Shown here one piece after another: positions 1 to 64,000 of a stretch of DNA of 64,000 nucleotides. Every line of letters starts with the position of its first letter. The stretch's first letter is position 1. Both the position numbers and the translations under genes were made by a program. The stretch is from Parcubacteria group bacterium (GTDB lineage Bacteria > Patescibacteriota > Minisyncoccia > UBA6257 > JACRHW01). The notes beneath the pieces are model-generated. The model saw nothing but the letters and a program-made list of their open reading frames with translations, searched no databases and was not told the DNA's origin. The DNA lies in contig JACRHW010000016.1 in the NCBI GenBank assembly GCA_016217555.1, positions 8,845-72,844 on the forward strand, written 5' to 3'.

Positions 1-200
1 GTATGGAGGTAACAGCATATATCCCTGGAGAGGGGCATAATTTACAGGAACACTCTGTGGTGATGATTCGTGGAGGAAAGGTAAAAGATTTGCCAGGGGT
101 ACGTTATCACATCGTGCGTGGAAGACTTGATACATCAGGCGTTCAGAATAGAAAGCAACAGCGCTCTAAATATGGCGCAAAAAGACCTAAGGCAAAATAA
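1..200 (+). CDS. rpsL: 30S ribosomal protein S12, C-terminal portion (5' end upstream of window)
   Basis: Frame open at window edge; ...[29 protein letters not shown]... is the conserved S12 C-terminus; followed by S7 and EF-G in str-operon order. Confidence 0.9.
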
Positions 201-237
201 TCAGCTTTTAGGAATAGACGGTCCTAAATTTCCCTAG

Positions 238-263
238 GAGCTATAAGCTATAAGCTATAAACT
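238..263 (+). repeat. tandem heptamer array (CTATAAG)x3 ending ~6 nt before rpsG ATG; AGCT-core short-repeat family
   Basis: gagctataagctataagctataaac read directly; related AGCT-rich arrays precede other r-protein genes. Confidence 0.6.
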
Positions 264-268
264 AAACC

Positions 269-739
269 ATGAGAAGAAAAAGAAAATATACACGAGAACT
301 TGAACCAGATGCTGTTTACGAAAGCGTAGAGGTTACGCGCTTTATTAATAAACTCATGTCTGATGGAAAGAAGGCAGCCGCCGAAAAAATTATGTATGGC
401 GCACTTGATATTGTTGCTGAAAAAACAAAACTTAATCCTTCAGAGGTTCTTAAAACAGCAATTGATAATGTGGCACCAACTGTCGAGGTAGCATCACGCA
501 GGGTGGGTGGTGCAAACTATCAGGTTCCACGCGAGGTGCGCCCAACACGAAGATTCGCCCTCGCATTACGTTGGCTTATCGGTGCAGCTCAGGCTAAAAA
601 AACAGGGAAGGGCATGACAGAAAAACTTGCAGAGGAGCTTCTTCTCGCAATACAAAAAGAAGGTGCTGCAATGAAAAAACGCGGTGACATGCACCGCATG
701 GCAGAGGCCAACAAAGCATTCGCGCATTTTAAATGGTAA
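269..739 (+). CDS. rpsG: 30S ribosomal protein S7
   Basis: 156 aa; MRRKRKYTRELEPD... and ...GGANYQVPREVRPTRR... match the S7 family; position between S12 and EF-G. Confidence 0.95.
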   Translation: MRRKRKYTRELEPDAVYESVEVTRFINKLMSDGKKAAAEKIMYGALDIVAEKTKLNPSEVLKTAIDNVAPTVEVASRRVGGANYQVPREVRPTRRFALALRWLIGAAQAKKTGKGMTEKLAEELLLAIQKEGAAMKKRGDMHRMAEANKAFAHFKW

Positions 740-858
740 AAATAAATATACTAATATACGAATCCGTTCAAATGATACGAATGGTTACGAATACGAGTTG
801 AGACTATTCGTATTGATTTGTATCATTAGTATAATTCGTATATTTGTATGTTTACCTT
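740..858 (+). promoter_or_regulatory. rpsG-fusA spacer containing four TACGAAT/ATTCGTA motifs arranged as nested inverted repeats
   Basis: atatacgaatcc...gatacgaatggttacgaatacgag...ctattcgtattg...taattcgtatat; outer arms atatacgaat / attcgtatat are reverse complements. Confidence 0.4.
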
Positions 859-2982
859 ATGAGACAATATCCTATCGAAAAATATCGTAACATTGGCATT
901 ATTGCCCACATCGACGCTGGAAAAACAACCGTTTCCGAGCGCATTTTGTTTTATACAGGCATATCCTATAAGATTGGTGAGGTGCATGAAGGGGCCGCAG
1001 TTATGGACTGGATGGAACAAGAACAGGAACGTGGTATCACTATTACAGCGGCTGCGACGACTTGTTTTTGGACGCCCACTTATCTCAAGGATGGCGTTGC
1101 TGATTTAGAAAAGGTTAAGAAAGAGCACGAACATCGCATCAATATTATCGATACTCCAGGTCATGTGGACTTTACTGTTGAGGTAGAGCGATCACTTCGT
1201 GTACTAGATGGAGGCGTTGTTGTTTTTGACGGGGTAGCAGGCGTAGAACCACAGTCAGAAACAGTGTGGAGACAGGCCGATAAATATCATGTGCCTCGTA
1301 TTTGTTTTATCAATAAACTCGATCGATTGGGTGCAAGCTTTGAACGATCACTTGCCTCTGTTCATGAACGCCTTACTCCCCATGCTGTACCCCTAAGTAT
1401 TCCTATTGGTTTAGAATCAGATTTCAAGGGCGTCATTGACCTTATCCGTATGAAAGCTGTTTCGTTTGTGGGGGAAAATGGAAATGATATTGTTCTCTCG
1501 GATATCCCAGAAGATTTGTCAGCAGAGGCAGAGATGTATCGCCATAATCTTATAGAAAAAATTGTTGAACAGGACGACGAATTGCTTACAAAATATCTTG
1601 ATGGAAAGGAGATCAGTGAACAAGAACTTCGTCGTGCATTAAGAAAGGCAACGATTGCTGGTGCTATTGTTCCGGTACTTTGTGGATCCGCTTTGAAAAA
1701 CAAGGGAGTTCAGCTTGTGCTTGATGCGGTAATTGATTATCTTCCAGCACCAACTGATATTCCGGCAATTAAAGGAACAGATCCTGATTCCGGAAACGAA
1801 CTCGAGCGTCATCCTAATGACGAAGAACCATTTTCTGGGCTTGCTTTTAAAGTTGCTACCGACCCTTTTATTGGAAATCTCACCTATGTGCGTGTCTATT
1901 CGGGTGTTTTGAAACGTAGTAGTTATGTTTTAAATTCGGTAAAGGGTGAGCAGGAGCGTATTGGGCGTCTTGTGCGCATGCACGCAAATCATCGTGAGGA
2001 AATTGAGGAAATGTACGCAGGAGATCTTGGTGCTGTGGTGGGACTTAAAACCACATTTACCGGAGACACTCTTTGTGATTCTGCTACGCCTATTGTTTTA
2101 GAAAAAATTATATTTCCAGAACCTGTTATTTCGGTACGTATCGAACCAAAAACAAAAGCAGACCAAGAAAAGATGGGTATTGCACTACGTAGGTTGGCAC
2201 AGGAGGATCCAACATTCCGTATTATAAGCGACCAGGAGACAAACGAAACATTAATTTATGGTATGGGAGAACTCCATCTTGAAATTCTCGTTGATCGTAT
2301 GTTTCGCGAGTTTAAGGTAGAAGCAAATGTAGGAAGACCGCAAGTAGCATACAAGGAAGCCATTAAAGCAAAGGCGGAGGCAGAGGGTAAATATATCCGT
2401 CAATCTGGAGGTAAGGGTCAATATGGACATGTGCGCTTGAGAATCGAACCACGAGAACGTGGTGCAGGGTTTGAATTTACTAATGCTATCAAGGGAGGTG
2501 CCATTCCGCAGGAGTTTATTCCTGCCGTTGAAAAGGGAGTGAAGGAGGCAACAATGAAAGGGGTTCTCGCTGGATATCCTGTCGTTGATGTTGCGGTAAC
2601 ACTTTATGATGGATCGTATCATGACGTAGACTCTTCCGAATCTGCTTTTAAAATTGCAGGTTCTATGGCGTTTCAAGAAGCGGCAAAGCGTGGAGGTATT
2701 TCGATTCTTGAACCTATCATGAAGGTCCAGGTTATTATTCCTATCCAATTCCTAGGCGATGTGTCTGGTGATCTCAATGCCAAGAGAGGAAGAATTGAAT
2801 CCATTGATGAGCGTCTGAATGTAAAAGTTATCGATGTAAAGGTGCCACTTTCAGAAATGTTTGGATACGCCACAAAAATTCGTTCCATGACGGAGGGGAG
2901 AGGAATATTTACCATGGAATTTGATAGCTATCAGGAGATGCCAAAGAATGTGGCAGAACTCATGATGGCAGGCAAGAAGTAA
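859..2982 (+). CDS. fusA: translation elongation factor G
   Basis: GTPase motifs [21 protein letters not shown]; full EF-G domain set; ATG at 859 chosen (track ORF starts at TTG 844). Confidence 0.95.
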
Positions 2983-3158
2983 AGGAGTTGGCTTCTGAAC
3001 GTAGTGAAGAACTGCCAAACCTTTACCCCGCCCTCTAAGCACATCGAGCCTCGTTTTAACCTTGTATCCACATGCATAGAGGGCGGGGTGCTCAATGTTG
3101 TAGATAAATTTATCTCGCTCAACATTGGGTCTCGCTCATAAATTTAAACAACATTGGC
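2983..3158 (+). repeat. structured junction element copy A (~176 bp; RNase P RNA-like)
   Basis: Starts at fusA stop and ends ...caacattggc directly before the next ATG; hairpin ccccgccctctaagcaca...atgcatagagggcgggg plus second inverted repeat caatgttg/caacattg; near-identical copies at 38716 and 40385. Confidence 0.8.
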
Positions 3159-3380
3159 ATGAATACTTTCGAAAAAATAAAAAAAATTCTTGAGTATGGA
3201 AGTGGAAAGGCGATTGTGCTTGACCACGAAGCAACCCCAGCATTTATCGTGATGAACTGGAAGGAGTATGAAAAAATACTCCACACCATCGATGTGCTAC
3301 GTGGATTACAAGAGCAACCAATACATCACGTTCCACGCCCATCACACGACCAACTTACTCTCAACGATCTACCTCTATAG
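3159..3380 (+). CDS. small hypothetical protein, weakly Phd/YefM-antitoxin-like
   Basis: 73 aa; ...KAIVLDHEATPAFIVMNWKEYEKIL... resembles the Phd/YefM fold motif; no toxin partner downstream. Confidence 0.4.
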   Translation: MNTFEKIKKILEYGSGKAIVLDHEATPAFIVMNWKEYEKILHTIDVLRGLQEQPIHHVPRPSHDQLTLNDLPL

Positions 3381-3383
3381 TCA

Positions 3384-3494
3384 CACCTACCCCTCTCCAA
3401 AACTCGCCTCCAAGAGGGAGACCGTTACAACCCCCCTATTATAGCGATACAACTTGACTCCCCCTTGAGGGCTCGCTTCGGAGAGGGGTAGGTT
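3384..3494 (+). repeat. palindromic intergenic element, copy 1 of 2 (second copy inverted at ~56757-56845)
   Basis: 15-bp arms cacctacccctctcc / ggagaggggtaggt flank a core ctccaagagggagaccgttacaacccccctattatagcgatacaacttgactcccccttgaggg that recurs in reverse complement near 56760-56830 at roughly 80 percent identity. Confidence 0.6.
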
Positions 3495-3513
3495 CCAAAC
3501 TAGTATAATATAG

Positions 3514-3543
3514 AAAACACCCCTGTGGGTGTTTTTGGTTTTG
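3514..3543. terminator. bidirectional rho-independent terminator between convergent genes
   Basis: aaaacacccctgtgggtgtttttggtttt; stem acaccc/gggtgt then T-run on + strand, A/T-rich on the other side; sits at the stop of minus-strand ORF 3544-3882. Confidence 0.6.
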
Positions 3544-3882
3544 TTATAAATCTGGTTTTAAAATGCTTTCGAGGAGAAGCTGTTTTATCTCGTCGTACGG
3601 TGTGCGAGAGAAAAAGGGGATGCCGAGGTTGGGGACATCGCGAAGACACTCATTCCAAAAGACTTCAAAAATCGCCTTGGTCCACTCGTCGGGGCTTATT
3701 ACTTCGTTTTTCATACCACGCCACTGCTTTACGCGTCCGAGTCTCATTAGATATTGCTCCCACTCGTAGAAACGACGTTTAAGAATTGAGAGATACCAGC
3801 TCTTTTGTTCACTATCTTTTGGGGGAAAGGCGACAAGATTAAAGATGATGGTTTCCGCATCATAGTCGATGAAGCTACTCAT
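3544..3882 (-). CDS. hypothetical protein
   Basis: 112-aa ORF, no recognisable motifs; start lies 8 nt after the stop of the upstream minus-strand ORF in a different frame. Confidence 0.4.
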   Translation of the reverse strand: MSSFIDYDAETIIFNLVAFPPKDSEQKSWYLSILKRRFYEWEQYLMRLGRVKQWRGMKNEVISPDEWTKAIFEVFWNECLRDVPNLGIPFFSRTPYDEIKQLLLESILKPDL

Positions 3883-3890
3883 CGTTGCGC

Positions 3891-4310
3891 CTACTCAAAC
3901 GAACCATGCGAAAGATGTCTACATTCGCGATCATTTGGCTTTGAACTAAATACATGGCTTGCGCTTTCAACAAGAGTTTTGTCGTATGCTCCAACAAGAT
4001 CGTGTACAACAAGGTGTGCGCTTTCTTTAACCTCATCATCTATCTCTTGTTGTAACTCTTCTTTGTAGTGTTTGGGATGTGGATGTCTTTTCAGCCACGT
4101 TATCTTCCTATAAAGCTCGTGGTGCCAACACTCACTACTGTTGGGACATATGGTGGCGACACCATATCCAGGATAACCACCCATCGTTACTCGATTGGTT
4201 AACCCACCGCACACCCAGCACTTAAATACCTGAAGCGTTCGAAACGTATCATCGCGTTTATTCGGATAATCTTTTTTCCGCATATCATAGAGGACGATGT
4301 TTTCACCCAT
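3891..4310 (-). CDS. hypothetical Cys/His-rich protein (possible metal-binding or HD-like motif)
   Basis: 139 aa; CWVCGG...CPNSSECWHHE...HLVVHDLVGAYDKT; could be one disrupted gene together with 3544-3882. Confidence 0.4.
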   Translation of the reverse strand: MGENIVLYDMRKKDYPNKRDDTFRTLQVFKCWVCGGLTNRVTMGGYPGYGVATICPNSSECWHHELYRKITWLKRHPHPKHYKEELQQEIDDEVKESAHLVVHDLVGAYDKTLVESASHVFSSKPNDRECRHLSHGSFE

Positions 4311-4377
4311 TTTCTGTCACCCCTGTTATAAAAGTACTGTTTCTATATTAAACCCAAAATCAACTTTTTTAAAACCC

Positions 4378-4406
4378 TTGACAAATCCGCAAAAACTGGT
4401 TTACTT
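4378..4406 (+). promoter_or_regulatory. weak promoter-like sequence upstream of ORF 4445
   Basis: TTGACA, 17-nt spacer, then poor -10 (ttactt). Confidence 0.25.
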
Positions 4407-4444
4407 AAATCAGCACAAAACACACAAAAAAGGAGAAAAAAATC

Positions 4445-4951
4445 ATGGGTACACCAAGTACGAACATTCTCACCATCGACCGTTCCCAACCCTTTAACTC
4501 CGAACCCTTTTTCGACAATTGGTGGAGCTTCTGGAAAGGTCCGATCGACGGCAATGGTCTCGAAGGTGACGAGGAGCAAGATCAACGTTCCCTCACCATC
4601 ACGGAGTTGGATCTGAACAAGATTCGTCTCGTGACTATGTTTAATGGTAAGACTAGAATGTCGGGCGAGGAGAGTCTGGTGCTTCTCAAGGCGAGTGGTG
4701 TCATTCGCCTCGACGCCAAGGTTTTCAAGACGCTCTTAGAGAACCAGTCTCATATCCCTAAAGAGTGGTGGAAGAAGACAAATGGTCTCACAACCAGCAT
4801 CTTCTTCGATGGCACGGTTTTCCGCGGTTCGCGTGGCACTTGTTGGACGCTCTGTCTCTGCCTCAGCGGTGGCGAGTGTGGCTGGGGCTACGGCGGGATC
4901 GGCTATAGTCGGAGCGTCGACGATCTGTCTGCGGTGTATGTAAATTCCTAA
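4445..4951 (+). CDS. hypothetical protein
   Basis: 168 aa; preceded by a strong SD aaaaaggag 9 nt before the ATG, which is rare in this window; no known motifs. Confidence 0.55.
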   Translation: MGTPSTNILTIDRSQPFNSEPFFDNWWSFWKGPIDGNGLEGDEEQDQRSLTITELDLNKIRLVTMFNGKTRMSGEESLVLLKASGVIRLDAKVFKTLLENQSHIPKEWWKKTNGLTTSIFFDGTVFRGSRGTCWTLCLCLSGGECGWGYGGIGYSRSVDDLSAVYVNS

Positions 4952-4957
4952 TCCATA

Positions 4958-4990
4958 CCCCACGCACAAGGATGTGTGGGTTTTAATTTC
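4958..4990 (+). terminator. rho-independent terminator-like hairpin
   Basis: cccacgcacaaggatgtgtggg followed by ttttaattt. Confidence 0.5.
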
Positions 4991-5030
4991 TGAAAACCTT
5001 CGGAGGGAAACCAAAAAACAAACACCTGCC

Positions 5031-5145
5031 ACTATGCCACAGCATAGTAGTAACATATTTTTATAGCGGGTCCTAAAAAATGTTTTTAGTCATACCCAGC
5101 ATGCCGTGGCATAGCTCCAACTATGGTAGTCGAACTACCATAGTT
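5031..5145. promoter_or_regulatory. cluster of three perfect palindromes sharing a CTATG/CATAG core
   Basis: actatgccacagcatagt; catgccgtggcatag; aactatggtagtcgaactaccatagtt (12-bp arms), all within ~115 bp upstream of ORF 5200. Confidence 0.4.
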
Positions 5146-5199
5146 AGTAAAAGCATCGTTGCCTTTTGAGACCTGTTGATTTAGTCTAATGGTAGTACT

Positions 5200-5568
5200 T
5201 TGAAGATAGGGGTGGGATGGGTAATGGAAAAAGAACCGCTTGTATTTATCATTGTTCCCAAAGGAAACACAAAAGCCAAAGATGCCCTAAAAAAACTAGG
5301 AGAGTATGCAACATCTCTTTCTATTTGTTTCACTGATACATATGTGTTTCGTAGAGTGAATATGTTTACGGTAGCCCTCAACAAAAAGGATGCTGAAATA
5401 TTGTTTCGTGCTAAATTTCAATGGGTTACCTTTACCGTGCCCAATCTCAACACAGGACCCCACGAAAAGAGTGATTGGAAGGTAATTAAACCACCACAAA
5501 TTCCGCAAGGGCTAGAAGATAGTATCCAATCTATTACCTTAGACCAACAAGTTTTTCTCACCGATTAG
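5200..5568 (+). CDS. hypothetical protein
   Basis: 122-aa ORF starting at TTG (alternative ATG at 5224); followed by a strong terminator; no known motifs. Confidence 0.45.
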   Translation: MKIGVGWVMEKEPLVFIIVPKGNTKAKDALKKLGEYATSLSICFTDTYVFRRVNMFTVALNKKDAEILFRAKFQWVTFTVPNLNTGPHEKSDWKVIKPPQIPQGLEDSIQSITLDQQVFLTD

Positions 5569-5571
5569 TTG

Positions 5572-5630
5572 TGAACCTCCCCGCCCTTACAGGCGGGGAG
5601 GTTCACAGGGGATTGAAATTTCTTTTGTGA
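5572..5630 (+). terminator. rho-independent terminator
   Basis: gtgaacctccccgcc cttaca ggcggggaggttcac (15-bp perfect stem) followed by tttcttttgtg. Confidence 0.75.
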
Positions 5631-5706
5631 GGAATTTTGATTAATTATCATATGCCACCCAAAAACTGGGTGGTTCTCATTTTTACCACCCCAAACGTAA
5701 CAGGGG

Positions 5707-5734
5707 TTGACATATGTTTAAAAATCACTAAACT
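5707..5734 (+). promoter_or_regulatory. sigma70-like promoter upstream of tuf
   Basis: TTGACA, 16-nt spacer, TAAACT; about 95 nt upstream of tuf ATG. Confidence 0.45.
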
Positions 5735-5829
5735 TAATCAGGTAGGTAGATAAACATTTAACTAACATAACAAGAGTAGACAGTGATGCTAAAGCATTAC
5801 TTTTTATTCGTAGAAACAAAAAAATTAGT

Positions 5830-7029
5830 ATGGCGGAAAAAGCAAAATTCGAAAGGACAAAGCCACACGTAAACGTCGGAACCATTGGTCACGTTGACCA
5901 CGGGAAGACTACGCTTACTGCGGCCATCACCCACGTGCTCCATCTTAAGGGGTTTGTTGATAAGGAGGAGTCAGTGGATCAAATCGATAACGCACCCGAG
6001 GAAAAAGCTCGTGGTATTACTATTGCTCTTCACCACTCTGAATATCAGACAGAAAAACGCCACTATGCTCACATCGATGCTCCAGGTCACGCCGATTACA
6101 TCAAGAACATGATTACTGGTGCAGCTCAGATGGATGGTGCCATCCTTGTTGTTTCAGCAGTTGATGGTCCTATGCCTCAGACACGTGAACACATTTTGCT
6201 TGCACGTCAGGTGGGTGTTCCCGCACTTGTTGTCTTTTTGAACAAAGTAGATATGGTTGATGATCCAGAACTTATTGATCTCGTTGAGGAGGAGGTTCGT
6301 GAATTGCTTACAAAACAAGAATTTCATGGAGATAAGGCTCCTGTGATCCGCGGTTCAGCTCTCAAGGCTCTTAATGCAAAATCAGCAGATGATCCAGACG
6401 TACAGCCTATTATGGATCTTGTAAATGCACTTGACACCTATATTCCTGATCCTGTACGTGACACGGAAAAACCATTTTTGATGCCTATCGAAGATATCTT
6501 TACTATTGAAGGACGCGGAACTGTTGTAACGGGTCGCGCAGAACGTGGTGTGATTAAGACAAACGATGAGGTTGAAATTATTGGTCTCCGCCCAAGCCAG
6601 AAAACAGTAATTACCGGTATCGAAATGTTCCAAAAGACACTTGACGAAGGTCGTGCAGGAGATAATGTTGGACTTCTTATTCGCGGTATTAAGAAAGAAG
6701 ACGTAGAACGTGGTCAGGTTATTGCAAAACCAGGTTCAGTTACCCCCCATACTGATTTTGAAGCAGAAGTATATATTTTGAACAAAGAAGAGGGAGGACG
6801 CCATACACCATTCTTTAAGGGTTACAAACCGCAGTTCTATATCAGAACTACTGATGTAACGGGTGAAGTTCTTTTACCAGAAGGCGTTGAGATGGTTATG
6901 CCTGGAGATAGCGTGAAATTTGGTGTAAAACTTATCTCTCCTGTTGCTCTTGAAGAAAAACAACGTTTTGCCATTCGAGAAGGTGGTAAGACCGTAGGAG
7001 CAGGTGTGGTAACGAAGATTAATAAATAA
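5830..7029 (+). CDS. tuf: translation elongation factor Tu
   Basis: 399 aa; [27 protein letters not shown]; highly conserved EF-Tu. Confidence 0.97.
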
Positions 7030-7047
7030 ACTTTTATACTAATAGGT

Positions 7048-7074
7048 GCGCTGAACTTGCGGTGAGCTCAGCGC
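7048..7074 (+). terminator. hairpin after tuf (weak terminator)
   Basis: gcgctga acttgcggtgagc tcagcgc followed by a weak U-tract gctcgttt; second small palindrome gtgtagaaatgttctacac follows. Confidence 0.35.
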
Positions 7075-7156
7075 GCTCGTTTAGTGTAGAAATGTTCTAC
7101 ACGAATAGACCCCCTACCAACATAGTGCGTAAGGGATTTAATAAAAAAATAATAAA

Positions 7157-7483
7157 ATGCCAAAGGAAAAAGACGAAAAAGTTCAAATAAGGATTCGACT
7201 CAAGGCGTATGATTACAAAATCATCGAGAATTCTGCACGCCAAATTGTAGATATTGCAGAACGATATAATGCAAAAGTGAGCGGACCCATTCCACTTCCT
7301 ACAGAAATCAAGAAATACACCGTTAATCGTTCCACGTTCGTACACAAAGATAGTAGAGAGCAATTTGAGTTACGTATTCACAAACGTCTTGTAGATATTT
7401 TAGACCCAAATGAGAAGGTGATAGATGCCTTAATGAACCTAATTATGCCAGCAGGAGTGGACATAGAAATTAAAATGATGTAA
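7157..7483 (+). CDS. rpsJ: 30S ribosomal protein S10
   Basis: 108 aa; ...[14 protein letters not shown]...; position tuf-rpsJ-rplC. Confidence 0.95.
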
Positions 7484-7679
7484 TTGAAAATTGTGCCTTT
7501 GTAGAATCGCTTCGTTTCAGGCTGCGATACTCATTCGTTATATAATATATAACTTATTCCATTTCTCACCCGTGCCTCGCGCTTCCCTCAAATGCACAAT
7601 TTTTCAAAATAAACATCGCTAATGAAGTTTTTAACAATAGCAGTAACGTAAAAAAGGAAGAATGAACTACGGTTTTTAG

Positions 7680-7707
7680 ATACCGGCTTCATTTCCGGTA
7701 TTTTTAT
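7680..7707 (+). terminator. terminator/attenuator-like hairpin in the 230-bp rpsJ-rplC spacer
   Basis: ataccgg cttcattt ccggtat followed by ttttatt, 10 nt before rplC ATG. Confidence 0.4.
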
Positions 7708-7716
7708 TCAAATAAT

Positions 7717-8322
7717 ATGCCATTTACACTTGGTAAAAAATTAGGGATGTCACAAGTATATGATGGGGACAAAAGAATTTCTGTCACCGTACTTGAGGCT
7801 GGCCCTATTACTGTTGCCGCTCTTCGTACCCCAGAGAAAGATGGATATTCCGCGGTGTGTATTGGTTTCGGAACAAAAAAACACAAAACAAAACCGCAGA
7901 CAGGTGAATATAACAATTTGCCTAATTTTTTATCTCTCAAGGAATTTAGAGTGGCATCCGAAGAACTTACTAATTATACGGTGGGGCAGGTATTGGGCGT
8001 TGAGGTTTTTGAAGAGGGCACTAAGGCGCGTATCTCTGGGCTTACAAAAGGAAGGGGATTCCAGGGGGTGGTAAAACGTTATAGTTTTGAAGGCGGACCA
8101 AAAACACATGGTCAGAAAAATCGTCATCGTGCTCCAGGATCTATCGGCGCAACCACACCACAACAAGTTATTAAGGGGAGAAGGATGGCGGGAAGAATGG
8201 GAGGACAAAGAAAGACTATAAAAAATCTTACTATTATCCGCGTAGATAAGGAAAATCAACTTATTGCTATCAAGGGTAACGTACCTGGAAATAAGGGAAG
8301 TCTCATAGAAATAACATCATAG
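7717..8322 (+). CDS. rplC: 50S ribosomal protein L3
   Basis: 201 aa; ...GLTKGRGFQGVVKRY...HGQKNRHRAPGSIG... Confidence 0.95.
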   Translation: MPFTLGKKLGMSQVYDGDKRISVTVLEAGPITVAALRTPEKDGYSAVCIGFGTKKHKTKPQTGEYNNLPNFLSLKEFRVASEELTNYTVGQVLGVEVFEEGTKARISGLTKGRGFQGVVKRYSFEGGPKTHGQKNRHRAPGSIGATTPQQVIKGRRMAGRMGGQRKTIKNLTIIRVDKENQLIAIKGNVPGNKGSLIEITS

Positions 8323-8327
8323 AAAGT

Positions 8328-8966
8328 ATGAAAGCAGATTTGTATAATTCAATGGGGGCGGTAATTGGAACCATCGATGCATCAGATAGGGTTTTTGGCG
8401 TAAAGTGGAATGGAGATCTTATGCGTCAGGTACTTAACACCTATGAGGCAAATGAGAGGCGTCCCCTCGCTCACACAAAAGGACGAGGAGAGGTAAGTGG
8501 GGGGGGTAAAAAACCCTGGAAGCAAAAGGGTACAGGACGTGCACGCGTAGGTTCAAACCGGTCTCCTATTTGGAGAAAGGGTGGCATCACACATGGCCCA
8601 ATTAAAGATAAGGATTATCACAAAGCGCTTCCTAAAAAAATGGCACGAAAGGCCACTGTTATGGCGTTATCCCAAAAACTACGAGACAATGAACTCAAGT
8701 TTATAAGTGGTATGGATTATGTTGAAGCAAAAACAAAAGTAACCGCAACACTTTTGAAACCTTTTGCGGATTTGAAAAAGAAGAATCAACTTTTGGTTGT
8801 TGTCCACGAGAAAAAAGAAGCACTCAATCGTTCTTTGAACAATATCAAAGCCGCCGATTGGGTTCTTGCGAGCGATTTAAATGCAAAAAAACTTATCGGG
8901 CATAGAAACATCATTGTTCTTCAAGACGCACTTGCTCTCATGGAGAAAAATTATAATACCCTATAA
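8328..8966 (+). CDS. rplD: 50S ribosomal protein L4
   Basis: 212 aa; ...KPWKQKGTGRARVGS...; S10-operon order. Confidence 0.95.
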   Translation: MKADLYNSMGAVIGTIDASDRVFGVKWNGDLMRQVLNTYEANERRPLAHTKGRGEVSGGGKKPWKQKGTGRARVGSNRSPIWRKGGITHGPIKDKDYHKALPKKMARKATVMALSQKLRDNELKFISGMDYVEAKTKVTATLLKPFADLKKKNQLLVVVHEKKEALNRSLNNIKAADWVLASDLNAKKLIGHRNIIVLQDALALMEKNYNTL

Positions 8967-8972
8967 AAAAGT

Positions 8973-9377
8973 ATGGCATTCCCACTATTTAAAAAAACTG
9001 ACGTAAAGAAAACCAGCCCAAAGAAAAAAGAGGCGCAGGTTTTTGTTGGTCCACAAAGTAATGAGAAAATCGGTGCCGCTGTTCACACGAAGGTAGGGTT
9101 ACGATGGGATCTCGTAAAACACCCGTGGTTTACAGAGAAGGCGTTAAATGGGACCGCACAAAATAAATATGTTTTTAAGGTTGCTCAAGGTGCAAACAAA
9201 CCGGAAATCAAGAAACTTATTGAACGTGGTTATAACGTAAAAGTTTCCTCGGTGCATATGGTAAACATTCCTGGGAAACCTCGAAGGCGTGGTGCACATA
9301 AAGGAGAAAAACCAGGCTACAAAAAAGCGATTGTTACCTTAAGGAAGGGAAGTACATTAGAAGTTGCTACTCAATAA
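8973..9377 (+). CDS. rplW: 50S ribosomal protein L23 (with N-terminal Lys-rich extension)
   Basis: 134 aa; core ...KYVFKVAQGANKPEIKKLIE...; operon position. Confidence 0.9.
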   Translation: MAFPLFKKTDVKKTSPKKKEAQVFVGPQSNEKIGAAVHTKVGLRWDLVKHPWFTEKALNGTAQNKYVFKVAQGANKPEIKKLIERGYNVKVSSVHMVNIPGKPRRRGAHKGEKPGYKKAIVTLRKGSTLEVATQ

Positions 9378-9378
9378 T

Positions 9379-10209
9379 ATGAAAAAGTACGCTCCAAAAA
9401 CACCATCATTGCGTCACACAACAGTAACTGACTACTCGGGGTTGAGTAGTGTTGCTCCATTTCCTGGACTTATTGGAAAAGTAACCAAAAAAGGAGGAAG
9501 AAATCACCACGGGAGAATTACGGTACGCCATCAGGGGGGAGAAAATAAGAAACGTTATCGAATGGTAGATTTCCGACAGAACAAAGTAAACATTCCAGCG
9601 ATTGTAAAAACGTTAGAGTACGATCCCTATCGTACCGCGTTTATTGCGCTTGTGTGCTATAAAGACGGAGAATATCGTTATCTTCTTGCTCCTCATGGAT
9701 TAAAGATTGGTGATGAAATTATTACATCTGAATCAGCACCTTTTAAGCCAGGGAACAGAGTTCCTTTGGGTATAATTCCCCCTGGTCAGCAGGTACACAA
9801 CATTGAGTTGGAACCAGGCAGGGGTGGTGCATTGATACGATCCGCTGGTTCCTATGCAGAGGTGTTAGGTCACGACGGGAAACATACCCATCTTAAGATG
9901 CCATCCAGCGAAATTCGTATGGTGCTTTCCCTTTCTTATGCGAGCATTGGCCAGCTTTCAAATCCTGAACACAACCTTACCAATACAGGGAAAGCGGGAA
10001 AGTCTCGTCACAAAGGGATACGCCCAACAGTACGGGGATCGGTTATGAATCCAAGAGATCATCCTTATGGCGGTGGTGAAGGTAAACAATCTCGTGGTAC
10101 ACGAAGAAGTAAGGATAAATGGGGTAACATCACAGGAGGGAGAAAAACGCGAAGAAAGAAAAAGTGGAGTGGAAAGTTAATACTTCAGAGAAGGAAGAAG
10201 AAAAAATAG
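9379..10209 (+). CDS. rplB: 50S ribosomal protein L2
   Basis: ...HGRITVRHQGGENKKRYRMVDF...; ATG at 9379 immediately after rplW stop (track ORF from 9364). Confidence 0.95.
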   Translation: MKKYAPKTPSLRHTTVTDYSGLSSVAPFPGLIGKVTKKGGRNHHGRITVRHQGGENKKRYRMVDFRQNKVNIPAIVKTLEYDPYRTAFIALVCYKDGEYRYLLAPHGLKIGDEIITSESAPFKPGNRVPLGIIPPGQQVHNIELEPGRGGALIRSAGSYAEVLGHDGKHTHLKMPSSEIRMVLSLSYASIGQLSNPEHNLTNTGKAGKSRHKGIRPTVRGSVMNPRDHPYGGGEGKQSRGTRRSKDKWGNITGGRKTRRKKKWSGKLILQRRKKKK

Positions 10210-10212
10210 AAA

Positions 10213-10241
10213 GAACGTACGCATTCGAGTGCAGTACGTTC
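10213..10241 (+). terminator. hairpin after rplB (no U-tract)
   Basis: gaacgtac gcattcgagtgca gtacgttc. Confidence 0.3.
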
Positions 10242-10280
10242 TCCAGGCTAGTTGAAAAATTTTAAGTAATAGAGTATAAT

Positions 10281-10358
10281 CACAAGCGAGCAAAAATGAG
10301 AATTTACTTTCATTTTCTGCGAGCGCAGTGATTATATATCCATCAGGATATATAATCT
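10281..10358 (+). repeat. ~75-bp structured element E1 (inverted partner at 12510-12580)
   Basis: cacaagcgagca aaaatgagaatttactttcatttt ctgcgagcgcagtg + 12-bp palindrome gattatatatcc atca ggatatataatc; E2 is its reverse complement with a diverged central hairpin. Confidence 0.65.
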
Positions 10359-10402
10359 TTTATTCCTAATAAACTAACACCTAAAAAGCTAATAGCTATT
10401 CT

Positions 10403-10696
10403 ATGAGTAGATCAATTAAAAAAGGTCCCTATGTTGACGAGAAGCTTTCCGCAAGAGTAGCTACATTAAAATCGGGTGCAAAAATTGTTATCAATACATG
10501 GTCAAGAGCTTCTTCTATTACTCCAGAAATGGTAGGTGCAACAGTAAACGTCCATAATGGTAAAGTATTTGTCCCCGTGTTTATTATGGAAGAAATGGTA
10601 GGACACAAATTGGGAGAATTTTCCCCTACAAAGAAGTTTGTACGCCATGGTGGAAAAATGCAGAAGGAACTTGAACAAAAAGCAAAAACAGACTAA
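10403..10696 (+). CDS. rpsS: 30S ribosomal protein S19
   Basis: 97 aa; ...KGPYVDEKL...[12 protein letters not shown]... Confidence 0.95.
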
Positions 10697-10701
10697 TAGT
10701 T

Positions 10702-11238
10702 ATGTCACAAACAACCTCAAAAGCAACATTACGATATCTTCACATCGCGCCAAGAAAGACGAGGTTGGTTGCTAGTCTTTTGAAAGGAAAATCGGTGGGG
10801 GCAGCAGAGGCTGAATTGAGATACAGCACCAAAAGGGCAGCAAAGCCAATTTTGAAACTTTTGCAATCCGTTGTTGCAAATGCAAAAGCAGCCTCCCTTG
10901 AACCAGAAAAGCTTTATATTGTTGATTTAAGAGTTGATCAAGGTCCCATGTCTAAACGTTTTATGCCTCGTGCAAGCGGAAGGGCAACGACCATCCAAAA
11001 AAAGACCTCCCACATCTATATTACCGTTGCAGAAAGAAAAACAGGCACTCAAAAATTCAGAGAGTTCTATAAGCCACAAAGCAAGAAGGAGGCGAAGCAG
11101 CTCGTGAAAGATTTTGAAAAGGAAAAAAGTAAGAAGGCAAGCGATGCAAAAAAAGAGGGTGGTTCGACACATTCCACTACAGGCGGAGCAGAAACCCAGG
11201 GGGTTATTAAAAAAATGTTTAGAAGAAAATCAGTTTAA
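10702..11238 (+). CDS. rplV: 50S ribosomal protein L22 with ~65-aa Lys-rich C-terminal extension
   Basis: 178 aa; core LRYLHIAPRKTRLVASLL...; extension KKEAKQLVKDFEKEKSKK... Confidence 0.9.
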   Translation: MSQTTSKATLRYLHIAPRKTRLVASLLKGKSVGAAEAELRYSTKRAAKPILKLLQSVVANAKAASLEPEKLYIVDLRVDQGPMSKRFMPRASGRATTIQKKTSHIYITVAERKTGTQKFREFYKPQSKKEAKQLVKDFEKEKSKKASDAKKEGGSTHSTTGGAETQGVIKKMFRRKSV

Positions 11239-11243
11239 GTTTT

Positions 11244-11918
11244 ATGGGACACAAAATTCACCCAAAATCATTTCGTCTTGGTGTGCAGAGTACATGGACA
11301 AGCAAATGGCTTACACCCAAGAAAAAATTTCCTTATCTTCTAGAGGAGGATTGGAATATTCGCGAGTATTTAACAACACGGCTCAAACATACCGAAGTTG
11401 ATTCTATTTCTATTGAACGTTCTGGAAGTAATCTTAAAATAACCATTCGTGTCTCGAAACCAGGCCTTGTGATTGGTAAAGGGGGGAAAGACATCGAACT
11501 TTTGAAAAAAGGTATTGAGAAAATTTTAGTTGCCATCTCAAAAAAATATCCCAAACTCGCTCCGACAAAACGCACCCTTTCTCTAAATGTTGAGGAGGTT
11601 CCAAAACAGGACACAAGCGCAACGGTAATGGCCCAAGAGCTTGCAGGACAGATTGAACGACGAAATCCTTTTCGAAGAACAATGAAAAGATATTTGGATC
11701 TTATTTTACAAAATCCAAAAATTTCTGGTGCAAAAATACGCATGTCTGGCAGGTTGGATGGAAATGAAATTTCGCGTGCCGAATGGCTTGCAAAAGGAAA
11801 AATTCCTCTTCAGACGCTTCGTGCACTTATTGATTACGGGGAGGCAACAGCGCATTGCACATATGGTGCGGTCGGAATCAAGGTCTGGATTTATAAAGGA
11901 GAATTTTCTACAGAATAA
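11244..11918 (+). CDS. rpsC: 30S ribosomal protein S3
   Basis: 224 aa; MGHKIHPKSFRLGV...KH domain. Confidence 0.95.
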   Translation: MGHKIHPKSFRLGVQSTWTSKWLTPKKKFPYLLEEDWNIREYLTTRLKHTEVDSISIERSGSNLKITIRVSKPGLVIGKGGKDIELLKKGIEKILVAISKKYPKLAPTKRTLSLNVEEVPKQDTSATVMAQELAGQIERRNPFRRTMKRYLDLILQNPKISGAKIRMSGRLDGNEISRAEWLAKGKIPLQTLRALIDYGEATAHCTYGAVGIKVWIYKGEFSTE

Positions 11919-11923
11919 CCAGT

Positions 11924-12337
11924 ATGATGATTCCCAAAAAGGTAAAACATAGAAAGTGGCAAAAGGGACGAAACAAAGGACGTCTTACTGAAACACGTGG
12001 AACCAAGCTTACCTATGGGATGCTTGGACTTCAAGCATCTGAAGCGGCGTGGATAAATTCACGACAAATAGAAGCAGCGAGAAAATCTATTGTTTTTTTC
12101 TTAAAAAAGGGTGGAAAACTTTGGATTCGCATTTTTCCGGATAAACCAGTCACAAAACGTCCTCCTGAAGTAACCATGGGTGGAGGTAAGGGGGCAGTAG
12201 ACCATTACGTGTTTCCTGTACGCCCTGGAAGAATGTTGTTCGAAATAGACGGTCTTTTAGAGGCTAATGCGCGTGAGGCTCTTCGAAGAGCGGCACACAA
12301 GCTTCCTATTAAAACAAGAGTTATTACTAGAATATGA
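11924..12337 (+). CDS. rplP: 50S ribosomal protein L16
   Basis: 137 aa; ...KHRKWQKGRNKG... Confidence 0.95.
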   Translation: MMIPKKVKHRKWQKGRNKGRLTETRGTKLTYGMLGLQASEAAWINSRQIEAARKSIVFFLKKGGKLWIRIFPDKPVTKRPPEVTMGGGKGAVDHYVFPVRPGRMLFEIDGLLEANAREALRRAAHKLPIKTRVITRI

Positions 12338-12528
12338 AAATAAGCGAATTACGTGAACTAAATAAGGATGAGCTTGCAAAAGCACTTCATGAAAAACGCC
12401 AGACCTTAAAAGACCTGCGGTTTGAAATTGCTCAAGGCAAGGTTAAAAATGCTCATGTAATTCGATCGACAAAGAAAGACGTAGCGCAAATATTAACGGT
12501 TTTTAATAGTATACCTACGGGTATATAA
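12334..12528 (+). CDS. rpmC: 50S ribosomal protein L29
   Basis: 64 aa; MKISELRELNKDELAKALHEKRQTL...; ATGA overlap with rplP. Confidence 0.9.
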   Translation: MKISELRELNKDELAKALHEKRQTLKDLRFEIAQGKVKNAHVIRSTKKDVAQILTVFNSIPTGI

Positions 12529-12580
12529 CCACTGCGCTCGCATAATACGAAAATAAATTTTCGTTTACTGCTCGCTTGTG
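12510..12580 (-). repeat. ~70-bp structured element E2 (inverted copy of E1 at 10281-10358)
   Basis: tatacctacgggtata palindrome + cactgcgctcgca taatacgaaaataaattttcgtttac tgctcgcttgtg; arms are exact reverse complements of E1 arms. Confidence 0.65.
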
Positions 12581-12594
12581 GTTATAAATAACAT

Positions 12595-12888
12595 ATGGCA
12601 CATCGAACTTTTGAGGGTGTTGTGGTGAGTGATGCGATGCAAAAAACACGTGTGGTTGAGATTACTCGATTCAAAAAACACCCACGATATCATAAGCTAT
12701 TGAAGGTTTCAGAAAGACTAAAGGCTCATGATGAAAAAAATGAGTTTAGGAGTGGAGATAAGGTTATTATCGAAGAAACAAGACCTCTCTCTAGACAAAA
12801 GCGCTGGAATATCGTTAAATTAGTAGCCCGTAAAATTGAGGAGGTGGCTGATAGCATATCTCTTGCTGAGCAAGCGCCTAAAAGCTAA
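12595..12888 (+). CDS. rpsQ: 30S ribosomal protein S17
   Basis: 97 aa; ...[18 protein letters not shown]... Confidence 0.93.
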
Positions 12889-12890
12889 CT

Positions 12891-13262
12891 ATGATTCAAG
12901 ACAAGACAATTTTACAAGTTGCAGATAATTCTGGCGCAAAAACCATACGTTGTTTTAAAGTACTTGGTGGATCAAAACGTCGTTATGCAAGCATAGGAGA
13001 TATTATCGTTGCTTCTGTGCAGGGGGCTGAACCAAGAAAAGCAGTCAAAAAGAAAGACATTGTAAAAGCACTTGTAGTACGAACAAGGGATGTATTGAGA
13101 AGAAATAATGGCACCAGTGTTCGTTTCGGTGAAAATGCGGTGGTGATTCTCGATACAAATTTGACAGATCCAAAGGCAAGTCGTATTTTTGGTCCCATTC
13201 CAAGAGAGCTTAAGGAGAAGGGATATACCAAAATTATATCAATGGCAGAAAATATCGTTTAG
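12891..13262 (+). CDS. rplN: 50S ribosomal protein L14
   Basis: 123 aa; MIQDKTILQVADNSGAK... Confidence 0.95.
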   Translation: MIQDKTILQVADNSGAKTIRCFKVLGGSKRRYASIGDIIVASVQGAEPRKAVKKKDIVKALVVRTRDVLRRNNGTSVRFGENAVVILDTNLTDPKASRIFGPIPRELKEKGYTKIISMAENIV

Positions 13263-13274
13263 TTCCACAAAACC

Positions 13275-13577
13275 ATGATAAAGAAAGGAGATAATGTATA
13301 CGTAGTAACAGGGAAAGAGCGCGGAAAAACCGGACGCGTATTAAAGGTGATACGAGAAATAGGGAGAGTGGTAGTTGAAGGAGTTAACGTCCACAAGAAA
13401 CATATGCGTCCAAAGAAACAAGGACAGAAGGGCGAAATTGTCTCTGTTTCAAGGAGCATGAATGTTTCAAATGTAATGATTGTCTGTTCAAAGTGTGGTC
13501 AGAGGACGAGGATGGGCCACACAATGACAGGAGATACAAAAACAAGAACATGCAAAAAATGTAAGGGAGAAGTATAA
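13275..13577 (+). CDS. rplX: 50S ribosomal protein L24 with C-terminal zinc-ribbon-like extension
   Basis: 100 aa; KOW motif ...GDNVYVVTGKERGKTG...; tail CSKCG...CKKCKG. Confidence 0.9.
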   Translation: MIKKGDNVYVVTGKERGKTGRVLKVIREIGRVVVEGVNVHKKHMRPKKQGQKGEIVSVSRSMNVSNVMIVCSKCGQRTRMGHTMTGDTKTRTCKKCKGEV

Positions 13578-13591
13578 TACACCACACCAGT

Positions 13592-14119
13592 ATGCCTAAA
13601 AAGACAGCTACAAAAGAAAATAGTATGGCGACACCTCGAATCACGAAGGTGGTGCTTAATACAGGTATCGGAAGGATAATGAACCAGACCAAAAATCAAA
13701 AAGAAGTACTTCAGGATGTTACTCGTCTTTTTCAATCTCTGGGGGGGCAAAAACCACAAGTTATCACCAGCAACAAGTCAATTGCTACGTTTAAATTGAG
13801 AAAAGGCATGCCTATTGGTTTGAGAATTACTCTCCGGGGAAAACGAGCCCATGATTTTATTAAAAGACTTGTGAGCCTCGTTTTACCTCGCGTACGTGAT
13901 TTTAGAGGTATTGCTCACTCTTCTCTTTCAACAAATAGTTTATCGTTAGGTTTCAGAGAACATATTGTGTTTCCTGAGGTAATGAATGAGAATGCTAAAG
14001 TACCGTTTTCCCTACAAGCAACAATTGTCACTACCTCAAAGACACAAGATGAGGCGAAAACCCTTTTTGAATCAATAGGAATAAGATTTTCCGCTCTAGA
14101 AAGTGGAAAGAAAAAATAA
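13592..14119 (+). CDS. rplE: 50S ribosomal protein L5
   Basis: 175 aa; ...RITKVVLNTGIG... Confidence 0.93.
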   Translation: MPKKTATKENSMATPRITKVVLNTGIGRIMNQTKNQKEVLQDVTRLFQSLGGQKPQVITSNKSIATFKLRKGMPIGLRITLRGKRAHDFIKRLVSLVLPRVRDFRGIAHSSLSTNSLSLGFREHIVFPEVMNENAKVPFSLQATIVTTSKTQDEAKTLFESIGIRFSALESGKKK

Positions 14120-14131
14120 GAACAGAAACAT

Positions 14132-14317
14132 ATGGCAAAAGCTTCAGTAATTGCACGCGCATTAAAACCTCCAAAATTCAGTACTCGAATAGTACGTCGA
14201 TGTTTTAAGTGTGGAAGAAAGAGGGGATATATACGAGATTTTAATCTTTGCAGAATTTGTTTTCGCGAGCTTGGGTCTCGAGGTCAAATCCCAGGAGTAA
14301 GAAAATCATCATGGTAA
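14132..14317 (+). CDS. rpsN: 30S ribosomal protein S14 type Z (zinc-binding)
   Basis: 61 aa; [23 protein letters not shown] with a CxxC...CxxC zinc-binding motif. Confidence 0.93.
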
Positions 14318-14324
14318 CAAAATT

Positions 14325-14711
14325 ATGAATCCTTTTTTGGAAATGATAATAAAAATTAAGAATGCATATCTTGCTAAGAAAGATATGGTTAAAGTTACTT
14401 CCTCTCGATTTAATGTAAAGATTGCCGATGTTCTCGTGCGAGAAGGTTATCTTGAAAGCGTGATTAAAAAGGGAAGAGGTATTAAAAAGTATCTTGAGAT
14501 AAAACTCGCATACAAGGAGGGTGTGCCCAATATTACCAAGCTTGGATTAGTAAGTAAGCCTGGACGCCGTGTTTATAAAGGAGCGGCGGAGATAAGGAGG
14601 GTGAGAAACGGATATGGAATGAGTCTTATTTCCACTTCTCATGGTCTATTAACCGATAAAGAAGCACGTGCGAAAAAATTGGGGGGAGAGGTGCTTCTCG
14701 AAGTATACTAA
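14325..14711 (+). CDS. rpsH: 30S ribosomal protein S8
   Basis: 128 aa; S8 fold motifs; operon position. Confidence 0.92.
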   Translation: MNPFLEMIIKIKNAYLAKKDMVKVTSSRFNVKIADVLVREGYLESVIKKGRGIKKYLEIKLAYKEGVPNITKLGLVSKPGRRVYKGAAEIRRVRNGYGMSLISTSHGLLTDKEARAKKLGGEVLLEVY

Positions 14712-14712
14712 C

Positions 14713-15261
14713 ATGTCAAAGATAGGAAAAAAAGAAATTATTGTTCCTAAGGACGTAACTGTTACCATAGATACGGGGGCTATTACTGTTTCTGGAAAAA
14801 AAGGAAAGGTATCTGTCCACCGACTTAATGGAATTCTGGTTTCAAATAATAATGGGGTGATACTCGTCGAAAGACCAGAACATTCTCACAATAAAAAAAT
14901 TAATGCTTTCTGGGGGACACAACAGTCAATCCTTGCGGGTGCGGTAAAAGGGGTTCAGGTTGGATATGAAAAGAAATTAGAGCTCGAAGGAGTAGGATAT
15001 AAAGCAATAATGGAGGGAAGAACACTTGTCCTCAGCCTTGGCCTTAGCCATACCATTCGCGTTGAATCTCCCGATGGAATAGATATTGTAGTGGTAAAAA
15101 ATAGTATGACTATTTCTGGTGCTGACAAAGCTCTTGTGGGGCAAGTTGCTGCAAATATCCGTGCATTTAAGAAACCGGAGCCGTATAAGGGAAAGGGTAT
15201 CAGATACGCAGGTGAAATTATTCGTCGTAAATCTGGTAAGAAGATGGCAGGTTCTGCATAA
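14713..15261 (+). CDS. rplF: 50S ribosomal protein L6
   Basis: MSKIGKKEIIVPKDVTV...; ATG at 14713 one nt after rpsH stop (track ORF from 14668). Confidence 0.93.
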   Translation: MSKIGKKEIIVPKDVTVTIDTGAITVSGKKGKVSVHRLNGILVSNNNGVILVERPEHSHNKKINAFWGTQQSILAGAVKGVQVGYEKKLELEGVGYKAIMEGRTLVLSLGLSHTIRVESPDGIDIVVVKNSMTISGADKALVGQVAANIRAFKKPEPYKGKGIRYAGEIIRRKSGKKMAGSA

Positions 15262-15281
15262 ATTTTTAAGAGAACTACGTT

Positions 15282-15638
15282 ATGAAAAGAAAAACAAATA
15301 AAAAATCATTGCGCGAGGCACGTCATAGAAAAATCCGCAAAACAGTAGCAGGCACTTTGGAGCGCCCAAGACTCGCTGTCTTTAAATCAAGCCAGCATAT
15401 CTATGCACGGGTTATTGACGATGAACGAGGGACTACTCTCCTTGCTGTTTCTGACAAAGAAGTTTCTGGTGGTAAGAAGACTAAAAAGGAAAAAGCGGTT
15501 GAGGTGGGAGAACTTGTCGCCTTGCGTGCAGAAAAAGCGAAGATCATAAAGGTGGTTTTTGATAGAGGTGGGTTTCCCTATGCAGGACGTATCAAGGCTC
15601 TTGGAGATTCCGCAAGAAATAAAGGGCTTCAATTTTAA
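15282..15638 (+). CDS. rplR: 50S ribosomal protein L18
   Basis: 118 aa; ...RHRKIRKTV.GT.ERPRLAVF.S..HIYA... Confidence 0.93.
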   Translation: MKRKTNKKSLREARHRKIRKTVAGTLERPRLAVFKSSQHIYARVIDDERGTTLLAVSDKEVSGGKKTKKEKAVEVGELVALRAEKAKIIKVVFDRGGFPYAGRIKALGDSARNKGLQF

Positions 15639-15650
15639 TTATTAGACATT

Positions 15651-16118
15651 ATGGATTACAGAAATAAACAAGTTAAGGACGGCTATGATGCTATTACGGT
15701 TGACCTTTCGCGCGTAACTCGTGTCGTTGCAGGTGGAAAACGTATGAGTTTTCGAGCAACCGTGGCGGTTGGAAATAAGCTGGGAGAGGTTGGTCTTGGA
15801 GTAGGAAAGGGGCTTGATGTCGCGCAATCACTTGATAAGGCAAAGGCAAATGCGAAAAAACAACTTATGCGAGTTTCTATTAAAAATGGAACCATTCCTC
15901 ACGAAGTCCAGGGAAAATTTGGTGCAGCATATGTTATTATCAAACCAGCAGCAAAGGGAAGGGGAGTTATTGCGGGAAGTTCAGTACGCAGTATTTTAAC
16001 TCTTGCAGGATATTCCGATATTTCTGCAAAAATTTTATCAACTACAAAGAACAAACTCAATAATGCTCGCGCTGCACTTGTCGCTCTACAATCAATAGCA
16101 GGACACTCTAAAAAATAA
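15651..16118 (+). CDS. rpsE: 30S ribosomal protein S5
   Basis: 155 aa; ...RVTRVVAGGKRMSFRA.VAVGN..G.VG.G.GK... Confidence 0.95.
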   Translation: MDYRNKQVKDGYDAITVDLSRVTRVVAGGKRMSFRATVAVGNKLGEVGLGVGKGLDVAQSLDKAKANAKKQLMRVSIKNGTIPHEVQGKFGAAYVIIKPAAKGRGVIAGSSVRSILTLAGYSDISAKILSTTKNKLNNARAALVALQSIAGHSKK

Positions 16119-16120
16119 TT

Positions 16121-16555
16121 ATGCAATTACATGAAGTAAAATCAGAGCACCCAGGAAGGAAATCAAAGAGAGTGGGGCGTGGTGGAAAAAGAGGTACCAC
16201 GTCAGGTCATGGGCAAAAGGGACAAAAGTCCCGTGCGGGAAAAAGCATCAAACCTAATGTTAGGGAGATGTTATTACGTTTTCCTAAATTGCGTGGAATA
16301 AATTTCAAATCTACAAAGGCAAAAGTATATCCTATCTCACTTGATATGCTAGGAAAGGTAGTAGAGAATAAAGAAGTAGTTACCCTGCAGTGGCTTCTCA
16401 AAAAACGCCTTGCAAAGAAATCGGGTGGAAAAAGTCCTTCTGTTAAAATTCTTGATGGGAAAGTTGAATTTACAAAGGTAATTACAGTTAAGGGAGTTTC
16501 TGTCTCGGAATCTGCAAAAAAACGTATCTTAGACCAAGGAGGAACTATTGAATAA
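16121..16555 (+). CDS. rplO: 50S ribosomal protein L15 (directly after S5; no L30 gene)
   Basis: 144 aa; ...GRGGKRGTTSGHGQKGQKSRAG...; only 2 nt separate rpsE stop and rplO start. Confidence 0.93.
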   Translation: MQLHEVKSEHPGRKSKRVGRGGKRGTTSGHGQKGQKSRAGKSIKPNVREMLLRFPKLRGINFKSTKAKVYPISLDMLGKVVENKEVVTLQWLLKKRLAKKSGGKSPSVKILDGKVEFTKVITVKGVSVSESAKKRILDQGGTIE

Positions 16556-16703
16556 ATATTTTTATGTGAGAACCTGTGTAGTTGAATGAAATGCGAGGCA
16601 TAGGCGAGAAACGGACTGAGCTGTATTACGGATGATACAGCGAAGGAGTATCGGAACCTATAACGAAGCAGTTCGTCAGATACATAAGTTCTCATACTAC
16701 GCA

Positions 16704-17975
16704 ATGGATAAAGAAACATTATTTCAGGTATTTACCTCGAAGGAGCTACGAAGAAAAATATTCACAGTTCTTGGCATGCTTATTGTAGTGCGTCTTCTCG
16801 CAAGCATTCCTGTTCCCGGAGTAGATGTATTACGTCTCAAAAGTTTTTTGGCATCAAATCAACTTTTTGGGCTTTTTAATTTATTCTCCGGTGGATCATT
16901 TTCAAATTTTTCAGTAGCAATGCTTGGTGTGGGACCTTATATTACCGCGACGATTATTATGCAACTTCTCACTATGATATTTCCTGTGTTTAAGGAAATG
17001 TATCATGAAGAAGGCGAAGCGGGGAGACAAAAGTTTAACCAATATTCTCGCATGCTTACCGTGCCTCTTGCGATGCTTCAGGGGTTTGGTTTTTTACGAC
17101 TTCTTCAATCACAAAGAATTATCGATATCCTTTCGCCTTTTGACATGATATGGAATATGGTGCTTATTATCGCAGGAAGTATGATTCTTATGTGGCTTGG
17201 TGAACTTATTACTGAACAAAAAATAGGCAATGGCGTCTCCCTTATTATTTTCGGAGGTATTGTTTCGGGTGCTCCACAAAAAGTATGGCAACTTCTTCAA
17301 ACATACGACTCAAGACTTCTCCCCACCTACCTCGGATTCCTTATTATGGGGCTTCTTGTTGTTATAGGGGTTATTTTCATCAATGAAGGAGAGCGTAAAA
17401 TTCCTATCTCCTATGCAAAACAAGTAAGGGGTTCAAAAATGTATGGTGGAGGTTCTACGTATTTACCACTTCGCCTCATCCAGGCAGGTGTTATTCCTAT
17501 CATTTTCGCAATATCAGTTCTTCTTTTTCCACAATTCTTAGCGCAAATACTTACTGTGTTCCATATCGAGTGGGCAAGTGGATTACAAGACTTGGTTTCA
17601 CGATTCTATGCAAGCAAGTTGATTTATAACATTGCCTACTTTATGCTCGTGGTACTTTTTACCTACTTCTATACTGCGATTACCTTCGATCCAAGCGAGA
17701 TTGCTAAAAATCTCCAACGTTTTGGTGGTTTCATCCCAGGAATTCGACCTGGTGTTTCCACCGCCGAATTCATTAGTAAGGTGGTAAATCGTATTACCCT
17801 TTTTGGTGCCTTTGGTTTAGGGCTTATCGCAATCCTTCCTAACATGGTTCAAGCAGCAAGCGGAATCAGTGCCTTTAGTCTTGGTGGTACGGCTCTCCTC
17901 ATCGTGGTTTCGGTTGCAATTGAGACGATGAAGCAGATACAATCTCAAGTAGTGATGCGCGAGTATGAGGTGTAA
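16704..17975 (+). CDS. secY: preprotein translocase subunit SecY
   Basis: 10 TM helices; ...GIMPYI.A.II.QLL...; ATG at 16704 (track ORF from 16632). Confidence 0.92.
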   Translation: MDKETLFQVFTSKELRRKIFTVLGMLIVVRLLASIPVPGVDVLRLKSFLASNQLFGLFNLFSGGSFSNFSVAMLGVGPYITATIIMQLLTMIFPVFKEMYHEEGEAGRQKFNQYSRMLTVPLAMLQGFGFLRLLQSQRIIDILSPFDMIWNMVLIIAGSMILMWLGELITEQKIGNGVSLIIFGGIVSGAPQKVWQLLQTYDSRLLPTYLGFLIMGLLVVIGVIFINEGERKIPISYAKQVRGSKMYGGGSTYLPLRLIQAGVIPIIFAISVLLFPQFLAQILTVFHIEWASGLQDLVSRFYASKLIYNIAYFMLVVLFTYFYTAITFDPSEIAKNLQRFGGFIPGIRPGVSTAEFISKVVNRITLFGAFGLGLIAILPNMVQAASGISAFSLGGTALLIVVSVAIETMKQIQSQVVMREYEV

Positions 17976-18005
17976 AAAAAGTTTGGTATACTAGAATTAT
18001 ATGAA

Positions 18006-18130
18006 CCCCGTTAGAAATTGCAACATTTACAAAATATATTCATTGCTATGTTTTATAAAAAGTCGTTTGTCATTAATACTACAGGAAACTCCAATTTCTA
18101 ACGGGGTTTACCTCTAACGGGATGAAATTT
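18006..18130 (+). repeat. ~100-bp element with 15-bp terminal inverted repeats, copy 1, running into the adk start codon
   Basis: ccccgttagaaattg ... caatttctaacgggg (perfect TIR) then tttacctctaacgggATGAAATT; near-identical copy at 20013-20139. Confidence 0.85.
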
Positions 18131-18709
18131 AAAAACGTTGTATTTTTGGGAAGGAGTGGCGCGGGTAAGGGAACTCAGTTAAAACTTCTCGAGACGTATC
18201 TCAACACACAAGGAAAGAAAACCATCTATGTTTCTATTGGTGAGCTTTTGCGTGCACTTGCAAAACAAGACACTTTTGCAGGAAGAAAAGTAAAAAGCAT
18301 TATTACCGAAGGAAAGCTTATCGACGAATGGGTTGCGGCTTATTTGTGGCAAAATGATATTATGACACGTCTTTTGGAAAATGATGCATTTTTATTTTTT
18401 GATGGTTCACCAAGGAAACTCCATGAGGCAGAGGCGCTTGATATGACCCTTGAATGGTTTGAACGCGAAAAAGAGATGGTAGCAATATTACTTGATGTGG
18501 GACACGAAGAGGTTTTTGGACGCCTCAAGGCGCGTGGAAGGGATGACGACACCGATCATGGCATTAAGAGTCGTCTCGATTGGTTTGAGACAGAGGTAAT
18601 GCCTGTAGTGCGTTACTACGAATCATCTGAGCGGCTTCTCACCGTAAGTGGGGAGGGCACCATAGAAGAGGTGCAGGCAAGGATCAGAACGGCGCTAGGA
18701 GTAGAATAA
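18122..18709 (+). CDS. adk: adenylate kinase
   Basis: 195 aa; P-loop GRSGAGKGTQ; follows secY as in the spc operon. Confidence 0.85.
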   Translation: MKFKNVVFLGRSGAGKGTQLKLLETYLNTQGKKTIYVSIGELLRALAKQDTFAGRKVKSIITEGKLIDEWVAAYLWQNDIMTRLLENDAFLFFDGSPRKLHEAEALDMTLEWFEREKEMVAILLDVGHEEVFGRLKARGRDDDTDHGIKSRLDWFETEVMPVVRYYESSERLLTVSGEGTIEEVQARIRTALGVE

Positions 18710-18737
18710 AGCCTGTGTAAACTCACAGGCTTTATTA
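18710..18737 (+). terminator. terminator-like hairpin after adk
   Basis: aagcctgtg taaact cacaggctt + tattaat. Confidence 0.5.
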
Positions 18738-18746
18738 ATAACAATT

Positions 18747-19511
18747 ATGACGGTTAGACTTAAAACAAAACAACAAATTAAAGATTTACGAGAAGGCGGA
18801 AAAAGACTTGCCTCTATTCTCAATACTCTCACAAAAGAAACCCATGAAGGTGTTTCTCTTTTGCATTTAGACCAGCTTGCTGAAAAACTTATTAAAAAAG
18901 TAGAGGGGAAACCAGCCTTTAAAGGCTATACTCCGAGTGCTGCCACAGAACCTTATCCAAATACACTCTGCACCTCTTTAAATAGTGTGGCGGTACATGA
19001 ACGCCCAACCTCTTACCGCCTCAAGGGGGGTGATGTACTAAGTATTGATATCGGAATGATCTATAAAAATCTTATTACCGACATGGCAGTAACTCTTGCC
19101 ATCGGCAACATACCCAAACACGCGCAAAAACTTATTACCACAGCGCAAGAGGCACTTGATGAAGCCATTCGCATTTCAATACCAAACAATACTATCGGAG
19201 ACATAGGAAATACTGTTCAAACACACGTACACAAAGCGGGTTTTAAAGTACTTAGGGAACTTACGGGACACGGAGTAGGTTTTGCACTTCACGAGGACCC
19301 TTATGTTTATAATTTTGGAAAACCGCATGCGGGACTTGTGTTAGAACCAGGGCTAGTAATTGCCATCGAACCTATTATTTCAGAAAGTACTGAATATATC
19401 ATTCAACGCCACGATGAGAGTTTCGCCACCGCAGACAATAGCCTTGCGGCACACTTCGAGCACTCAATAGCAATAACAGAAAATGGTCCCCTTGTTCTCA
19501 CTGTACTATGA
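18747..19511 (+). CDS. map: methionine aminopeptidase type I
   Basis: 254 aa; pita-bread fold motifs ...GHGVG...HE.P...; follows adk. Confidence 0.9.
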   Translation: MTVRLKTKQQIKDLREGGKRLASILNTLTKETHEGVSLLHLDQLAEKLIKKVEGKPAFKGYTPSAATEPYPNTLCTSLNSVAVHERPTSYRLKGGDVLSIDIGMIYKNLITDMAVTLAIGNIPKHAQKLITTAQEALDEAIRISIPNNTIGDIGNTVQTHVHKAGFKVLRELTGHGVGFALHEDPYVYNFGKPHAGLVLEPGLVIAIEPIISESTEYIIQRHDESFATADNSLAAHFEHSIAITENGPLVLTVL

Positions 19512-19897
19512 TTTTAGGCATTGATTATGGAACAAAAAAAATTGGCTTAGCTTTAGGAGACGAGGAGACAAACATCGCTATGCCTTGGCGTATAGTAGAA
19601 AATAAGTCACGGGTGCAGATATTAGAAGAACTAAAAAAAGTAATTTTAGATTATAACATCACGTGCATTGTGGTGGGAGAACCACTCTCCTCCACATCCG
19701 AACGAACTCCTCAGACAGAGATTACAGCAAAATTCATTGCATTTCTAGAAAAAAATATCTCCCTTCCCATCAAAGTCCAGAATGAATTTTTTACCACAAA
19801 AGAAGCACGTATAATCATGCATGAAACAGGACAAAAAAAACACACCATCGATGCCCATGCCGCAACCATCATCCTTCAATCCTATTTAGATAAGTAG
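19508..19897 (+). CDS. ruvX: YqgF/RuvC-like putative Holliday-junction resolvase / pre-16S rRNA nuclease
   Basis: 129 aa; N-terminal LGIDYGTKKIGLALGD signature. Confidence 0.8.
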   Translation: MILGIDYGTKKIGLALGDEETNIAMPWRIVENKSRVQILEELKKVILDYNITCIVVGEPLSSTSERTPQTEITAKFIAFLEKNISLPIKVQNEFFTTKEARIIMHETGQKKHTIDAHAATIILQSYLDK

Positions 19898-19920
19898 TAT
19901 AATACTAATGATGAATCCCG

Positions 19921-19943
19921 TTAGAAGTCGCGATCGCTTATGC
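19921..19943 (+). repeat. degenerate fragment resembling the TIR of the 18006/20013 element
   Basis: atcccgttagaagtcgcgatcgc shares cccgttagaa with the TIR; gatcgcgatc recurs just before the full copy. Confidence 0.35.
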
Positions 19944-20012
19944 CTACCGGGATTAAAGTAAACGAGTATTAATTATATAATAAGTAGTTTGTGATTCTCG
20001 GATCGCGATCTA

Positions 20013-20139
20013 CCCCGTTAGAAATTGCAACATTTACAAAATATATTCATTGCTATGTTTTATAAAAAGTTGTTTGTCATTAATACTACAGGAAACTCCA
20101 ATTTCTAACGGGGTCTACTTCTAAACGGGATGAAATTCT
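20013..20139 (+). repeat. ~100-bp TIR element, copy 2, running into the pgk start codon
   Basis: ccccgttagaaattg...caatttctaacgggg then tctacttctaaacgggATGAAATT; ~97 percent identical to copy 1. Confidence 0.85.
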
Positions 20140-21287
20140 TACGAGAATATACAAGAAAAGAACTTGATGGGAAACAGGTGCTGTTGCGTGTGGATTATAA
20201 TGTGGCATTTGTTGAGCGAAACGGGAAAAAGGTTATCTCTGATGATTATCGTATTACATCGAGCTTTGCATCTATCGACTATCTTTTGGCAAACAATGCG
20301 AAGATCATTGTTCTTGCGCACTTTGGAGACCCAAAAGGCGTTGACCCCATTCTTACACTTCAACCCATCTCTGAACGTCTTAAAGATAGGTATGCTGATC
20401 TTGAATTTGCAAAGACATTTGAAGAAGTTTCCCAAAAAAGCAAAGAAAATAAACATCTTATTCTTCTTGAAAATATACGCTTTTTTGAAGGAGAAAAGGA
20501 GAATAGTAATGAATTTGCAACAAAGCTGGCATCTCTTGGATCACTCTATATAAACGATGCCTTTGCAGTAAGCCATCGCCCGAACGCTTCAGTAGTAGCA
20601 ATTACAAAGCATCTTCCTAGTATTGTGGGTATGCAAATGGAAAAGGAACTTACAAACCTTGATAAGATCCTTACTAATGTTACGCATCCCTTTGTTTGTA
20701 TCGTGGGTGGTGCAAAAATAGGCACGAAAGTACCCCTTATAAATAATCTTCTTTCTCGTGCGGATACTGTTCTTGTAGGAAGCGGTATCGCTTGTCCACT
20801 GCTTCGTGCTCAAGGCTACGCAACAGGAAAGACAATTTATGAGGCGGTAGAAAAAAAAGAACTTACCATGTTGTTTGAATCACATAAAATTCTCCTTCCC
20901 CAAGATGTGGTACTTGAAACAGACAAGGGACCCACTCCAATAAAAATATCGGATCTCAATACTATTTCTAACCAAGAGTATGTTATTCTTGATGTGGGAG
21001 AGGAAACAATAAAAGAATATACAAAGTATATAGCAGGGGCGGGGATAATTGTTTGGAATGGACCTCTAGGCCTCTTCGAAAACCCAGATTTTAAAAAAGG
21101 CTCTGAAGCAATAGCACACGCAATTGCAAACTCAAGTGCCTTCAAAGTAGTTGGAGGAGGGGAAACAGTATCACTTGTCCATGGCCTTGGTCTTGCAGAT
21201 AAATTTGATTTTGTTTCAACAGGTGGTGGCGCCATGATTTCCTACCTAAGCGGCGAGAAGCTCCCTGGAATCGAAGCGCTAAAATAA
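20130..21287 (+). CDS. pgk: phosphoglycerate kinase
   Basis: 385 aa; ...VDYNV.....I.DD.RI......I...........ILL.H.GRP...; C-terminal GGGA... Confidence 0.9.
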   Translation: MKFLREYTRKELDGKQVLLRVDYNVAFVERNGKKVISDDYRITSSFASIDYLLANNAKIIVLAHFGDPKGVDPILTLQPISERLKDRYADLEFAKTFEEVSQKSKENKHLILLENIRFFEGEKENSNEFATKLASLGSLYINDAFAVSHRPNASVVAITKHLPSIVGMQMEKELTNLDKILTNVTHPFVCIVGGAKIGTKVPLINNLLSRADTVLVGSGIACPLLRAQGYATGKTIYEAVEKKELTMLFESHKILLPQDVVLETDKGPTPIKISDLNTISNQEYVILDVGEETIKEYTKYIAGAGIIVWNGPLGLFENPDFKKGSEAIAHAIANSSAFKVVGGGETVSLVHGLGLADKFDFVSTGGGAMISYLSGEKLPGIEALK

Positions 21288-21325
21288 AAACAACTTTTAA
21301 ATTACAAAACATCTCTTCCTCACAC

Positions 21326-21351
21326 GTGAAAATACCCAGCGGTATTTTCAC
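21326..21351 (+). terminator. hairpin after pgk (no U-tract)
   Basis: gtgaaaatac ccagcg gtattttcac (10-bp stem). Confidence 0.3.
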
Positions 21352-21369
21352 TCTCTCCACAAGCGCTTC

Positions 21370-21407
21370 GTTGTCAATTCAATTCATTATCATTCAGAAT
21401 TGACAAC
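21370..21407. repeat. GTTGTCAA...TTGACAAC hairpin (second instance at 31483-31520)
   Basis: gttgtcaattc aattcattatcattca gaattgacaac. Confidence 0.5.
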
Positions 21408-21780
21408 ACCCTGCTTCGCGTCTGCGGAATGGTTCGGAAGGAATATTTTGTGATTTAAATTATATAAATAAAAAAGTCACACTTCGTGCGACCAATAAAA
21501 ATCATATATTATTCAATTGTCATTTTGGAACTTATTACTAAGAAGAAACCATGAAAGTAAGATTTGTATAAGCATACCACATACGAGAAACACATTAATT
21601 GTTTCCATTTGGTAGATACCAAATATTATAAGACAAGAACCCAAAAAATAGACTAACCACAAACGAATTATTGACACCATCACACACCTCCTTTCTCAAC
21701 CGAGATTTCAATTTAATAATAGCGTAAACAAAAATTTTAGTCAAGTATACGTTCAAAAAACATTATAATAAAATTTTTTT

Positions 21781-21879
21781 GTCATCCTGAGCGCAGCGAA
21801 GGATCTCTCGCCATTAGCTAATTCTTGAGATTCTTCTCCCTCGATCCGCCAGCCGGCGGACACTCGGGATCAGAATGAC
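21781..21879. repeat. long-range inverted repeat of the GTCATCCTGAG / CGGGAATCC palindrome family
   Basis: gtcatcctgagcgcagcgaaggatc ... ccgccagccggcgg ... cgggatcagaatgac; related motifs at 43232, 52113, 56651 and 63641. Confidence 0.5.
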
Positions 21880-21897
21880 GGAAGATCAAAATACTCT

Positions 21898-22323
21898 ATG
21901 AATATAGTTATACATACAGATGGAGGTTCGCGAGGAAATCCAGGACCATCGGCCTTGGGGGCGGTTATTGATATTGATGGAAAAAGGCATGAGTATGGTG
22001 AGTTTTTGGGGGTGGGAACAAACAATGAGGCAGAATATGCTGCGGTTGTTTTTGCACTAGGGAAAGCAAAACAACTTGTAGGGAAAGAGAAGGCCAAGCA
22101 CGAAGAAGTGCAAGTCAATATGGATTCAGAGCTCATATGTCGTCAGATGAATCACGAATACAAAATCTCGATAGATCGCATGAAGATGCTCTTTATAGAC
22201 GTCTGGAACCTCACGCTCGATTTTAAAAAAGTAACCTTTCATCACATTCCAAGGGAACAAAACAAAGCAGCAGACGCAATGGTCAACGAAGCTCTTGATA
22301 AACAACGAAACACCCTTTTCTAA
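21898..22323 (+). CDS. rnhA: ribonuclease HI
   Basis: 141 aa; IHTDGGSRGNPGPSA..G.V...; DEDD residues. Confidence 0.88.
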   Translation: MNIVIHTDGGSRGNPGPSALGAVIDIDGKRHEYGEFLGVGTNNEAEYAAVVFALGKAKQLVGKEKAKHEEVQVNMDSELICRQMNHEYKISIDRMKMLFIDVWNLTLDFKKVTFHHIPREQNKAADAMVNEALDKQRNTLF

Positions 22324-22404
22324 AACTAAATTTTTATCAAAAATCTGACGATCGTCAGGTGTTTGATAACTTGACAAACATTACAAAAAGAGTATAGTGC
22401 GGAT

Positions 22405-22832
22405 ATCTTTATGTGGGCAATTGCGATTCAATACAATGTTGAGTCGAGGAAAGTCCGGACTCTCATTTTCGATATTTTGTCGAAATAACAGTAGTGGGTA
22501 ATACCCACCAATCTAACATCACGTTGGATCAGAGGTGCGAACAGAGACGTCGCAATCGAAAGAAAGCGACATCCTTTAGTGGGATGAGCCTGTGTGGTAA
22601 CACATAGGGTGCAACGGCTAAATCCTTACTGAGTGCAAGGTCGTGCCCCGCCCCCTAAGCGCATTGTTATCTATGTAAATCATATTCCTATTTTAAAATA
22701 TTTTTTACGATATAATTAAAACAATATGCATAGGGGGCGGGGAGTGCCGCTTATGATCCTACGAGTAATCGTAGGGCTAGATAAATAATTGTCACCACAT
22801 TGGTACAAAATCCGGCTTATAGCATAAAGAAC
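22405..22832 (+). ncRNA. rnpB: RNase P RNA (bacterial type A-like), with a long P12-type hairpin
   Basis: Universal P4 motifs gaggaaagtccggactc (5' strand) and acaaaatccggcttat (3' strand); agggtgcaacggctaa P10/11-like; terminal helix tctttatg/cataaaga; extended hairpin ccccgccccctaagcgca...atgcatagggggcgggg at 22646-22742. Confidence 0.75.
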
Positions 22833-22866
22833 AAAAACACTGTCATCACTGACGGTGTTTTTGTTC
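22833..22866 (+). terminator. terminator after rnpB
   Basis: acaaaaacac tgtcatcactgacg gtgtttttgtt. Confidence 0.5.
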
Positions 22867-22910
22867 GTACGTCAATTGTTTTGTGGTGATAAACACACTA
22901 AAATGGAAGA

Positions 22911-23513
22911 ATGTATCCTCGACTTCTCAAACGTTCACTCGATATTATCGGAGCATGTATCGGCCTTACCTGTATTGCGCCTCTTTGGCCGTGTATTGCA
23001 GCCATTATTCAATTGGAAAGCAAGGGGCCTTCTCTTGTGAAAATAAAAAGAATAAGCGGAGGAAAACCATTTCTTATCTATAAGTTTAGGACAATGGTTC
23101 ACAATGCGCATGAAATGAGAAAGGATTTGCTTCATCTCAATGAACGAAGTGATGGACCCTTTTTTAAAATGGCAAACGATCCACGGCTTACGAAGACAGG
23201 AAAGATATTAAGAAAGTTTCGTATTGATGAATTTCCACAACTTATCAATGTGCTTCGTGGCGAACTTACCCTTGTTGGTCCAAGAGCCCATGAACCAGAG
23301 GAGATTGAACACTATCCAGAAGAATTTAAACATATTGTCCTCGCAAAAGCAGGGGTTACTGGCCTTTCTCAAGTTAATGGTGCCTCGGGGCTTCCTTTCC
23401 TCGAGGAACTAAAACTCGACAGCCAATATCTCACTCACCAATCATTTACTACTGATCTTAAAATTATAGGGAAGACCGTAAAAATAATATTTACAGATCC
23501 AAACGCCGTATAA
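22911..23513 (+). CDS. polyprenyl-phosphate sugar phosphotransferase (bacterial sugar transferase, PglC/WbaP C-terminal-like)
   Basis: 200 aa; one N-terminal TM; KFRTM...DEFPQLINVLRGELTLVGPR signature. Confidence 0.85.
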   Translation: MYPRLLKRSLDIIGACIGLTCIAPLWPCIAAIIQLESKGPSLVKIKRISGGKPFLIYKFRTMVHNAHEMRKDLLHLNERSDGPFFKMANDPRLTKTGKILRKFRIDEFPQLINVLRGELTLVGPRAHEPEEIEHYPEEFKHIVLAKAGVTGLSQVNGASGLPFLEELKLDSQYLTHQSFTTDLKIIGKTVKIIFTDPNAV

Positions 23514-23520
23514 TGACTAT

Positions 23521-24621
23521 ATGAAAATCGCCATTCTTCATGACTATCTGAACCAACTTGGGGGAGGCGAACGTGTGCTTGAAGAACTTATTACCTTATT
23601 TCCAAATGCACCTGTGTATACACTTTTCTATGATGAAGCTTTGACACAAAAACGATTTAGTGAGACGACTGTTCATACCTCCTTTCTTCAACATGTTCCT
23701 GGTGTAGCTCGCCACCATCATGTGGCTATCCCCCTCATGCCCCTTGCGGCACAAAGCATCCACATACGTAACGTAGATGTTGTTTTTTCAGATTCGAGTG
23801 GATATGCAAAGGGGATTACTGTTGATCCTAGTGTTCTTCATATTAATTATTGCTATACCCCCCTTCGCTATGCATGGGAGGAGAAATATCTTACCACCCA
23901 CGCAATTTTTAAACACTTGCGTCATGGAATTAAACCAATTCTTTCCCACCTGCGCACGTGGGATCACTATACGGCAACCTTACCTCACGAGATGTATGCC
24001 GTCTCGAAACACATCGCTAAAAAGATAAAACTTCATTATGATAGGAAAGTAGAGGTGCTCTATCCTCCTGCACGTACTGATTTTTTTTATCCTACACAAA
24101 AAAAGGAAAATTTTTATCTTGCTGTTGGCAGAATGCTTCATTACAAACGTTTTGATCTCATTATTTCGGCATTTAACACCCTGGGACTTCCCTTAAAAAT
24201 AATCGGCTCTGGACCCGAACATAAACGTCTTAAGGCCATGGCACATACCAATATAGAATTTCTTGATAGGGTATCAGACGAGGTGCTTCGCGATTATTAC
24301 TCTGCTGCTCGTGCCCTTATATTTCCCCAACAAGAAGATTTTGGACTTGTCGCCGTCGAGGCTTTAAGCTGTGATACCCCTGTTATTGCATTTAAACACG
24401 GGGGTGGACCAGAAGAGATCATTGAAGAGGGTAAAAATGGCCTTTTCTTCGAAGAACAAACAAAAGAATCCCTCATCACAACAATTCGTAAATTTGAAAA
24501 TAGTCATTTTGGAAAAGAAGCCTGCCGTACTTCAGCACTTCGATTTTCCCCAGAAAAATTCAGAGAAAAAGTACAACGCATCATACGAGAAGCAACAAAA
24601 CGGTTTTATAACAATATATAA
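23521..24621 (+). CDS. glycosyltransferase family 4 (GT-B)
   Basis: 366 aa; C-terminal ...G.V..EA...G.PVIA...GG..E.I..G.NG... motif. Confidence 0.8.
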   Translation: MKIAILHDYLNQLGGGERVLEELITLFPNAPVYTLFYDEALTQKRFSETTVHTSFLQHVPGVARHHHVAIPLMPLAAQSIHIRNVDVVFSDSSGYAKGITVDPSVLHINYCYTPLRYAWEEKYLTTHAIFKHLRHGIKPILSHLRTWDHYTATLPHEMYAVSKHIAKKIKLHYDRKVEVLYPPARTDFFYPTQKKENFYLAVGRMLHYKRFDLIISAFNTLGLPLKIIGSGPEHKRLKAMAHTNIEFLDRVSDEVLRDYYSAARALIFPQQEDFGLVAVEALSCDTPVIAFKHGGGPEEIIEEGKNGLFFEEQTKESLITTIRKFENSHFGKEACRTSALRFSPEKFREKVQRIIREATKRFYNNI

Positions 24622-24658
24622 TTTTTCATTTTGAGATTTACATTTTAAATTTATTATC

Positions 24659-25771
24659 ATGTGCATAGGTTTTGATATACGAGTACTCTCAACGGGTAGG
24701 ATTACTGGGGTAGAGGAGTATACCCTAGAACTTGCAAAACATCTTTTGGCGGTTGATACAAAGAATGTATATTCTTTTTATTACAATGGATTATCGCCTC
24801 TCTTAAATCCTTATTTTAAAGACAAAAACGTAATATACGGAAAAACACCAAATAAACTCCTCGACCTTTCTTTCAAATTTCTCTCTCGCCCCTACATTGA
24901 CGAACGCATACAATGTAAGCTTTTTTTTAGTCCGCATTTCCTTCTCACCCCTCTCAAATCAGCACAAAGAATTCTCACCGTACACGATCTTTCATTCATA
25001 CGATTTCCCGAGTTTTTTTCTCTCAAACATCGTTTTTGGTTGAACGTTATGGAGATCAAAAAACAAATCAAAAAAGCAGAGCGCATCGTTGTCCCCTCCG
25101 ATTGCACAAAAAATGATCTTATTACCCTTCTCGATGTTCCCGAAAAAAAGATAGAACGGATTTACCATGGTATCAATCCTATTTTTGGACAACGTTATTC
25201 TGAAGAAGAATTGTCAGAATTTAAAATTACCCACGGACTTCCAAAGCAGTATGTTCTTTACCTTGGAACGATTGAACCAAGAAAAAATATTACAACCCTC
25301 ATTAAAGCCTTCGAATTGTTATGTGATGACTTGCCCAACGTCTCACTTGTGCTTGCGGGGAATTTGGGATGGCTGTTTGAACAATGTCTCCACACCATTG
25401 ATACGTCAAAATACAAAAACAGGATTATCCTCACTCGCGTATCCTCAGAAGATCGCCCAAAACTATATCAGGCGGCAGAGGTGTTTGTATATCCAAGTTT
25501 TTTTGAAGGATTTGGATTTCAACCCCTTGAAGCGCAGTATTCTCATATACCCGTTATTGCATCAAATCGCTCCTCGCTTCCAGAAACGCTAGGAGACTCG
25601 GCACTTCTCGTTGATCCCTACAATAGACTCGATCTTGCAGAGGCGATACGGACTGTTCTTACAGAAGAGAAGGTGAGGACTAATTTGATTAGAAAGGGAA
25701 GAGAAAATGCGGTACAATTCAATTGGGGTAGTGCGGCGAGACACTACGCGAAGCTCTTTAATTCGCTTTAG
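24659..25771 (+). CDS. glycosyltransferase family 4 (GT-B)
   Basis: 370 aa; ...EGFGFQPLEAQYSHIPVIASNRSSLPE... EX7E-type motif. Confidence 0.8.
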   Translation: MCIGFDIRVLSTGRITGVEEYTLELAKHLLAVDTKNVYSFYYNGLSPLLNPYFKDKNVIYGKTPNKLLDLSFKFLSRPYIDERIQCKLFFSPHFLLTPLKSAQRILTVHDLSFIRFPEFFSLKHRFWLNVMEIKKQIKKAERIVVPSDCTKNDLITLLDVPEKKIERIYHGINPIFGQRYSEEELSEFKITHGLPKQYVLYLGTIEPRKNITTLIKAFELLCDDLPNVSLVLAGNLGWLFEQCLHTIDTSKYKNRIILTRVSSEDRPKLYQAAEVFVYPSFFEGFGFQPLEAQYSHIPVIASNRSSLPETLGDSALLVDPYNRLDLAEAIRTVLTEEKVRTNLIRKGRENAVQFNWGSAARHYAKLFNSL

Positions 25772-25835
25772 GTATCCTACTCTTTTCGTGTCTAAAAAAA
25801 GTTTTATTCTAAAACTACTTTTTGATGTGAGACCC

Positions 25836-27962
25836 ATGAAAAATGGGTTTTTAGATTCTGTATGGATGAATACACTGACCTCTACCGTGAATCTCGCCCC
25901 ACCAAAAACGAAAGGATTTGAAATTGATTATGTTGTAAATCCTACTCAGGATGTTTTTCGAAAATATGTGGGGCCACGTACTCTTTTCAAAACAAAGGAT
26001 CACTCGAAAAGAATTTATATCAATCGTCCGCCTTTTCTTTTTAAAAATATCTTGCGGAAAAGCGCGATTGGACTTGCTTGTGTAATAATTTTTTGTGCCA
26101 TCCTTTTTAAGGTATTTATTTTTGATAACTACAGCCACCTACAATCTTTAGGTAAGGAGGTGTACCACAACATAGGGGAGGGAATTGCTAGTTTCAAAAA
26201 TCTTAATTTTTCAGAGGGAAAAGAACGACTTAAAAATGCCCAATCATCCCTTTCGATGCTTGAGACAACAATAGATAAGGCATCGCTCTTTAAAATAATG
26301 TATGCGCCACCTTTTACACTTACAAAAAACCTTGATATATTATTGTCCTCCTCGCTCGATGTAGCAAACGATGTAGAAAAGATGACTAATCAGGGCCTCT
26401 CTGATGTATTTGGACGCGGGATAGACCTTGCTAAGGTAAAAACTATTGATAAAAAAATAGAAATAATATCTCGCACAACTCCAAAAGTTATAGGAAGTCT
26501 AGCTGACCTATCTTTATTACCAGGTATGGGGCAGTGGTCTTCTGCGCTAAAAAATCAATATTTTTCAATACAAAATGAACTCAACGATAGCCGAAACTAC
26601 TTGGCAGATCTTACAAATGCTCTTGGAGGAGACGGTATCCCAAAACACTATTTAATTATCTTCCAAAACCCCTCTGAGATACGCGCAACGGGTGGCTTCT
26701 GGGGAAGCTACATGCTTCTTGAGGTGACCAGGGGAAAGATCGCTTCGATGGATATTAGGAATATCTATGATCTTGATGGACAACTCCCAAAAGTTATTAG
26801 CCCTCCGAAACAGCTTCTCCGTATCACTCCACGCTGGGGAACACGAGATGCAAATTGGTTTTTTGATTTTATGACCTCGGCAACGAAGGGAAAAGAGTTT
26901 TTTGAGCAATCACGTCTTATTTCTGAAAAAAATATTAAAGTAGATGTAATCCTAGGAGTAAATACGACATTTGTTGAAGAACTTTTAAAACTTACGGGGC
27001 CTATTCCTATGCCAGAATATGGTATCGACATTACCAATGAAAATTTTGTAGAAAAGGTACAATACGCAATCGAATATGGATCGGACAGATCACATTTTGG
27101 AGATCCAAAAAGGATCCTCAAGATATTTATTCCACGATTTTTAGATACAATAAGCGCCACAGAGGATAAGAAAGCTATTGTTACCATCATAAAATCCATG
27201 TTCAATAATAAGGATATGCAAGTTGCCATTTTTAATCCTGCTCTTTCTCACATCGCTGAGATAGTACACTCTCTCGGATATGATGGGCACGTCATCGAAA
27301 CAAGCGCCCTGGAAGATTATCTCGCTTTTGTGAATTCTAATGTTGCGGGGGGAAAAAGCGATTACGTTATGACACAAAAAATTAACGCTCGACTTGTCAT
27401 TAAAGATGATGGAATCGTTGAACACAATCTTACGGTCACCAGAGAACACACGGGGGAAAAAGCATCATTTGCTCTGTGGCGAAGCACCAATAAGGATTAT
27501 ATAAGAACATATGTCCCATTGGGTGCAGAGCTTATCCATACAAAGGGTACTACGTGGGCAAATTATCCTAATAAAAATAAAAAGGCAACGGATGATCCGC
27601 TTCTCGCCTCAATCGAAACACAATCAAAAATTGCTGATGGCGTTTCTGGTATCGAAGAATATCCCGCAGAAGGAAAAAAGGTTTTTGGGGGTTGGTTTAA
27701 CACCCCTCTAGGGCAACAGCACCAATTTTCCCTTCAATATAAAACAAAATTCCTTGCCTCCTATGAATATCCGGCAGAGGGGGCAGTATATCGATTTATC
27801 TTTCAAAAACAGTCGGGGATTATTAGTGACGTAGAAATTGCCATTCAGGCACCAGAAGGGTATATGTTCAAAGAAACTGCAGGAGAAAAATTTAATGTTC
27901 ATTTTACCTCCGATCCAAAATCATACGAAATAAAACTAACCATTATTCCTAAGACAGAATAA
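25836..27962 (+). CDS. large membrane-anchored extracytoplasmic protein, possibly DUF4012-like
   Basis: ~708 aa from ATG at 25836 (track ORF from 25707 overlaps the upstream gene); single TM then soluble domain with ...IRATGGFWGSYMLLEV...; DUF4012 assignment is from memory; sits in the glycan cluster. Confidence 0.5.
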   Translation: MKNGFLDSVWMNTLTSTVNLAPPKTKGFEIDYVVNPTQDVFRKYVGPRTLFKTKDHSKRIYINRPPFLFKNILRKSAIGLACVIIFCAILFKVFIFDNYSHLQSLGKEVYHNIGEGIASFKNLNFSEGKERLKNAQSSLSMLETTIDKASLFKIMYAPPFTLTKNLDILLSSSLDVANDVEKMTNQGLSDVFGRGIDLAKVKTIDKKIEIISRTTPKVIGSLADLSLLPGMGQWSSALKNQYFSIQNELNDSRNYLADLTNALGGDGIPKHYLIIFQNPSEIRATGGFWGSYMLLEVTRGKIASMDIRNIYDLDGQLPKVISPPKQLLRITPRWGTRDANWFFDFMTSATKGKEFFEQSRLISEKNIKVDVILGVNTTFVEELLKLTGPIPMPEYGIDITNENFVEKVQYAIEYGSDRSHFGDPKRILKIFIPRFLDTISATEDKKAIVTIIKSMFNNKDMQVAIFNPALSHIAEIVHSLGYDGHVIETSALEDYLAFVNSNVAGGKSDYVMTQKINARLVIKDDGIVEHNLTVTREHTGEKASFALWRSTNKDYIRTYVPLGAELIHTKGTTWANYPNKNKKATDDPLLASIETQSKIADGVSGIEEYPAEGKKVFGGWFNTPLGQQHQFSLQYKTKFLASYEYPAEGAVYRFIFQKQSGIISDVEIAIQAPEGYMFKETAGEKFNVHFTSDPKSYEIKLTIIPKTE

Positions 27963-27966
27963 CAAC

Positions 27967-29310
27967 ATGATCTCGGCCATCAAAAAAATAGTACATCTGG
28001 AATCGGGACGTATCAGCACTTCAGCTTTTATTGTGGGAATGGGGGTTCTCATCAATGGCATTCTCTCTGTCCTCAGAAACTCCCTTCTTGCTTCATTTTT
28101 TGGGGCCTCCACAAATCTTGATGCTTATTTTGCAGCCTTCCGCATTCCTGATCTTATCTTTGTGCTCATTATTACAGGGGCACTTTCTTCGATATTCATC
28201 CCACATTTTTCAAAATATCGGGCTGAATCACAGGAAAAAGCATGGGATTTTACTACAAAAATTATTAACGGTTATCTTCTTTTTAGTGCACTCCTCGCCG
28301 GTATCCTTTTTTGGCAAATGCCACTTCTTATGCACTGGCTTGTGCCCGGATTTGAAGCAGGAAAAATAGCTCTTGCAATCTATCTTGCTCGATTACTTCT
28401 TTTGCAGCCCATCCTTCTTGGTGTTTCTGCTATCATTGCGGGAGCACTCCAGTCTCTTGGTAAATTCTTCATCACAAGCTGTGCCCCTATTATTTATAAC
28501 CTCAGTATTATCTTTGGTATCGTCGTCCTCTCTCCGCGGTGGGGCATCCATGGTGTAGTGATGGGAGTTCTTATAGGAGCATGTCTTCACGTAATTCTTC
28601 AAACACTAGTACTTGTCGAATCAGGATTTCATCACAAACTACGCATTCTTTCATATAAAGAGACTGCAGATATTTCACGATTAGTACTTCCTCGATTTAT
28701 CAATATCCTCCTTATCCAAACCAACTTAGTCCTCACCTTACGTTTTGTGTCCCACCTCGAGACAGGTTCCATAGCACTCTTTAATTTTGCATTTGATATC
28801 TATAGTTATCCGATAAATCTCGTGATAACCTCCCTTATTACCGCAAGTTATCCCTTACTTGCAAAACGCTTTCACACATCACCGAAAGAGTTCAAATACC
28901 TTTTCTTACAAATCTTTGGTGCTATTATATTTTTTGCATCTGCCTTTTTCTTGCTATTTGCCTTTCTGGGCACTCCCATTGTAAAATACATTCTGCAACA
29001 CGGAGCATTACATCAACAATCAGCACAAGTAATAGGTCAAATACTTTTCTCGTTAAGCGTGGGTATCGTCGCAGGAGCTCTCCTTCCCTATTTAGTACGA
29101 ATATGTTTTATCCTCGAGGACACAACACTGCCACTACTCACAAGTCTCTTGAATACCGTACTCTATTTCTTTTTAGGCCCCTTATTTTTGACCCGCTATG
29201 GGGTAGGTGGAATTGCTCTAGCGCTTTCGCTATCCCTCTGGTGCGATGTTCTACTTCTCACAATACTCATTTTTATAAAAATATTTTTACCCCCAAAAAC
29301 CAAGAACTAA
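27967..29310 (+). CDS. murJ: MurJ/MviN-family flippase (short, 447 aa)
   Basis: Multi-TM; N-terminal signature ...SVLRNSLLASFFGASTNLDAYFAAFRIPDLIF... Confidence 0.8.
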   Translation: MISAIKKIVHLESGRISTSAFIVGMGVLINGILSVLRNSLLASFFGASTNLDAYFAAFRIPDLIFVLIITGALSSIFIPHFSKYRAESQEKAWDFTTKIINGYLLFSALLAGILFWQMPLLMHWLVPGFEAGKIALAIYLARLLLLQPILLGVSAIIAGALQSLGKFFITSCAPIIYNLSIIFGIVVLSPRWGIHGVVMGVLIGACLHVILQTLVLVESGFHHKLRILSYKETADISRLVLPRFINILLIQTNLVLTLRFVSHLETGSIALFNFAFDIYSYPINLVITSLITASYPLLAKRFHTSPKEFKYLFLQIFGAIIFFASAFFLLFAFLGTPIVKYILQHGALHQQSAQVIGQILFSLSVGIVAGALLPYLVRICFILEDTTLPLLTSLLNTVLYFFLGPLFLTRYGVGGIALALSLSLWCDVLLLTILIFIKIFLPPKTKN

Positions 29311-29322
29311 CCCTTTGTTTAT

Positions 29323-31230
29323 ATGACTTCACGTGAAATTAGAGAAAAGTTTATTAGCTTTTTTAAGGAAAGGGGGCATATCCAAATCCCTTCTTCTTCG
29401 CTTATTCCTATGGGGGATGTAACTACGCTTTTTACGGGTTCGGGAATGCAGCCCCTTATTAAATATCTCTTAGGGGATCCGCACCCAGAGGGAAAACGTC
29501 TTACCAATTCACAGAAGAGTTTTCGAGCAGAAGATATTGATGAGGTTGGTGACAATCGCCACACCACCTTTTTTGAAATGCTCGGAAATTGGTCGTTGGG
29601 TGATTACTTTAAAAAAGAGCAGCTACGTTGGTTTTTTGAATTTTTAACCAATGAGGTAACACTTGATCCCGACAAACTTTATGTAACTGTTTTTTACGGA
29701 GATAAAGAAAACAACATTCCCCGCGACACTGGCTCAATCGACATCTGGCAAGAACTTTTTAAAGAACAGGGGATTGAAGCAAAAGCTATCGAACTTATTA
29801 CAGAAGAGCATGGTGGAGAAGTTGGTATGCAGGGTGGACGTATTTTTTACTATGATGCCAAAAAGAATTGGTGGAGCAGGGCAGGGATACCCGCCAAAAT
29901 GCCCGCACACGAGCCGGGAGGGCCTGATTCTGAGGTATTCTATGAATTCACATCAATAGAGCATAATCCCTCGTTTGGAGTGTATTGTCACCCTAACTGT
30001 GACTGCGGACGCTTTATGGAGATTGGGAATTCTGTCTTCATGGAGTACATCAAGAACGAAGATGGTACCTTTTCAAAACTCGTTCAACAAAATGTAGATT
30101 TTGGAGGAGGACTTGAAAGGATAACTGCCGCGTCACAAAACGATCCCGATATTTTTAACATCGATATTTTAAAACCACTTATTGAAGCCATACGTGCTCA
30201 TGCAAAAAATTCCAACATCCACTCCGAGCGTATTGTAGCCGATCATGTACGCGCAAGTATCTTCTTGATTAGCGATGGCGTAACACCTTCAAATAAAGAA
30301 CGGGGATATCTCCTGCGTCGACTTATTCGTCGCGCCGTAACCCATGGACAATATCTTATTGGTCTACCCAATGGTTTCCTTAGTACCACCATCGATACGC
30401 TTATTGCCGCGTATGCTGATGTATACCCAGAACTCGTTACTAATAAAAGCGTGATCAAGCAGGTATTCACAAAGGAACAATCCGCCTTCGAAAAGACCTA
30501 TCACAATGGCATAAAAACATTTGAAACTATTGCGCGAGAACAAAACACTATTTCTGGAGCGGATGCCTTCGCTCTTCTTGCAACTCACGGATTTCCTATA
30601 GAACTTACAGAGGAGCTTGCCAAACATGCAGGGAAAACGGTTGATCGTATCAGGTTTCAAGAAGAGATAGAACGCCACAAAGAGATTTCAAAAGCAGGAC
30701 AAGAAAAGAAGTTTGGAGGACACGGTCTTATCCTTGATACCGGAGAACTTAAGGCAAGTACCCCCGAAGAGGTTCAGAAGGTTACTCGGCTTCATACGGC
30801 AACTCATCTCATGCAACAAGCCCTCCGAGACGTACTAGGAAACTCGGTACATCAAATGGGGTCAGACATAACACCAGAGCGAACACGTTTTGATTTTTCT
30901 TTTGAGAGAAAACTCACCCCAGAAGAAATAAAAAAAGTGGAAGAAAAAGTTAATGAAATAGTGGCAAAAGATCTTCCTATACAATACAAGGAGATGAAAA
31001 AAGAAGATGCTGAAAAAACAGGAGCACTCTTCTTTTTTGGAGAAAAATATCCAAAAACCGTGAAAGTGTACTTTGCAGGAAACACCCTCGAAGATGCCTA
31101 TAGCAAAGAGTTTTGTGGGGGACCACATGTAACCCATACAGGGGAGGTAGGCACATTCAAAATCCTCAAAGAAGAAGCCTCCAGCGCCGGCGTCCGTCGC
31201 CTCCGCGCTATAGTATTTGACATATTATAA
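29323..31230 (+). CDS. alaS: alanyl-tRNA synthetase, truncated form lacking the C-terminal C-Ala domain
   Basis: 635 aa; FISFFKERGH..IPSSSLIP.GD.T.LFT.SGM; editing-domain HxxxH (TATHLMQQALRDVLG) present; ends ~230 aa short of typical AlaS. Confidence 0.88.
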   Translation: MTSREIREKFISFFKERGHIQIPSSSLIPMGDVTTLFTGSGMQPLIKYLLGDPHPEGKRLTNSQKSFRAEDIDEVGDNRHTTFFEMLGNWSLGDYFKKEQLRWFFEFLTNEVTLDPDKLYVTVFYGDKENNIPRDTGSIDIWQELFKEQGIEAKAIELITEEHGGEVGMQGGRIFYYDAKKNWWSRAGIPAKMPAHEPGGPDSEVFYEFTSIEHNPSFGVYCHPNCDCGRFMEIGNSVFMEYIKNEDGTFSKLVQQNVDFGGGLERITAASQNDPDIFNIDILKPLIEAIRAHAKNSNIHSERIVADHVRASIFLISDGVTPSNKERGYLLRRLIRRAVTHGQYLIGLPNGFLSTTIDTLIAAYADVYPELVTNKSVIKQVFTKEQSAFEKTYHNGIKTFETIAREQNTISGADAFALLATHGFPIELTEELAKHAGKTVDRIRFQEEIERHKEISKAGQEKKFGGHGLILDTGELKASTPEEVQKVTRLHTATHLMQQALRDVLGNSVHQMGSDITPERTRFDFSFERKLTPEEIKKVEEKVNEIVAKDLPIQYKEMKKEDAEKTGALFFFGEKYPKTVKVYFAGNTLEDAYSKEFCGGPHVTHTGEVGTFKILKEEASSAGVRRLRAIVFDIL

Positions 31231-31273
31231 ATTTAATGCTATAATCACAGCAGAAAACTGGAGGAGGTTACTT

Positions 31274-31516
31274 ATGGAAAATTATCGTGATGAACGGGTT
31301 CTGTATCAGGCAATTCACGACGAAGGAAAAATAAATCCTAATCTGGTATGCGCTTCTTCGTTTTCACAAGCGATACAGATAAGTCCGGATAGGGTATTTT
31401 TCAAAATGCAGTTTTATGGACAAATGGGGATGGGTCTTTCAGAAAAAGAGCTCCTTACCATTCCGCAGGCGCGAAGCAGGGTGTTGTCAACCTCGAGTGC
31501 ATACGAGTTGGGTTGA
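31274..31516 (+). CDS. small hypothetical protein
   Basis: 81 aa from ATG preceded by strong SD ggaggagg; C-terminal codons overlap the GTTGTCAA hairpin. Confidence 0.4.
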   Translation: MENYRDERVLYQAIHDEGKINPNLVCASSFSQAIQISPDRVFFKMQFYGQMGMGLSEKELLTIPQARSRVLSTSSAYELG

Positions 31517-31520
31517 CAAC
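31483..31520. repeat. GTTGTCAA...TTGACAAC hairpin (second instance)
   Basis: gttgtcaacc tcgagtgcatacgagtt gggttgacaac. Confidence 0.5.
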
Positions 31521-31597
31521 GGAGTGCCTGCGGATGAGTTCGGATACCGCTGGGTATCCGAACGTGTGAGGAATATATGTGTTGTGATTCAAAACTA

Positions 31598-33355
31598 CTA
31601 CAAGCCCTCCAGTGTATAAACTTGTAGCGGCTCTTTGCGACCCTTTACGGATACCGCGCCCATTGGTTTGAAGGCGTATTTGCCTTTGATTTTATTTTTT
31701 GCGCTTTCTCCTATAAGAAGTGTGGTGTGAAGTTCCTTGTTTACCCCCTCGAGGCGAGAGGCGACGTTTACGGTATCCCCAATAACGGTATATTCCATTC
31801 TGATCTCCGATCCCACATTCCCAATAATGACAGGTCCCGTATAAATTCCAATACCAAACCTAATTTCTTTTATACCTTCGGCTCTGAGCTCTTCATTGAA
31901 TTTTTTTAATCGCTCGATCATGCCAAGTGCTGCCTCTATGGCGTGATCTGCATTATCAGGGTCATCCATAGGAGCACCCCAATACGCCATCACCGCATCT
32001 CCAATATATTTATCGAGAACACCCTTGTGTTTTAAAATTTCATCGGTCATTGCGGTGAGGTATCTATTTAACACACGAATAAGTTCTTTTGGTGTTACCG
32101 TCTCAGAAAATGTAGTGTAGCCTCTAATGTCGGAAAACAATATGGTAACCTCTTTCTCCTCGCCCCCCAAAGAAACCTTGTCAGGATTTTTGATAATATA
32201 TTCGAGTACGTCCGTGGCAACATATTTTGAAAACATTTTTCGCATTTCACGTCGTTCTCGTTCGGTCGTAAAATAGGTGTATCCAAAAAGCGAAAGTGTG
32301 GAAAAAATCCAGCCAAGATTGAGGTGAATAATATTTGCCACCAAGCCATTTTCAAAAAGAAGTATGGCAATAGTGGTATGTATTCCACCCAATACTACGT
32401 TCACAAGAAGAGGACGTGAGACGCCCTTAAAACGTCGGAACACCAAAACAGGGAGAAGGATGGTAATAATAATCCAGATTTGCATCGCTTTCGTAGCTAT
32501 GGGCACAAGGCTGTACCCACGAGAGAGCATATTAATAATATTTGCCTGTATCTCAACCCCTGGCATCTCGATACCTCGTGATAGGGGAGTAAGCTTTGTA
32601 TCGTGTAGATCGGGAGCGGTGGCACCGATAAGGATAATTTTATTTTGAAGTGCAGAAATAATAGTGCCATCCTCCAGCACATCAGAAATATGCCTTCTTA
32701 CAATCGTACCGGGTGCTCTTGAATAAACGATACGCGATGTTGCCCCAAACACTCTTTCGCTAGGAAGAGTCTTTTGAATTCTTGAAAGCACCTCATAACC
32801 AAAGGCACGTACTTTATCCCCCTCGTGCAAAAGAATGTTGATAGGGATCCTACGTACAATACCATCGGGATCTAAAATAAGATTAGTGTGTCCGATTGTT
32901 ACGTTTGGAGATGCAAGAAAAGAGGGAAGAGGGGGGCGTAATATCCCCGCACGAGGCAACATTCCACTATCTAACAAAAGCGGGTCCGCCTCCGCCGACA
33001 ATATAACTGGATATGATGTGGAAGCAAGTGCTGTCGCTAATACCGCATCATCAAATTCACCAAGACGAGACCTTTCCAAAAATGCGACATCTACTCCCAC
33101 CGCCTTCGGATGAGCACTCTCCAAAATTTTTAATATGTGCGCATAAATCTCTCTCGGCCATGGCCACTGGCCTATACGACCAATCGAATCGCTATCGATG
33201 GCAAGAATAACGATATCATTATTGAATGGTTTTGTTGTAACAAGAATGTCTTCGAGGGAGTTTTCGAATTTCGTAAATAAACCATAAGAAAAAGAACCCT
33301 CTACAATGAGAATAACGCATGCCACGATTCCAAACAAAAGAAGACTCTTCTTCAT
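31598..33355 (-). CDS. CHASE2 sensor domain-containing class III adenylate/guanylate cyclase
   Basis: 585 aa; signal/TM, periplasmic CHASE2-type region, 3 TM, then cyclase motifs FSDIRGYTTFSE, KYIGDAVMAYWGAP, GIGIYTGPVIIGNVGS. Confidence 0.85.
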   Translation of the reverse strand: MKKSLLLFGIVACVILIVEGSFSYGLFTKFENSLEDILVTTKPFNNDIVILAIDSDSIGRIGQWPWPREIYAHILKILESAHPKAVGVDVAFLERSRLGEFDDAVLATALASTSYPVILSAEADPLLLDSGMLPRAGILRPPLPSFLASPNVTIGHTNLILDPDGIVRRIPINILLHEGDKVRAFGYEVLSRIQKTLPSERVFGATSRIVYSRAPGTIVRRHISDVLEDGTIISALQNKIILIGATAPDLHDTKLTPLSRGIEMPGVEIQANIINMLSRGYSLVPIATKAMQIWIIITILLPVLVFRRFKGVSRPLLVNVVLGGIHTTIAILLFENGLVANIIHLNLGWIFSTLSLFGYTYFTTERERREMRKMFSKYVATDVLEYIIKNPDKVSLGGEEKEVTILFSDIRGYTTFSETVTPKELIRVLNRYLTAMTDEILKHKGVLDKYIGDAVMAYWGAPMDDPDNADHAIEAALGMIERLKKFNEELRAEGIKEIRFGIGIYTGPVIIGNVGSEIRMEYTVIGDTVNVASRLEGVNKELHTTLLIGESAKNKIKGKYAFKPMGAVSVKGRKEPLQVYTLEGL

Positions 33356-33366
33356 TTTTAAGTATG

Positions 33367-34605
33367 CTAATCTATTGCTCCTGGTGGGATGGGTGTCTCA
33401 GGAATAAAAACTTTTAAGATTTGAGTTTGTGCCCTAAAGATACTTCCTGTTACTTGATCTTTCCATGAAGCGGTGATAAATCCCTCCCCGGAACCCGTTT
33501 GTTCCGAAGAATTTTCATCGAGTTGAGCAGTAAACACGCCCTGCTTTGTTATAGTACCGATGGAAACGTTTGACGAGGTTCGCACTCTCCATTCTACCTC
33601 CCCCGTTACATCACGATCCTGTCCACTCGAATCAGTTCTGACGAGAAAGGCCTTGAAGGAGACAGAAGAATCAACAGGTATCTCTTTATTAGGATCGTTG
33701 TGTTCATATGAAATACGAAGTGCTTTAAATTCAGGGACAATTTCAGAAGACGAGGTTGTTGCTGTATTATTTTCTTGTTTTATTACTGGCTGATTAGCCT
33801 GGTTATTAATAATATTCTGTCTAAAGTCATTGGAACTTGGAGATAGACCTTCTTGCTCGATTTTTGTCTTTATATCCTTCTGTGAAGATTCTTCAACCCA
33901 CACCCCAACATCCTTCGGTGCGTCTTTAATATCCTGAACAACTACAAGTTGTCCTACGGGTTCATTGTTTTCCACTACTCGCTGGACAATTTCATCTGTA
34001 AGTACTGTTGTTTTATGTTCTTCAATAACCGCAACATCCTTTCTTACAACAACCCCTTTATTCACCATACCCACACTCACCTTATGTTCTCCTCCCACAA
34101 CGCGTGATTGTTTGGTTTTTGGATCATACGCCATACCAAAAGCAGTACCACGCACCGTAGCAACAGCATTAGATGTCTTCACCTCCCATGTGGATTCTGG
34201 GGTAGCAAGAGAGAAAATTTTAGACCACACTCTTCCTATTAAAAGCTGAACCTTAACCACAAGAGCCTTGGACTTAGGGTCATACGAAGCTGCATCTATT
34301 GTAATCTTTGTTCCCGTGTCCAGCCTGGCAACTGAACCATCGGGAAAATAAATATTAGCTTCACCACCCTTCTTGACTTCGACAAGTGCACCCGCGTCGA
34401 CTTCATCTCCTGTTTTGAGTTCTCTCTTCACGCTTCCATCTGCACTTGAGACAAAAACAGAAGGAGCAACTACCTCTACCCATGGCTTGAGAAGAGGTTG
34501 TTCGATGGCTTGTTGCCCCTTGTGTAATGACGTATATCCCATCCACCCAAGCCCAAACACTATTGCGAGGATACCTATTCCAATACCTATTTTTTTAAAT
34601 GACAT
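33367..34605 (-). CDS. FecR-domain membrane-anchored protein
   Basis: 412 aa; N-terminal TM; ...SNAVATVRGTAFGMAY... FecR-like beta core; immediately upstream of and co-oriented with the CHASE2 cyclase. Confidence 0.65.
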   Translation of the reverse strand: MSFKKIGIGIGILAIVFGLGWMGYTSLHKGQQAIEQPLLKPWVEVVAPSVFVSSADGSVKRELKTGDEVDAGALVEVKKGGEANIYFPDGSVARLDTGTKITIDAASYDPKSKALVVKVQLLIGRVWSKIFSLATPESTWEVKTSNAVATVRGTAFGMAYDPKTKQSRVVGGEHKVSVGMVNKGVVVRKDVAVIEEHKTTVLTDEIVQRVVENNEPVGQLVVVQDIKDAPKDVGVWVEESSQKDIKTKIEQEGLSPSSNDFRQNIINNQANQPVIKQENNTATTSSSEIVPEFKALRISYEHNDPNKEIPVDSSVSFKAFLVRTDSSGQDRDVTGEVEWRVRTSSNVSIGTITKQGVFTAQLDENSSEQTGSGEGFITASWKDQVTGSIFRAQTQILKVFIPETPIPPGAID

Positions 34606-34617
34606 GGTTATGATGAG

Positions 34618-35103
34618 TTACTTAATTCCCAAAAGTTCTACCTCAAACGTAAGTGTTGCCTTGGGTGGAATTGCTCCAGGAGCTCCACGATCCCCATAAG
34701 CGAGAGAAGGGGGAATTACTAATTTTCTTTTTCCACCAATCTTCATTCCAAGAACACCCTCATCCCACCCCTTGATAACCTGCCCAGCACCCAAAACAAA
34801 AGAAAAAGGTTGACCTCTCTCATATGAACTATCGAATTGCACCCCATCAGCAAGAACTCCTCGATAATTAACAACTGCAGTATTCCAAAGAGAAATTTCC
34901 TTTCCCGTTCCTACAACAAGATCTTCTTTAACAAGTTTAGGCTCCTCAACCTTCTTTACCTCCTTAGGTTCTGTAGAGCTCACCGTAGAGGTTGCGGTAC
35001 TTCCTAAATCTTTTTTTTGCACCACTTGTGGTGAGCGAAGTCGAACCACAAAGATAAGAGCGAGAATAAGAGCAATAAAAAGAATAAGATATGTTTTATT
35101 CAT
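34618..35103 (-). CDS. FKBP-type peptidyl-prolyl cis-trans isomerase (membrane-anchored/secreted)
   Basis: 161 aa; N-terminal hydrophobic segment; ...[59 protein letters not shown]... Confidence 0.85.
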
Positions 35104-35164
35104 AAATAGATAATTTTTTATTAGTTGCTTTATTATACTATAAAGAATATTTTGTTTCCACGCA

Positions 35165-35190
35165 ATAAAAAACCGGCAATTGCCGCCGGG
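35165..35190 (-). terminator. rho-independent terminator after small ORF 35211-35435
   Basis: minus-strand reading: cccggcggcaattgccggg stem followed by ttttttattg. Confidence 0.7.
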
Positions 35191-35210
35191 ATACTATGTT
35201 ACATTATTGA

Positions 35211-35435
35211 TTATTGACTGAAATTCAGTTCGTCTGGTCTTCGATTATGTCCATAATTTACAAGACCACCATTTTCCTTCTTCTCAACAAGAAGACCCCC
35301 TGCTCGCAACCTATTACAAATAATCTTTTCAAGACTTACTCCACATAGTCCGGAATCGATTTGCGCTTGATGCTCTTTCAGGGCTTCACAAACGATTTTT
35401 TCAGCTTCACCACATGTTTCTTGGTTTTTCATCAT
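35211..35435 (-). CDS. small Cys-containing hypothetical protein
   Basis: ~72 aa; strong SD aaaggaggtga immediately upstream; 4 Cys (ETCGEAEKIVCEAL...GLCGVSLEKIICN); terminator follows. Confidence 0.55.
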   Translation of the reverse strand: MMKNQETCGEAEKIVCEALKEHQAQIDSGLCGVSLEKIICNRLRAGGLLVEKKENGGLVNYGHNRRPDELNFSQ

Positions 35436-35456
35436 ATCACCTCCTTTCGTTCTAGG

Positions 35457-35741
35457 TTACCAAAGGGCATAGGGGGTATTAGACCTTCCCCGTACCACCT
35501 TATATTCAAAATCTGTCCTTCCAAGAACGTACTCTATCAACTCACGAGCGTGTTGACCCTCGAGAGCAAGACGGCAAGAGGAGGGGTCGTCGCTATTACA
35601 GCAACTAGAGTAATATACATTGACTCCTCCAATAATTCTTGCCAGCAACTTAATGCAAGAATAGGCGATTCCCCCAAACGGTTGAAAACGAATCAACGTA
35701 TATGTTTTTTCCTCAATGTCTAGCTGCTCTTGCCTAACCAT
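35457..35741 (-). CDS. small Cys-containing hypothetical protein
   Basis: 94 aa from the ATG preceded by SD agggaggt (track ORF extends to 35780); 5 Cys incl. YYSSCCNSDDPSSC. Confidence 0.5.
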   Translation of the reverse strand: MVRQEQLDIEEKTYTLIRFQPFGGIAYSCIKLLARIIGGVNVYYSSCCNSDDPSSCRLALEGQHARELIEYVLGRTDFEYKVVRGRSNTPYALW

Positions 35742-35846
35742 CTTGTTACCTCCCTTTGTGCTGTTGTGAGAATAGCACAATAGCCATATTATGTCAAAAA
35801 AAACTGTGGATTGTACTACACAACAGTTATCTGATAAAATAAAGGC

Positions 35847-37226
35847 ATGCTAGACAACGATAAAGAACATCTCATCTTCGACATAAAACCAAAACATATG
35901 GGGGAAAGGGCAGAAACCCCCATTGAGGAGCTTTATAAAGAAGAGGAGCAGGAAGAGACACATAAAAAATTGGGTTTTTTAAGTCGGCTTCGTAAAAAAG
36001 AAAAACCAACAACAAAAGAAAAGAAATCGAAAACGAAACCTGAACCTGAACCAGAACTCGAGGAAGAAGAACAGGAAGAAACCATCCCAGAAAAAAAATC
36101 CTATAAAAAAATCCTTATCATCACTTCGATCTTCATCGTAGGTTTTGTCATCCTTTACATAGGAACGGCGGTACTTCCAAAGGCAATGCTCACCATTCAC
36201 GCAAAGCGAGTAGAAAAATCGATAAAAGCCGCAGCCACAGCTTCGACAGAAATAACTTCGGTAGATATTGAAAATCAAAAAATTCCGGCACGTGTCTTCG
36301 TCTTCAAACGCACTCTCACAAAGGAGTACCCAACAAGTAAACAAACGGTAACCCAAAAAGCAACAGGGGTTATTACCATCTATAATGCGTATTCGGGCGC
36401 CTCCCAAAGACTGGTTGCAACAACCCGTTTCCGTTCTCCTAATGGGAAAATTTTTAGAATAAATACAAGCGTGACAATACCGGGGGCAAAGATAGGTGGT
36501 GGAAGTATAACCCCCTCCTCAATTGACGTTCCCGTTACTGCCGACAAACCTGGTGCTGAATACAATATGGAACCCACGACGTTTACCATTCCTGGATTTG
36601 AAGGATCGCCAAAATATAAAGGATTTTATGGGAAATCCGCTAGGGCAATGGCGGGAGGATCGCAGGGTAATGCACAAGGAGTAAATGATTTGGATATCCA
36701 AAAAGGAAAGGCGGATCTTGTGCAAGGCGCAAAAGAACTTCTGATGACCGAACTTACAGAAAAATCAAAAGGATATATTTTTATGGATGGGGCCACCGTC
36801 TATAAAGTCGCGGGCGCATCTACAAATCATAAATTAGGAGAATTGGCGCCCACGTTTCAACTTACAGGAACCGTGGAATTACGTGCTATAGGTTTTAAAG
36901 AAGATGATGTAAAAATACTTGCAAAAAAATTACTCGAAGCACAACCGGACGCAAAAGAATTTATCGATCTGTCCATTACCTATGGCACCTTGCGCGTAAA
37001 TGACAATATTACCCTTGCAGCCTTTTCTTACGATGCAACATCCGCTATGCGAGAAAAGATAGATACCGAAGAATTAAAAACGCGTATTAGAGGAAAGGGA
37101 ATGAGTGAGATGAAAAGCATCCTGGCAAAATACGACTCCATAGCAAACGCAAAGGTGTCCCTCTGGCCCTTCTGGGTAACAAGCGTGCCCACTAATAAGG
37201 ACAAAATAGGAGTAACTATTGATTAG
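35847..37226 (+). CDS. hypothetical single-pass membrane protein with charged low-complexity N-terminus
   Basis: 459 aa; N-terminal E/K-rich region (KPEPEPELEEEEQEE), one TM (ILIITSIFIVGFVILYIGTAVL), ~340-aa extracytoplasmic domain without known motifs. Confidence 0.55.
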   Translation: MLDNDKEHLIFDIKPKHMGERAETPIEELYKEEEQEETHKKLGFLSRLRKKEKPTTKEKKSKTKPEPEPELEEEEQEETIPEKKSYKKILIITSIFIVGFVILYIGTAVLPKAMLTIHAKRVEKSIKAAATASTEITSVDIENQKIPARVFVFKRTLTKEYPTSKQTVTQKATGVITIYNAYSGASQRLVATTRFRSPNGKIFRINTSVTIPGAKIGGGSITPSSIDVPVTADKPGAEYNMEPTTFTIPGFEGSPKYKGFYGKSARAMAGGSQGNAQGVNDLDIQKGKADLVQGAKELLMTELTEKSKGYIFMDGATVYKVAGASTNHKLGELAPTFQLTGTVELRAIGFKEDDVKILAKKLLEAQPDAKEFIDLSITYGTLRVNDNITLAAFSYDATSAMREKIDTEELKTRIRGKGMSEMKSILAKYDSIANAKVSLWPFWVTSVPTNKDKIGVTID

Positions 37227-37347
37227 GACCCACGCATTCGGCGCATTACTTCGTCAAACGCTGTGGTACTCAACGCAGTACTTCTTATGTACAGCTTATT
37301 CCGTTTCTCGCGTTTTCCTCATACTGCATCCGAATGCGTGGGTCCTA
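37224..37347 (+). other. large perfect hairpin (18-bp stem, ~88-nt loop) starting at the stop codon of gene 35847-37226
   Basis: taggacccacgcattcgg ... ccgaatgcgtgggtccta; loop contains inner hairpin gtactcaacgcagtac. Confidence 0.7.
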
Positions 37348-37453
37348 TTGACTAATTACCGGTATTTGATTACCATATCTAAGTGGTATTGAGAAGCTTG
37401 GCTAAGGCTTTTTCTTTTTACAAAGCCAGTGCCTCGTTTTTTCCTCCATTTCT

Positions 37454-37660
37454 ATGCAAAAAAAAACAGTTGAAGGTGTCGTAGAAGAGGCCCTGCCCGC
37501 AGGCACATTTCGTGTCCGTTTAGGTGCCGATTCAACTATCTTGGCCCACCTCTCAGGTAAAATGAGAATTTACTATATTAAAGTAATTCCTGGCGACTAC
37601 GTAACGGTAGAGTTAAGCCCCTACGACGAAACAAAAGGAAGAATCATAAAACGCAGATAA
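37454..37660 (+). CDS. infA: translation initiation factor IF-1
   Basis: 68 aa; ...[18 protein letters not shown]....AHLSGKMR...I.PGD.V.VELSPYD..KGRI..R. Confidence 0.93.
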
Positions 37661-37721
37661 GAGATAACTTACAGATTTTAGCTACTAGCTTCTAGGAAAC
37701 ATAATCTAGCTAATCCCTAAT

Positions 37722-37749
37722 TTCCTAAAAGCTAACAGCTAAAAGCTAA
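37722..37749 (+). repeat. CCTAAAAGCTAA-type AGCT-core array immediately upstream of rpmJ
   Basis: ttcctaaaagctaacagctaaaagctaac then ttt ATG. Confidence 0.6.
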
Positions 37750-37753
37750 CTTT

Positions 37754-37867
37754 ATGCATGTACGCGCATCAGTAAAAAAGGTTTGTCAGAAATGTAAACT
37801 TGTGCGAAGAAAGGGTCGTCTTCGTGTTACATGCGCTATTCCAAAACATAAACAACGACAAGGCTAA
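37754..37867 (+). CDS. rpmJ: 50S ribosomal protein L36 (below the ORF-track length cutoff)
   Basis: atgcatgtacgcgcatcagtaaaaaag... translates [37 protein letters not shown] (37 aa), classic L36 with C..C...C motif; coordinates +/-1. Confidence 0.85.
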
Positions 37868-37872
37868 CTTAT

Positions 37873-38259
37873 ATGGCACGTATTAGTGGAGTTAATCTCC
37901 CGGAACTAAAAAATATAGAAATTGCACTTACCTATGTATATGGTATTGGATCCCATCTTTCCAAAAAGATACTTTTAAAGGCGGGTGTTGAACCAAGAAA
38001 AAAAGTGAAAGACCTTGATGCTAGAGAAGTAAAAGCTCTTCAAGATGCCATAGAAAGTAAATATAAGACCGAGAATGATTTAAGGAGGGAGGTAAAAACA
38101 AATATTAAGCGTCTTAAGGATATCGGATCCTACCGAGGCGTGCGCCATTCGAAACATCTTCCTACCCGAGGACAAAGAACAAAAACAAACTCAAGAACAG
38201 TACGAGGAAACGTACGTAAGACAGTCGGAAGTGGTCGCAGAAAAGTTGATCTCAAATAA
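37873..38259 (+). CDS. rpsM: 30S ribosomal protein S13
   Basis: 128 aa; MARISGVNLP..K....AL..IYGIG... Confidence 0.95.
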   Translation: MARISGVNLPELKNIEIALTYVYGIGSHLSKKILLKAGVEPRKKVKDLDAREVKALQDAIESKYKTENDLRREVKTNIKRLKDIGSYRGVRHSKHLPTRGQRTKTNSRTVRGNVRKTVGSGRRKVDLK

Positions 38260-38262
38260 ACT

Positions 38263-38715
38263 ATGGGTAAAAAACGAGTCATAGAAGAAACAGGAGACCA
38301 AGCACTCAAAGCGAGTAGTGCTCTTCACGATAAAATTAAAGACAGTGCAGGAAAAAGCTCGAGTAAATTACTTGAACGTGGAAAGGCATATATTAATGCT
38401 ACCTATAACAATACTGTTATCGCCATCACCGATATGCAAGGAAATGTGATTGCGTGGAACTCTGCAGGAGCACTTGGCTTCAAGGGTCCCAAAAAGGCCA
38501 CACCTTTTGCAGCCGCAAAGGTAGTTGAATCAGTAAGTGAGAAAATTGCAAAAACTGGCCCTACAAAAATAGATGTTATTGTAAAAGGAGTGGGTGGTGG
38601 ACGAGATTCAGCAATTCGTGCCTTTGCAGGAAGAGGATTTGAGATAGATTCCATTGTTGATATGACTCCTATTCCTCACAACGGTCCACGTCCTCCAAAA
38701 GTAAGAAGAGTATAA
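38263..38715 (+). CDS. rpsK: 30S ribosomal protein S11
   Basis: 150 aa; ...NNTVIAITDMQGNVIAWNSAG..GFKG.KK.TPFAA... Confidence 0.95.
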   Translation: MGKKRVIEETGDQALKASSALHDKIKDSAGKSSSKLLERGKAYINATYNNTVIAITDMQGNVIAWNSAGALGFKGPKKATPFAAAKVVESVSEKIAKTGPTKIDVIVKGVGGGRDSAIRAFAGRGFEIDSIVDMTPIPHNGPRPPKVRRV

Positions 38716-38898
38716 AGGATTTGGCTTCCGAACACAGTGAGGAATTGCCAAACCTTTACCCCGCCTTCTAGGCACAATAACATAAGGTAAATTAAAGAAA
38801 TATGATACTACAAGAATATATGTTACAACAGTATGCAATGTGCTTAGAAGGCGGGGTGCTCAGTTTTATTAACTCACTTCGTTTCGTATAAAATTGGC
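38716..38898 (+). repeat. structured junction element copy B (RNase P RNA-like)
   Basis: aggatttggcttccgaacacagtgaggaattgccaaacctttaccccgccttctaggcac...gcttagaaggcggggtgctcag...aaattggc then rpsD ATG. Confidence 0.8.
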
Positions 38899-39522
38899 AT
38901 GATTGGTCCTAAATGTAAAAAATGTAGAGCGGCGGGTGAGAAACTCTTTATGAAAGGGGAGCGTTGTCTTTCTCCAAAATGTGGAGCCGTACGACGTCCT
39001 TATCGACCCGGTGTACATGGGCCAAGCAAGAAGCGAAGAAATGTAACCGAATTCGGCAAACAACTTCTCGAAAAACAAAAATTAAAATGGACGTACGGAT
39101 TGCGCGAACAGCAATTTAAAAAATATTTCAAAGAAGCTCTCGCAGCTAAAGGCGTTACTATCAATCGCCTCGTGCAAACACTCGAGAGAAGACTTGACAA
39201 CGTAGTTTTTAGACTTGGTTTCGTCCCTTCACGAGGTATGGGACGTGCGCTTGTACGTCATGGTCATTTCCTTGTTAATGGAAGAAAGGTTACCATTCCT
39301 TCACTTGCAGTGAAACCCGGAGATATTATCTCTATCCGAGAAGGTTCAAAAGATCGGGGAGATCTCAAAGATGCGTCTATGAAAATTGCACACTACGAGT
39401 CACCTGCATGGCTTTCTATGAACAAAGAAACCCTTGAAGCAAAAATAACAGCGCTTCCAGAATTACAAGACGTAACTATTCCTTTTAATATCAATCTAAT
39501 AGTCGAATTTTATTCTCGTTAA
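38899..39522 (+). CDS. rpsD: 30S ribosomal protein S4
   Basis: 207 aa; N-terminal zinc-ribbon CKKCRAAGEKLFMKGERCLSPKC; S4 domain. Confidence 0.95.
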   Translation: MIGPKCKKCRAAGEKLFMKGERCLSPKCGAVRRPYRPGVHGPSKKRRNVTEFGKQLLEKQKLKWTYGLREQQFKKYFKEALAAKGVTINRLVQTLERRLDNVVFRLGFVPSRGMGRALVRHGHFLVNGRKVTIPSLAVKPGDIISIREGSKDRGDLKDASMKIAHYESPAWLSMNKETLEAKITALPELQDVTIPFNINLIVEFYSR

Positions 39523-39572
39523 ATAAGATTAGCTCATAGCTGTTGGCTTACAGGGAGATGCAAACCATTGAT

Positions 39573-39616
39573 TCCTAAAAGCTAAAAGCTAAAAGCTAAA
39601 AGCTAAAAGCTAAACT
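39573..39616 (+). repeat. (AAAGCT)n tandem hexamer array immediately upstream of rpoA
   Basis: attcctaaaagctaaaagctaaaagctaaaagctaaact then ATG. Confidence 0.7.
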
Positions 39617-40384
39617 ATGAACATTCCTCTTCCTCAAGAACCATTATTTGAAGACAAAAAAAATAACATCGGCGTTTTTAAAATAGAAGGCCTTCACTCT
39701 GGCTATGGTATTACCCTTGGAAATGCCTTGCGACGAGTTCTCCTCTCTTCTTTGGAAGGTGCAGCGGTAATATCCTTCAAAATAGAAGGAGTAGACCATG
39801 AATTTACAACCATTCCAGGTGTTCTCGAAGATGTTATCCAGATCGTACTTAATCTTAAGAAACTGCGAATTAAACTCCTTAGCGATGGTCCAGAAACCAT
39901 CCACATACGTGTAAAGGGAGAGAAGGAGGTAACAGGACGTGATATAGAGAAAAATGCAAACGTGGAGATAATCAACAAAGACCTTGTGCTCATGACCGTT
40001 ACCGACAAGAAAACTTCTCTTACCATGGAAATCACGGTAGCGCATGGGCTTGGATATCAAACCTCGGACAAGGTACAGACAGAAAAACTTTCTATTGGTA
40101 CTATCGCCGTTGATGCCATCTTCACACCAGTCCGAAGTGTCCAAGACTCGGTTGAAAAAATGCGTGTTGGAGAACGCACCGATTATGATCGTCTTGTTCT
40201 TAAGGTTGAAACAGATGGCAGTATTTCCCCCGAGGAAGCATTTACTGAAGCAGTAGCAATTCTTATTGATCAATTCAAAGCTCTCACCATAGGAACAAAG
40301 ACAGAAGAAAACCAAACAGAAGCGGAAGACGTAATAGAAGAGGGTGAAGAAAAAACTAAAAAAACAAAAAAGGCAAAAAAGTAA
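39617..40384 (+). CDS. rpoA: DNA-directed RNA polymerase alpha subunit, N-terminal domain only (no alpha-CTD)
   Basis: 255 aa; alpha-NTD motifs (...LGNALRRVLLSSLEGAAV...; ...ITVAHGLGY...) then acidic/Lys tail TEAEDVIEEGEEKTKKTKKAKK; stop directly abuts junction-element copy C. Confidence 0.85.
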   Translation: MNIPLPQEPLFEDKKNNIGVFKIEGLHSGYGITLGNALRRVLLSSLEGAAVISFKIEGVDHEFTTIPGVLEDVIQIVLNLKKLRIKLLSDGPETIHIRVKGEKEVTGRDIEKNANVEIINKDLVLMTVTDKKTSLTMEITVAHGLGYQTSDKVQTEKLSIGTIAVDAIFTPVRSVQDSVEKMRVGERTDYDRLVLKVETDGSISPEEAFTEAVAILIDQFKALTIGTKTEENQTEAEDVIEEGEEKTKKTKKAKK

Positions 40385-40560
40385 AGGATTTGGCTTCCGA
40401 ACACAGTGAGGAATTGCCAAACCTTTACCCCGCCCTCTAGGCATATGGATACAAGATTAAAACAAGGCTCGATGTGCGTAGAGGGCGGGGTGCTCAATGT
40501 TGTAGATACATTTATCTCACTCAACATTGGGTTTCGTTCATAAATGTAAACAACATTGGC
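40385..40560 (+). repeat. structured junction element copy C (RNase P RNA-like)
   Basis: ~95 percent identical to copy B over the first 60 nt; hairpin ccccgccctctaggcata...gcgtagagggcgggg; ends caacattggc then rplQ ATG. Confidence 0.8.
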
Positions 40561-40908
40561 ATGAAACACGTCAACAAGGTACGAAAATTTAGCAGAAAAA
40601 CATCAGAACGCAGGGCGTTTATTAAGGGCTTGAACCACAACCTTGTAATGCACGGAAAAATGGAGACAACTCTTACGCGCGCTAAGGCACTCAAAAGTAC
40701 AGTGGAAAAACTTATCACTGTTGCAAAAAAACAAAATGTTGCCTCATTACGTCTCCTCATGCGTCGCCTCCCAAAGATTTCTTCCAAAAAACTTTTCCAT
40801 GAAATTGCTCCAAAATATAAAGAACGTAATGGGGGATATACTCGCGTAATAAGAGGAAAAAGTCGCACAGCAGATGGTACCACCATGGCTATTATTGAAT
40901 TCGTCTAA
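40561..40908 (+). CDS. rplQ: 50S ribosomal protein L17
   Basis: ATG at 40561 (track ORF from 40474 runs through the repeat); MKHVNKVRKFSRKTSERRAF... L17 N-terminus. Confidence 0.9.
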   Translation: MKHVNKVRKFSRKTSERRAFIKGLNHNLVMHGKMETTLTRAKALKSTVEKLITVAKKQNVASLRLLMRRLPKISSKKLFHEIAPKYKERNGGYTRVIRGKSRTADGTTMAIIEFV

Positions 40909-40912
40909 ACAT

Positions 40913-41272
40913 ATGACTACTGCCACAAAATCACATATTATTGAGATGGATGTACAAGAAAAAATGCTTGGCCGCGTTGCCTCAGAAATTGCATCCCTCC
41001 TGCAGGACAAAAATAGTCCCTTCTTCGAACCACGCTTGGCAGGAAAGAATATTGTGAAAGTCTCAAATGCCGAAAAGATTAAATTGAGTGGAAAAAAGAT
41101 GGAGCAAAAAATATATTATAAACACACGGGCTATTTAGGCCATCTTAAACAACTCAGCGCCGAGAAAGTGTTTGAAAAAGATCCTACACGCCTTTTAAGA
41201 ACGGCGGTGTATAGAATGCTTCCTAAAAACAAACTGCGCGCGAAAAGAATTAAACGACTTATTTTCATATAA
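40913..41272 (+). CDS. rplM: 50S ribosomal protein L13
   Basis: ATG at 40913; ...LGRVASEIASLL......P....G..I.V.NA.KI...G.K...K.YY.HTGY.G... matches L13. Confidence 0.88.
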   Translation: MTTATKSHIIEMDVQEKMLGRVASEIASLLQDKNSPFFEPRLAGKNIVKVSNAEKIKLSGKKMEQKIYYKHTGYLGHLKQLSAEKVFEKDPTRLLRTAVYRMLPKNKLRAKRIKRLIFI

Positions 41273-41327
41273 GCTTATAGCTGTTAGCTACTAGCTTATA
41301 GGAGACAAGGGGTACTAATCCCGAATA

Positions 41328-41366
41328 TCCTAAAAGCTAAAAGCTAAAAGCTAAAAGCTAACGTAT
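41328..41366 (+). repeat. CCTAAAAGCTAA tandem array immediately upstream of rpsI
   Basis: tatcctaaaagctaaaagctaaaagctaacgtat then ATG; the track start 41367 implies one more heptamer unit than I could read, so unit count is approximate. Confidence 0.65.
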
Positions 41367-41825
41367 ATGCCTACCACTGCTACTAAAATCAAAAAAACGG
41401 TGACCAAAAAAGTATCATCAACAAAAACAGAGGATACTGAAAAATACTTCTACGGTCTTGGACGAAGAAAGACAGCTATTGCTCAAGTACGCCTTTATCC
41501 CAAAAGAAAGGACATCATTATCAATGGCAAAGAATTTCATGCTTATTTCCCAACAAAGCGTACCCAGCTTACTGTTGAAGCTCCTTTCAAAAAAATGAAA
41601 ATTGCCGAATATTTCGGAGGCGATGTAAGGGTACTTGGCGGAGGAGTAAGTGCACAAGCAGAAGCCATACGCCTTGGTATTAGCAAAGCACTTCTCGCCT
41701 TCAATGGGGAGTTCAAGCGAAGACTTAAGCGTGCAGGGTATCTTACACGAGATCCTCGCATGGTAGAACGCAAAAAATACGGCCTCAAAAAAGCACGTCG
41801 TGCACCCCAGTGGGGAAAGCGTTAA
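41367..41825 (+). CDS. rpsI: 30S ribosomal protein S9
   Basis: 152 aa; ends ...KKARRAPQWGKR (S9 C-terminal signature). Confidence 0.93.
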   Translation: MPTTATKIKKTVTKKVSSTKTEDTEKYFYGLGRRKTAIAQVRLYPKRKDIIINGKEFHAYFPTKRTQLTVEAPFKKMKIAEYFGGDVRVLGGGVSAQAEAIRLGISKALLAFNGEFKRRLKRAGYLTRDPRMVERKKYGLKKARRAPQWGKR

Positions 41826-41852
41826 ACTAGCTTTTAGCTGTTAGGTTTTAGG

Positions 41853-41884
41853 AAAAAGACGCCTTTGATGGGCGTCTTTTTGTG
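41853..41884. terminator. bidirectional rho-independent terminator after rpsI
   Basis: aaaaagacgcc tttgat ggcgtctttttgtg. Confidence 0.75.
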
Positions 41885-41897
41885 TTATTATCATAGT

Positions 41898-43190
41898 ATG
41901 AAATTCATTGTACGGGGAGGTAAAAAACTTGAGGGGGAAATTGTGCTTGGTGGAGCCAAAAACGCTGCCACAAAAATGCTTGTCGCCTCCCTTCTTACAA
42001 GCGAACCAATGGTACTTCATAATACCCCCAACATAGGGGATGTTGCGATCACCCAAGAGCTCTGTGAGCTCGTAGGAAGCTCTATAACAAGAGATAATAA
42101 CACCGTTACTGTTCACACCCCAGAAATCAAAAACACCCGCGTACTCTCTTTGAGTCGCAAAAATAGAATCCCTGTTCTGGCCCTCGGACCCCTCCTCGCA
42201 AGAACAGGAGAGGCCGAGATACCACTTCTTGGGGGAGACAAAATTGGCCCAAGACCAATCGATATGCATCTTACTGCCCTCGAAGAAATGGGTGCCATTA
42301 TAGAAAAAAGAGACTCCTCGTACTATGCACATGCTCCCCATGGTCTAAAAGGCGTAAAAATACAATTACGTTATCCAAGCGTAGGCGCAACAGAAAACAT
42401 AATCCTCGCTGCAACTTTAGCAAAAGGGAGAACGGTCATCGAAAACGCCGCGACTGAACCAGAAATCATTGATCTCGTGAAAATGTTGCAAAACATGGGG
42501 GCAATCATCGAGTTGGGTGCTAACAGAACTATTTATATCGACGGAGTAAGATCCCTCCGTGGAGGGGAGCATACTATTTTACCTGATCGTAACGAAGCGG
42601 CCTCTTTTGCGTCTCTTGCTGTTGCGACACGTGGTGATGTTTTTGTACGCAATGCTAAACAAGACCACCTCATTACGTTTTTAAATGCCCTCCGAAAGGT
42701 GGGGGGAGAATATAAGGTAGAAAATACAGGAATCCGTTTTTGGAGGGGAAAAAATTTAACGAGCATCGAACTTGAAACAGACACCCACCCCGGCTTCATG
42801 ACCGATTGGCAACAACCCTTTACCCTCCTCCTCACGCAAGCAAAAGGAAGCTCTATTCTCCATGAAACAGTATATGAAGACAGGTTTGGACATGTAGGAG
42901 AATTAAATATCATGGGAGCTGATATACACGTATTCTCAAAATGCCTCGGAGAGATCGCTTGTCGATTTAATGGCAAAAATCATCAGCACAGCATTCTTGT
43001 AAATGGCCCCACCCCCCTCAAGGGAATATCGCTCACTATAAAAGACCTACGCGCAGGGATGGCACACCTCATCGCTACCCTCATCGCAGAAGGAGAATCA
43101 ACCGTCGACAATATCGAGGAGCTCGACCGAGGCTACGAAAACATTGACACTCGCCTCCAAAACCTAGGAGCAGACATCATCCGAGCGTGA
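41898..43190 (+). CDS. murA: UDP-N-acetylglucosamine 1-carboxyvinyltransferase
   Basis: ATG at 41898; MKFIVRGGKKLEGEI.L.GAKNA; EPSP-synthase fold. Confidence 0.9.
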   Translation: MKFIVRGGKKLEGEIVLGGAKNAATKMLVASLLTSEPMVLHNTPNIGDVAITQELCELVGSSITRDNNTVTVHTPEIKNTRVLSLSRKNRIPVLALGPLLARTGEAEIPLLGGDKIGPRPIDMHLTALEEMGAIIEKRDSSYYAHAPHGLKGVKIQLRYPSVGATENIILAATLAKGRTVIENAATEPEIIDLVKMLQNMGAIIELGANRTIYIDGVRSLRGGEHTILPDRNEAASFASLAVATRGDVFVRNAKQDHLITFLNALRKVGGEYKVENTGIRFWRGKNLTSIELETDTHPGFMTDWQQPFTLLLTQAKGSSILHETVYEDRFGHVGELNIMGADIHVFSKCLGEIACRFNGKNHQHSILVNGPTPLKGISLTIKDLRAGMAHLIATLIAEGESTVDNIEELDRGYENIDTRLQNLGADIIRA

Positions 43191-43231
43191 ATTTCTAATA
43201 TCTAATTCCTAATTTCCAATAAAAATTTCTT

Positions 43232-43258
43232 GTCATTCCCGCGCAGGTGGGAATCCAG
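43232..43258. repeat. GTCATTCCCG...CGGGAATCCAG palindrome
   Basis: gtcattcccgcgcaggtgggaatccag. Confidence 0.6.
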
Positions 43259-43381
43259 ACCCCACTTATTCCTTTTGCATCTTGTATTTTTTACCGTTCA
43301 TACTAGATACCAGGTACTAAATACAAAATACTCGTTCCTTGTGTATTCCTTCCAAACACTAATTCCTGTATACTATTAGAT

Positions 43382-43891
43382 ATGGAATCTTTTTTTGTCC
43401 TTCTCGATGATATTGTTGTGAGAATCACCGTTATTCTTATTGTGTTTTTTATATTGAAATCCTTAGTGCGTCCCGTTGCGCGCCAACTTATTCATATCAG
43501 TAAATCCAAGCCAAAACTCATTCAGGAAAAAAGGGTCAAGACAGCAGTCAGCTTCATCAATAGTATTGCAACAATTATATTATGGGTTCTCACACTCTTC
43601 ACTATCATTGCGCAATTTCATATTGATATAAAAACCCTTCTCGCTGGAGCTGGTATTTTTGGTGTTGCTTTCGGACTAGGTTTCCAATCAGTTATCAAAA
43701 ATTTCTTAACAAGTTTCGGTCTTTTCTTCGGTGGCTACTATGAAATAGGGGATATGGTAACTATCGCGGGGGTAAAAGGAACAGTCCAAGAAATAAATCT
43801 CAAAAATACGATCCTTGAAGACGAAGGAGGCATCATCCACTTCGTCCCCAACAGCGAAATAAAAGTCATCACCAACCTTTCAAAAAAATAA
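43382..43891 (+). CDS. small-conductance mechanosensitive channel (MscS family, minimal form)
   Basis: 169 aa; 2-3 TM then ...GAGIFGVAFGLGFQSVIKNFLTSFGLFFGGYYEIGDMVTIAGVKGTVQEINLKNT... Confidence 0.6.
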   Translation: MESFFVLLDDIVVRITVILIVFFILKSLVRPVARQLIHISKSKPKLIQEKRVKTAVSFINSIATIILWVLTLFTIIAQFHIDIKTLLAGAGIFGVAFGLGFQSVIKNFLTSFGLFFGGYYEIGDMVTIAGVKGTVQEINLKNTILEDEGGIIHFVPNSEIKVITNLSKK

Positions 43892-43918
43892 ATCCTATAA
43901 TCAATGTAGTTCCTGAGC

Positions 43919-45022
43919 TTGTCGAAGGACTACCTTACACCCATGATTCCCCAACAAAAAAAAGCCATCCTCTATCTCGGAATAATTTTTGTAATTATGG
44001 TTTTGTGGCATCCTGTCACACACGCACAAGGTGGAAGTATTTTTGACGCAGTAGATCCACTAAAAGATCAGGGCATAGAAAGCGTTGTAAACAATATTCT
44101 CAAATTCATGCGAGACATTGGCATTGCCCTCGTCACCATTTTTATCATCTATGGCGGTATCACATGGATGACCTCAGCGGGTGATCCGGGTAAAATCAAG
44201 GCAGGACGAGAAACTCTCCAATGGAGTCTCATTGGACTCGCCGTAATTCTTATGGCATCAGGCATCACCTCAGCAGTACTCGAAGCACTCAAGGTGAAAA
44301 ACAACCCAGTGGATCAACCATTACCACAACAACAAAATCAAAACGATAACACAAAAGGAAATTTTGATAATACAGATACCAAACAAGTAGTGGCAGATAA
44401 CACGGATGATGGTAATGATAAACCACCTTGTGATTTAAATCAAAAACAAAAACAAACCGCATTCTTATTATACGCCGCTGATTCCAATAAAAAAGGATTT
44501 CCATGTCTTCTTTCAACATATCGAGCTTATATGGCCAAGGCATGTGTCGAAGAACAATATGCGAAATATGGCGAAGGAAAAACAAATGCCACAACTCTTT
44601 CCAAAAAATATGGTAACCCGGATGGTGGCGCTTGGTGTGCTGCTTTCGTTTCATACTGTTATGGAAAAGCGGGTATTCCCTGGCCAGTTAATACTACATA
44701 TGGCAAAATTTATGTCCCTGATGTATGGAATAACTGGGGGGGAACAAAATTTACTCCAGAGGACATTGCGACAGGAAAAACGAAACCGCAAACTGGAGAT
44801 TTAGTAATATATAAAGATAATGGATCCCCACCATATGCACACATAGGTATGATCACAGATTATAATTCAAAAACGGGGGTATTTTATACGCTTGAAGGAA
44901 ATGCTAGTAGTAATGACTCTAATGCTCCAGGGGCAGTCATAACCAGGCGATCTTTCCGCTATGATCAAGTCCACACGGGAACTGGCTCCGGAGATAGGCA
45001 TAATCTTTTTCTAAGACCATAA
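43919..45022 (+). CDS. membrane protein: VirB2/TrbC-like double-TM pilin-like module + Q/N-rich linker + C-terminal CHAP-domain peptidoglycan amidase/peptidase
   Basis: 367 aa; signal; TM hairpin IGIALVTIFIIYGGITWMTSAGDPGKIKAGRETLQWSLIGLAVILMASGI; CHAP motifs GGAWCAAFVSYCY ... GDLVIY ... YAHIGMITDY. Confidence 0.65.
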   Translation: MSKDYLTPMIPQQKKAILYLGIIFVIMVLWHPVTHAQGGSIFDAVDPLKDQGIESVVNNILKFMRDIGIALVTIFIIYGGITWMTSAGDPGKIKAGRETLQWSLIGLAVILMASGITSAVLEALKVKNNPVDQPLPQQQNQNDNTKGNFDNTDTKQVVADNTDDGNDKPPCDLNQKQKQTAFLLYAADSNKKGFPCLLSTYRAYMAKACVEEQYAKYGEGKTNATTLSKKYGNPDGGAWCAAFVSYCYGKAGIPWPVNTTYGKIYVPDVWNNWGGTKFTPEDIATGKTKPQTGDLVIYKDNGSPPYAHIGMITDYNSKTGVFYTLEGNASSNDSNAPGAVITRRSFRYDQVHTGTGSGDRHNLFLRP

Positions 45023-45034
45023 AAAAAATTAAAT

Positions 45035-45286
45035 ATGTCTAAAAAACTTTTGATAATTCCCTTTCTTATTCTCATGGCAATTTTGGGGGCAGAAATGTAT
45101 TATTATATAAATCAAACAAGATCAAAAACCGAAATCATACTACCAGCTACACAACAACTTATAAAAAAACAAACGGGAGCAAGAAAATTTCCCATAATAC
45201 ATAGTCAACGATGGAATAATCTTCGGGAAGATGAATTAAGGGCGGAACCAGAAACGATGAGAAGATCTTATTTGCTTTCTACTTAA
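45035..45286 (+). CDS. small hypothetical membrane protein
   Basis: 83 aa; single TM LLIIPFLILMAILGAEMYYYI. Confidence 0.4.
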   Translation: MSKKLLIIPFLILMAILGAEMYYYINQTRSKTEIILPATQQLIKKQTGARKFPIIHSQRWNNLREDELRAEPETMRRSYLLST

Positions 45287-45301
45287 ATTTTTACACACCT
45301 T

Positions 45302-46426
45302 ATGTCCACCAAGAAAATAGTAGTCATCGTATCTCTCATAAGTACCATTGCATTAGCGGGGTGGTATTTAGTACCCAAAAAACAAATTCCTACCGATGCA
45401 CAACCAATAAAAACCACTGCAACATTTCGACAAGATCTCCCTACCCCAACCATCGAAAGTACACAAGATCATACAATAGCCTTTCCAGTATTGTCGCAAG
45501 ACGACCAATCGATACGCTATTTGAAAATAACAGGAAACACAATAGAAGATAATACTTTTTGGGAGTTGAAAACTGACGGAACTAAACGTCAACTCACTTT
45601 TGATCATATTGATGAAATACAAAATATTATATGGTCTCCTAATCGAGAAAAAGCTCTTATTCTTGTTAAAAATAATCCGGAAATAGCTAATAATGAACCG
45701 GCGTTCCATACCATAAAATTTCCGGAACTTGCCTATGTAATGTATCTTTATGATCTAAAAACAAACGTCTCAAAAGTTCTTTCGGATAAAATTAAATTCG
45801 CCACATGGTCTCCTGATGGATCAAAAATAGCCTATGCTTATGACGATCGAGTTTTGACGATAGCAAACCCAGATGGGTCTGATTATAAATCGCTGTGGGA
45901 TATTACAAAAGACCCTACTCTTTCTAAAACAAAGAATTTCTTTTTTGCATTATCGTGGCCTCAACCAGATACCATTGTTCTTGACTTAGCGAACCTTGAT
46001 ATATCGGGAACAATTTATCACATCAACCCTCTCACTGGTGTTAAGAAAAAACTACTTTCTTCTGCAGATGTACCGATACCTTCCCCAGATGGAAAACGGG
46101 GGATAGCCTATGGATCTAATAAAGAAACACGAACCCTAGCGCTTTGGGGAGAACATCTAATTGGAAAAAACATTAGCCCAATCTCAACCCGTACCAGATT
46201 CCCAGACCTAACAGCTTGGAATCCTGATAATCAACATGTCTACGTTGTAGAAAACGAACTATATACAACAACACCAAGGGTACTTGATATTAATAGCGAC
46301 AATGGCGCTTACACTACATTAACATGGCCTGGACAACCTTTTGGAGTAAGTGATGTTTTGATAACAAAAACAGGGGACAAACTCTATCTTGTGGGTTACA
46401 ATCAAATTCGGATTTTAAATCTTTAA
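45302..46426 (+). CDS. membrane-anchored beta-propeller protein (PD40/TolB-like repeats)
   Basis: 374 aa; N-terminal TM; repeated W(S/N)PDG..IAY-type motifs (WSPNREKA, WSPDGSKIAY, PSPDGKRGIAY, WNPDNQHVY). Confidence 0.5.
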   Translation: MSTKKIVVIVSLISTIALAGWYLVPKKQIPTDAQPIKTTATFRQDLPTPTIESTQDHTIAFPVLSQDDQSIRYLKITGNTIEDNTFWELKTDGTKRQLTFDHIDEIQNIIWSPNREKALILVKNNPEIANNEPAFHTIKFPELAYVMYLYDLKTNVSKVLSDKIKFATWSPDGSKIAYAYDDRVLTIANPDGSDYKSLWDITKDPTLSKTKNFFFALSWPQPDTIVLDLANLDISGTIYHINPLTGVKKKLLSSADVPIPSPDGKRGIAYGSNKETRTLALWGEHLIGKNISPISTRTRFPDLTAWNPDNQHVYVVENELYTTTPRVLDINSDNGAYTTLTWPGQPFGVSDVLITKTGDKLYLVGYNQIRILNL

Positions 46427-46440
46427 AACAATGACACAAA

Positions 46441-47718
46441 ATGATTAACAAAAACTTTGTTATCTCTTTTTTTCTGAGTGGAGTTTTGTTTTTCTTAATT
46501 TCTCCAATAATCACAAAAGCCTCTCAAGAAAAAATAATTATATATTCTGCAACATGGTGTGGTGCGTGCAATACATCAAAGGATTATTTAAAAACAAATG
46601 GCCTTGTGTATGAAGTAGTCGATATTACGAATTGGACTGATGAAAAACTAAAAAAAGAAGGGATAGGAGGAGTACCGGTGATTCAAGTGGGAAATACCAA
46701 ATTCCTTGGCTTAGATGATGCGAGAACAAGTTTGGAACAACTCAAAAATAATCTTATGGCGGATAAAGAAAAAACTGATGCCCCAACCTCCCAGAACAAA
46801 ACAAAAACAGGAGGCTTCCAACTCGTTCCTTGTAACGGAGTCGATTGCTCGCTGTGTGATGTGTTTGTCATGGTAAACAACATCTATCAACTCCTTGTTT
46901 GGATTGCCGCTTCGTTTGCTATAGGGCTTATCACCTATGCGGGGATTACCATGATTGTAAATAGTGCGAATCCAGAAAAAGCAAAGAAGGGAAGAGAACT
47001 GATTATTCAAACCCTGATTGCCCTTGCTATCGTATTTGGTTCTAGCTTGATTGTAAATGAAGTACTACATGCACTTGCAGGGAGTAGTGCAACCTCGGAT
47101 AATGTATTTCATAAATTTACTTGTGAATCGAAGTCACCAACCCTTGGGGGGGTAGGACTTTCAAAGGTGGGGGGAGGAAAGATAACCCTAAATGGAGCGA
47201 CGCAAAATGGTGGTGGGCAAGGCGGAGGAGGTGGAACAAGCGCAGAAGGCCAAGCATTAGCAGATAAAGCAAGAACACTCGAGGGGCATAAAAGTACAGA
47301 ATTTTGTAGTTTTGATCCACGCAATGCGTGTGCCTCAGTCGTAAGCGACGCATTAGGACTATCTCAAGCAGATATGCTTAAATATGGGACAAGAAGTGTT
47401 GACGGTGTTGCAAATTTTGTAAAAACCCAAAGAGGTTACAATAGAAAGGTTACTGATCCTTCGCAACTAAAACCAGGAGACATTGTCTTACTTAATGTCG
47501 GAAGTCGTTATAGTAATGACGCTGGTGGTGTTTTTTCAAATGATCCAGTATGGTCCCAACAAGCAAACAAAGTTGGGGGTTATCCTCAGCATGTTGGTAT
47601 TTATGTTGGTAACGGGATGATAATTGATAATTCATCAGAACCAAAAGGTTCTCAAGGCAATGGAGTTAAATACCGCCCACTAACAACCCATACCTTTTTT
47701 GGTGGACTGGGAAAATAA
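46441..47718 (+). CDS. multi-domain secreted/membrane protein: glutaredoxin-like + Cys motif + VirB2/TrbC-like double-TM module + Gly-rich linker + NlpC/P60- or CHAP-like papain-fold hydrolase
   Basis: 425 aa; YSATWCGACNTSKDYL...GVPVIQVG (Grx/NrdH-like); VPCNGVDCSLCDVFVMVNN + TM hairpin; KFTCESKSPTLGGVGLSKV; C-terminal ...NACASVVSDALGL...GDIVLL...QHVGIYVGNGMIIDNS. Confidence 0.6.
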   Translation: MINKNFVISFFLSGVLFFLISPIITKASQEKIIIYSATWCGACNTSKDYLKTNGLVYEVVDITNWTDEKLKKEGIGGVPVIQVGNTKFLGLDDARTSLEQLKNNLMADKEKTDAPTSQNKTKTGGFQLVPCNGVDCSLCDVFVMVNNIYQLLVWIAASFAIGLITYAGITMIVNSANPEKAKKGRELIIQTLIALAIVFGSSLIVNEVLHALAGSSATSDNVFHKFTCESKSPTLGGVGLSKVGGGKITLNGATQNGGGQGGGGGTSAEGQALADKARTLEGHKSTEFCSFDPRNACASVVSDALGLSQADMLKYGTRSVDGVANFVKTQRGYNRKVTDPSQLKPGDIVLLNVGSRYSNDAGGVFSNDPVWSQQANKVGGYPQHVGIYVGNGMIIDNSSEPKGSQGNGVKYRPLTTHTFFGGLGK

Positions 47719-47798
47719 TAAAAAACAACAACGCAGGAAATGGTATCGAGTACCCTTTTGTCTTTTTGTAAAGTACGAAATATTAAAATTGATTATAC

Positions 47799-48857
47799 GT
47801 GACATCAAGATTTCTAAAAAAAGGGAGGATAATAAATGTATCTATATTATTAGTAGTTATTCCTATCTTCGCTTTCGCACAAAGTATCGTTCCTTGTAGC
47901 GGACCGGACTGTTCGATTTGTGATCTAGTGGTACTTGTAAACAATCTTTATCTTTTTATTATTGGGTGGAGTCCCGTGGTTGCTGCGCTTCTTATTGGTT
48001 GGGCGGGGATTCAGATGATTATCTATGGCTCAAACTCAAGCAAGATTGGTGAAGCGCGTAATTCCATACAAAAAACACTACTGTGGCTCGCCATTATTTA
48101 CTGCTCATTCCTCATCGTAAATCTCGTCATCCACCTCCTCCCTGTCTCAAGCAAACTTCAAGGCAGTTGGTATAAATTCACGTGCACATCACATTCGCCA
48201 GGTCTGGGCGGGCAAGGCCTTACAAAAGTAACAGGGAGTAGGGTGACACTCAGCAGAGTAGAACAGACATCAAGAGGAGGTGAAACACCACCACCGGGAG
48301 GAGGAAACGGAATAAGCCACCAGGGAGAATATGCAGGAACCTTAAGTTATCCAAAGAATGTGGATCCAAAAAGTTTGAATGATTGTTTAGATAAAGCAAT
48401 CAGAAGTATGAATTCAAATTCACCATTACGAGGCGAGTGGTTTGCACAAGAAGGGGCAAAACACAACATTAATCCTGCATTTCTCATCGCAATCGCAAAA
48501 CAAGAGTCACAACTTGGTACTTCCTATGATTATACAAAAGCAGATCCCAAAAACGGTGGGCGTTATAATATTGGCAATATCCGTCCTGTTGGTGGCACTG
48601 GATTTGCCAATTATAATTCTTTTCAAGAGGGCATAGACGCAAAGGCAACCCTTTTGGCAGATTGGTATATATATCCAAATGGAAAAAAGGGGTACAGCAA
48701 CCTAACAACTGTTAGGGCCGTAGGATATGTATATTGTCCACCAGCTGATTGCGGACCAAGTCATACCTCCAAAGAAACCGAAGAATGGATAGCAGGTGTT
48801 TCTAATTATATGTCAAAGATAAATTCAGATTGTGGAGGACGATTACAAACCAAGTAA
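47799..48857 (+). CDS. multi-domain secreted/membrane protein: Cys motif + VirB2/TrbC-like double-TM module + Gly/Pro linker + glucosaminidase/FlgJ-like muramidase domain
   Basis: 352 aa; signal; VPCSGPDCSICDLVVLVNN + TM hairpin paralogous to 46441 gene; YKFTCTSHSPGLGGQGLTKV; C-terminal ...FLIAIAKQESQLGTSYDY...RYNIGNIRPVGG...FQEGIDAKATLLADWY. Confidence 0.6.
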   Translation: MTSRFLKKGRIINVSILLVVIPIFAFAQSIVPCSGPDCSICDLVVLVNNLYLFIIGWSPVVAALLIGWAGIQMIIYGSNSSKIGEARNSIQKTLLWLAIIYCSFLIVNLVIHLLPVSSKLQGSWYKFTCTSHSPGLGGQGLTKVTGSRVTLSRVEQTSRGGETPPPGGGNGISHQGEYAGTLSYPKNVDPKSLNDCLDKAIRSMNSNSPLRGEWFAQEGAKHNINPAFLIAIAKQESQLGTSYDYTKADPKNGGRYNIGNIRPVGGTGFANYNSFQEGIDAKATLLADWYIYPNGKKGYSNLTTVRAVGYVYCPPADCGPSHTSKETEEWIAGVSNYMSKINSDCGGRLQTK

Positions 48858-49706
48858 ACTTCCCGACATTGGTTTTTTACCTTCAATTTGGATAGTGTCC
48901 AGGATTAAAACATTATTTTCTACGTGTGCTTTGAGTACTTTAATACGCTTACCATCTTTCATAAAATAAGTTCCTGGTTCTTGATTTAGGGCGCGCACCT
49001 TGCAGTCGAGTTCCTCAGCTGGTTTATTAAAATCCAATAATCCATCTTCGCCTTTGTATATCTTAGTGTATATCGCCAGCGCATCATCTTGCGGCACTGG
49101 TTTAATTTTTCCTTCTAGCCAGTCCGGAATAACATCTATGAGTGTTTTTGCTCCTAATTCAGCAAGTTCTTTGCTAAGGGTGGGGTAGTCATAATTGGAA
49201 ATTGCCGCCTCTGGCGAGCCTCGCTCTTGGCGGGGAAATTCATACTTGGAAATTTTTAGTATTTGTCCATGATCCATCTTCTCATCCAAAAGCATTATGG
49301 TTACGCCAGTTTCTTTGTCACCATTTAAGATCGCTGTCTGGATAGGGGTGGGTCCACGGTATTTGGGAAGTAATGAAGGGTGTACGTTGAGGCTTCCGTG
49401 CTTTGGAATATCAAGTACTGATTTTGGAATAAGTTTTCCATAGGCAGCAACAATAAAAATATCAGGCTCTAGTGCCGCAAGATCATCTTTTATTTCACTC
49501 AATTTTTCAGGTTGAAAAACAGGAATGTCTTTTAATCCCTCCTGTTCAAGAATCCATTTTTTGACGAGTGGGGGAGTTATGGTATGTTTTCTTCCTACTG
49601 GTCTATCCGGATTTGTCACAATAGCGCTCGGAACATAACCAGCCTCAATAAGATGTTCGAGAATAGTGACAGCAAAATCAGGGGTTCCAAAAAAAACGTA
49701 TTTCAT
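48843..49706 (-). CDS. fmt: methionyl-tRNA formyltransferase
   Basis: 287 aa; ...NVHPSLLPKYRG.TPIQ.AIL.GD.ETGVTIM... Confidence 0.9.
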   Translation of the reverse strand: MKYVFFGTPDFAVTILEHLIEAGYVPSAIVTNPDRPVGRKHTITPPLVKKWILEQEGLKDIPVFQPEKLSEIKDDLAALEPDIFIVAAYGKLIPKSVLDIPKHGSLNVHPSLLPKYRGPTPIQTAILNGDKETGVTIMLLDEKMDHGQILKISKYEFPRQERGSPEAAISNYDYPTLSKELAELGAKTLIDVIPDWLEGKIKPVPQDDALAIYTKIYKGEDGLLDFNKPAEELDCKVRALNQEPGTYFMKDGKRIKVLKAHVENNVLILDTIQIEGKKPMSGSLLGL

Positions 49707-49794
49707 AGGAGTGTATTTTGTATCTAGTAGTTAGTATCTTGTATATGTCCACCATAGGCGGACTGCGTGCCAGATACAACGTTTAACATAAAAT

Positions 49795-50274
49795 TTAAGC
49801 TTTTACTTCTCCGTCAACGCGATATAAAGAGGTCGCTTTATCAATAAACAATTTACCGTTAAGGTGATCCATTTCGTGTTGGAAGATGCGCGCGAGAAGA
49901 CCCACTGCTTTAATTTTTACAAATTTTCCACGCATATCTGTTCCCTGAATGGTTATTTTTGTAGCGCGCTTTACAGGACCATACACCATCGGTACGCTCA
50001 AACACCCCTCCTCACCCTCCTCCTCCTCAGATGAACTTTTTATAATTTCTGGATTAATAAGCGTATAAAATTTACCAGCATGGGTCGCAACAAATACCTT
50101 ACACTCTTCACCAATTTGATTTGCAGCGAGACCGATACCATTTGTGGCAATCATTGTTTTTTTCATCTCACCAACAAAACCACGCGTAATAGAGTGTGGG
50201 TCAGAAACCTCCTTTGTTTTCTTTCTCAAGAAAGCCTCAGATTCTTTGGTTGCAATAGTTACGATGGTGAACAT
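49795..50274 (-). CDS. def: peptide deformylase
   Basis: 159 aa; GIGLAANQIG, EGCLSVP, HEMDHLNG; acidic insert SSSEEEEGEEG. Confidence 0.9.
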   Translation of the reverse strand: MFTIVTIATKESEAFLRKKTKEVSDPHSITRGFVGEMKKTMIATNGIGLAANQIGEECKVFVATHAGKFYTLINPEIIKSSSEEEEGEEGCLSVPMVYGPVKRATKITIQGTDMRGKFVKIKAVGLLARIFQHEMDHLNGKLFIDKATSLYRVDGEVKA

Positions 50275-50330
50275 GACGATTAGCTTATTAGGTCTACGGA
50301 TTAACTTATATCACAAAAACTCATTAAGTA

Positions 50331-52106
50331 CTAGAGTATAGAGGTGGCGCCAATATCAATGGTAAATCCGCGAGGTACTAATGCCAAGAAACGATTTCGT
50401 GCACGCAAATCATCATCGGTAATCTCTGGGGGACTCTTTTTGAGATGCATAAAAATATGGTAATAATATTGACGATTTATTTTGCTTATAAAGGCGGGGG
50501 ATGGATCGGAAATCTCAAATGATGCCTCGAGATGGTTACTTATAACAAATTCGCGCATACGTGCCACAAGAGTAGCCATAGTACTTTTGATACTTTCCTC
50601 GCTACTGTGTGTATAGGTAATTTTAGTAAGTTCCGCGAATGGGGGATACCCATAGCGCTCTCTCGCCCTGCGCTCTCTCTCAAAAAATTTCTCTGGCGTG
50701 TTGATGTATCCAAAAATAGGACGCGTACTATCTCGAGTACAAATATAAATATGTTTTGATGAAAAACCTAGTTTTCGTACCATACGAAAGACACGTTCCT
50801 CGCTTCCAAAATCAGGAATGTTAAGCATGCGATCCGTGTCGATAATAAGTGATGCATCGACTAAGGGTAGTGAGTGTTTAAAGATAAGCTCTGTAGCCAC
50901 AAGGACACCTTGGTGGGACTCATTAAATTGATTAAGTATCTCTTCTTCTCTTTTTGAAGTTTTAGCATTATCAGAATCGAAGGGAAAAAACGTATGCAGA
51001 GGAAATACTTTCTTAAACCTCTCAACTACCTTTTCCGATCCCACCCCAGAGAATCCCGTCAAAAAACCATGACACTCAGGACAAATATCTTGAGGATTTT
51101 TCTCTACGTACTTACAGTGATGACAGGTGAGACGTTTTGTTTGATTCGTGTCATCTACATGCGAAACAAATCCCGCGGAACACCTTGGACAACGATACAT
51201 ATAGCCACACGAGGCACAAAGAACAAAAGGAACATATCCACGTCGATTTACGAGAATAATAATTTTATTACATTGTTGTAATTCTGATAGCGGAAGATTC
51301 TTTATTAATCGTGAAAATACATCAAGTTGCATTTTTCTCGCTGGGTCTTTTTTGCCCCCAAGAAGGGTATATGCAATATCTTGGGCATTATGACGTGTCA
51401 TAATGCCTTGCTGAACTTCTGAACCATGAACACGAGCGAGCTCCTCTGCAAGAACGTGTGTATCGAAAAAAGGAAAAGACAGGTTCTTGTATAAACTATG
51501 ATCTGCTTCAGCTATTTTGATAGAGGCAAGATTGTGCCACGGCAAAAAGAGTGCTGAAGATAATCCAACCACTGTTATAGGATCCCCCCTTAATATTTTT
51601 GTCCAAAGCGCTCTCTGTACTTTTACCGGCAAAGATTTCTTATAAACAACAAACCCTTGATCACTAAGCTCTGTAGCAATATGATTGAGAAACGCCTCTG
51701 TGGGGACAAGAATAAGGCGCTGAGATGCAACACTATCGAAACGTTTCGGAATAGAAAGTTCTGGAAAATGAAGAAATGTTTTTGCGGGGGAGGGGAGAGC
51801 GTATTTAAGTACGGAGGGCAAAGCCATATTATAACGCAATGCAACACGTTCAAAAAAAAGCTTCTGGCGAGGACTAATAATAGGTGCATCACTTATTACA
51901 CCCCTGATAGATTGTGGCACATATCCAGCATTCTTTACCGAAAGCTTTATCTCCTTAATATGAGTTGAAGAGACAACAAAAGCGACACAATCCCTACCAC
52001 GAAGGGGGACGGTAATCAAATTACCACGCATGAGCGGTTGCTTGGCGTAGTAGGTAAGCACAGGATTGGGGATGGACTCTAAGACAAGGGCTTTAATGAT
52101 ATACAT
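50331..52106 (-). CDS. priA: primosomal protein N' (PriA) homolog with degenerate helicase ATPase motifs
   Basis: 591 aa; PriA-like ...LILVPTEAFLNH...VVGLSSALFLPW..L..I.I and zinc-binding CPRCSAGFVSH...CHHCKY...CPECHG; Walker A GxGKT not found and DEEH box reads AEADH. Confidence 0.7.
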   Translation of the reverse strand: MYIIKALVLESIPNPVLTYYAKQPLMRGNLITVPLRGRDCVAFVVSSTHIKEIKLSVKNAGYVPQSIRGVISDAPIISPRQKLFFERVALRYNMALPSVLKYALPSPAKTFLHFPELSIPKRFDSVASQRLILVPTEAFLNHIATELSDQGFVVYKKSLPVKVQRALWTKILRGDPITVVGLSSALFLPWHNLASIKIAEADHSLYKNLSFPFFDTHVLAEELARVHGSEVQQGIMTRHNAQDIAYTLLGGKKDPARKMQLDVFSRLIKNLPLSELQQCNKIIILVNRRGYVPFVLCASCGYMYRCPRCSAGFVSHVDDTNQTKRLTCHHCKYVEKNPQDICPECHGFLTGFSGVGSEKVVERFKKVFPLHTFFPFDSDNAKTSKREEEILNQFNESHQGVLVATELIFKHSLPLVDASLIIDTDRMLNIPDFGSEERVFRMVRKLGFSSKHIYICTRDSTRPIFGYINTPEKFFERERRARERYGYPPFAELTKITYTHSSEESIKSTMATLVARMREFVISNHLEASFEISDPSPAFISKINRQYYYHIFMHLKKSPPEITDDDLRARNRFLALVPRGFTIDIGATSIL

Positions 52107-52112
52107 ACTGCC

Positions 52113-52192
52113 GTCATTCCCGACTTGATCGGGAATCCAGAGCCCTAAGGTATCCTTAAGAATCCTAGATTCCCGCTTACGCCAGGAATGAC
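52113..52192. repeat. composite of two GTCATTCC...GGAATCC-type palindromes between priA and ctpA
   Basis: gtcattcccgacttgatcgggaatccagagcc ... tagattcccgcttacgccaggaatgac. Confidence 0.6.
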
Positions 52193-52256
52193 AAATTAAT
52201 AGTCCACAAATTGACAGAGAAGACGAAAAACTCGATACTAATACTTATAAGATACC

Positions 52257-53513
52257 ATGAAAAAAATATCTAAACTTCTCCTTTCTTTAAAGGAAATTGG
52301 ACCGCTAGCAAAAATTCCTCTTCTTATCATTTCACTTTTCCTTGTAGGAGTCGGCAGTTTCTATATAGGGAGAATTTCTGTGGCACTCGTACCACCACAA
52401 ATTGTAATTCCTGCGCACGTCACCTCACCCACCAAACCTAATCTTGATTTTGGTATTTTTTGGGAAGCCTGGAATACTGCCCAAGACCTCTACTTATTTA
52501 AATCAAAGATAAACGAAAAAGAAATGGTCTATGGCGCCACAAGGGGGATGATCAAGTCGCTTAACGATCCCTACACAGAGTTTTTTACCCCGGAAGAAAA
52601 TAAAACCTTTGCACAAGAGGTGGGAGGAGCTTTTGGCGGTATCGGTGCAGAAATTGGCTTCAAAAACGAAGATCTCACCATTATTGCCCCCCTCAAGGGA
52701 AACCAAGCGGAGGCGGTAGGACTTCAGGCGGGCGATAGAATTCTCAAAATTGATGCAAAAATAGTTACAAAGGATATGTCTCTTGATGAAGCAATACGTC
52801 TTATTCGTGGCCCCATAGATACTAAAGTAAAACTTCTTATACTAAGAAAAGATGCACAAACCCCAAAGGAATTTGAAATAACAAGAAAAGAGGTGGTAAT
52901 TCCTACTGCTGAGCTTGATATGCTCGAAGGAGGTATTGCCCACATAAAACTTTACAATTTTAATGCCCGTGCAGCGTCAAAATTTTATAGTCTTATATAC
53001 GAATCTCTTCTCAAGGGAACAAAAGGATATATCGTCGATGTACGTAATAATCCAGGAGGCTTTCTAGAGGTCGGCATCGACATCGCAAGTCATTTTATCG
53101 AACCGGGACAGATCGTAGTAAAAGAAGAAAATTATAAAGGACAGGTAGAGCTCCATCGTTCCTCGATTGATGGAAGTGCAGTATTGCGACAATTTCCTGT
53201 AGTTCTTCTTGCTAACGAAGGTTCTGCATCCGCCTCTGAAATTCTTATTGGTGCATTACGAGATAATCGAGGAACAAAATTGATAGGAAAGAAAACGTTC
53301 GGAAAAGGAGTAGTCCAAGAACTAAGAACACTAAGTGATGGATCCTCTCTCAAAGTAACTATTGCACGTTGGCTCACTCCAAAAGGAACTTCTCTTGCAA
53401 ATGGAGGCCTTGTTCCCGACTATGAGATAAACTTCACCGAAGAAGATGCAAAAAATAAACGCGATCCACAACTGAGTAAAGCCATTGAAGTTCTTAAAGA
53501 ACAAATAAAATAA
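52257..53513 (+). CDS. ctpA: carboxyl-terminal processing protease (S41 family) with PDZ domain
   Basis: 418 aa; N-terminal TM; PDZ ...GLQAGDRILKIDAKIV...; S41 ...VVLLANEGSASASEILIGALRDNRGTKLIGKKTFGKG... Confidence 0.85.
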   Translation: MKKISKLLLSLKEIGPLAKIPLLIISLFLVGVGSFYIGRISVALVPPQIVIPAHVTSPTKPNLDFGIFWEAWNTAQDLYLFKSKINEKEMVYGATRGMIKSLNDPYTEFFTPEENKTFAQEVGGAFGGIGAEIGFKNEDLTIIAPLKGNQAEAVGLQAGDRILKIDAKIVTKDMSLDEAIRLIRGPIDTKVKLLILRKDAQTPKEFEITRKEVVIPTAELDMLEGGIAHIKLYNFNARAASKFYSLIYESLLKGTKGYIVDVRNNPGGFLEVGIDIASHFIEPGQIVVKEENYKGQVELHRSSIDGSAVLRQFPVVLLANEGSASASEILIGALRDNRGTKLIGKKTFGKGVVQELRTLSDGSSLKVTIARWLTPKGTSLANGGLVPDYEINFTEEDAKNKRDPQLSKAIEVLKEQIK

Positions 53514-53514
53514 T

Positions 53515-53727
53515 ATGGATATCTCGACTTTAAAATCTCTTACTAGTCTCGTGTTTATTCTTTCAATTTTTTTCGTATTGATCATGAGCGTTATTCTTAA
53601 TTACCATTGGTCAAACTACGGTGTTAACACATTATCATTAAGAAAAATACAGCTCGTACACATACTTGTCATGGGAATCTTGTTTTTCCTCACCATTATC
53701 TTATTTTTTAATACCCTCGCATCATGA
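53515..53727 (+). CDS. small hypothetical membrane protein
   Basis: 70 aa; two hydrophobic segments; tightly packed between ctpA and the next gene. Confidence 0.35.
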   Translation: MDISTLKSLTSLVFILSIFFVLIMSVILNYHWSNYGVNTLSLRKIQLVHILVMGILFFLTIILFFNTLAS

Positions 53728-54257
53728 TTCAACTCTACGAAGGCGAAACAATTACAAAAACAATCAGGCGCCATTGGTTTATCGTTGCCACTGATATTGT
53801 TATGTTTCTTTTTTTTGCATTGGTGCCCCTTTTTGGGATTACAATGTTTTTAAATGCGGTAACAAAAGGAGGGGGTGCAACAGACTATGGAGCTTTCATT
53901 GCTTTTTTTTATCTCGTGTGGCTTGAGTTCTCATGGATTATGTTTGCAGTAACATGGACGACAAACTACTACCTCGATGTTGTTCTCATTACCAATCGCC
54001 GCCTTTTAAAAGTAGAACAAAAAGGATTGTTCGCACGAGACATTGCAGAGATGAGACTCGAAAGAATCCAAGATATCTCAGTGGATATTATGGGCCTCAT
54101 CCCCTCATTACTCAATTTTGGAGACCTCAAGGTACAAACTGCGGGAGAAGAAGAGGCATTTGTCATATCAGATATACCTGACCCAAACGGAATAAAAAAT
54201 ACCATATTTGAACATCACGACGATCCACAGGGACCCGTCACAAAACAAGGATTATGA
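53724..54257 (+). CDS. membrane protein with bacterial PH (bPH_2/YdbT-like) domain
   Basis: 177 aa; two TM then ...NRRLLKVEQKGLFARDIAEMRLERIQDISVD... Confidence 0.5.
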   Translation: MIQLYEGETITKTIRRHWFIVATDIVMFLFFALVPLFGITMFLNAVTKGGGATDYGAFIAFFYLVWLEFSWIMFAVTWTTNYYLDVVLITNRRLLKVEQKGLFARDIAEMRLERIQDISVDIMGLIPSLLNFGDLKVQTAGEEEAFVISDIPDPNGIKNTIFEHHDDPQGPVTKQGL

Positions 54258-54697
54258 AACTTATTTTTCTCAAAGATATACCAGGCGTAGGGAAAAAAGG
54301 AGAGGTGAAAGAATGTAAAGAGGGCTATGCTAAAAATTTTCTTCTCCCAAAAAGACTCGCAAAGCTAGCTACTGATGGAGCGCTCTCTTTGGTAGCACAA
54401 CAACACAAAGCACTTGAAACACGTAAGGAGAAAGAACATGCCTCGCAAGTAGCTCTGGCACACACTCTAAAAAACATAGAACTTATATTCACCCTCAAGA
54501 CATCAAAGGAAAATGCATTCGGATCCATTACAAAAAATGATATTCTTCTGAAACTTAGGGAAGAGGGGATTGAACTCACCAAAGAAATGCTTGAGCTTGA
54601 TCGTCCTATAAAAAAAACAGGGATAGTTGAAATCCCTGTTTCTCTAAAAGATAAAATAAGTTCGACACTAACGATACATATTCAAGGTTCCTCTTAA
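54254..54697 (+). CDS. rplI: 50S ribosomal protein L9
   Basis: 147 aa; [32 protein letters not shown]... Confidence 0.9.
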
Positions 54698-54966
54698 ACC
54701 ACATTTATCACGGTGATTTTTTTGCGAGATCCATCGAATGAGATTTTTTGACGTGAAGAGAATTTGACGCTTCCTGTAGTAATGGCGTAAAGTGTATCAT
54801 CACCTCCACGTCGAACATTCTTACCGGGATGCCATTTTGTTCCCCGCTGACGTATCAAAATAGTTCCTGCTTTTACAGGTTGTCCATCAAACTTTTTAAC
54901 TCCTAGACGTTTTGAGCGTGAATCTCTGCCCAACTTGGTAGAGCCGCCCGCTTTGGTATGTGCCAT
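54694..54966 (-). CDS. rpmA: 50S ribosomal protein L27
   Basis: 90 aa; [42 protein letters not shown]; no rplU upstream. Confidence 0.92.
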
Positions 54967-54977
54967 AGTATAAGTAC

Positions 54978-55010
54978 GTTAGCTAATTAGTATTTAGCTT
55001 TTTAGGAAAA
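54978..55010 (-). repeat. CCTAAAAAGCTAA-type motif upstream of rpmA (minus strand)
   Basis: reverse complement reads cctaaaaagctaaatactaattagctaacgtacttatac then ATG. Confidence 0.5.
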
Positions 55011-55066
55011 CGAGTCGATGCTAGCCTAAGAAGCTAACATCTAACTCTCTAGAAAGCTAATCAATT

Positions 55067-55240
55067 ATGACAAATTTCATCAAAAAAGTCAAAATTTTCT
55101 ATGAGGAGCACAGAATGCTCGTTATTTTTGGATTTCTCATCTTTCTTAGCACCACCATCGCTTTCGCTCTTGGCCTCATAGTAGGGGAGGAGCTCGTCGC
55201 AAAAACACCCTTTATTTATTCAACAGGGGACAGAAAATAA
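55067..55240 (+). CDS. possible 57-aa small membrane protein (below ORF-track cutoff)
   Basis: atgacaaatttcatcaaaaaagtc... translates MTNFIKKVKIFYEEHRMLVIFGFLIFLSTTIAFALGLIVGEELVAKTPFIYSTGDRK; preceded by agaaagctaatcaatt; coordinates +/-1. Confidence 0.3.
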   Translation: MTNFIKKVKIFYEEHRMLVIFGFLIFLSTTIAFALGLIVGEELVAKTPFIYSTGDRK

Positions 55241-55765
55241 AAAAGGCCGAGAATGCCTCGGCCAATGCAATAAAAGCCTACTAGTTTTTGTTCTCCTTGG
55301 CTACAAAATCATTCTCAACTCCGGTGAAAATCTTATCAGAAATCTTTTGAAATTGCGCGGAGATGGTGTGATAGATTCTGCGAAAAAGTTTCTTAATAGG
55401 ATCATTGATGATTGTCCAAATGAGACTCCATGGCCAATAGGTCATCCACATGAGAATCTTCTTCTTGTAGTTGTAAGCAAGGGGAGTTACAACAAATCTT
55501 TCATCCCGATGATATGTATGTGATCTAAATCACAATCAAGTTCATTAATGAAATCGTGTATATGGTCTGGATCAGGAAGCATGAGAAAATATCCTCCAAT
55601 ATAATAATGTACTGAATAGTATATACCATGTATTATTTGTCCTTTCCAGCTTTTATAAACTAGATAGGGGAGCGACTATACCATGGAAAGTTTTCCCCAG
55701 AATATACGTCGCACAATATATGTTTTCGGACGTATCAGGGACTTGTGGTGAGCATAGCCGAACCA

Positions 55766-55791
55766 ATTTAAAAAGCCCCGTATTGGGGCTG
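55766..55791 (-). terminator. rho-independent terminator after minus-strand ORF 55797-56150
   Basis: minus-strand reading agccccaatacggggct followed by ttttaaatt. Confidence 0.55.
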
Positions 55792-55796
55792 CTCAA

Positions 55797-56150
55797 CTAA
55801 TCACTCTTGCCTTGATCACAGTCACATCTCCCGCAAGTTTCGCGCGCTCGGTCTTGTTCTTTTATTGCACGATCTAGATTAGGATATGAATACGCGAAGA
55901 CTTCATCGAAAAAGAGCGCGTTTACTACCCAAAGTAAAACTATAATAACCAGAGTAACCGGAACCATGACCCAATAGAATAGTTCGTGCCAAAAAACATA
56001 AGGAATCGCAGGAATGGTATAGATAAGGCAAAGATCAACACAAAAAACACCAACACATAAGAATCCAAGTTGAACAATATGCTTAAGGCCACTACTCAAC
56101 CTTGCCACATCCTTTCTGGTTGCCAATGAACCAAAGTAATAATAGCACAT
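55797..56150 (-). CDS. hypothetical membrane protein
   Basis: ATG at 56150 (track ORF extends to 56219); 3 hydrophobic segments; C-terminal CGRCDCDQ. Confidence 0.4.
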   Translation of the reverse strand: MCYYYFGSLATRKDVARLSSGLKHIVQLGFLCVGVFCVDLCLIYTIPAIPYVFWHELFYWVMVPVTLVIIVLLWVVNALFFDEVFAYSYPNLDRAIKEQDRARETCGRCDCDQGKSD

Positions 56151-56250
56151 GTAGTATGTGCCGTCAAATTTTGGATTCCCCTGCCTACCGGTAGGCAGGC
56201 GCCTTCCCTCCCCCGCCAAGGCTACGGAAGGGCACAGCGCGGGAAGATAG

Positions 56251-56580
56251 TTAAACTAGATTTTTTAGGTATTCAAGAAAACCAATAATGAGTTTGAAAA
56301 GAGAAATTGATATTTGAATAACGACTTTGGCGATGGGTTTTACAAGCGTATCAATTATCTTCTTACCTACATCCCCTAGTGATTTTGTAATTTCAGAGGA
56401 AGATTTACTAAGCTCTCCTCTATCTACCTGACGCACATTGTCTTTTATTTCTTGTACGGCACCCGTAACCTCCTTTGGAACAGAAGAATTTGTGGTCGCA
56501 AAAGAAACAAAAGAAAACTGGAAAACAAGCAAGCAAAGAATACTTGAAATAAGATACACCCTAAAAGAAACTTTTCTCAT
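56251..56580 (-). CDS. hypothetical secreted protein
   Basis: ATG at 56580 gives signal-peptide-like MRKVSFRVYLISSILCLLVFQFSFVSFA. Confidence 0.45.
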   Translation of the reverse strand: MRKVSFRVYLISSILCLLVFQFSFVSFATTNSSVPKEVTGAVQEIKDNVRQVDRGELSKSSSEITKSLGDVGKKIIDTLVKPIAKVVIQISISLFKLIIGFLEYLKNLV

Positions 56581-56650
56581 ATTCTTATTATACCACAAAT
56601 CAAACCCATTAGGCGCTGATACTAAATAGAGAGATCCTTCGTCTGACGTC

Positions 56651-56725
56651 TCAGGATGACAGACTGGTGCTGGATTCCCGCCTTGGTTCGACTAGGCTCA
56701 CCATAAATCGCGGGAATAACAGTGA
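56651..56725. repeat. composite GTCATCCTGAG / GGAATCC-family palindromes (reverse orientation)
   Basis: ctcaggatgac ... ctggattcccgcc ttggttcgactaggctcaccataaatc gcgggaataac. Confidence 0.5.
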
Positions 56726-56756
56726 GAAGAATGGACACCATCCAAATCAAAAACGA

Positions 56757-56845
56757 ATCCTCAAGGGGGAGTCAGGTGTTATCGCTACGATAGGGGGAAT
56801 ATAACGGTCACCCCCTTGGAGATGAGTGTTTGGTTTGGGTGGGGG
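56757..56845 (-). repeat. palindromic intergenic element, copy 2 (inverted copy of 3384-3494)
   Basis: reverse complement ...ctccaagggggtgaccgttatattccccctatcgtagcgataacacctgactcccccttgagg... is ~80 percent identical to the core at 3408-3471. Confidence 0.6.
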
Positions 56846-56849
56846 GCAA

Positions 56850-58112
56850 TTACATATAATCGCGTGGGTTGACGGTTACCCCTATAGGAACCAGCCCCGC
56901 TGCTGGCGGAATGGATCGAAATTTAATACTGGGTGCCCAATACACCCCAAAATGAAGGTGTGGGCCTGTAGCATATCCCGTATTACCGGAATAGCCGATA
57001 AGATCACCACGCTTTACAGTTTGACCTATCGAGACAACATTGTTCTGTGATAAATGAGCATAAAGTGTCGCAAGATTATTATCATGCACCAACACTACAT
57101 GTTTCCCATACTGAAAACGGTCGAAACGAGAAGTTCCTCTGTCATTGTTACTAATCGCAAACACCTTGCCATCGGCGGCAGCATAGACGGGTGTCCCAAT
57201 ACTTACTCCATAGTCGATACCATTGTGAAATTGTGTACGATAGGCACGCCTTGCAAAATCAGTCTCTCCATACCTTTGCGTAATGGGTGCTCCCGGTATT
57301 GGATTTGCAAAAACACCATGTCTTGGAGAAAGCAGTGAATTATCGAACGAGGCACGCAGCTGACGCTCTAAATCGTCTATCTCTTTCCCAATCTTTTCTT
57401 GTTTCCGTTCAAGCTCTTTAAGTTGTTTTTGATAAATGGATTCCTTGCTTTTTGTTTGTTGTAAAAGACTATCTTTCACCTGTTTCTCCTCCGCCACAAT
57501 ATTTTTTTTTGATTGTAATCGTCCCTGCTCTGTCGTTTTTTCTTCCTTTTTTGTATGTGTCTCATCAAGGGAACCATTAAGCTGATCTTGTAACCGTTTC
57601 AAATCGTCTACTGCAACATAGAGCGAAGTATTAATACTTGAGAGACTTTCCATGTCCGCGAGGCTTTCTGAAAGACTTTTGGTACGTAAAAGCACAAAAA
57701 GAGGCGGCTCCCTATCACCTCCATGCACGTCTCTTAATATTGCTCCAAGGGCATCTTCCTTTTGAGCTATCTTATCCTTGAGATCACTAATTTCGTACTG
57801 CAGTGCGTTTGCCTCTACGCTTAATTTCTGTATCTGAATTTGACTTTCCTTTATACCAAGATTGAGTTTTTGAATTGAAGAAGTAATACTTCCCAATTCA
57901 GACTGAAGGGTTTTTTTTTCAGACTGCACCCCAGAAAGATTTTCGTGCACCTCTTTAATTTGCTGATGTACTACCTCTAATTCTTTTGATTTTTGTTGAA
58001 TAACATCTTTAAGTTCCGAAGGCACGGCAGCGTTGGTCTCAAAATTACGAAACAGAAACACCACACAAAAAACAATAAACATTACGCACCATCTAAAACT
58101 GTCGCTACGCAT
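56850..58112 (-). CDS. M23-family peptidoglycan endopeptidase with N-terminal coiled-coil (EnvC-like)
   Basis: 420 aa; signal/TM; ~230-aa coiled coil; C-terminal ...HNGIDYGVSIGTPVYAAADGKV...GYSGNTGYATGPHLHFGVY... Confidence 0.88.
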   Translation of the reverse strand: MRSDSFRWCVMFIVFCVVFLFRNFETNAAVPSELKDVIQQKSKELEVVHQQIKEVHENLSGVQSEKKTLQSELGSITSSIQKLNLGIKESQIQIQKLSVEANALQYEISDLKDKIAQKEDALGAILRDVHGGDREPPLFVLLRTKSLSESLADMESLSSINTSLYVAVDDLKRLQDQLNGSLDETHTKKEEKTTEQGRLQSKKNIVAEEKQVKDSLLQQTKSKESIYQKQLKELERKQEKIGKEIDDLERQLRASFDNSLLSPRHGVFANPIPGAPITQRYGETDFARRAYRTQFHNGIDYGVSIGTPVYAAADGKVFAISNNDRGTSRFDRFQYGKHVVLVHDNNLATLYAHLSQNNVVSIGQTVKRGDLIGYSGNTGYATGPHLHFGVYWAPSIKFRSIPPAAGLVPIGVTVNPRDYM

Positions 58113-58129
58113 AGATTATGTGGTTTGAA

Positions 58130-59560
58130 TTACATGAGAAGTGCTGCCAGCTTCTGAAGCGCAAGCTCTATGCGCCTTATGGAATCCTCCTTCCCCAAAA
58201 TTCCTGCTATTTCAAAAGGACCAGGAGAATGCGACTGTCCAGAAAGCGCAACGCGCAATGGCCACAGCATCTCCCCCCTTCCCCTTGATTCGGTAAGAGG
58301 CATTATAAGAGTCTCTACTGCGGAAGTATTCCAGATTTCATTGTACGCTCCTAGAACCCCTAAAACGATTTTGAGATTATCCTCAGCCATTTCTAAAGAC
58401 ATCGTTTTCCAAACAAGAAGTTGTGCCTCGTATTCGGGAAGATCAAAAAAGAAACGAGCAAGATCAGAAAATTCACTAAACCGTTTCATCCGTTCTTGTT
58501 CGAGGGAAATAATTGCAACAAGCTTTTCCTTATCACGTACCCACTCTTCTGGAAGAAACGGAGTTAGAAGAACAACAAGTTCTTCTGGTGTTTTTTCTTT
58601 GACATAGTGGGCATTCATCCAATTGAGTTTTTCGATGTCAAAAATGGCGCCAGCTTTTTGAACACGCGAGATATCAAATTGCTCTATCAACTCTTCTTGT
58701 GTTAAAAGTTCTGCGTCAGATATACTGGGGTGCCAACCTAATAATGCAATAAAATTAAACAACGCCTCCGGTAAATAACCAGAATTTTTGTATTCGAGAA
58801 TAGAAACCGCATTAAAACGCTTCGAGAGTTTTGCCCTATTTTTATCAAGAATAAGGGGGAGGTGGGCGTATTCTGGCGTGGTAAATCCAAGTGCTCTTTG
58901 TAATGCTATTTGTTTTGGGGTATTTGAAATATGATCTTCCCCACGAATAACATGGCTAATTTTCATTTCAAAATCATCCACTACTACTGCAAAATTATAG
59001 AGGGGGGTACGCACATTTTTAGCTATTACCACATCACCAAAAAGACTCGTATCAAACTCAACTTTCCCACGAATCATATCCTCAAACGCTATGCGCGTTT
59101 CTGGCATCCTAAACCTGATAACCGAAGATTCCCCCTGGACCGCCCTCTGTTCTGCCTGCTCTCGAGAAAGATGGGAACACCTCCCGGAATACTTGGGAGC
59201 AACTCCACGCGTCATCATCTCTTGTCGCTCTATTTCAAGCTCCTCCTCCCGACAGAAACAATAATAAACATCTCCCTTCTCAAAAAGCTGAATAAGATAT
59301 TTTTCATAGATATCTAACCGTTCTGACTGACGATAAGGCCCCTCATCCCATGATAGACCAAGCCATGTAAGATGTTCCAAAATATCTTTTTCGAAAGCGG
59401 GTTCTGACCGCTCGAGATCAGTATCCTCAATACGTAACACAAACGTACCACCAAGTTTTTTAGCAAAAAGATAGTTAAAAAGGCCTGTTCGCGCAGTACC
59501 TATATGAAGTGATCCTGTAGGAGATGGTGCCAAACGAACACGTATAGGATTCATAAACAA
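58130..59560 (-). CDS. gltX: glutamyl-tRNA synthetase
   Basis: 476 aa; RLAPSPTGSLHIGTARTGLFNYLFAKK (HIGH); ...KLSKR... (KMSKS). Confidence 0.92.
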   Translation of the reverse strand: MFMNPIRVRLAPSPTGSLHIGTARTGLFNYLFAKKLGGTFVLRIEDTDLERSEPAFEKDILEHLTWLGLSWDEGPYRQSERLDIYEKYLIQLFEKGDVYYCFCREEELEIERQEMMTRGVAPKYSGRCSHLSREQAEQRAVQGESSVIRFRMPETRIAFEDMIRGKVEFDTSLFGDVVIAKNVRTPLYNFAVVVDDFEMKISHVIRGEDHISNTPKQIALQRALGFTTPEYAHLPLILDKNRAKLSKRFNAVSILEYKNSGYLPEALFNFIALLGWHPSISDAELLTQEELIEQFDISRVQKAGAIFDIEKLNWMNAHYVKEKTPEELVVLLTPFLPEEWVRDKEKLVAIISLEQERMKRFSEFSDLARFFFDLPEYEAQLLVWKTMSLEMAEDNLKIVLGVLGAYNEIWNTSAVETLIMPLTESRGRGEMLWPLRVALSGQSHSPGPFEIAGILGKEDSIRRIELALQKLAALLM

Positions 59561-59594
59561 AAATTAAACGAGATAATCTTAAATACCTTTACCA

Positions 59595-60719
59595 TCAATG
59601 GGCCGTACCGGTTAGTAGTATTTCACGTGCAATCTGCTCTGCCGCCTGTGGTGCCGCAAATTTTTTTGCACCTTCGATCATTTTCGTGCACACCTCCTCA
59701 GTATCAAGTATACGAAACAGTCTTTCGAGAAATAGATGTGGCAACAAATTCGCCTGTTCAAAAAGTTCTGCACCTCCATATTCTGCATATTCTTGAGCAT
59801 TAAAAAGCTGATGATCATTTGCAAGCCCTGCAAGAGGAATAAGGATGGCGGGTTTATTGAGTGCGGCAAGTTCAAAAACAACACCCGCCCCCGCCCTTGA
59901 AATTACAAGATCTGCGGCATAGAGGGCGTTGTGATACTCTTCTCCTTCGAGAAATCCAACTATTTTATAATCATTTTTATTTTGTACTCTCCCAAGATCT
60001 TCCATTGCCGCCACCTCCCCACGCATCGCTTCATAATTTGTACTTCCCACCTGATGTAGCACCTGAACTTTTTGGAGGAGCTGCGGAAGAAGATTTACAA
60101 TAAAATCATTAATCGCAATGGCACCCTGAGAACCTCCCAAAACGAGAATAAGTGGTTTTGTGGAATCAAATCCAAAATGTTTTTTCGCCTCCTCCTGTGC
60201 AATAGAGACATATAACCCTAAACGCAAGGGATTACCAGCCATAATAGGTGCCTTTGTTTTAAAGTATTGCTTTGCATGTTCAAAAGAAATCATCACTTTT
60301 TTTGCAAACCAAGCTCCTGTAAGATTAGCCTTTCCTGGAATACTATCCGATTCATGTACTACTACAGGAATACGATAAAGCCACGCAACAATGACAATAG
60401 GCAACGACCCATAAGAACCTTTGGAAAACACCACGTCAGGCATATAGGAGAGAAGAAGCCAGAGTGATTGCACAATACCTACAAGCGTTTTTCCTATACC
60501 CAAAATGCCACCATTTCCTGCAATGATTTTATAAATAGGTAATCCACTCTTGTCTAAAAACCGCAAGGAGTTATCGTTGGGGCCAAAATAACGTATTTCT
60601 ACATCAACATGTTCCTCGCCGGATACCTTTTGAATACCTTCAAAAACCGCAAGAAGAGGAAACACATGTCCTCCACTCCCTCCCGCAGTAAATGCCACGC
60701 GAATGATAGGATTTGCCAT
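59595..60719 (-). CDS. murG: UDP-GlcNAc:undecaprenyl-PP-MurNAc-pentapeptide GlcNAc transferase
   Basis: 374 aa; ...AFTAGGSGGHVFPLLAV...; GT28 fold; adjacent to ftsW. Confidence 0.9.
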   Translation of the reverse strand: MANPIIRVAFTAGGSGGHVFPLLAVFEGIQKVSGEEHVDVEIRYFGPNDNSLRFLDKSGLPIYKIIAGNGGILGIGKTLVGIVQSLWLLLSYMPDVVFSKGSYGSLPIVIVAWLYRIPVVVHESDSIPGKANLTGAWFAKKVMISFEHAKQYFKTKAPIMAGNPLRLGLYVSIAQEEAKKHFGFDSTKPLILVLGGSQGAIAINDFIVNLLPQLLQKVQVLHQVGSTNYEAMRGEVAAMEDLGRVQNKNDYKIVGFLEGEEYHNALYAADLVISRAGAGVVFELAALNKPAILIPLAGLANDHQLFNAQEYAEYGGAELFEQANLLPHLFLERLFRILDTEEVCTKMIEGAKKFAAPQAAEQIAREILLTGTAH

Positions 60720-60880
60720 AAGATAAGTTATTTCTTGTACTTACTATATCGCAAAAAAACCAACAAATCAAAGAAAAAGTATCTGGTATCTTGTAGCTAG
60801 TATTTTGTATACCCAATAACGCAATGTTCGCTGTAAGCGAACATATACTAGATACACGATACTAAATACAACATACTATT

Positions 60881-61972
60881 TTACCGTACTGTGTACCTTG
60901 ATACATTAGCCACAAATCCTGTACACGCCAATACTACAATAAGCGAAGTTCCCCCATAACTAATAAATGGCAAAGGAAGCCCCGTAAGAGGAAGCAAGCC
61001 ACTTATCGCCCCAATGTTAATAAAACCTTGTAATACGATCGTTGAAATCATCCCCGTAGTGGCAAGTGCAGAAAATGAATCGGGTGCATCCCGTGCAATT
61101 TTGAATCCGCGCACCAAAAGTAAAAGGAAAAGCCCAATAAGAAGGGCGGCACCCACAAATCCAAGCTCTTCGGCAACAAGAGCAAAAATAGAATCCCCTA
61201 TTGGCTCTGGGAGATAAGATGTTTTTGCTCTACTATTTCCGAACCCTATTCCAAACATCCCACCAGAACCAAGTGCAATGAGAGCCTGGTTGATATGGTA
61301 TCCCTTTCCTTGAGGATCAGAATCGGGATTAAAATACGTAAGAAGTCTGTCTTTACGGTAGGGGGTAACCATAACAACAAGAGCAAGAATTAAACCAATA
61401 AGAAGCGCGGTAAAAAGAAGATGGTGCAAACGGGCACCGCCAACGAAATACATAAAAAGAGTTGCTATAACTATAAGCGCAAAAATTGCTGTAGCGGGTT
61501 GTTTGAGGAGGAGACCAGCAATGAGACCCATAACAATGAGGAAGGGAAGAAGCCCCTCCTTGATGCTTTGCGACTTCTTAGCTCGAGCTCCAAAAAATGC
61601 TGCAATGTAAATGATAAACGTAAATTTGAGAAGTTCCGCGGGTTGGAACATTAAAGGACCTAGTCGTAACCATCGTGTTGCCCCCCCTGCAGTAACCCCA
61701 AATGGCGTAAAAACAAGAATAAGCAAAATAATATTTGCAATCAAAAGGACAAGAGACATTTTTTGGAAAAAACGATAGTAACAATAATAAGCAACGAGGA
61801 AAAAGAATCCACCAAAGCCAAGCGAAACAAGCTGGTGCTTGAAATAATAATATATGTCATCAAATTTTTGTTTTCCAAGAACCGAAGAGGCACTAAGAAG
61901 CATAGCAAGCCCAAATACAAGAAGCGTGCCCACAATCACTAAGAAAACATAATCGGGTTGATGGCGTCGCAT
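60881..61972 (-). CDS. ftsW: SEDS-family peptidoglycan glycosyltransferase (FtsW/RodA)
   Basis: 363 aa; 10 TM; C-terminal ...GLLPLTGLPLPFISYGGTSLIV... Confidence 0.88.
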   Translation of the reverse strand: MRRHQPDYVFLVIVGTLLVFGLAMLLSASSVLGKQKFDDIYYYFKHQLVSLGFGGFFFLVAYYCYYRFFQKMSLVLLIANIILLILVFTPFGVTAGGATRWLRLGPLMFQPAELLKFTFIIYIAAFFGARAKKSQSIKEGLLPFLIVMGLIAGLLLKQPATAIFALIVIATLFMYFVGGARLHHLLFTALLIGLILALVVMVTPYRKDRLLTYFNPDSDPQGKGYHINQALIALGSGGMFGIGFGNSRAKTSYLPEPIGDSIFALVAEELGFVGAALLIGLFLLLLVRGFKIARDAPDSFSALATTGMISTIVLQGFINIGAISGLLPLTGLPLPFISYGGTSLIVVLACTGFVANVSRYTVR

Positions 61973-61976
61973 TTAT

Positions 61977-63533
61977 TTAATGTAACGAGGATTTGATAAT
62001 TTGACCTGATGTGGAATTGAGGAAATTTCCACGCTCATAGGACAATACTCCATTTACAAAAACCATAACGATACCTTCTGGGTAGAGCCCGGGATTTTCG
62101 AAGGTACCTTTTTCACCCACCTGTGATGGATCGAGGATAACGATATCGGCATTATTACCCACCTTAACAACACCACGCTTTGTAAAACCATATTTTAGAG
62201 CTACAGTACCTGTAATCTTTTGAATTGCCTCTTCAAAAGATATTTTCCTTTTTTCTCGCACCATACGGAGAAAACGCGGAAATGCTCCGAAAGAACGAGG
62301 ATGAATTTTAGGACGATTCAGGACACCTATTTTGTCATACCCCACCCCATGAGAACTGATACACGAAAGGGGGTGAAACAAAAGCTCCTCACGAAGAGTC
62401 TCGTCACTATCTACTATAAACCCGCCAACTTGATTTTCAGAAATTTGAAGTATCTTTAACAGCGCCTCCCCAATACTTATATTTTGATTTAAGGCGACCT
62501 CCTTGATACTTTTTCCGTGAATAATCCACTGATTTTTTGCATAAGAAATGATAATGTCGCCAATTTCTTTCTGTCGTGCATCGATATCATTTAAAATACG
62601 AGCTCGTGTATCACTTGTGGTAAGGTAGCGCGAAAGTTGGTCAAAACCCCGCTGAGTTGCCCATGTTGGCAATAAGGTAAACATGGGTCTCACACTTATA
62701 TGGTAAGGAGAAATATCGAAGTGAACAGAAATATTGTGAGACGCCTCTTCAATAGACTCCAAACCCCTTCTAAAATCATCGGATCGCGGGGTGGCAAGAT
62801 GAGTAATTTCTGTAATAAGATCATTTTCCTTCGCAAGAGAAAGTACCTCCCCCACCCCCCGTTCTATTCCCGACTCTTCCTTTGGATAACAACCGTACAC
62901 CCCTTTTCTATGGGCGATACTTTTTGTGAGTTCAAAAAGTTCTTCGGTACTTACATGAGATGCTCGACTATAAGCCAATCCAGTAGAAAATCCGAGCGCC
63001 CCCTCCTTAAGACCCTGCTCAATAAGATAAACAAATTTTTTATACTCATTCTTACCAAGTGGAATAAGTGAGTCCCCCATAAGCCCCCTGCGAATCGTTG
63101 AATGACCAACAAGGCTTCCAAAATTTACTCCAAATTTACGCGTATGGAGCCACGTCATAAATTCGCCGAAAGAACCCCAATTGATATTTATTTGGTTCGG
63201 ATCTGCCCACTTTCGAAGAGAAAGAATGCCATCTCCAAACAATGGTGCAAGAGAAGTTCCTGAATTTCCACCAACAATCGATGTTACTCCCTGCGCCAAG
63301 AGACTCCTTTGCCCCGGATCACTAAACAACGTAAAATAATGATCCGAGTCAACGTTTACATCAATAAAACCAGGGGTCACGGTAAGACCAGCAAGGTCAA
63401 TCACACGATCCGCCCTAACATTAGGGAACGAGCCAATATCCGAAACAACATTATCCTTAATTAAAATATCAGACTGCACCCCAGGCGTACCCGTACCATC
63501 AACGAGAAAACAATTTCTAAGTAATATAAGCAT
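61977..63533 (-). CDS. amidohydrolase-superfamily protein (D-aminoacylase-like) lacking the N-terminal HxH metal motif
   Basis: ATG at 63533 gives MLILLRNCFLVDGTGTPGVQSDILIKDNVV.DIG...VIDLAGLTVTPGFIDVNVDSDHY (the usual GFID.HTHDD reads NVDSD); track ORF extends to 63701. Confidence 0.7.
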   Translation of the reverse strand: MLILLRNCFLVDGTGTPGVQSDILIKDNVVSDIGSFPNVRADRVIDLAGLTVTPGFIDVNVDSDHYFTLFSDPGQRSLLAQGVTSIVGGNSGTSLAPLFGDGILSLRKWADPNQININWGSFGEFMTWLHTRKFGVNFGSLVGHSTIRRGLMGDSLIPLGKNEYKKFVYLIEQGLKEGALGFSTGLAYSRASHVSTEELFELTKSIAHRKGVYGCYPKEESGIERGVGEVLSLAKENDLITEITHLATPRSDDFRRGLESIEEASHNISVHFDISPYHISVRPMFTLLPTWATQRGFDQLSRYLTTSDTRARILNDIDARQKEIGDIIISYAKNQWIIHGKSIKEVALNQNISIGEALLKILQISENQVGGFIVDSDETLREELLFHPLSCISSHGVGYDKIGVLNRPKIHPRSFGAFPRFLRMVREKRKISFEEAIQKITGTVALKYGFTKRGVVKVGNNADIVILDPSQVGEKGTFENPGLYPEGIVMVFVNGVLSYERGNFLNSTSGQIIKSSLH

Positions 63534-63640
63534 AATTAGTACTTTTATTATAACCCAATAACAGTCAAACCGTATCCACAGGGCATGCATCCAATTGCCA
63601 TACTCCCATACGATGCTGGCACTGTTTTGAAACACAATAT

Positions 63641-63698
63641 TCCCTGAGCGAAGTCGAAGGGTTTCCTTAGAGAAAGGTAGGCCTTCGACAAGCTCAGG
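63641..63698. repeat. ~58-bp hairpin of the CCTGAGCGAAG family
   Basis: ccctgagcgaagtcgaagg gtttccttagagaaaggtag gccttcgacaagctcagg. Confidence 0.5.
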
Positions 63699-63738
63699 CA
63701 CTAGTAATCATGAGGTTATCGAACGGCGCCTACGATTC

Positions 63739-63767
63739 TTGACACTCAATAGTAAAAGTGTTATATT
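63739..63767 (+). promoter_or_regulatory. strong sigma70-type promoter upstream of rseP
   Basis: TTGACA, 17-nt spacer ctcaatagtaaaagtgt, TATATT; SD aaaggag precedes the ATG at 63800. Confidence 0.55.
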
Positions 63768-63799
63768 ATCAGAAGCACATCGAAAGGAGAAATGTCTAA

Positions 63800-64000
63800 A
63801 TGGAAACGTTGGTACTCGTAGGAAAGGTTGTTTTCTGCTTTATTTTGGTTGTCGGAGTTCACGAAGTGGGACACGCCATTGTGGCGATCCTTTGTGGTAT
63901 CAAGGTTGAGGAGATCAGTATTGGGATTGGTCCTGGCATCAGAATCAAGAGCAAAACAAATTCATTCCCCACGCTTATTCTGAGCCCTATTGCCATTGGT
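63800..64000 (+). CDS. rseP: site-2 protease RseP (M50 zinc metalloprotease), N-terminal portion (3' end beyond window)
   Basis: METLVLVGKVVFCFILVVGVHEVGHAIVAILCGIKVEEISIGIGP...: first TM with HExGH zinc motif, characteristic of the RseP N-terminus. Confidence 0.8.
   Translation, partial: METLVLVGKVVFCFILVVGVHEVGHAIVAILCGIKVEEISIGIGPGIRIKSKTNSFPTLILSPIAIG

Follow-up and report, generated by a model that had tools for sequence, protein, structure and literature searches.

REP/BIME repeats are imperfect palindromes of 20-40 nt; a tetranucleotide is conserved at their 5' end, and the genome encodes a Y1 (RAYT) transposase cognate to them. BOX (pneumococcal), ERIC/IRU (enterobacterial), and Correia (Neisseria) elements are short (approximately 100-300 nt), noncoding, highly structured, and present in multiple copies. 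They consist of exchangeable modules, occupy intergenic regions, are co-transcribed, and are distributed patchily between close relatives. To our knowledge, none of them has borders set by a stop codon and the start codon that follows. Terminal inverted repeats and a TA duplication characterize Correia elements and typical MITEs. Rickettsia palindromic elements (RPE) are selfish palindromes that survive in a tiny genome where the host product is spared; they may occupy structural RNA genes, and insert in frame to be translated as an extra peptide. Bacterial rRNA intervening sequences or expansion hairpins and the rRNA insertions of CPR are lineage-specific helix extensions.

Much of bacterial diversity belongs to CPR/Patescibacteria, whose genomes are tiny and on which hardly any experimental work has been done. 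The element described herein was found in a 64-kb window, i.e., the whole stretch of DNA analyzed, of a Parcubacteria group metagenome-assembled genome (MAG); copies 1, 2, and 3 are the element copies inside this window. In contrast to REP/BIME, the element is much longer and tripartite. It shares all of the features listed above for BOX, ERIC/IRU, and Correia elements, but has neither the terminal inverted repeats nor the TA duplication of Correia elements and typical MITEs. Similar to RPE, it is a palindrome in a tiny genome that appears to spare the host product, and one of its modules (H2) is found in a structural RNA gene, the RNase P RNA gene rnpB; in contrast to RPE, it sits between cistrons. 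The apex of this rnpB hairpin is a lineage-specific helix extension as in the rRNA insertions; the difference is that the module is common to an mRNA-borne repeat family and occurs in both orientations. The element is closest to BOX, ERIC, and Correia elements, and its lifestyle is closest to that of RPE. It is set apart from these by its stop-to-start delimitation, its three hairpins without linkers, and its spread over several lineages of Patescibacteria. Rfam 15 at gathering thresholds left the element unmatched in the 64-kb window, permissive Rfam scans of copy 1 and three canonical copies gave no relevant match, and no description of the element was found in the literature. Therefore, it is apparently undescribed so far. 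We propose that the repeats form a family of modular, palindrome-rich insertion elements of 130-290 nt that is specific to Patescibacteria (CPR). We consider the chances that this proposal is correct to be even, an estimate that applies to the explanation as a whole, namely, the insertion of a mobile, modular palindrome, its zipping out of the mRNA, and coupled downstream translation.

A preliminary description of this DNA had claimed three repeat copies, each spanning the distance from a stop codon to the next start codon. All three were present at these places and were joined by a repeat finder, and each extended from the U of the upstream UAA through the AUG of the next gene. The copies are 182-189 nt in length, fill the entire spacer between two co-transcribed genes, and fold into three consecutive hairpins (H1, H2, and H3) that stand back to back with no unpaired linker. 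The flanking genes were identified using Pfam.

2980-3161, plus strand: copy 1, from the fusA stop codon (2980-2982) to the ATG (3159-3161) of a conserved 73-aa ORF; H1 2980-3025, H2 3026-3088, H3 3089-3161
38713-38901, plus strand: copy 2, from the rpsK stop codon (38713-38715) to the rpsD ATG (38899-38901); H1 38713-38758, H2 38759-38856 with a long apex, H3 38857-38901 in the short form
40382-40563, plus strand: copy 3, from the rpoA stop codon (40382-40384) to the rplQ ATG (40561-40563); H1 40382-40427, H2 40428-40490, H3 40491-40563

The RNA folds of all three copies were more stable than those of shuffled sequences (copy 1, -62.7 kcal/mol, z = -6.0; copy 2, z = -6.8; copy 3, -79.7 kcal/mol, z = -9.4). 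A covariance model of the element detected the three copies (122.7, 95.3, and 125.5 bits, respectively) and no others in the 64-kb window. The hairpin-arm pattern CCCCGCCYYCTARGC occurred eight times in the window against 0.22 expected, and these occurrences were both arms of four hairpins, one in each element copy and one in rnpB. A second inverted repeat, caatgttg...caacattg, had also been pointed out and proved to be hairpin H3. The antisense peptide GKGLAIPHCVRKPNPL, which had been reported as common to the copies, was confirmed; it is the reverse-complement reading of H1, which is identical at 46/46 positions in copies 2 and 3. A contig of the Logan assembly SRR12113407 (L001) carried the same S11 stop codon, continued into the element for its first 27 nt, and then broke inside H1, which is the expected behavior at a repeat. 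Since this independent contig enters the element at the S11 stop codon, it argues against an assembly artefact.

The first helix of H1, UAAAGG/CCUUUA, includes the upstream stop codon and is followed by the helix UUGGC/GCCAA. H1 is 45-67 nt in size, and an apical GCC-GNA-GGC-GAA motif is frequent. The base of H2 is conserved, CCCCGCC(CUCUA)/(UAGAG)GGCGGGG, while its apex is hypervariable and may be flipped. H2 has a perfect stem of 12-18 bp in most copies and ranges in size from 17 to 166 nt with a cluster at 94-104 nt; the minimal form, CCCCGCC-AUC-GGCGGGG with a 7-bp stem, was found in L006 copy a. H3 has the form UGC-U-CAAUGUUGU/ACAACAUUG-GCA, and its closing U-A pair takes the A of the downstream AUG. 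H3 exists in a short form (approximately 45 nt) and a long form (60-75 nt); two pairings of the long form were supported, and it may be a pseudoknot or a switch next to the AUG. Although H1 is identical in copies 2 and 3, their H2 and H3 differ. Copies 1 and 3 are identical at 40/46 positions of H1 and 68/73 positions of the long H3, and copy 2 differs from both in its short H3 and its other H2 apex. The modules have had separate histories within this genome.

Incomplete forms were also noted. The elements at 1312-1488, 4580-4754, and 5922-6185 of L026 are without a normal H3 and are followed by another common repeat (ACCCAGCTCTTTCTTCGCTAAAATACTTATAAATATTTGTGTATTTTTAAGG...), which suggests that they are composite or decaying copies at gene ends. 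A lone H2-type hairpin (CCCCGCCCTTTCCGCAAGAAAGGGCGGGG) without H1 or H3 is present at 654-682 of L025, and, thus, the H2 stem can exist outside the full element.

A scan of one genome per species with the 19-mer at the H1/H2 junction identified five true elements, in MAGs labelled Candidatus Liptonbacteria, Candidatus Saccharibacteria (two), and Patescibacteria group bacterium (two), in addition to eight chance matches in unrelated GC-rich genomes. Many further copies were found in a scan of metagenomes. Several of the loci originate from groundwater wells at Hainich (H43 contigs and H43/H52 MAGs). The census obtained by regular-expression and covariance-model searches comprised 29 copies on 18 distinct contigs after the removal of duplicate contigs. 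The repeat is thus a family and not a peculiarity of this locus. All related copies were recovered via the 19-nt H1/H2 junction sequence, which is the same in MAGs labelled as Liptonbacteria, Saccharibacteria, Parcubacteria, and Patescibacteria. We considered and rejected phage-borne spread: the sole match on a viral contig was a chance match inside a coding region and was not recognized by the covariance model.

All 29 copies were co-oriented with the flanking genes, and none was antisense. The upstream stop codon was position 1 of the element in 19 of the 29 copies. In the remaining copies, the stop codon lay a few codons within H1 and the upstream protein was extended (tails KGLA and KGLARENKP). 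The element thus occasionally adds 2-10 residues to a neighboring protein, at the C terminus of the upstream protein or, in L031, at the N terminus of the downstream protein. The downstream ATG formed the final 3 nt in 22/29 copies. The occupied junctions, with genes assigned from gene calls and Pfam checks, are as follows (gene upstream / gene downstream):

tuf / rpsJ
? / rplC
rplV / rpsC
rpsC / rplP
rplB / rpsS
rpsQ / rplN
rplN / rplX
rplE / ?
infA / rpmJ
rpmJ / rpsM (twice)
rpsK / rpsD (twice)
rpoA / rplQ
rplQ / rplM
rpsL / rpsG
rplL / unknown gene
? / rpsT
? / rplY
hsp20 / rpmB-like
release factor / ftsE-like ATPase
ftsZ / nrdD
? / lepB

Genes 3' of the element encode the ribosomal proteins S4, L17, S19, S10, S3, L3, L14, L16, L24, L36, S13, S20, S7, L25, and L28; the non-ribosomal genes in this position are ftsE-like, nrdD, and lepB.

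The structure is conserved by compensatory change, as shown by an alignment of 21 elements with the H2 apex trimmed. The three-hairpin structure was paired in 92.3% of cells, and this value decreased to 34-51% when the partners were slid by 1-3 columns. Double (compensatory) changes occurred in 30/50 pairs, and 0/500 shuffles attained the observed values. Covariation extends even to the most strongly conserved helices: the first helix of H1 covaries from UAAAGG/CCUUUA to UUAAGG/CCUUAA (L018) and UGAUG/CAUCA (L006), the helix CCCCGCCC/GGGCGGGG is changed to CCCAGCAC/GUGCUGGG in one L026 copy, and the closing helix of H3, UGC/GCA, is replaced by UAC/GUA or UGA/UCA. A comparison of copies 1 and 3 outside H2 gave 11 differing positions, none of which disrupts a pair despite a paired fraction of 74%, and four of which make up two compensatory pairs. 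G-U pairs were not enriched over A-C mismatches (11 vs. 8). Furthermore, the sense RNA was not more stable than the antisense RNA overall, and H3 was less stable in the sense RNA. With no G-U enrichment and no stability bias toward the sense strand, the stems may be preserved in the DNA rather than in the RNA.

The relationship between H2 and rnpB involves the following features of the window:

3026-3088, plus strand: H2 of copy 1, the whole hairpin flipped relative to the H2 of copy 3
22405-22835, plus strand: rnpB, bacterial class A RNase P RNA (RF00010), not in the element family
22646-22742, plus strand: H2-type hairpin in rnpB, at the P16/P17 position

The reverse complement of the copy 1 H2 was identical to the copy 3 H2 at 58/63 positions against 47 in the direct orientation, which shows a flip at the DNA level or insertion in either orientation. 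A flip test limited to the H2 loops of these copies gave a score of 23 against a null maximum of 11 (p < 0.0005). These comparisons show that H2 apices were inverted and exchanged at the DNA level. The rnpB gene matched RF00010 over its full length (1-367) with 98.6 bits (gathering score, 100; E = 6e-31) and aligned with the rnpB genes of relatives L046 and L048, which were reached through the neighboring RNase HI gene. The CCCCGCCCCC hairpin that the preliminary description had placed in rnpB is present; however, its label "P12-like" was incorrect because the hairpin aligns to the P15-P16-P17 arm of the RF00010 model. Its stem base, CCCCGCCCC, resembles the H2 base and is the same in 9/10 of the base-most pairs. 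This stem base looks native because it matches the P16 stem of L048 (CCCAGCACCAC/GUGGUGCUGGG), where P17 is short; in L046, the arm at P16/P17 is also short but unrelated. The window rnpB has a 61-nt apex that neither relative shows and that is similar to the copy 2 apex in flipped orientation (p = 0.014). These results and the flipping of H2 supported the suggestion that a mobile hairpin module has also entered rnpB; an H2-type apex was copied into the P16/P17 arm.

The preliminary description had also considered the whole element as homologous to the 3' half of rnpB, of which it would be a duplicated or retro-copied fragment. The closeness of the H2 arms to the arms of the rnpB hairpin and the near identity of CCCCGCCCC to the H2 base are in accordance with this origin. 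However, neither H1 nor H3 showed significant similarity to the rnpB flanks (p = 0.07-1.0, dinucleotide shuffles), which refutes the homology for these two modules, and the 9-mer "tagataaat", which had been taken as a colinear block, is missing from the other 18 aligned elements. RNase P covariance models did not match copy 1 (E <= 10) or three canonical copies (E <= 1), and the element model did not match the window rnpB. The family occurs in several Patescibacteria lineages, but the long rnpB apex was found only in this genome and not in L046 or L048. Similarity is confined to the H2 hairpin, the outcome that the preliminary description had itself named as refuting the relationship. We regard an origin of the element from rnpB as very improbable. 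Regarding the surroundings of this gene, rnpB is on the same strand as the adjoining RNase HI gene in the window and on the opposite strand in L046 (1427-1837) and L048 (2505-2897).

Relatives were found via RpoA homologues that are 74-90% identical to the RpoA of the window, which gave five alpha operons. The S11|S4 junction held unrelated spacers of 10, 36, 40, and 43 nt in four relatives, and the RpoA|L17 junction held unrelated spacers of 11, 23, 26, 30, and 81 nt in five. At the junction between fusA and the 73-aa ORF, TAA and ATG abut in L049, and an unrelated spacer of 51 nt is present in L050. At the alpha-operon junctions of the relatives, coding-sequence conservation extends as far as the stop codon on one side and resumes with the ATG on the other. 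The covariance model found zero copies in 57 kb of the relatives' DNA. Since the relatives are without the element at all three junctions, the sequence comparison shows that the three window copies were gained recently. A role as an RNA processing site or translation landing pad, as proposed in the preliminary description, would fit the placement between stop and start codons; however, the element is not a required host signal at these junctions because close relatives do without it. The entire spacer was replaced at all three junctions, with no leftover ancestral spacer and no duplicated target motif.

Regarding mobility, the element behaves as mobile repeats do: orthologous sites are polymorphic for its presence (empty at 3/3 junctions, with as many as five relatives for a junction), and a single genome carries several near-identical copies. 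Terminal inverted repeats of the MITE type are not present: the ends are 5'-TAAAGG and GGCATG-3', and the inverted repeats are internal to each hairpin. TTGGC...TTGGC was rejected as a target-site duplication; this repeat lies inside the element, and the empty sites of the relatives are without TTGGC and share no common motif. Among the ORFs of the window that lie outside the ribosomal-protein operons, 20 were examined and none had a transposase or invertase domain; Pfam, PHROG, and NCBIfam gave no match for the five ORFs located between fusA and tuf. We infer that the element is selfish and mobile and that it is tolerated in the essential operons of organisms without Shine-Dalgarno sequences. 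Simple insertion does not explain the exact replacement of the spacer, which speaks against our explanation.

No Shine-Dalgarno-like motif was found upstream of any ribosomal-operon gene (approximately 37 genes in the window, as well as L006). Junctions in the ribosomal operons of the window and L006 are typically 2-14 nt and AU-rich; normal junctions of a few nucleotides fit termination-reinitiation coupling. H3 closes directly on the AUG and would thus stand in the way of independent initiation of downstream genes that are nevertheless essential. Because of these features, we prefer a model in which the insert zips up fully in the mRNA once transcribed. This would set the stop codon beside the next start codon at the foot of the three hairpins, and a terminating ribosome would be handed over to the downstream cistron by termination-reinitiation or by a shunt-like transfer. 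Downstream translation would stay coupled, making the insertion tolerable. The model would also explain the exactness of the borders and the strict retention of pairing. We infer the steps of zipping out and coupling from the predicted structure and its context. General mechanisms of translational coupling have reportedly been covered by a review. As in the shunting on the cauliflower mosaic virus (CaMV) 35S leader and at structure-bridged initiation sites such as that of phage T4 gene 38, a stable RNA structure would join a take-off or termination site and a distant start codon, and the ribosome would pass over the folded part. However, shunting in CaMV takes place in eukaryotes, on a single long stem that is preceded at a distance of a few nucleotides by the stop codon of a short ORF, whereas the present element has three hairpins and the stop codon is inside the first helix. 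The likeness is one of how the element may work.

Several points speak against this model. A ribosome on the stop codon has already unwound the 5' arm of H1, which makes the intact three-hairpin geometry impossible at termination. The stems have no excess of G-U pairs and are not more stable overall in the sense RNA, so what maintains them could act on the DNA. The mobile nature of the element is also countered by the results for transposases (20 window ORFs) and target-site duplications, and a 19-nt sequence that is the same across lineages could instead reflect a conserved trans-acting partner and a host function. Taking the preferred model further, we tentatively speculate, with the chances being against it, that the element is a "translation-transparent" mobile RNA structure or, as a close alternative, a CPR-wide mRNA punctuation signal. 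Under the former, zipping up, with the U of the stop codon and the A of the AUG as its limits, would hide 130-290 nt from CPR ribosomes that do not use Shine-Dalgarno sequences, and reinitiation across the element would be a prokaryotic counterpart of ribosome shunting. Under the latter, the signal would be read by a conserved factor that also recognizes the P16 arm of RNase P RNA.

Stems that are nearly all Watson-Crick and do not favor the sense strand, with no excess of G-U pairs, are also what a purely DNA-level repeat of the REP/BIME or another palindromic type would show. Its single-stranded hairpins would act as substrates of an HUH/Y1 transposase or as sites of recombination or replication, and the mRNA structure would be a by-product. 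The flipping of H2, the swapping of modules between copies, the polymorphism among relatives, and the frequent breaking of contigs at the element agree with this reading. However, it leaves unexplained the coincidence of the borders with stop and start codons as well as the 29/29 co-orientation, as the reverse complement would fold equally well, and neither a nearby transposase, terminal inverted repeats, nor a target duplication was found. We consider such a repeat to be rather unlikely. The exact stop-to-start placement and strict sense orientation that count against it would be expected if the host cut the spacer, e.g., through RNase III cleavage of the long H2 stem or through a different nuclease acting at the junction. 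Cleavage would divide the polycistronic mRNA into an upstream part protected by a hairpin at its 3' end and a downstream part with a defined 5' end, as at the intercistronic RNase III sites of T7 and in mitochondrial tRNA punctuation. The perfect 12-18 bp stem of H2 points in the same direction, as does the junction sequence, whose conservation in MAGs labelled as Liptonbacteria, Saccharibacteria, and Patescibacteria is suggestive of a trans-acting partner. RNase III sites of the phage T7 type comprise approximately 20 bp or more of near-continuous dsRNA, against the 12-18 bp of H2 in most copies and the 7 bp in L006 copy a, the latter being too short for RNase III. Furthermore, these essential gene pairs are expressed in close relatives that have no element between them, and a cut at the 5' border would yield non-stop mRNAs. 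Therefore, RNA processing by the host is an unlikely function.

The absence of the element from the same junctions in close relatives is also difficult to reconcile with a cis-regulatory site for a ribosomal protein or translation factor, i.e., an autoregulatory leader common to many junctions. Such a leader would account for the prevalence of the element in ribosomal-protein operons, the conserved junction sequence of the three-helix structure, and the possible pseudoknot of the long H3 adjoining the AUG. However, the element is not tied to one operon: no fewer than 15 different genes follow it, among them ftsE-like, nrdD, lepB, and an unknown ORF. In addition, no known leader family in Rfam matches it. 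We judge a leader function to be improbable.

Other candidate functions were examined and rejected. AAGGAG at the 5' end was considered as a Shine-Dalgarno sequence delivered by the fold; however, no Shine-Dalgarno motif precedes any gene in the window or L006, and most members have AAAGGGC. A mini-ORF extending from the loop of H2 across H3 as far as the downstream start codon has no conserved frame, start, or stop, and is missing from copy 1. A scan of 38600-40700 revealed no terminator-like site in the elements, and the four promoter-like sites in this region matched the 4.2 expected, which disposed of an intrinsic terminator and of an internal or invertible promoter. A likeness of GGCGGGGUGCUCA to a tRNA 5' end was dropped: ARAGORN found no tRNA in the window, and UGC pairs and covaries within H3.

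The present study describes a conserved, covarying, multi-copy element without an Rfam match that lies inside the most essential operons of CPR and precisely replaces the spacers from stop to start codon. It bears on what lets internal cistrons start translation when Shine-Dalgarno sequences are missing, on the ways in which minimal genomes come to retain selfish DNA, and on how RNase P RNA and other structural RNAs gain lineage-specific hairpin expansions. It also bears on assembly breaks in the ribosomal-protein operons of CPR, which are relevant to phylogenies based on ribosomal-protein markers. If true, translation transparency would be a new way for selfish DNA to live in essential operons. 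The covariance model and the pairs of filled and empty sites are provided by this work.

We noted other repeats near start codons. A-rich tandem motifs, CTAAAAGCTAA or (AGCTAAA)n, immediately precede the start codons of many genes, among them rpsG and rpoA, and are located at 230-268, 10352-10391, 37710-37749, 39560-39613, and 41315-41354 of the window. They recur in the empty-site spacers of relatives (ctaataagctaa) and in L037 spacers. From their position, these motifs may be the normal translation-initiation signal of this lineage without Shine-Dalgarno sequences. A short intergenic repeat (CTTAYAGNTKTTAGCTACTAGCTTMTAGGARACA) at 37668-37701, 41274-41307, and 41824-41857 adjoins the AGCTAAA repeats around the alpha operon. 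A 113-nt repeat with 97% identical copies at 18005-18117 and 20012-20124, 5' of adk and pgk, ends in ...ctaacgggATG and has no Rfam match; a similar "ctctaacgggATG" precedes L006 genes.

The gap of approximately 2.8 kb between fusA and tuf (3159-5829) contains the 73-aa ORF, which has no family match, ORFs on the opposite strand, and a terminator-like hairpin near 3515-3545. The 73-aa ORF is conserved and also follows fusA in relatives. RpoA (39617-40384) is 255 aa in length, has a lysine-rich tail, and is without the C-terminal domain (no PF03118). Homologues of approximately 230-275 aa are also without this domain, and most of those of approximately 300-330 aa have it. The region 3' of the ribosomal cluster (43919-47718) contains genes with T4SS pilin (TrbC/VirB2-like), CHAP, NlpC/P60, and glutaredoxin domains, and a T4SS-pilin gene is also located 3' of the ribosomal cluster in relatives L037, L040, and L044.

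Follow-up and report, generated by a model that had tools for sequence, protein, structure and literature searches.

In the window, i.e. the whole stretch of 64,000 nucleotides that was analysed, the genes adk and pgk are both preceded by an inner element, Y, associated with an outer element, X, which is complete at pgk and of which only the right arm is left at adk. As the best explanation, considered very probable, the nested X and Y are two non-coding elements of the MITE type, from one and the same family, that have come to sit at start codons; a nuclease would move them. Comparison of the sequences shows X and Y to be mobile, non-coding members of a family characterized by terminal inverted repeats (TIRs) and a 4-bp target-site duplication (TSD) of the form TNNA. 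Because the TIRs and the TNNA flanks are shared with small elements that encode a GIY-YIG protein, X and Y are MITE-type members of the same family as these coding elements.

Nested elements at the starts of adk and pgk

A pairwise comparison of positions 18005-18117 with 20012-20124 gave 97% identity without gaps, and the two Y copies themselves have a single mismatch in 101 positions, at 18064 (Table 1). Both copies are bounded by perfect 15-bp TIRs, CCCCGTTAGAAATTG and CAATTTCTAACGGGG. The ~100-bp repeat with perfect 15-bp TIRs that the first-pass annotation of this DNA had reported before adk and pgk was thus confirmed by alignment, and the 3' flanks, t(t/c)tac(c/t)tctaa(a)cgggATGAAATT at both loci, are as described there. 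Judged from an identity of 99% over 101 bp, a chance origin of the repeat is impossible. The coding capacity of Y and X is restricted to upstream ORFs that read in from outside. One further Y copy, identical to the adk Y of the window at 101 of 101 positions, lies at L121:2099-2199; within the scans made, Y was found in the window and in L121 only, and a 24-mer of Y had no matches in the metagenome scan.

Folding prediction gave a Y hairpin of -32.6 kcal/mol (z -3.1) as RNA and a z of -4.4 as DNA. A strong hairpin directly before a start codon, with a 5' arm that at adk could pair with either of two 3' arms, might suggest that the repeat is a conserved cis-regulatory RNA of adk and pgk, such as an attenuator, a riboswitch or an RNase III site. 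This is hardly credible, however, because close relatives have these genes without the repeat, its interior is unconserved between genomes and target duplications are present. There was no match to Rfam at the gathering score in the whole window, and a permissive search of 17800-20400 gave only sub-threshold look-alikes of miRNA hairpins (E 0.07-2).

The order of the parts at pgk is TATAAT - 7 nt - A / TGAA / T CCCGTTAGAAGTCGCGATCG … GATCGCGA / TCTA / (Y) / TCTA / C TTCTAAACGGG A / TGAA / ATTC, and at adk it is TATACT - 8 nt - A / TGAA / (Y) / TTTA / C CTCTAACGGG A / TGAA / ATTT. The last base of X is at the same time the A of the ATG at both genes (A20130 in the pgk ATG, 20130-20132; A18122 in the adk ATG, 18122-18124). 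X without Y measures about 110 bp and has imperfect TIRs, CCCGTTAGAAGT…/…ACTTCTAAACGGG. X-type copies are also found elsewhere, in L009, L048 and L210, where GATCGCGATC adjoins the TIR. The first-pass annotation overlooked that two distinct elements are present at each locus, one within the other, and it also missed an additional ATGAA immediately before the left end in both places.

The presence of X also changes the meaning of two details noted earlier. What had been called a degenerate TIR fragment at 19921 does belong to a TIR, but it is an exact CCCGTTAGAA at 19917-19926 and constitutes the left TIR of X. This 10-mer alone would not be significant, with 7 window matches at one mismatch or less vs 3.8 expected. 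The repeated ctaacggg, which had been taken for a possible duplicated target site, instead consists of two right TIRs in succession, that of Y and then that of X, and the X without Y in L122 shows that these two right TIRs belong to separate elements.

Table 1. Positions of the elements, target duplications and gene-start features at adk and pgk in the window
Feature	Start	End	Strand	Remarks
Candidate native -10 box TATACT (adk)	17987	17992	+	8 nt before original adk ATG; 6 nt in the empty site of L122
Original adk start ATGAA	18001	18005	+	TGAA 18002-18005 is the left copy of the X TSD; empty site in L122, filled in L121
Upstream ORF of adk, 38 codons (MNPVRN…GVYL*)	18001	18117	+	From the displaced ATG through Y to TAA 18115-18117
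Y copy 1	18006	18106	+	101 bp, non-coding; 15-bp TIRs at 18006-18020 and 18092-18106
TTTA, right copy of Y TSD at adk	18107	18110	+	Probable; from the X-only site of L122 and TCTA/TCTA at the other two Y copies
X remnant, right arm (CCTCTAACGGGA)	18111	18122	+	Complete X+Y at the adk start of L121
TGAA, right copy of X TSD at adk	18123	18126	+	Bases 2-5 of the adk coding sequence
Candidate native -10 box TATAAT (pgk)	19898	19903	+	7 nt before original pgk ATG; same in the empty site of L121
Original pgk start ATGAA	19911	19915	+	TGAA 19912-19915 is the left copy of the X TSD; empty in L121, L223 and L224
X, complete, with Y nested inside	19916	20130	+	Left arm TCCCGTTAGAAGTCGCGATCG…; right arm CTTCTAAACGGGA at 20118-20130
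TCTA, left copy of Y TSD within X	20009	20012	+	Direct reading
Y copy 2	20013	20113	+	101 bp; 1 difference from copy 1
TCTA, right copy of Y TSD within X	20114	20117	+	Direct reading
TGAA, right copy of X TSD at pgk	20131	20134	+	Bases 2-5 of the pgk coding sequence

The genes in question follow each other in the order ribosomal-protein operon, secY, adk, map, ruvX and pgk, and the window has the look of a Patescibacteria (Parcubacteria) genome. The loci used for comparison are from relatives with pgk proteins that are 78-82% identical, found by a homologue search. The window has Y and the right arm of X at the adk site and X with Y at the pgk site. In L121 the adk site contains a complete X with Y placed between TCTA repeats, and the pgk site is empty, tataatactaattATGAAATTT. 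In L122 the adk site is empty, tatactataaacATGAAATTC, and the pgk site contains X without Y and with the Y target vacant, GATTTACCTCTAACGGG. X without Y is also found at the pgk site of L123, and the pgk sites of L223 and L224 are empty; among the relatives, the adk comparison covers L121 and L122. Because the empty sites already read ATGAAATT, the Met-Lys-Phe with which both proteins begin is native, and ATGAAATT is, judged from these sites, the native start of adk and pgk. This corrects the gene-start annotation of the two genes.

When the window is compared with L121, the genes around Y are 78-84% identical in DNA and the X parts are correspondingly diverged. Since Y is identical in both despite this divergence of the flanking genes, it must have arrived after the lineages split, and it has inserted at one particular place in X on no fewer than two occasions. 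Two entries at one spot imply recent horizontal spread combined with a strong preference for a TNNA beside a resident TIR. Neighbouring or nested copies are common in other loci as well (L009, L030, L034, L045, L071 and L107).

According to the first-pass annotation, Y might act as a portable cassette of promoter, leader and start codon that provides the genes with transcription and an ATG-AAA-TT start. It is true that both Y copies lie directly upstream of genes starting with ATGAAATT and that the family is enriched at gene starts. Such a cassette is nevertheless very improbable given that the same start is found at empty orthologous sites, that the right arm of X separates Y from the ATG, and that the element ends are symmetric and are abutted by starts on either side. 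The element supplies neither the start codon nor the first codons, and X gives only the A of the ATG. As to the promoter, a scan for promoters and terminators showed no excess over chance (6 sigma-70-like sites vs 6.0 expected), and the likely native -10 boxes are located upstream of the insertions.

With X and Y as nested MITE-type elements, X inserted at A/TGAA in the first codons of adk and pgk with duplication of TGAA. Judged from the filled and empty sites, these insertions are precise. The end of X reads …CGGGA, and its final A together with the duplicated TGAA rebuilds ATGAA, so that the gene keeps its own N-terminus. Y later entered the right arm of X at T(C/T)TA, beside the X TIR. The left TSD copy of Y is absent at adk, and it was probably lost along with the left part of X after the insertion of Y.

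A family of short elements at gene starts

The ends of the family read YCCCGTTAGA…TCTAACGGGR, i.e. Y-CCCGTTAGA…TCTAACGGG-R, with a 4-bp TSD that is preferably TNNA, and the junction of target and end can be written TNNA-YCCCGTTAGAGAT. A scan with the pattern CCCGTTAGAAA-N60-90-TTTCTAACGGG in one genome per species gave at least 120 loci. Exact TIR cores were demanded in all database scans, so the counts are lower bounds and the size ranges are biased; the range of 82-112 nt in the main set is a product of the search pattern, and mini-versions of 26-31 nt are also present. The interiors vary between genomes and form sub-families, one of which is the X type.

The loci are labelled as Patescibacteria (many classes), Omnitrophota, Planctomycetota, Thermodesulfobacteriota/'Deltaproteobacteria', Nitrospirota, Edwardsbacteria, Stahlbacteria, Bdellovibrionales and a few others. 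This corresponds to at least eight phyla by record label, where the labels are those of MAG bins and a few are possibly mis-binned. One conserved end sequence of 10-13 nt spans the first five of these groups and others. Two scans also gave 12 matches in viral contigs. Literature searches for the TIR, for MITEs in these phyla and for bacterial TIR elements with a GIY-YIG gene, with incomplete coverage, rendered no description of the family, which is apparently undescribed.

The flanks of 121 copies display a clear pattern with T at position -5 in 105 copies, A at -2 in 107 and Y at -1 on the left side, and R at +1, T at +2 in 100 and A at +5 in 105 on the right side. The middle dinucleotides of the two flanks repeat directly in 78 copies and in inverted form in 4, and the 4-bp duplication is exact in 73 of the 121. 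A 2-bp duplication next to a longer TIR was also considered and was rejected because deviant outer bases are repeated directly, for example TGAG/TGAG, CGTG/CGTG and CTCA/CTCA.

The clustering of the family at gene starts was well founded: 43 of 122 copies (35%) lie directly against an (A/G)TG from which a frame of at least 80 codons starts, compared with 4.8% of the RTNNA sites in the same loci, which were used as control. Genes that follow such copies have N-termini resembling, by eye, those of topA, clpP, hisA, hpf and a nucleotidyltransferase. Another set of copies is found in -35 boxes, in the arrangement TTGA/C…G/TTGACA-N17-TATAAT, which leaves the signal intact. This excess at start codons may be due to selection among surviving insertions and not to targeting.

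X and Y behave like classic bacterial MITEs, and the suggestion of a MITE-like mobile element has been borne out. They are short and non-coding, have TIRs and a TSD of fixed length, and are present or absent at the same site in different relatives. A coding partner with the same TIRs and target rule exists in the GIY-YIG elements, which may mobilise them. The Correia elements of Neisseria and the ERIC and RUP elements are bacterial MITEs found in 5' regions. Like the family described here they are about 100-150 bp long, dispersed, hairpin-forming and non-coding, have TIRs and a duplication, and are co-transcribed with their neighbours. They differ in that they duplicate TA, occur in a single genus and are derived from DDE insertion sequences or presumed to be so, whereas the family of X and Y has a TNNA duplication, at least eight labelled phyla, exact insertion at start codons and a GIY-YIG gene as its sole coding partner. 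The Rickettsia palindromic elements are also palindromes tolerated in or beside coding sequence with the reading frame kept. In contrast to X and Y, which leave a rebuilt start codon, they are inserted in frame within genes and belong to a single genus.

The short palindromic units of 26-31 nt, the doublets of about 100 nt and the intergenic location are also features of REP elements and REPINs, which are moved by RAYT, a Y1 HUH transposase. REP elements have no target duplication and a conserved 5' GTAG. The family studied here has a 4-bp duplication, lacks GTAG and has no RAYT-like gene near any copy, and the probability that it represents REP elements or REPINs is close to negligible.

GIY-YIG elements with the same ends

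About 1 Mb of loci yielded a single kind of gene enclosed by the TIRs, and it encodes a GIY-YIG protein. The first coding example encodes a protein of 89 aa on an Omnitrophota contig (L025:6920-7198), for which 1,746 homologues were found at E<1e-5. The best 120 of these 1,746 are 86-151 aa long, most of them 86, and 70-85% identical. Their hosts are Omnitrophota, Patescibacteria and Flavobacteriales, and their contigs are mostly short, as is typical of repeats. When 80 further metagenome loci were checked for TIRs, the right TIR was found at 73 of 73 GIY-YIG genes and the left TIR at 69 of 73, and the latter is located 16-21 nt upstream of the ATG in 62 of 70.

The whole unit of TIR, GIY-YIG gene and TIR comprises 273-284 bp. 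Its TIR is exactly 13 bp long: complementarity past position 13 falls to 13-46% per position, and positions 1, 3, 9, 12 and 13 change jointly at both ends, giving 56 distinct pairs. This TIR, YCCCGTTAGAGAN, has 10-12 of 13 positions in common with X and Y. The flanks of the coding elements follow the same T-N-N-A rule, with exact duplications in 20 of 69. One coding sub-family has shared sequence past the right end, so that the true boundary lies further out in that case.

The reading frame ends with …FLSLTG, and the last codons are written in the right TIR. The conservation of the TIR ends can be explained by this arrangement because the right TIR doubles as coding sequence for the C-terminus of the protein that the element itself carries. 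The stop codon of the nuclease gene is usually supplied by the duplicated target: in 47 of 70 the frame terminates at a TGA or TAA that begins with the first flank base, directly after the terminal R. An empty and a filled site illustrate how a coding unit fits between two host genes. In L226 the stop codon of a methyltransferase overlaps the start of a glycosyltransferase, caaA/TGAA/aatagg, and in L136, which is 74% identical to L226, the site is filled and reads aaaA/TGAA/C…GIY-YIG…G/TGAA/aatcgg. The old start codon in L136 is in frame with the nuclease (MNPVRDYS-MFYTY…) and the nuclease stop overlaps a rebuilt host GTG (GTGA), so that the overlapping stop/start arrangement has been recreated. 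In-frame fusion of the GIY-YIG ORF to a host start was rejected as a general rule, the frames being distributed 21/12/37. In elements with a start codon at -6, 12 of 23 are in frame with the GIY-YIG ORF.

The protein is, as predicted from its sequence, a GIY-YIG nuclease of the Slx1/UPF0213 type. Matches to Pfam PF01541 (GIY-YIG) have 52.6-68.4 bits against a cut-off of 22.6, and the expected catalytic positions Y5, Y16, R26, H30, E62 and N76 are invariant in 18 sequences. The nearest solved relatives by sequence are the UPF0213 proteins BH0048 (PDB 1zg2) and EF2693 (1ywl), with E 7e-10. An AF2 model has a pLDDT of 90.5, and its best Foldseek matches are UPF0213 (top), Slx1, I-TevI and UvrC-N. 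The stand-alone UPF0213/Slx1-like proteins are thus the nearest relatives of the 86-aa protein in both sequence and fold; they have no known tie to TIRs or mobility, and unlike UPF0213 the 86-aa clade has an invariant, TIR-encoded C-terminus, FLSLTG. The wider family of small GIY-YIG proteins comprises 12,301 representatives (50% identity) at E<=1e-3. Stand-alone prokaryotic proteins grouped with Slx1 consist of a minimal GIY-YIG domain and no extra domains (PMC1564403).

TIR-only elements share contigs with coding units in 28 pairs in 193 kb, and L210 has an X-type MITE beside two GIY-YIG units. The 64-kb window contains no GIY-YIG gene. Similarity between the interiors of the MITEs and the GIY-YIG element was found in 3 of 125 and is weak. 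X and Y as simple deletion derivatives of the GIY-YIG element were rejected, as the interiors are unrelated, and for this reason the link between the MITEs and the nuclease is based on TIRs, target rule and co-occurrence. The nuclease would act in trans and cut element ends and targets, whereby X and Y could move. Slx1 relatives cleave branched and hairpin DNA, and from this activity it is conceivable that extruded TIR hairpins are recognised by the nuclease.

Since GIY-YIG is a classic fold of homing endonucleases, the protein might also be such an enzyme that cuts empty sites, with the element copied by homologous recombination and the MITEs spread likewise or by descent. The protein matches TIGR01453 (group I intron endonuclease) weakly, the structure is similar to I-TevI, and the free-standing and intron-borne homing endonucleases such as I-TevI and Seg are also encoded by selfish, spreading GIY-YIG genes. 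Homing is still improbable here. I-TevI and Seg act at one cognate site through recombination, have DNA-binding domains and have neither TIRs nor duplications, whereas the present elements have 4-bp duplications and covarying 13-bp TIRs at their ends and occur in a wide range of unrelated places, among them adk, pgk, topA, clpP and -35 boxes, and the protein has only 86 aa, without a DNA-binding extension of the I-TevI type. It has been stressed that the element itself is not what a homing endonuclease recognises, and homing requires homologous flanks and leaves no target duplication (PMC1564403).

A more serious alternative, although an unlikely one, is that X and Y are MITEs of a DDE insertion sequence, for instance one that is similar to IS1380 or piggyBac, and that the GIY-YIG gene is a cargo or passenger. 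A 4-bp duplication together with TIRs is the signature of DDE cut-and-paste transposition, and the ends of piggyBac and IS1380 start with (Y)CCC, as they do here. PiggyBac and IS1380 form a linked superfamily in which the duplication of piggyBac is TTAA. They share with the present family a 4-bp T..A duplication, CCC…GGG ends and precise-looking empty sites, and piggyBac CCCTAGAAAG resembles the family end CCCGTTAGAAA. In addition, strand-transfer activity is not known for GIY-YIG enzymes, nor are these nucleases known to carry out transposition with target duplication. On the other hand, the target is TNNA and not strictly TTAA, and the elements are 10 times smaller. No DDE or other transposase gene lies between or beside the TIRs in about 1.2 Mb of loci around more than 200 copies, and a search of unpaired TIRs, long-range TIR pairs with matching flanks and adjoining ORFs gave housekeeping neighbours only. 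A passenger gene is also difficult to reconcile with the TIRs that bracket the GIY-YIG genes of the clade in 73 of 73 cases. Furthermore, the GIY-YIG frame ends in the right TIR, as the transposase genes of many insertion sequences do, and the proteins are 65-85% identical across phyla, which is expected for the element's own gene.

A bolder form of the nuclease explanation is that the unit of 273-284 bp is itself an autonomous transposon of a new mechanistic class that moves both itself and a large population of MITEs, X and Y among them, in many bacterial phyla; this is put forward tentatively, with a probability somewhat short of even. An Slx1-like nuclease of 86 aa, which is neither a DDE nor an HUH, serine or tyrosine enzyme, would then recognise the 13-bp ends and TNNA. 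Insertion would preferably take place in start codons and in overlapping stop/start junctions, where the initiation signals of the host would express the nuclease and where the duplicated TGAA would rebuild the stop codon of the element as well as the start codon of the host gene. If this is true, all other known autonomous transposons would be far larger than this unit. A nuclease that mobilises such elements would imply a new transposition chemistry, a minimal selfish element of about 275 bp and possibly a compact tool.

Translation of the host genes

The insertion of elements into start codons can be regarded as a natural experiment on leaderless translation, or translation independent of Shine-Dalgarno (SD) motifs, in uncultivated bacteria. 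Upstream of about 39 genes of the window, no convincing SD motif was found, with one weak AGGA at -15. In several window genes a TATAAT-like box precedes the ATG by 6-8 nt, and at the empty adk and pgk sites a -10-like box is located 6-7 nt before the ATG. The position of this box indicates that adk and pgk are probably leaderless, and the sequence suggests that the adk transcript is so. The host might tolerate the insertions because its genome is without SD motifs and many of its genes are apparently leaderless.

Once an element is inserted, transcription would begin at the displaced ATG, and a short upstream ORF would come first on the transcript. At adk the stop codon of this ORF is placed 4 nt before the adk ATG, a layout that would permit termination and reinitiation, and the upstream ORF is probably translated with adk coupled to it. 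At pgk the corresponding ORF is only 16 codons long and ends about 170 nt short of the gene, so that internal, SD-independent initiation must suffice there. In the family, the upstream frame is open in 17 of 51 vs 8 of 51 for the other usable frame. Of the 37 start-codon insertions scored, 14 have an upstream ORF that extends without a stop as far as the right TIR, and 3 are read through in frame. Translational coupling was therefore rejected as a universal rule, both from the 14 of 37 and from the stop after 16 codons at pgk, and is only a partial explanation.

Annotation is affected as well, in that gene callers sometimes stretch the N-terminus into the element. Relatives have been annotated with 396 aa instead of 385, and P0171 has an N-terminal extension of 18 residues (…MNPVRDYS) that comes from upstream sequence and the left TIR.

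Further repeats in the window and in close relatives

The spacer between rplO and secY is occupied by a repeat of ~100 nt, distinct from X and Y, the non-coding MITE-type elements at the start codons of adk and pgk. Its counterpart in the related locus L121 lies in reversed orientation in the secY-adk spacer (L121:1814-1915; 84% identity), and the rplO-secY spacer of that locus is only ~13 bp. The repeat looks like a second MITE-like family, unrelated to the TIR family of X and Y.

Two other kinds of repeats were found in the window. A structured repeat contains two inverted repeats, AAAGGATTTGGC…GCCAAACCTTT and ACCCCGCCCTCTAAGCAC…GTGCATAGAGGGCGGGGT, and its three copies had no match in Rfam. 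Runs of the heptamer AGCTAAA (CTAAAAG) are situated immediately 5' of ORF starts, for example that of the ORF at 39617.

Repeats in the window
Feature	Positions	Identity
Structured repeat	2974-3188, 38713-38867, 40376-40590	76-89%
AGCTAAA (CTAAAAG) runs	37710-37749, 39560-39613, 41315-41354	
rplO-secY spacer repeat	16556-16703 (core 16582-16678)	

In the two relatives from Hainich, ruvX and pgk are separated by two additional genes, one a membrane-like ORF of 109 aa and the other a member of the Trp-repressor family (L122:2769-3900 and L123), with repeats of ctatgctgtagcatagtcg on both sides of the pair.

tRNA genes, distant GIY-YIG genes and viral contigs

TIR motifs immediately adjoin tRNA genes at three loci (L043:5058-5165, L011:~2020 and L076:~5190), and in L043 two motifs enclose an entire tRNA-like sequence. 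Duplicated 5' fragments of a tRNA gene lie on both sides of two distant patescibacterial GIY-YIG genes (L103:5205-5441 and L001:4427-4651), which have 28-29% identity to the TIR-linked clade; this type of GIY-YIG insertion differs from the TIR-GIY-YIG units.

TIR pairs of the X/Y family were also found on 12 viral-labelled contigs in IMG/VR (L124-L135), and phages might be a vehicle for the spread of the family.

Translation starts and gene calls

No convincing Shine-Dalgarno motif was found 5' of the ~39 gene starts examined in the window, and at several of them the ATG is preceded by a TATAAT-like box at a distance of 6-8 nt (e.g. 844, 22911, 23521 and 35847), which suggests that leaderless or Shine-Dalgarno-independent initiation is widespread.

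Some public gene calls have N- or C-terminal extensions read from element sequence. The pgk calls P0003 and P0005 comprise 396 aa versus 385 aa, a gain of 11 residues where X is present, and some GIY-YIG products (P0171 and P0206) have an N-terminal MNPVRD, or VNPVRD beyond the C-terminus, encoded by the TIR.

Follow-up and report, generated by a model that had tools for sequence, protein, structure and literature searches.

A palindromic, probably intervening-sequence-like cassette in the RNase P RNA gene of a Parcubacteria bacterium belongs to a dispersed family of CPR repeats

The 23S and 16S rRNA genes of Salmonella, Campylobacter, Coxiella and Leptospira carry intervening sequences (IVSs) that are excised by RNase III without ligation of the resulting pieces. 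Additions to RNase P RNA are represented by the STRR repeats of cyanobacterial rnpB, whose location is reportedly helix P12, and we know of no report of STRR repeats shared with rRNA genes. The rRNA IVSs are sporadic among close relatives and are seen as selfish elements or as spreading horizontally (PMC4990558, PMC2801512). The cyanobacteria whose rnpB has STRR insertions are heterocyst-forming ones (Vioque 1997, Nucleic Acids Res 25:3471; cited in PMC2858038). Two further groups of short repeats are relevant here: the REP/REPIN sequences, which evolve intragenomically as miniature mobile DNA (PMC3116915), and the Rickettsia palindromic elements (RPEs), of which Rickettsia bellii has 526, with 53 of them interrupting protein genes and a single one the gene for tmRNA (PMC1458961).

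The structural RNAs of CPR bacteria have peculiarities of their own. Lui et al. (2021; PMC8172020) found that CPR RNase P RNAs have sub-threshold Rfam scores, that helices are often missing, with P16/P17 being dispensable in many of them, and that the UGG/GGU motif is frequently absent (the GGU motif is missing in 23 of 35 RNAs); the same paper describes type A RNAs with "large extensions of helices," such as an extended P15. Tsurumaki et al. (PMC11270868) reported short ORF-less insertions at the IVS sites of CPR 23S rRNA and left them uncharacterised. Here, we analyze a hairpin in the rnpB gene of a Parcubacteria bacterium that belongs to one cassette family found in RNase P RNA genes, rRNA genes and operon spacers alike.

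The window, by which we mean the whole 64,000-nucleotide stretch of DNA analyzed here, contains an rnpB gene as the original prediction had it, and this gene call is ordinary and correct (Table 1). The bacterial RNase P class A model RF00010 covers positions 22405-22835 of the forward strand over its full length (model positions 1-367) with 98.6 bits and an E value of 7.3e-31, and it outscored the rest of the RNase P clan, from which a weaker overlapping match was dropped. The score falls 1.4 bits short of the curated gathering cut-off of 100 bits, which is why an Rfam scan of the whole window at gathering thresholds returned zero matches and the gene surfaced under E-value thresholds. The rnpB genes of relatives score 99.6-105.8 bits against the same model, and since orthologues free of the hairpin cassette (99.6, 99.9 and 105.8 bits) are also close to the cut-off, the shortfall reflects the divergence of the lineage and not the insert alone. 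With scores of 98.6-105.8 bits against a cut-off of 100, the window gene and its relatives resemble the sub-threshold CPR RNAs of Lui et al.

Table 1. Coordinates of the rnpB gene, its helices and signals, and the junction elements (positions in the window)
Feature	Coordinates	Strand	Description	Basis
rnpB, bacterial type A	22405..22835	+	431 nt	RF00010 match; fold z = -6.7
Promoter-like site	22371..22398	+	TTGACA, 16-nt spacer, TATAGT	11/12 consensus positions
P1, 5' strand	22406..22413	+	UCUUUAUG; pairs with CAUAAAGA at 22823-22830	8/8 pairs
P4, 5' strand	22451..22458	+	AAGUCCGG (AAG-U-CCGG), inside universal GAGGAAAGUCCGG	pairs with 22812-22818
P4, 3' strand	22812..22818	+	CCGGCUU, inside ACAAAAUCCGGCUUAU	
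P12	22549..22570	+	5 bp, GUCGC/GCGAC, 12-nt loop, between the P10/11 strands	CM alignment, pairing check, relatives
P15, 5' strand	22639..22641	+	GGU; partner GCC at 22746-22748	CM alignment, relatives
Hairpin cassette in the place of P16-P17	22646..22742	+	97 nt	CM alignment, arm counts, relatives, folding
Terminator-like hairpin	22838..22865	+	CACUGUCA-UCAC-UGACGGUG followed by a U run, directly 3' of P1	read directly
J1	2983..3158	+	between fusA (stop codon) and a 73-aa ORF (start)	
J2, S11/S4 spacer	38716..38898	+	183 nt; 98-nt cassette at 38759-38856 (CCCCGCCUUCUA...)	
J3, rpoA/L17 spacer	40385..40560	+	176 nt; 63-nt cassette at 40428-40490	

The strands of P1 and P4 that had been proposed from the letters alone pair in full. 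In P4, where the pairing was read directly from the strands, all seven pairs are Watson-Crick and U22454 forms the universal bulge, so that this long-range helix has both its bulged U and its conserved strands (GAGGAAAGUCCGG / ACANAAnnCGGCUUA). Besides P1-P3 and P5-P12, with P8 and P9 among them, the RNA has the P13, P14 and P18 helices of type A with GNRA-type loops (P14 at 22589-22608 and P18 at 22757-22776, each with a GUAA loop), and an additional hairpin is present between P5 and P7 (22467-22485). Where the GGU motif of the P15/16 internal loop would be expected, which pairs with the 3' CCA of tRNA, only GGAGU (22741-22745) follows the cassette, and the CC at 22646-22647 is a possible pairing partner for the GG in it. 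The promoter-like site stops 7 nt upstream of the RNA start and its -10 element lines up with TATAAT/TATAGT 5' of rnpB in relatives. Similarly, the terminator-like hairpin, which a simple terminator scan did not list, aligns with the terminator hairpins that follow rnpB in relatives. No credible ORF exists in the interval 22380-22870, as predicted, and the expected neighbors are in place: adenylate kinase, methionine aminopeptidase, RuvX, phosphoglycerate kinase (PGK) and RNase H upstream, and a sugar transferase, two GT4 glycosyltransferases and a DUF4012 protein downstream. Judged from its sequence, the interval is a single-copy-type, type A rnpB in which the catalytic core is intact, and it belongs to a Parcubacteria/CPR bacterium. 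Since this core is intact and P16/P17 is dispensable in many CPR RNAs, RNase P function would be expected to be retained despite the cassette.

The hairpin of about 100 nt that had been noticed inside the gene is also real, with a fold energy of -37.9 kcal/mol (z = -6.6), running from CCCCGCCCCCTA to TAGGGGGCGGGG. A 12-bp clamp (CCCCGCCCCCUA/UAGGGGGCGGGG) closes it, position 13 is mismatched (A.A) and the interior is rich in A and U. Its assignment to P12 did not survive the covariance-model alignment, which places it between the two strands of P15, in the P16/P17 columns and 3' of P13 and P14 as well as of the second strands of P10/11, P7 and P5. The P15 flanks GCAAGGUCGUGCC and GGAGUGCCGC show no variation across all relatives, and the outermost CC/GG of the hairpin is native to rnpB in all of them. 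A role of the cassette as an intrinsic terminator was rejected because no U run follows it on the 3' side.

Comparison with relatives indicates what the cassette has replaced. Exact-protein look-ups of the window RNase H and PGK returned no record. A contig scan with the window PGK yielded a single true relative, L001, a metagenome-assembled Parcubacteria genome from groundwater with 81% identity in this protein (the other ten loci were from SAR86, with 34-37% identity, and were unusable). Homologues of the window RNase H were found at 91-93%, 81% and 75% identity, the last of these on a Patescibacteria contig of 260 kb whose gene order matches that of the window, and rnpB adjoins the RNase H gene in four relatives (L012, L001, L015 and, in part, L016). 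When the five rnpB sequences are aligned, the flanks GCAAGGTCGTGCC and GGAGTGCCGC are invariant, and between them the relatives have hairpins of 22, 29 and 44 nt versus 93 nt in the window, with sequences unrelated to one another. No clamp motif was found in these relatives and no arms of the family occur within 63 kb of their DNA. The differing, unrelated hairpins and the clamp-free relatives therefore lead us to regard the arm beyond P15 as hypervariable in this lineage and the window version as a lineage-specific replacement: the hairpin is a substitute for the P16-P17 arm distal to P15 and not an ancestral helix.

The same comparison changes the view of the surrounding DNA. The rnpB gene had been thought to lie inside an insertion in the ribosomal operon. 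Instead, the order SecY-Adk-Map-RuvX...PGK-RNaseH-rnpB-glycan...infA-S13 is common to the window and a relative with a 71% identical S4, so that the block of about 20 kb from map to infA represents conserved synteny and is not bounded by the junction elements, whose places are downstream of fusA, in the S11/S4 spacer and in the rpoA/L17 spacer.

The proposed link between the rnpB hairpin and a dispersed repeat was right, and it extends much further than a single window could reveal. Within the window, the clamp 12-mer (with at most 1 mismatch) occurs 6 times versus 0.10 expected, and a 15-mer (with at most 3 mismatches) gives 8 arms versus 0.65 expected. These 8 arms form exactly four hairpins, namely the one in rnpB and one in each of J1 (3026-3088), J2 and J3, and the likeness reaches about 20 nt into each arm. 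Three clamp variants are present (C8C9, C8T9 and T8T9: CCCCGCCCCCTA, CCCCGCCCTCTA and CCCCGCCTTCTA), each with a complementary 3' arm. J1 is composed of a hairpin A, the 63-nt cassette and a hairpin C that ends at GGC-ATG. Its flanks are 80% identical to those of J3 in direct orientation and the hairpin interiors are 92% identical in inverted orientation; J1 and J3 are thus duplicates with opposite interiors, which means that the interior can flip. In four relatives, whose S4 proteins are 90%, 80%, 76% and 71% identical to that of the window, the S11/S4 spacer is 10-40 nt versus 183 nt in the window, and the rpoA/L17 spacer is 11-26 nt in three of them versus 176 nt (the contig of the 80% relative ends before this spacer). 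The extra DNA of J2 and J3 extends from just past the stop codon up to just before the (C)ATG. J2 and J3 are recent insertions of about 175-185 nt, absent in the relatives compared directly, and J1, too, is missing from the relatives covered. The idea that they could be conserved regulatory leaders of S4 or L17 was discarded because the four relatives carry spacers of only 10-40 nt.

Beyond the window, one exact two-armed pattern scan of JGI/ENA metagenome contigs found the cassette in at least 120 further contigs, several of them from Hainich groundwater (0.1-um fractions). Together with the window, the sample contains at least 128 copies, 124 of them distinct among the matches listed, with the loci being fragments. 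The family ends read CCCCGCCCUCUA-A-GC ... GC-A-UAGAGGGCGGGG with a stem of about 25 bp, where the invariance of the terminal bases is partly a matter of ascertainment because the scan pattern fixed those 24 bases. The following properties all refer to the matches listed. The modal length is 99 nt and 94 of the 128 copies are 96-100 nt long, with minor classes at 63-69 nt and 83-84 nt; this tight mode, with an interior free of constraint, is accounted for neither by drift nor by RNase III, and the trimming model discussed below would explain neither the mode nor how the cassette spreads. Position 13 is A.A in 53 copies and T.T in 48, which is the same mismatch seen on the other strand, and it forms a Watson-Crick pair in 6% of copies, where composition would predict 43%. 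Covariation links positions 8 and 9 to their partners, a GC step occupies positions 14-15, position 16 is mostly unpaired and positions 17-25 are variable in sequence while pairing far more than a shuffled control. The interior is not conserved, with a mean identity of 55% that equals background, and in many copies it has little structure. Between the rnpB copy and J2, interior identity is 68%; this lies within the background (99th percentile, 69%), so that no donor copy can be named, and none of the sampled cassettes has a close interior match to the rnpB copy.

Where proteins adjoining the cassettes had labels, which was the case for a few contigs, they were from the Patescibacteria group, the Parcubacteria group and Ca. 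Nealsonbacteria. A search of 2.9 million viral contigs found zero copies. In Rfam, the only matches to the cassette were chance ones to plant and animal microRNA precursors, by which a known RNA family was ruled out, and we found no paper on the cassette sequence in a relevant context and none on miniature inverted-repeat elements in CPR. With neither a paper nor an Rfam family found, the cassette family is apparently undescribed.

The range of places in which copies sit is broad. In other RNase P RNAs, the cassette is found at P16/17 (L020), at P12 (L045), between P5 and P8 (L035) and at P3 in three loci (L095, L117 and L031), one of which (L117) also has a degenerate second copy. Among the matches listed, it lies within 23S rRNA genes in seven loci (L088, L106, L085, L021, L072, L069 and L099, the last of these twice) and in or beside 16S rRNA genes in two (L128 and L030). 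Based on the flanks and the E. coli sequence, we take the 23S insertion sites to be approximately helix 25, a nearby loop of domain II, helix 63 and the region of helix 78/79, all of which are known IVS or expansion-segment sites. In the RNA genes, the cassette swaps a whole helix exactly at its base, an arrangement that differs from what simple transposition predicts. About a third of the listed copies (46 of 128) occupy a conserved composite element, "...(CC)TTTA / cassette / TGCTCA(A/C)T...", between co-directional housekeeping genes, typically with 10-60 nt from the end of the upstream gene to the cassette and 16-70 nt from the cassette to the start of the next gene; no convincing cassette-free ("empty") composite was found in 1 Mb. 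Neighbors at these junctions, again among the matches listed, include S19 (downstream, 3 loci), L2 (upstream, 2), L11 (downstream, 3) and NusG (upstream, 2), further S11, S13, S4, S3, L22, S8, L6, L17, S18 and SSB, and outside the ribosomal genes recA, mreB, secDF, nusA, serS and mraW. The pairing of upstream and downstream gene per locus was established for the window (S11/S4 and rpoA/L17).

The rRNA IVSs are among the described systems closest to the cassette. Like them, the cassette is a long stem-loop (about 100 nt or more) where a structural RNA would have the tip of a peripheral helix, it is found in 23S and 16S genes, with one copy presumably at the classical helix-25 IVS site according to its flanking sequence, and it is sporadic among kin, being absent from the rnpB genes of four relatives and from 63 kb of their DNA. 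It differs in that members of one cassette family are also located in four RNase P RNA helices and in many mRNA spacers, for which we found no IVS report, and in that its terminal clamp and mismatch are conserved across many genomes; RNase III cleavage is only putative here. The proteobacterial REP/REPIN/BIME sequences are likewise GC-rich imperfect palindromes, with hairpins of about 100 nt in REP doublets, a conserved imperfection in the stem and many copies per genome, located after stop codons between genes of one operon. However, REPINs are strictly extragenic and tied to the RAYT transposase, whereas copies of the cassette lie inside essential rRNA and RNase P RNA genes, and there is no sequence similarity between the two. 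RPEs share with the cassette a palindromic structure of about 100-150 nt, a reduced host genome and the ability to insert into genes without destroying them, but they are known mostly as in-frame insertions in protein genes, have an unrelated sequence and reside in another phylum, while the cassette has stop codons at its ends and was sampled in RNA genes and spacers. STRR insertions are short tandem heptamer repeats at one helix only, as opposed to a single long GC-clamped hairpin. The helix extensions described by Lui et al. are not linked in that paper to one cassette family in rRNA genes or intergenic elements (PMC8172020), and we found no report that ties the CPR rRNA insertions and the RNase P extensions to one family.

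We also considered the cassette as a mobile DNA element of a known kind. Its terminal inverted repeats of 12-15 bp, perfect save for position 13, are those of the miniature inverted-repeat type of transposable element (MITE). No target-site duplication was found, however, at rnpB, in rRNA or, against the unfilled sites of relatives, at J2 and J3. The loci searched for arms amount to 1.01 Mb, a small and biased sample, in which 138 + 138 arms were counted and all but 11 were paired within 125 nt. Nor did a parent transposon emerge from this 1.01 Mb, where arm pairs more than 125 nt apart occurred only in L103 (266 and 514 nt), too short for a transposase. The lack of target duplications and of transposon-sized arm pairs argues that the cassette is not a conventional MITE, and together with the lack of a parent transposon and of viral copies it leaves any particular mechanism of mobility unsupported. 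The orientation of the cassette relative to conserved flanks is random (T.T in 20 and A.A in 14 of the matches listed), by which a fixed RNA-sense orientation, with A.A about as frequent as T.T (U.U in the RNA), was ruled out. In one pair of loci (L050 and L113), the interior orientation is shared and the mismatch at position 13 is different. On the transcribed strand of the stem, G.U pairs outnumber A.C pairs by 84 to 58 among the matches listed (p = 0.036), and by 24 to 12 in RNA genes, which suggests modest selection on folding of the transcript. Sense and antisense strands did not differ significantly in fold energy (p = 0.11).

Taken together, it is probable that the cassette is a selfish, IVS-like mobile palindrome of CPR bacteria that survives where an RNA helix can lengthen. 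The cassette comes and goes between close relatives and multiplies inside a genome, either alone or within a composite intergenic unit of about 175 nt, with its interior flipping; compensatory changes keep it a hairpin, and in essential RNAs its sites are precisely those at which a helix has room to lengthen. It would persist only at places where a long helix is harmless, such as the peripheral tips of 23S and 16S rRNA and P3, P5/P7, P12 and P16/17 of RNase P RNA, with spacers inside operons as a further harmless location. RNA folding would act as a filter on the copies, and selection after insertion could yield the exact placement at helix bases. The RNA could bear the cassette as an inert extension of a helix, or RNase III may trim it as it does the rRNA IVSs, the stem of about 25 bp being a plausible substrate for this enzyme. 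A cut near the mismatch would leave the 12-bp clamp, in which 10 pairs are G-C although the genome has a G+C content of about 41%, and the clamp could join the RNA pieces and also stand in for P3, P12 or P16. If true, this trimming model would account for a clamp rich in G-C pairs, for the mismatch and for an interior that is free to vary.

A bolder reading, which we consider doubtful, is that the cassette is an RNA-level device of CPR bacteria. The clamp and mismatch would be read by a dedicated nuclease or protein, RNase P RNA and 16S and 23S rRNA would be split and yet held together by the clamp, mRNAs would be cut at the junctions, and the cassette would spread through swaps of whole helices in a manner unlike known transposition. 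To our knowledge, a naturally two-piece RNase P RNA is undescribed in bacteria.

It is unlikely that the cassette has been selected as a functional RNA module, in which a shared site of binding or processing for one protein would coordinate the processing, stability or assembly of rRNA, RNase P RNA and highly expressed operon mRNAs. A precedent by analogy is provided by archaea, where L7Ae binds K-turns in rRNA, in RNase P RNA and in the leaders of mRNAs. A module of this kind would be in line with the strong conservation of the clamp and of the mismatch next to a free interior, with the surplus of G.U over A.C on the transcribed strand and with the enrichment of copies at the junctions of ribosomal-protein and other housekeeping operons; moreover, the clamp is identical in either orientation of the interior, so that an RNA-binding protein would be unaffected by flips. 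However, the closest relatives lack the cassette at orthologous sites with nothing in exchange, four different RNase P RNA helices are occupied across lineages and the mismatch in the transcript is A.A or U.U about equally often. In addition, the conservation of the ends is partly an effect of the search pattern, and the analysis produced no candidate for the partner protein.

Quite improbable, in our view, is an element acting at the DNA level only, that is, a cruciform or hairpin that serves recombination, inversion or nucleoid-protein binding in the manner of REP/BIME sequences and whose effects on RNA are incidental. The perfect inverted repeats, the J1/J3 duplicates with their inverted interiors, the random orientation, the tight length without constraint on sequence and the crowding of the same genomes with other palindromic repeat families would all suit such an element. 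The mild but significant asymmetry between G.U and A.C on the transcribed strand would not, and the exact placement at helix bases in structural RNA genes shows that RNA folding filters the survivors; REP/BIME-type elements are also strictly extragenic, which the cassette is not. Finally, an expanded P12 or other helix native to the RNA with only a chance likeness to the junction hairpins, as could be imagined since P12 often varies in length among RNase P RNAs and one metagenome contig does have the cassette there, is refuted by the covariance-model position between the P15 strands, the separate P12, the cassette-free relatives, and arm counts and further contigs that exclude chance, and we give it next to no credence.

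In conclusion, we find that the rnpB gene of this Parcubacteria bacterium carries, in place of the P16-P17 arm, one copy of a cassette family that is probably best seen as an IVS-like mobile palindrome. For one sequence family to occur in several helices of both RNase P RNA and rRNA, the most conserved RNAs of the cell, is unusual, and it raises the questions of whether the host RNAs are fragmented in vivo, how the clamp may be recognized and how whole helices come to be replaced exactly at their base. The cassette offers one explanation both for the ORF-less insertions in CPR rRNA (PMC11270868) and for the extended RNase P RNAs that score below threshold (PMC8172020), and masking it should improve the annotation of rnpB and rRNA genes in CPR genomes. 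Its insertion sites chart where RNase P RNA and rRNA tolerate large additions.

At window positions 22324-22912, the entire rnpB unit (promoter, gene for the type A RNase P RNA and terminator) shares its strand with the RNase H gene, while in four of four relatives, including L001, L012 and L015, the unit and RNase H are on opposite strands. This difference in orientation points to a local inversion. The gene content between RNase H and rnpB also varies among the relatives.

The cassette, a GC-clamped palindromic hairpin that is usually about 99 nt long and is present in the window's rnpB as a 97-nt copy, was found in several forms at metagenome loci (see the table), and in the interrupted 16S rRNA gene it is located at the 3' end of the insertion. 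In the window, fusA and tuf are separated by four open reading frames, and Pfam gave no match either for the first of these, directly after the cassette-containing junction element J1, or for its neighbors at 3544-3882, 3891-4310 and 4445-4951. No Rfam family reached its gathering score anywhere in window positions 1-64000, tRNA genes and ribosomal-protein leaders included, although genes of the str, S10, spc and alpha operons are present there.

Coordinates of repeats, cassette variants and the reading frame after J1
Feature	Coordinates	Location
16S rRNA gene with ~900-nt insertion at model position 873/874	L128 5895-8405	
rnpB with cassette at P3 and degenerate second copy after P5	L117 1359-1827	
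Tandem pair of cassettes, 24 nt between	L055 13163-13389	
Minimal cassettes, clamp alone, 25-35 nt	L099 8460-8494; L124 6383-6407	
Second hairpin family, window copies	18006-18107; 20014-20115	SecY-Adk and RuvX-PGK spacers
Second hairpin family, L001 copy	L001 3024-3125	
Structured repeat (~160 nt), copy 1	21288-21445	after PGK
Structured repeat (~160 nt), copy 2	31445-31600, reverse complement	after alaS, inverted orientation
Further long palindromes and inverted repeats	3385-3493; 56732-56843; 37204-37367; 10294-10350 / 12510-12566	intergenic spacers
Tandem CTAAAAG heptamer runs (CTAAAAGCTAAAAGCTAAAAG...)	37710-37749; 39560-39613; 41315-41354	spacers, S13-L17 operon region
Inverted partners of heptamer runs	41819-41855	
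73-aa open reading frame	3159-3380	directly after J1

Hairpins of a second family, about 101 nt in size, are bounded by a terminal inverted repeat of 15 bp (CCCCGTTAGAAATTG...CAATTTCTAACGGGG). Similarity between the pair of copies in the window is 97%, and the copy at the relative's locus L001 is, as judged by eye, the same or nearly the same as those in the window, although PGK is only 81% identical. In total, 17 copies of 59 to 132 nt were found; besides the window pair and the L001 copy, these comprise 14 at other loci examined. The copies are often bordered by a direct repeat similar to a -35 box (TTGAC...GTTGAC).

The two copies of the ~160-nt structured repeat share 85% identity, and the stem shows compensatory changes (GTGAAAATACC/GGTATTTTCAC versus GTTCGGATACC/GGTATCCGAAC). 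This suggests that a third family exists among the structured intergenic elements. The further palindromes and inverted repeats in the window are hairpins of 109 to 124 nt with perfect ends of at least 12 bp; hairpin-type repeats crowd this genome.
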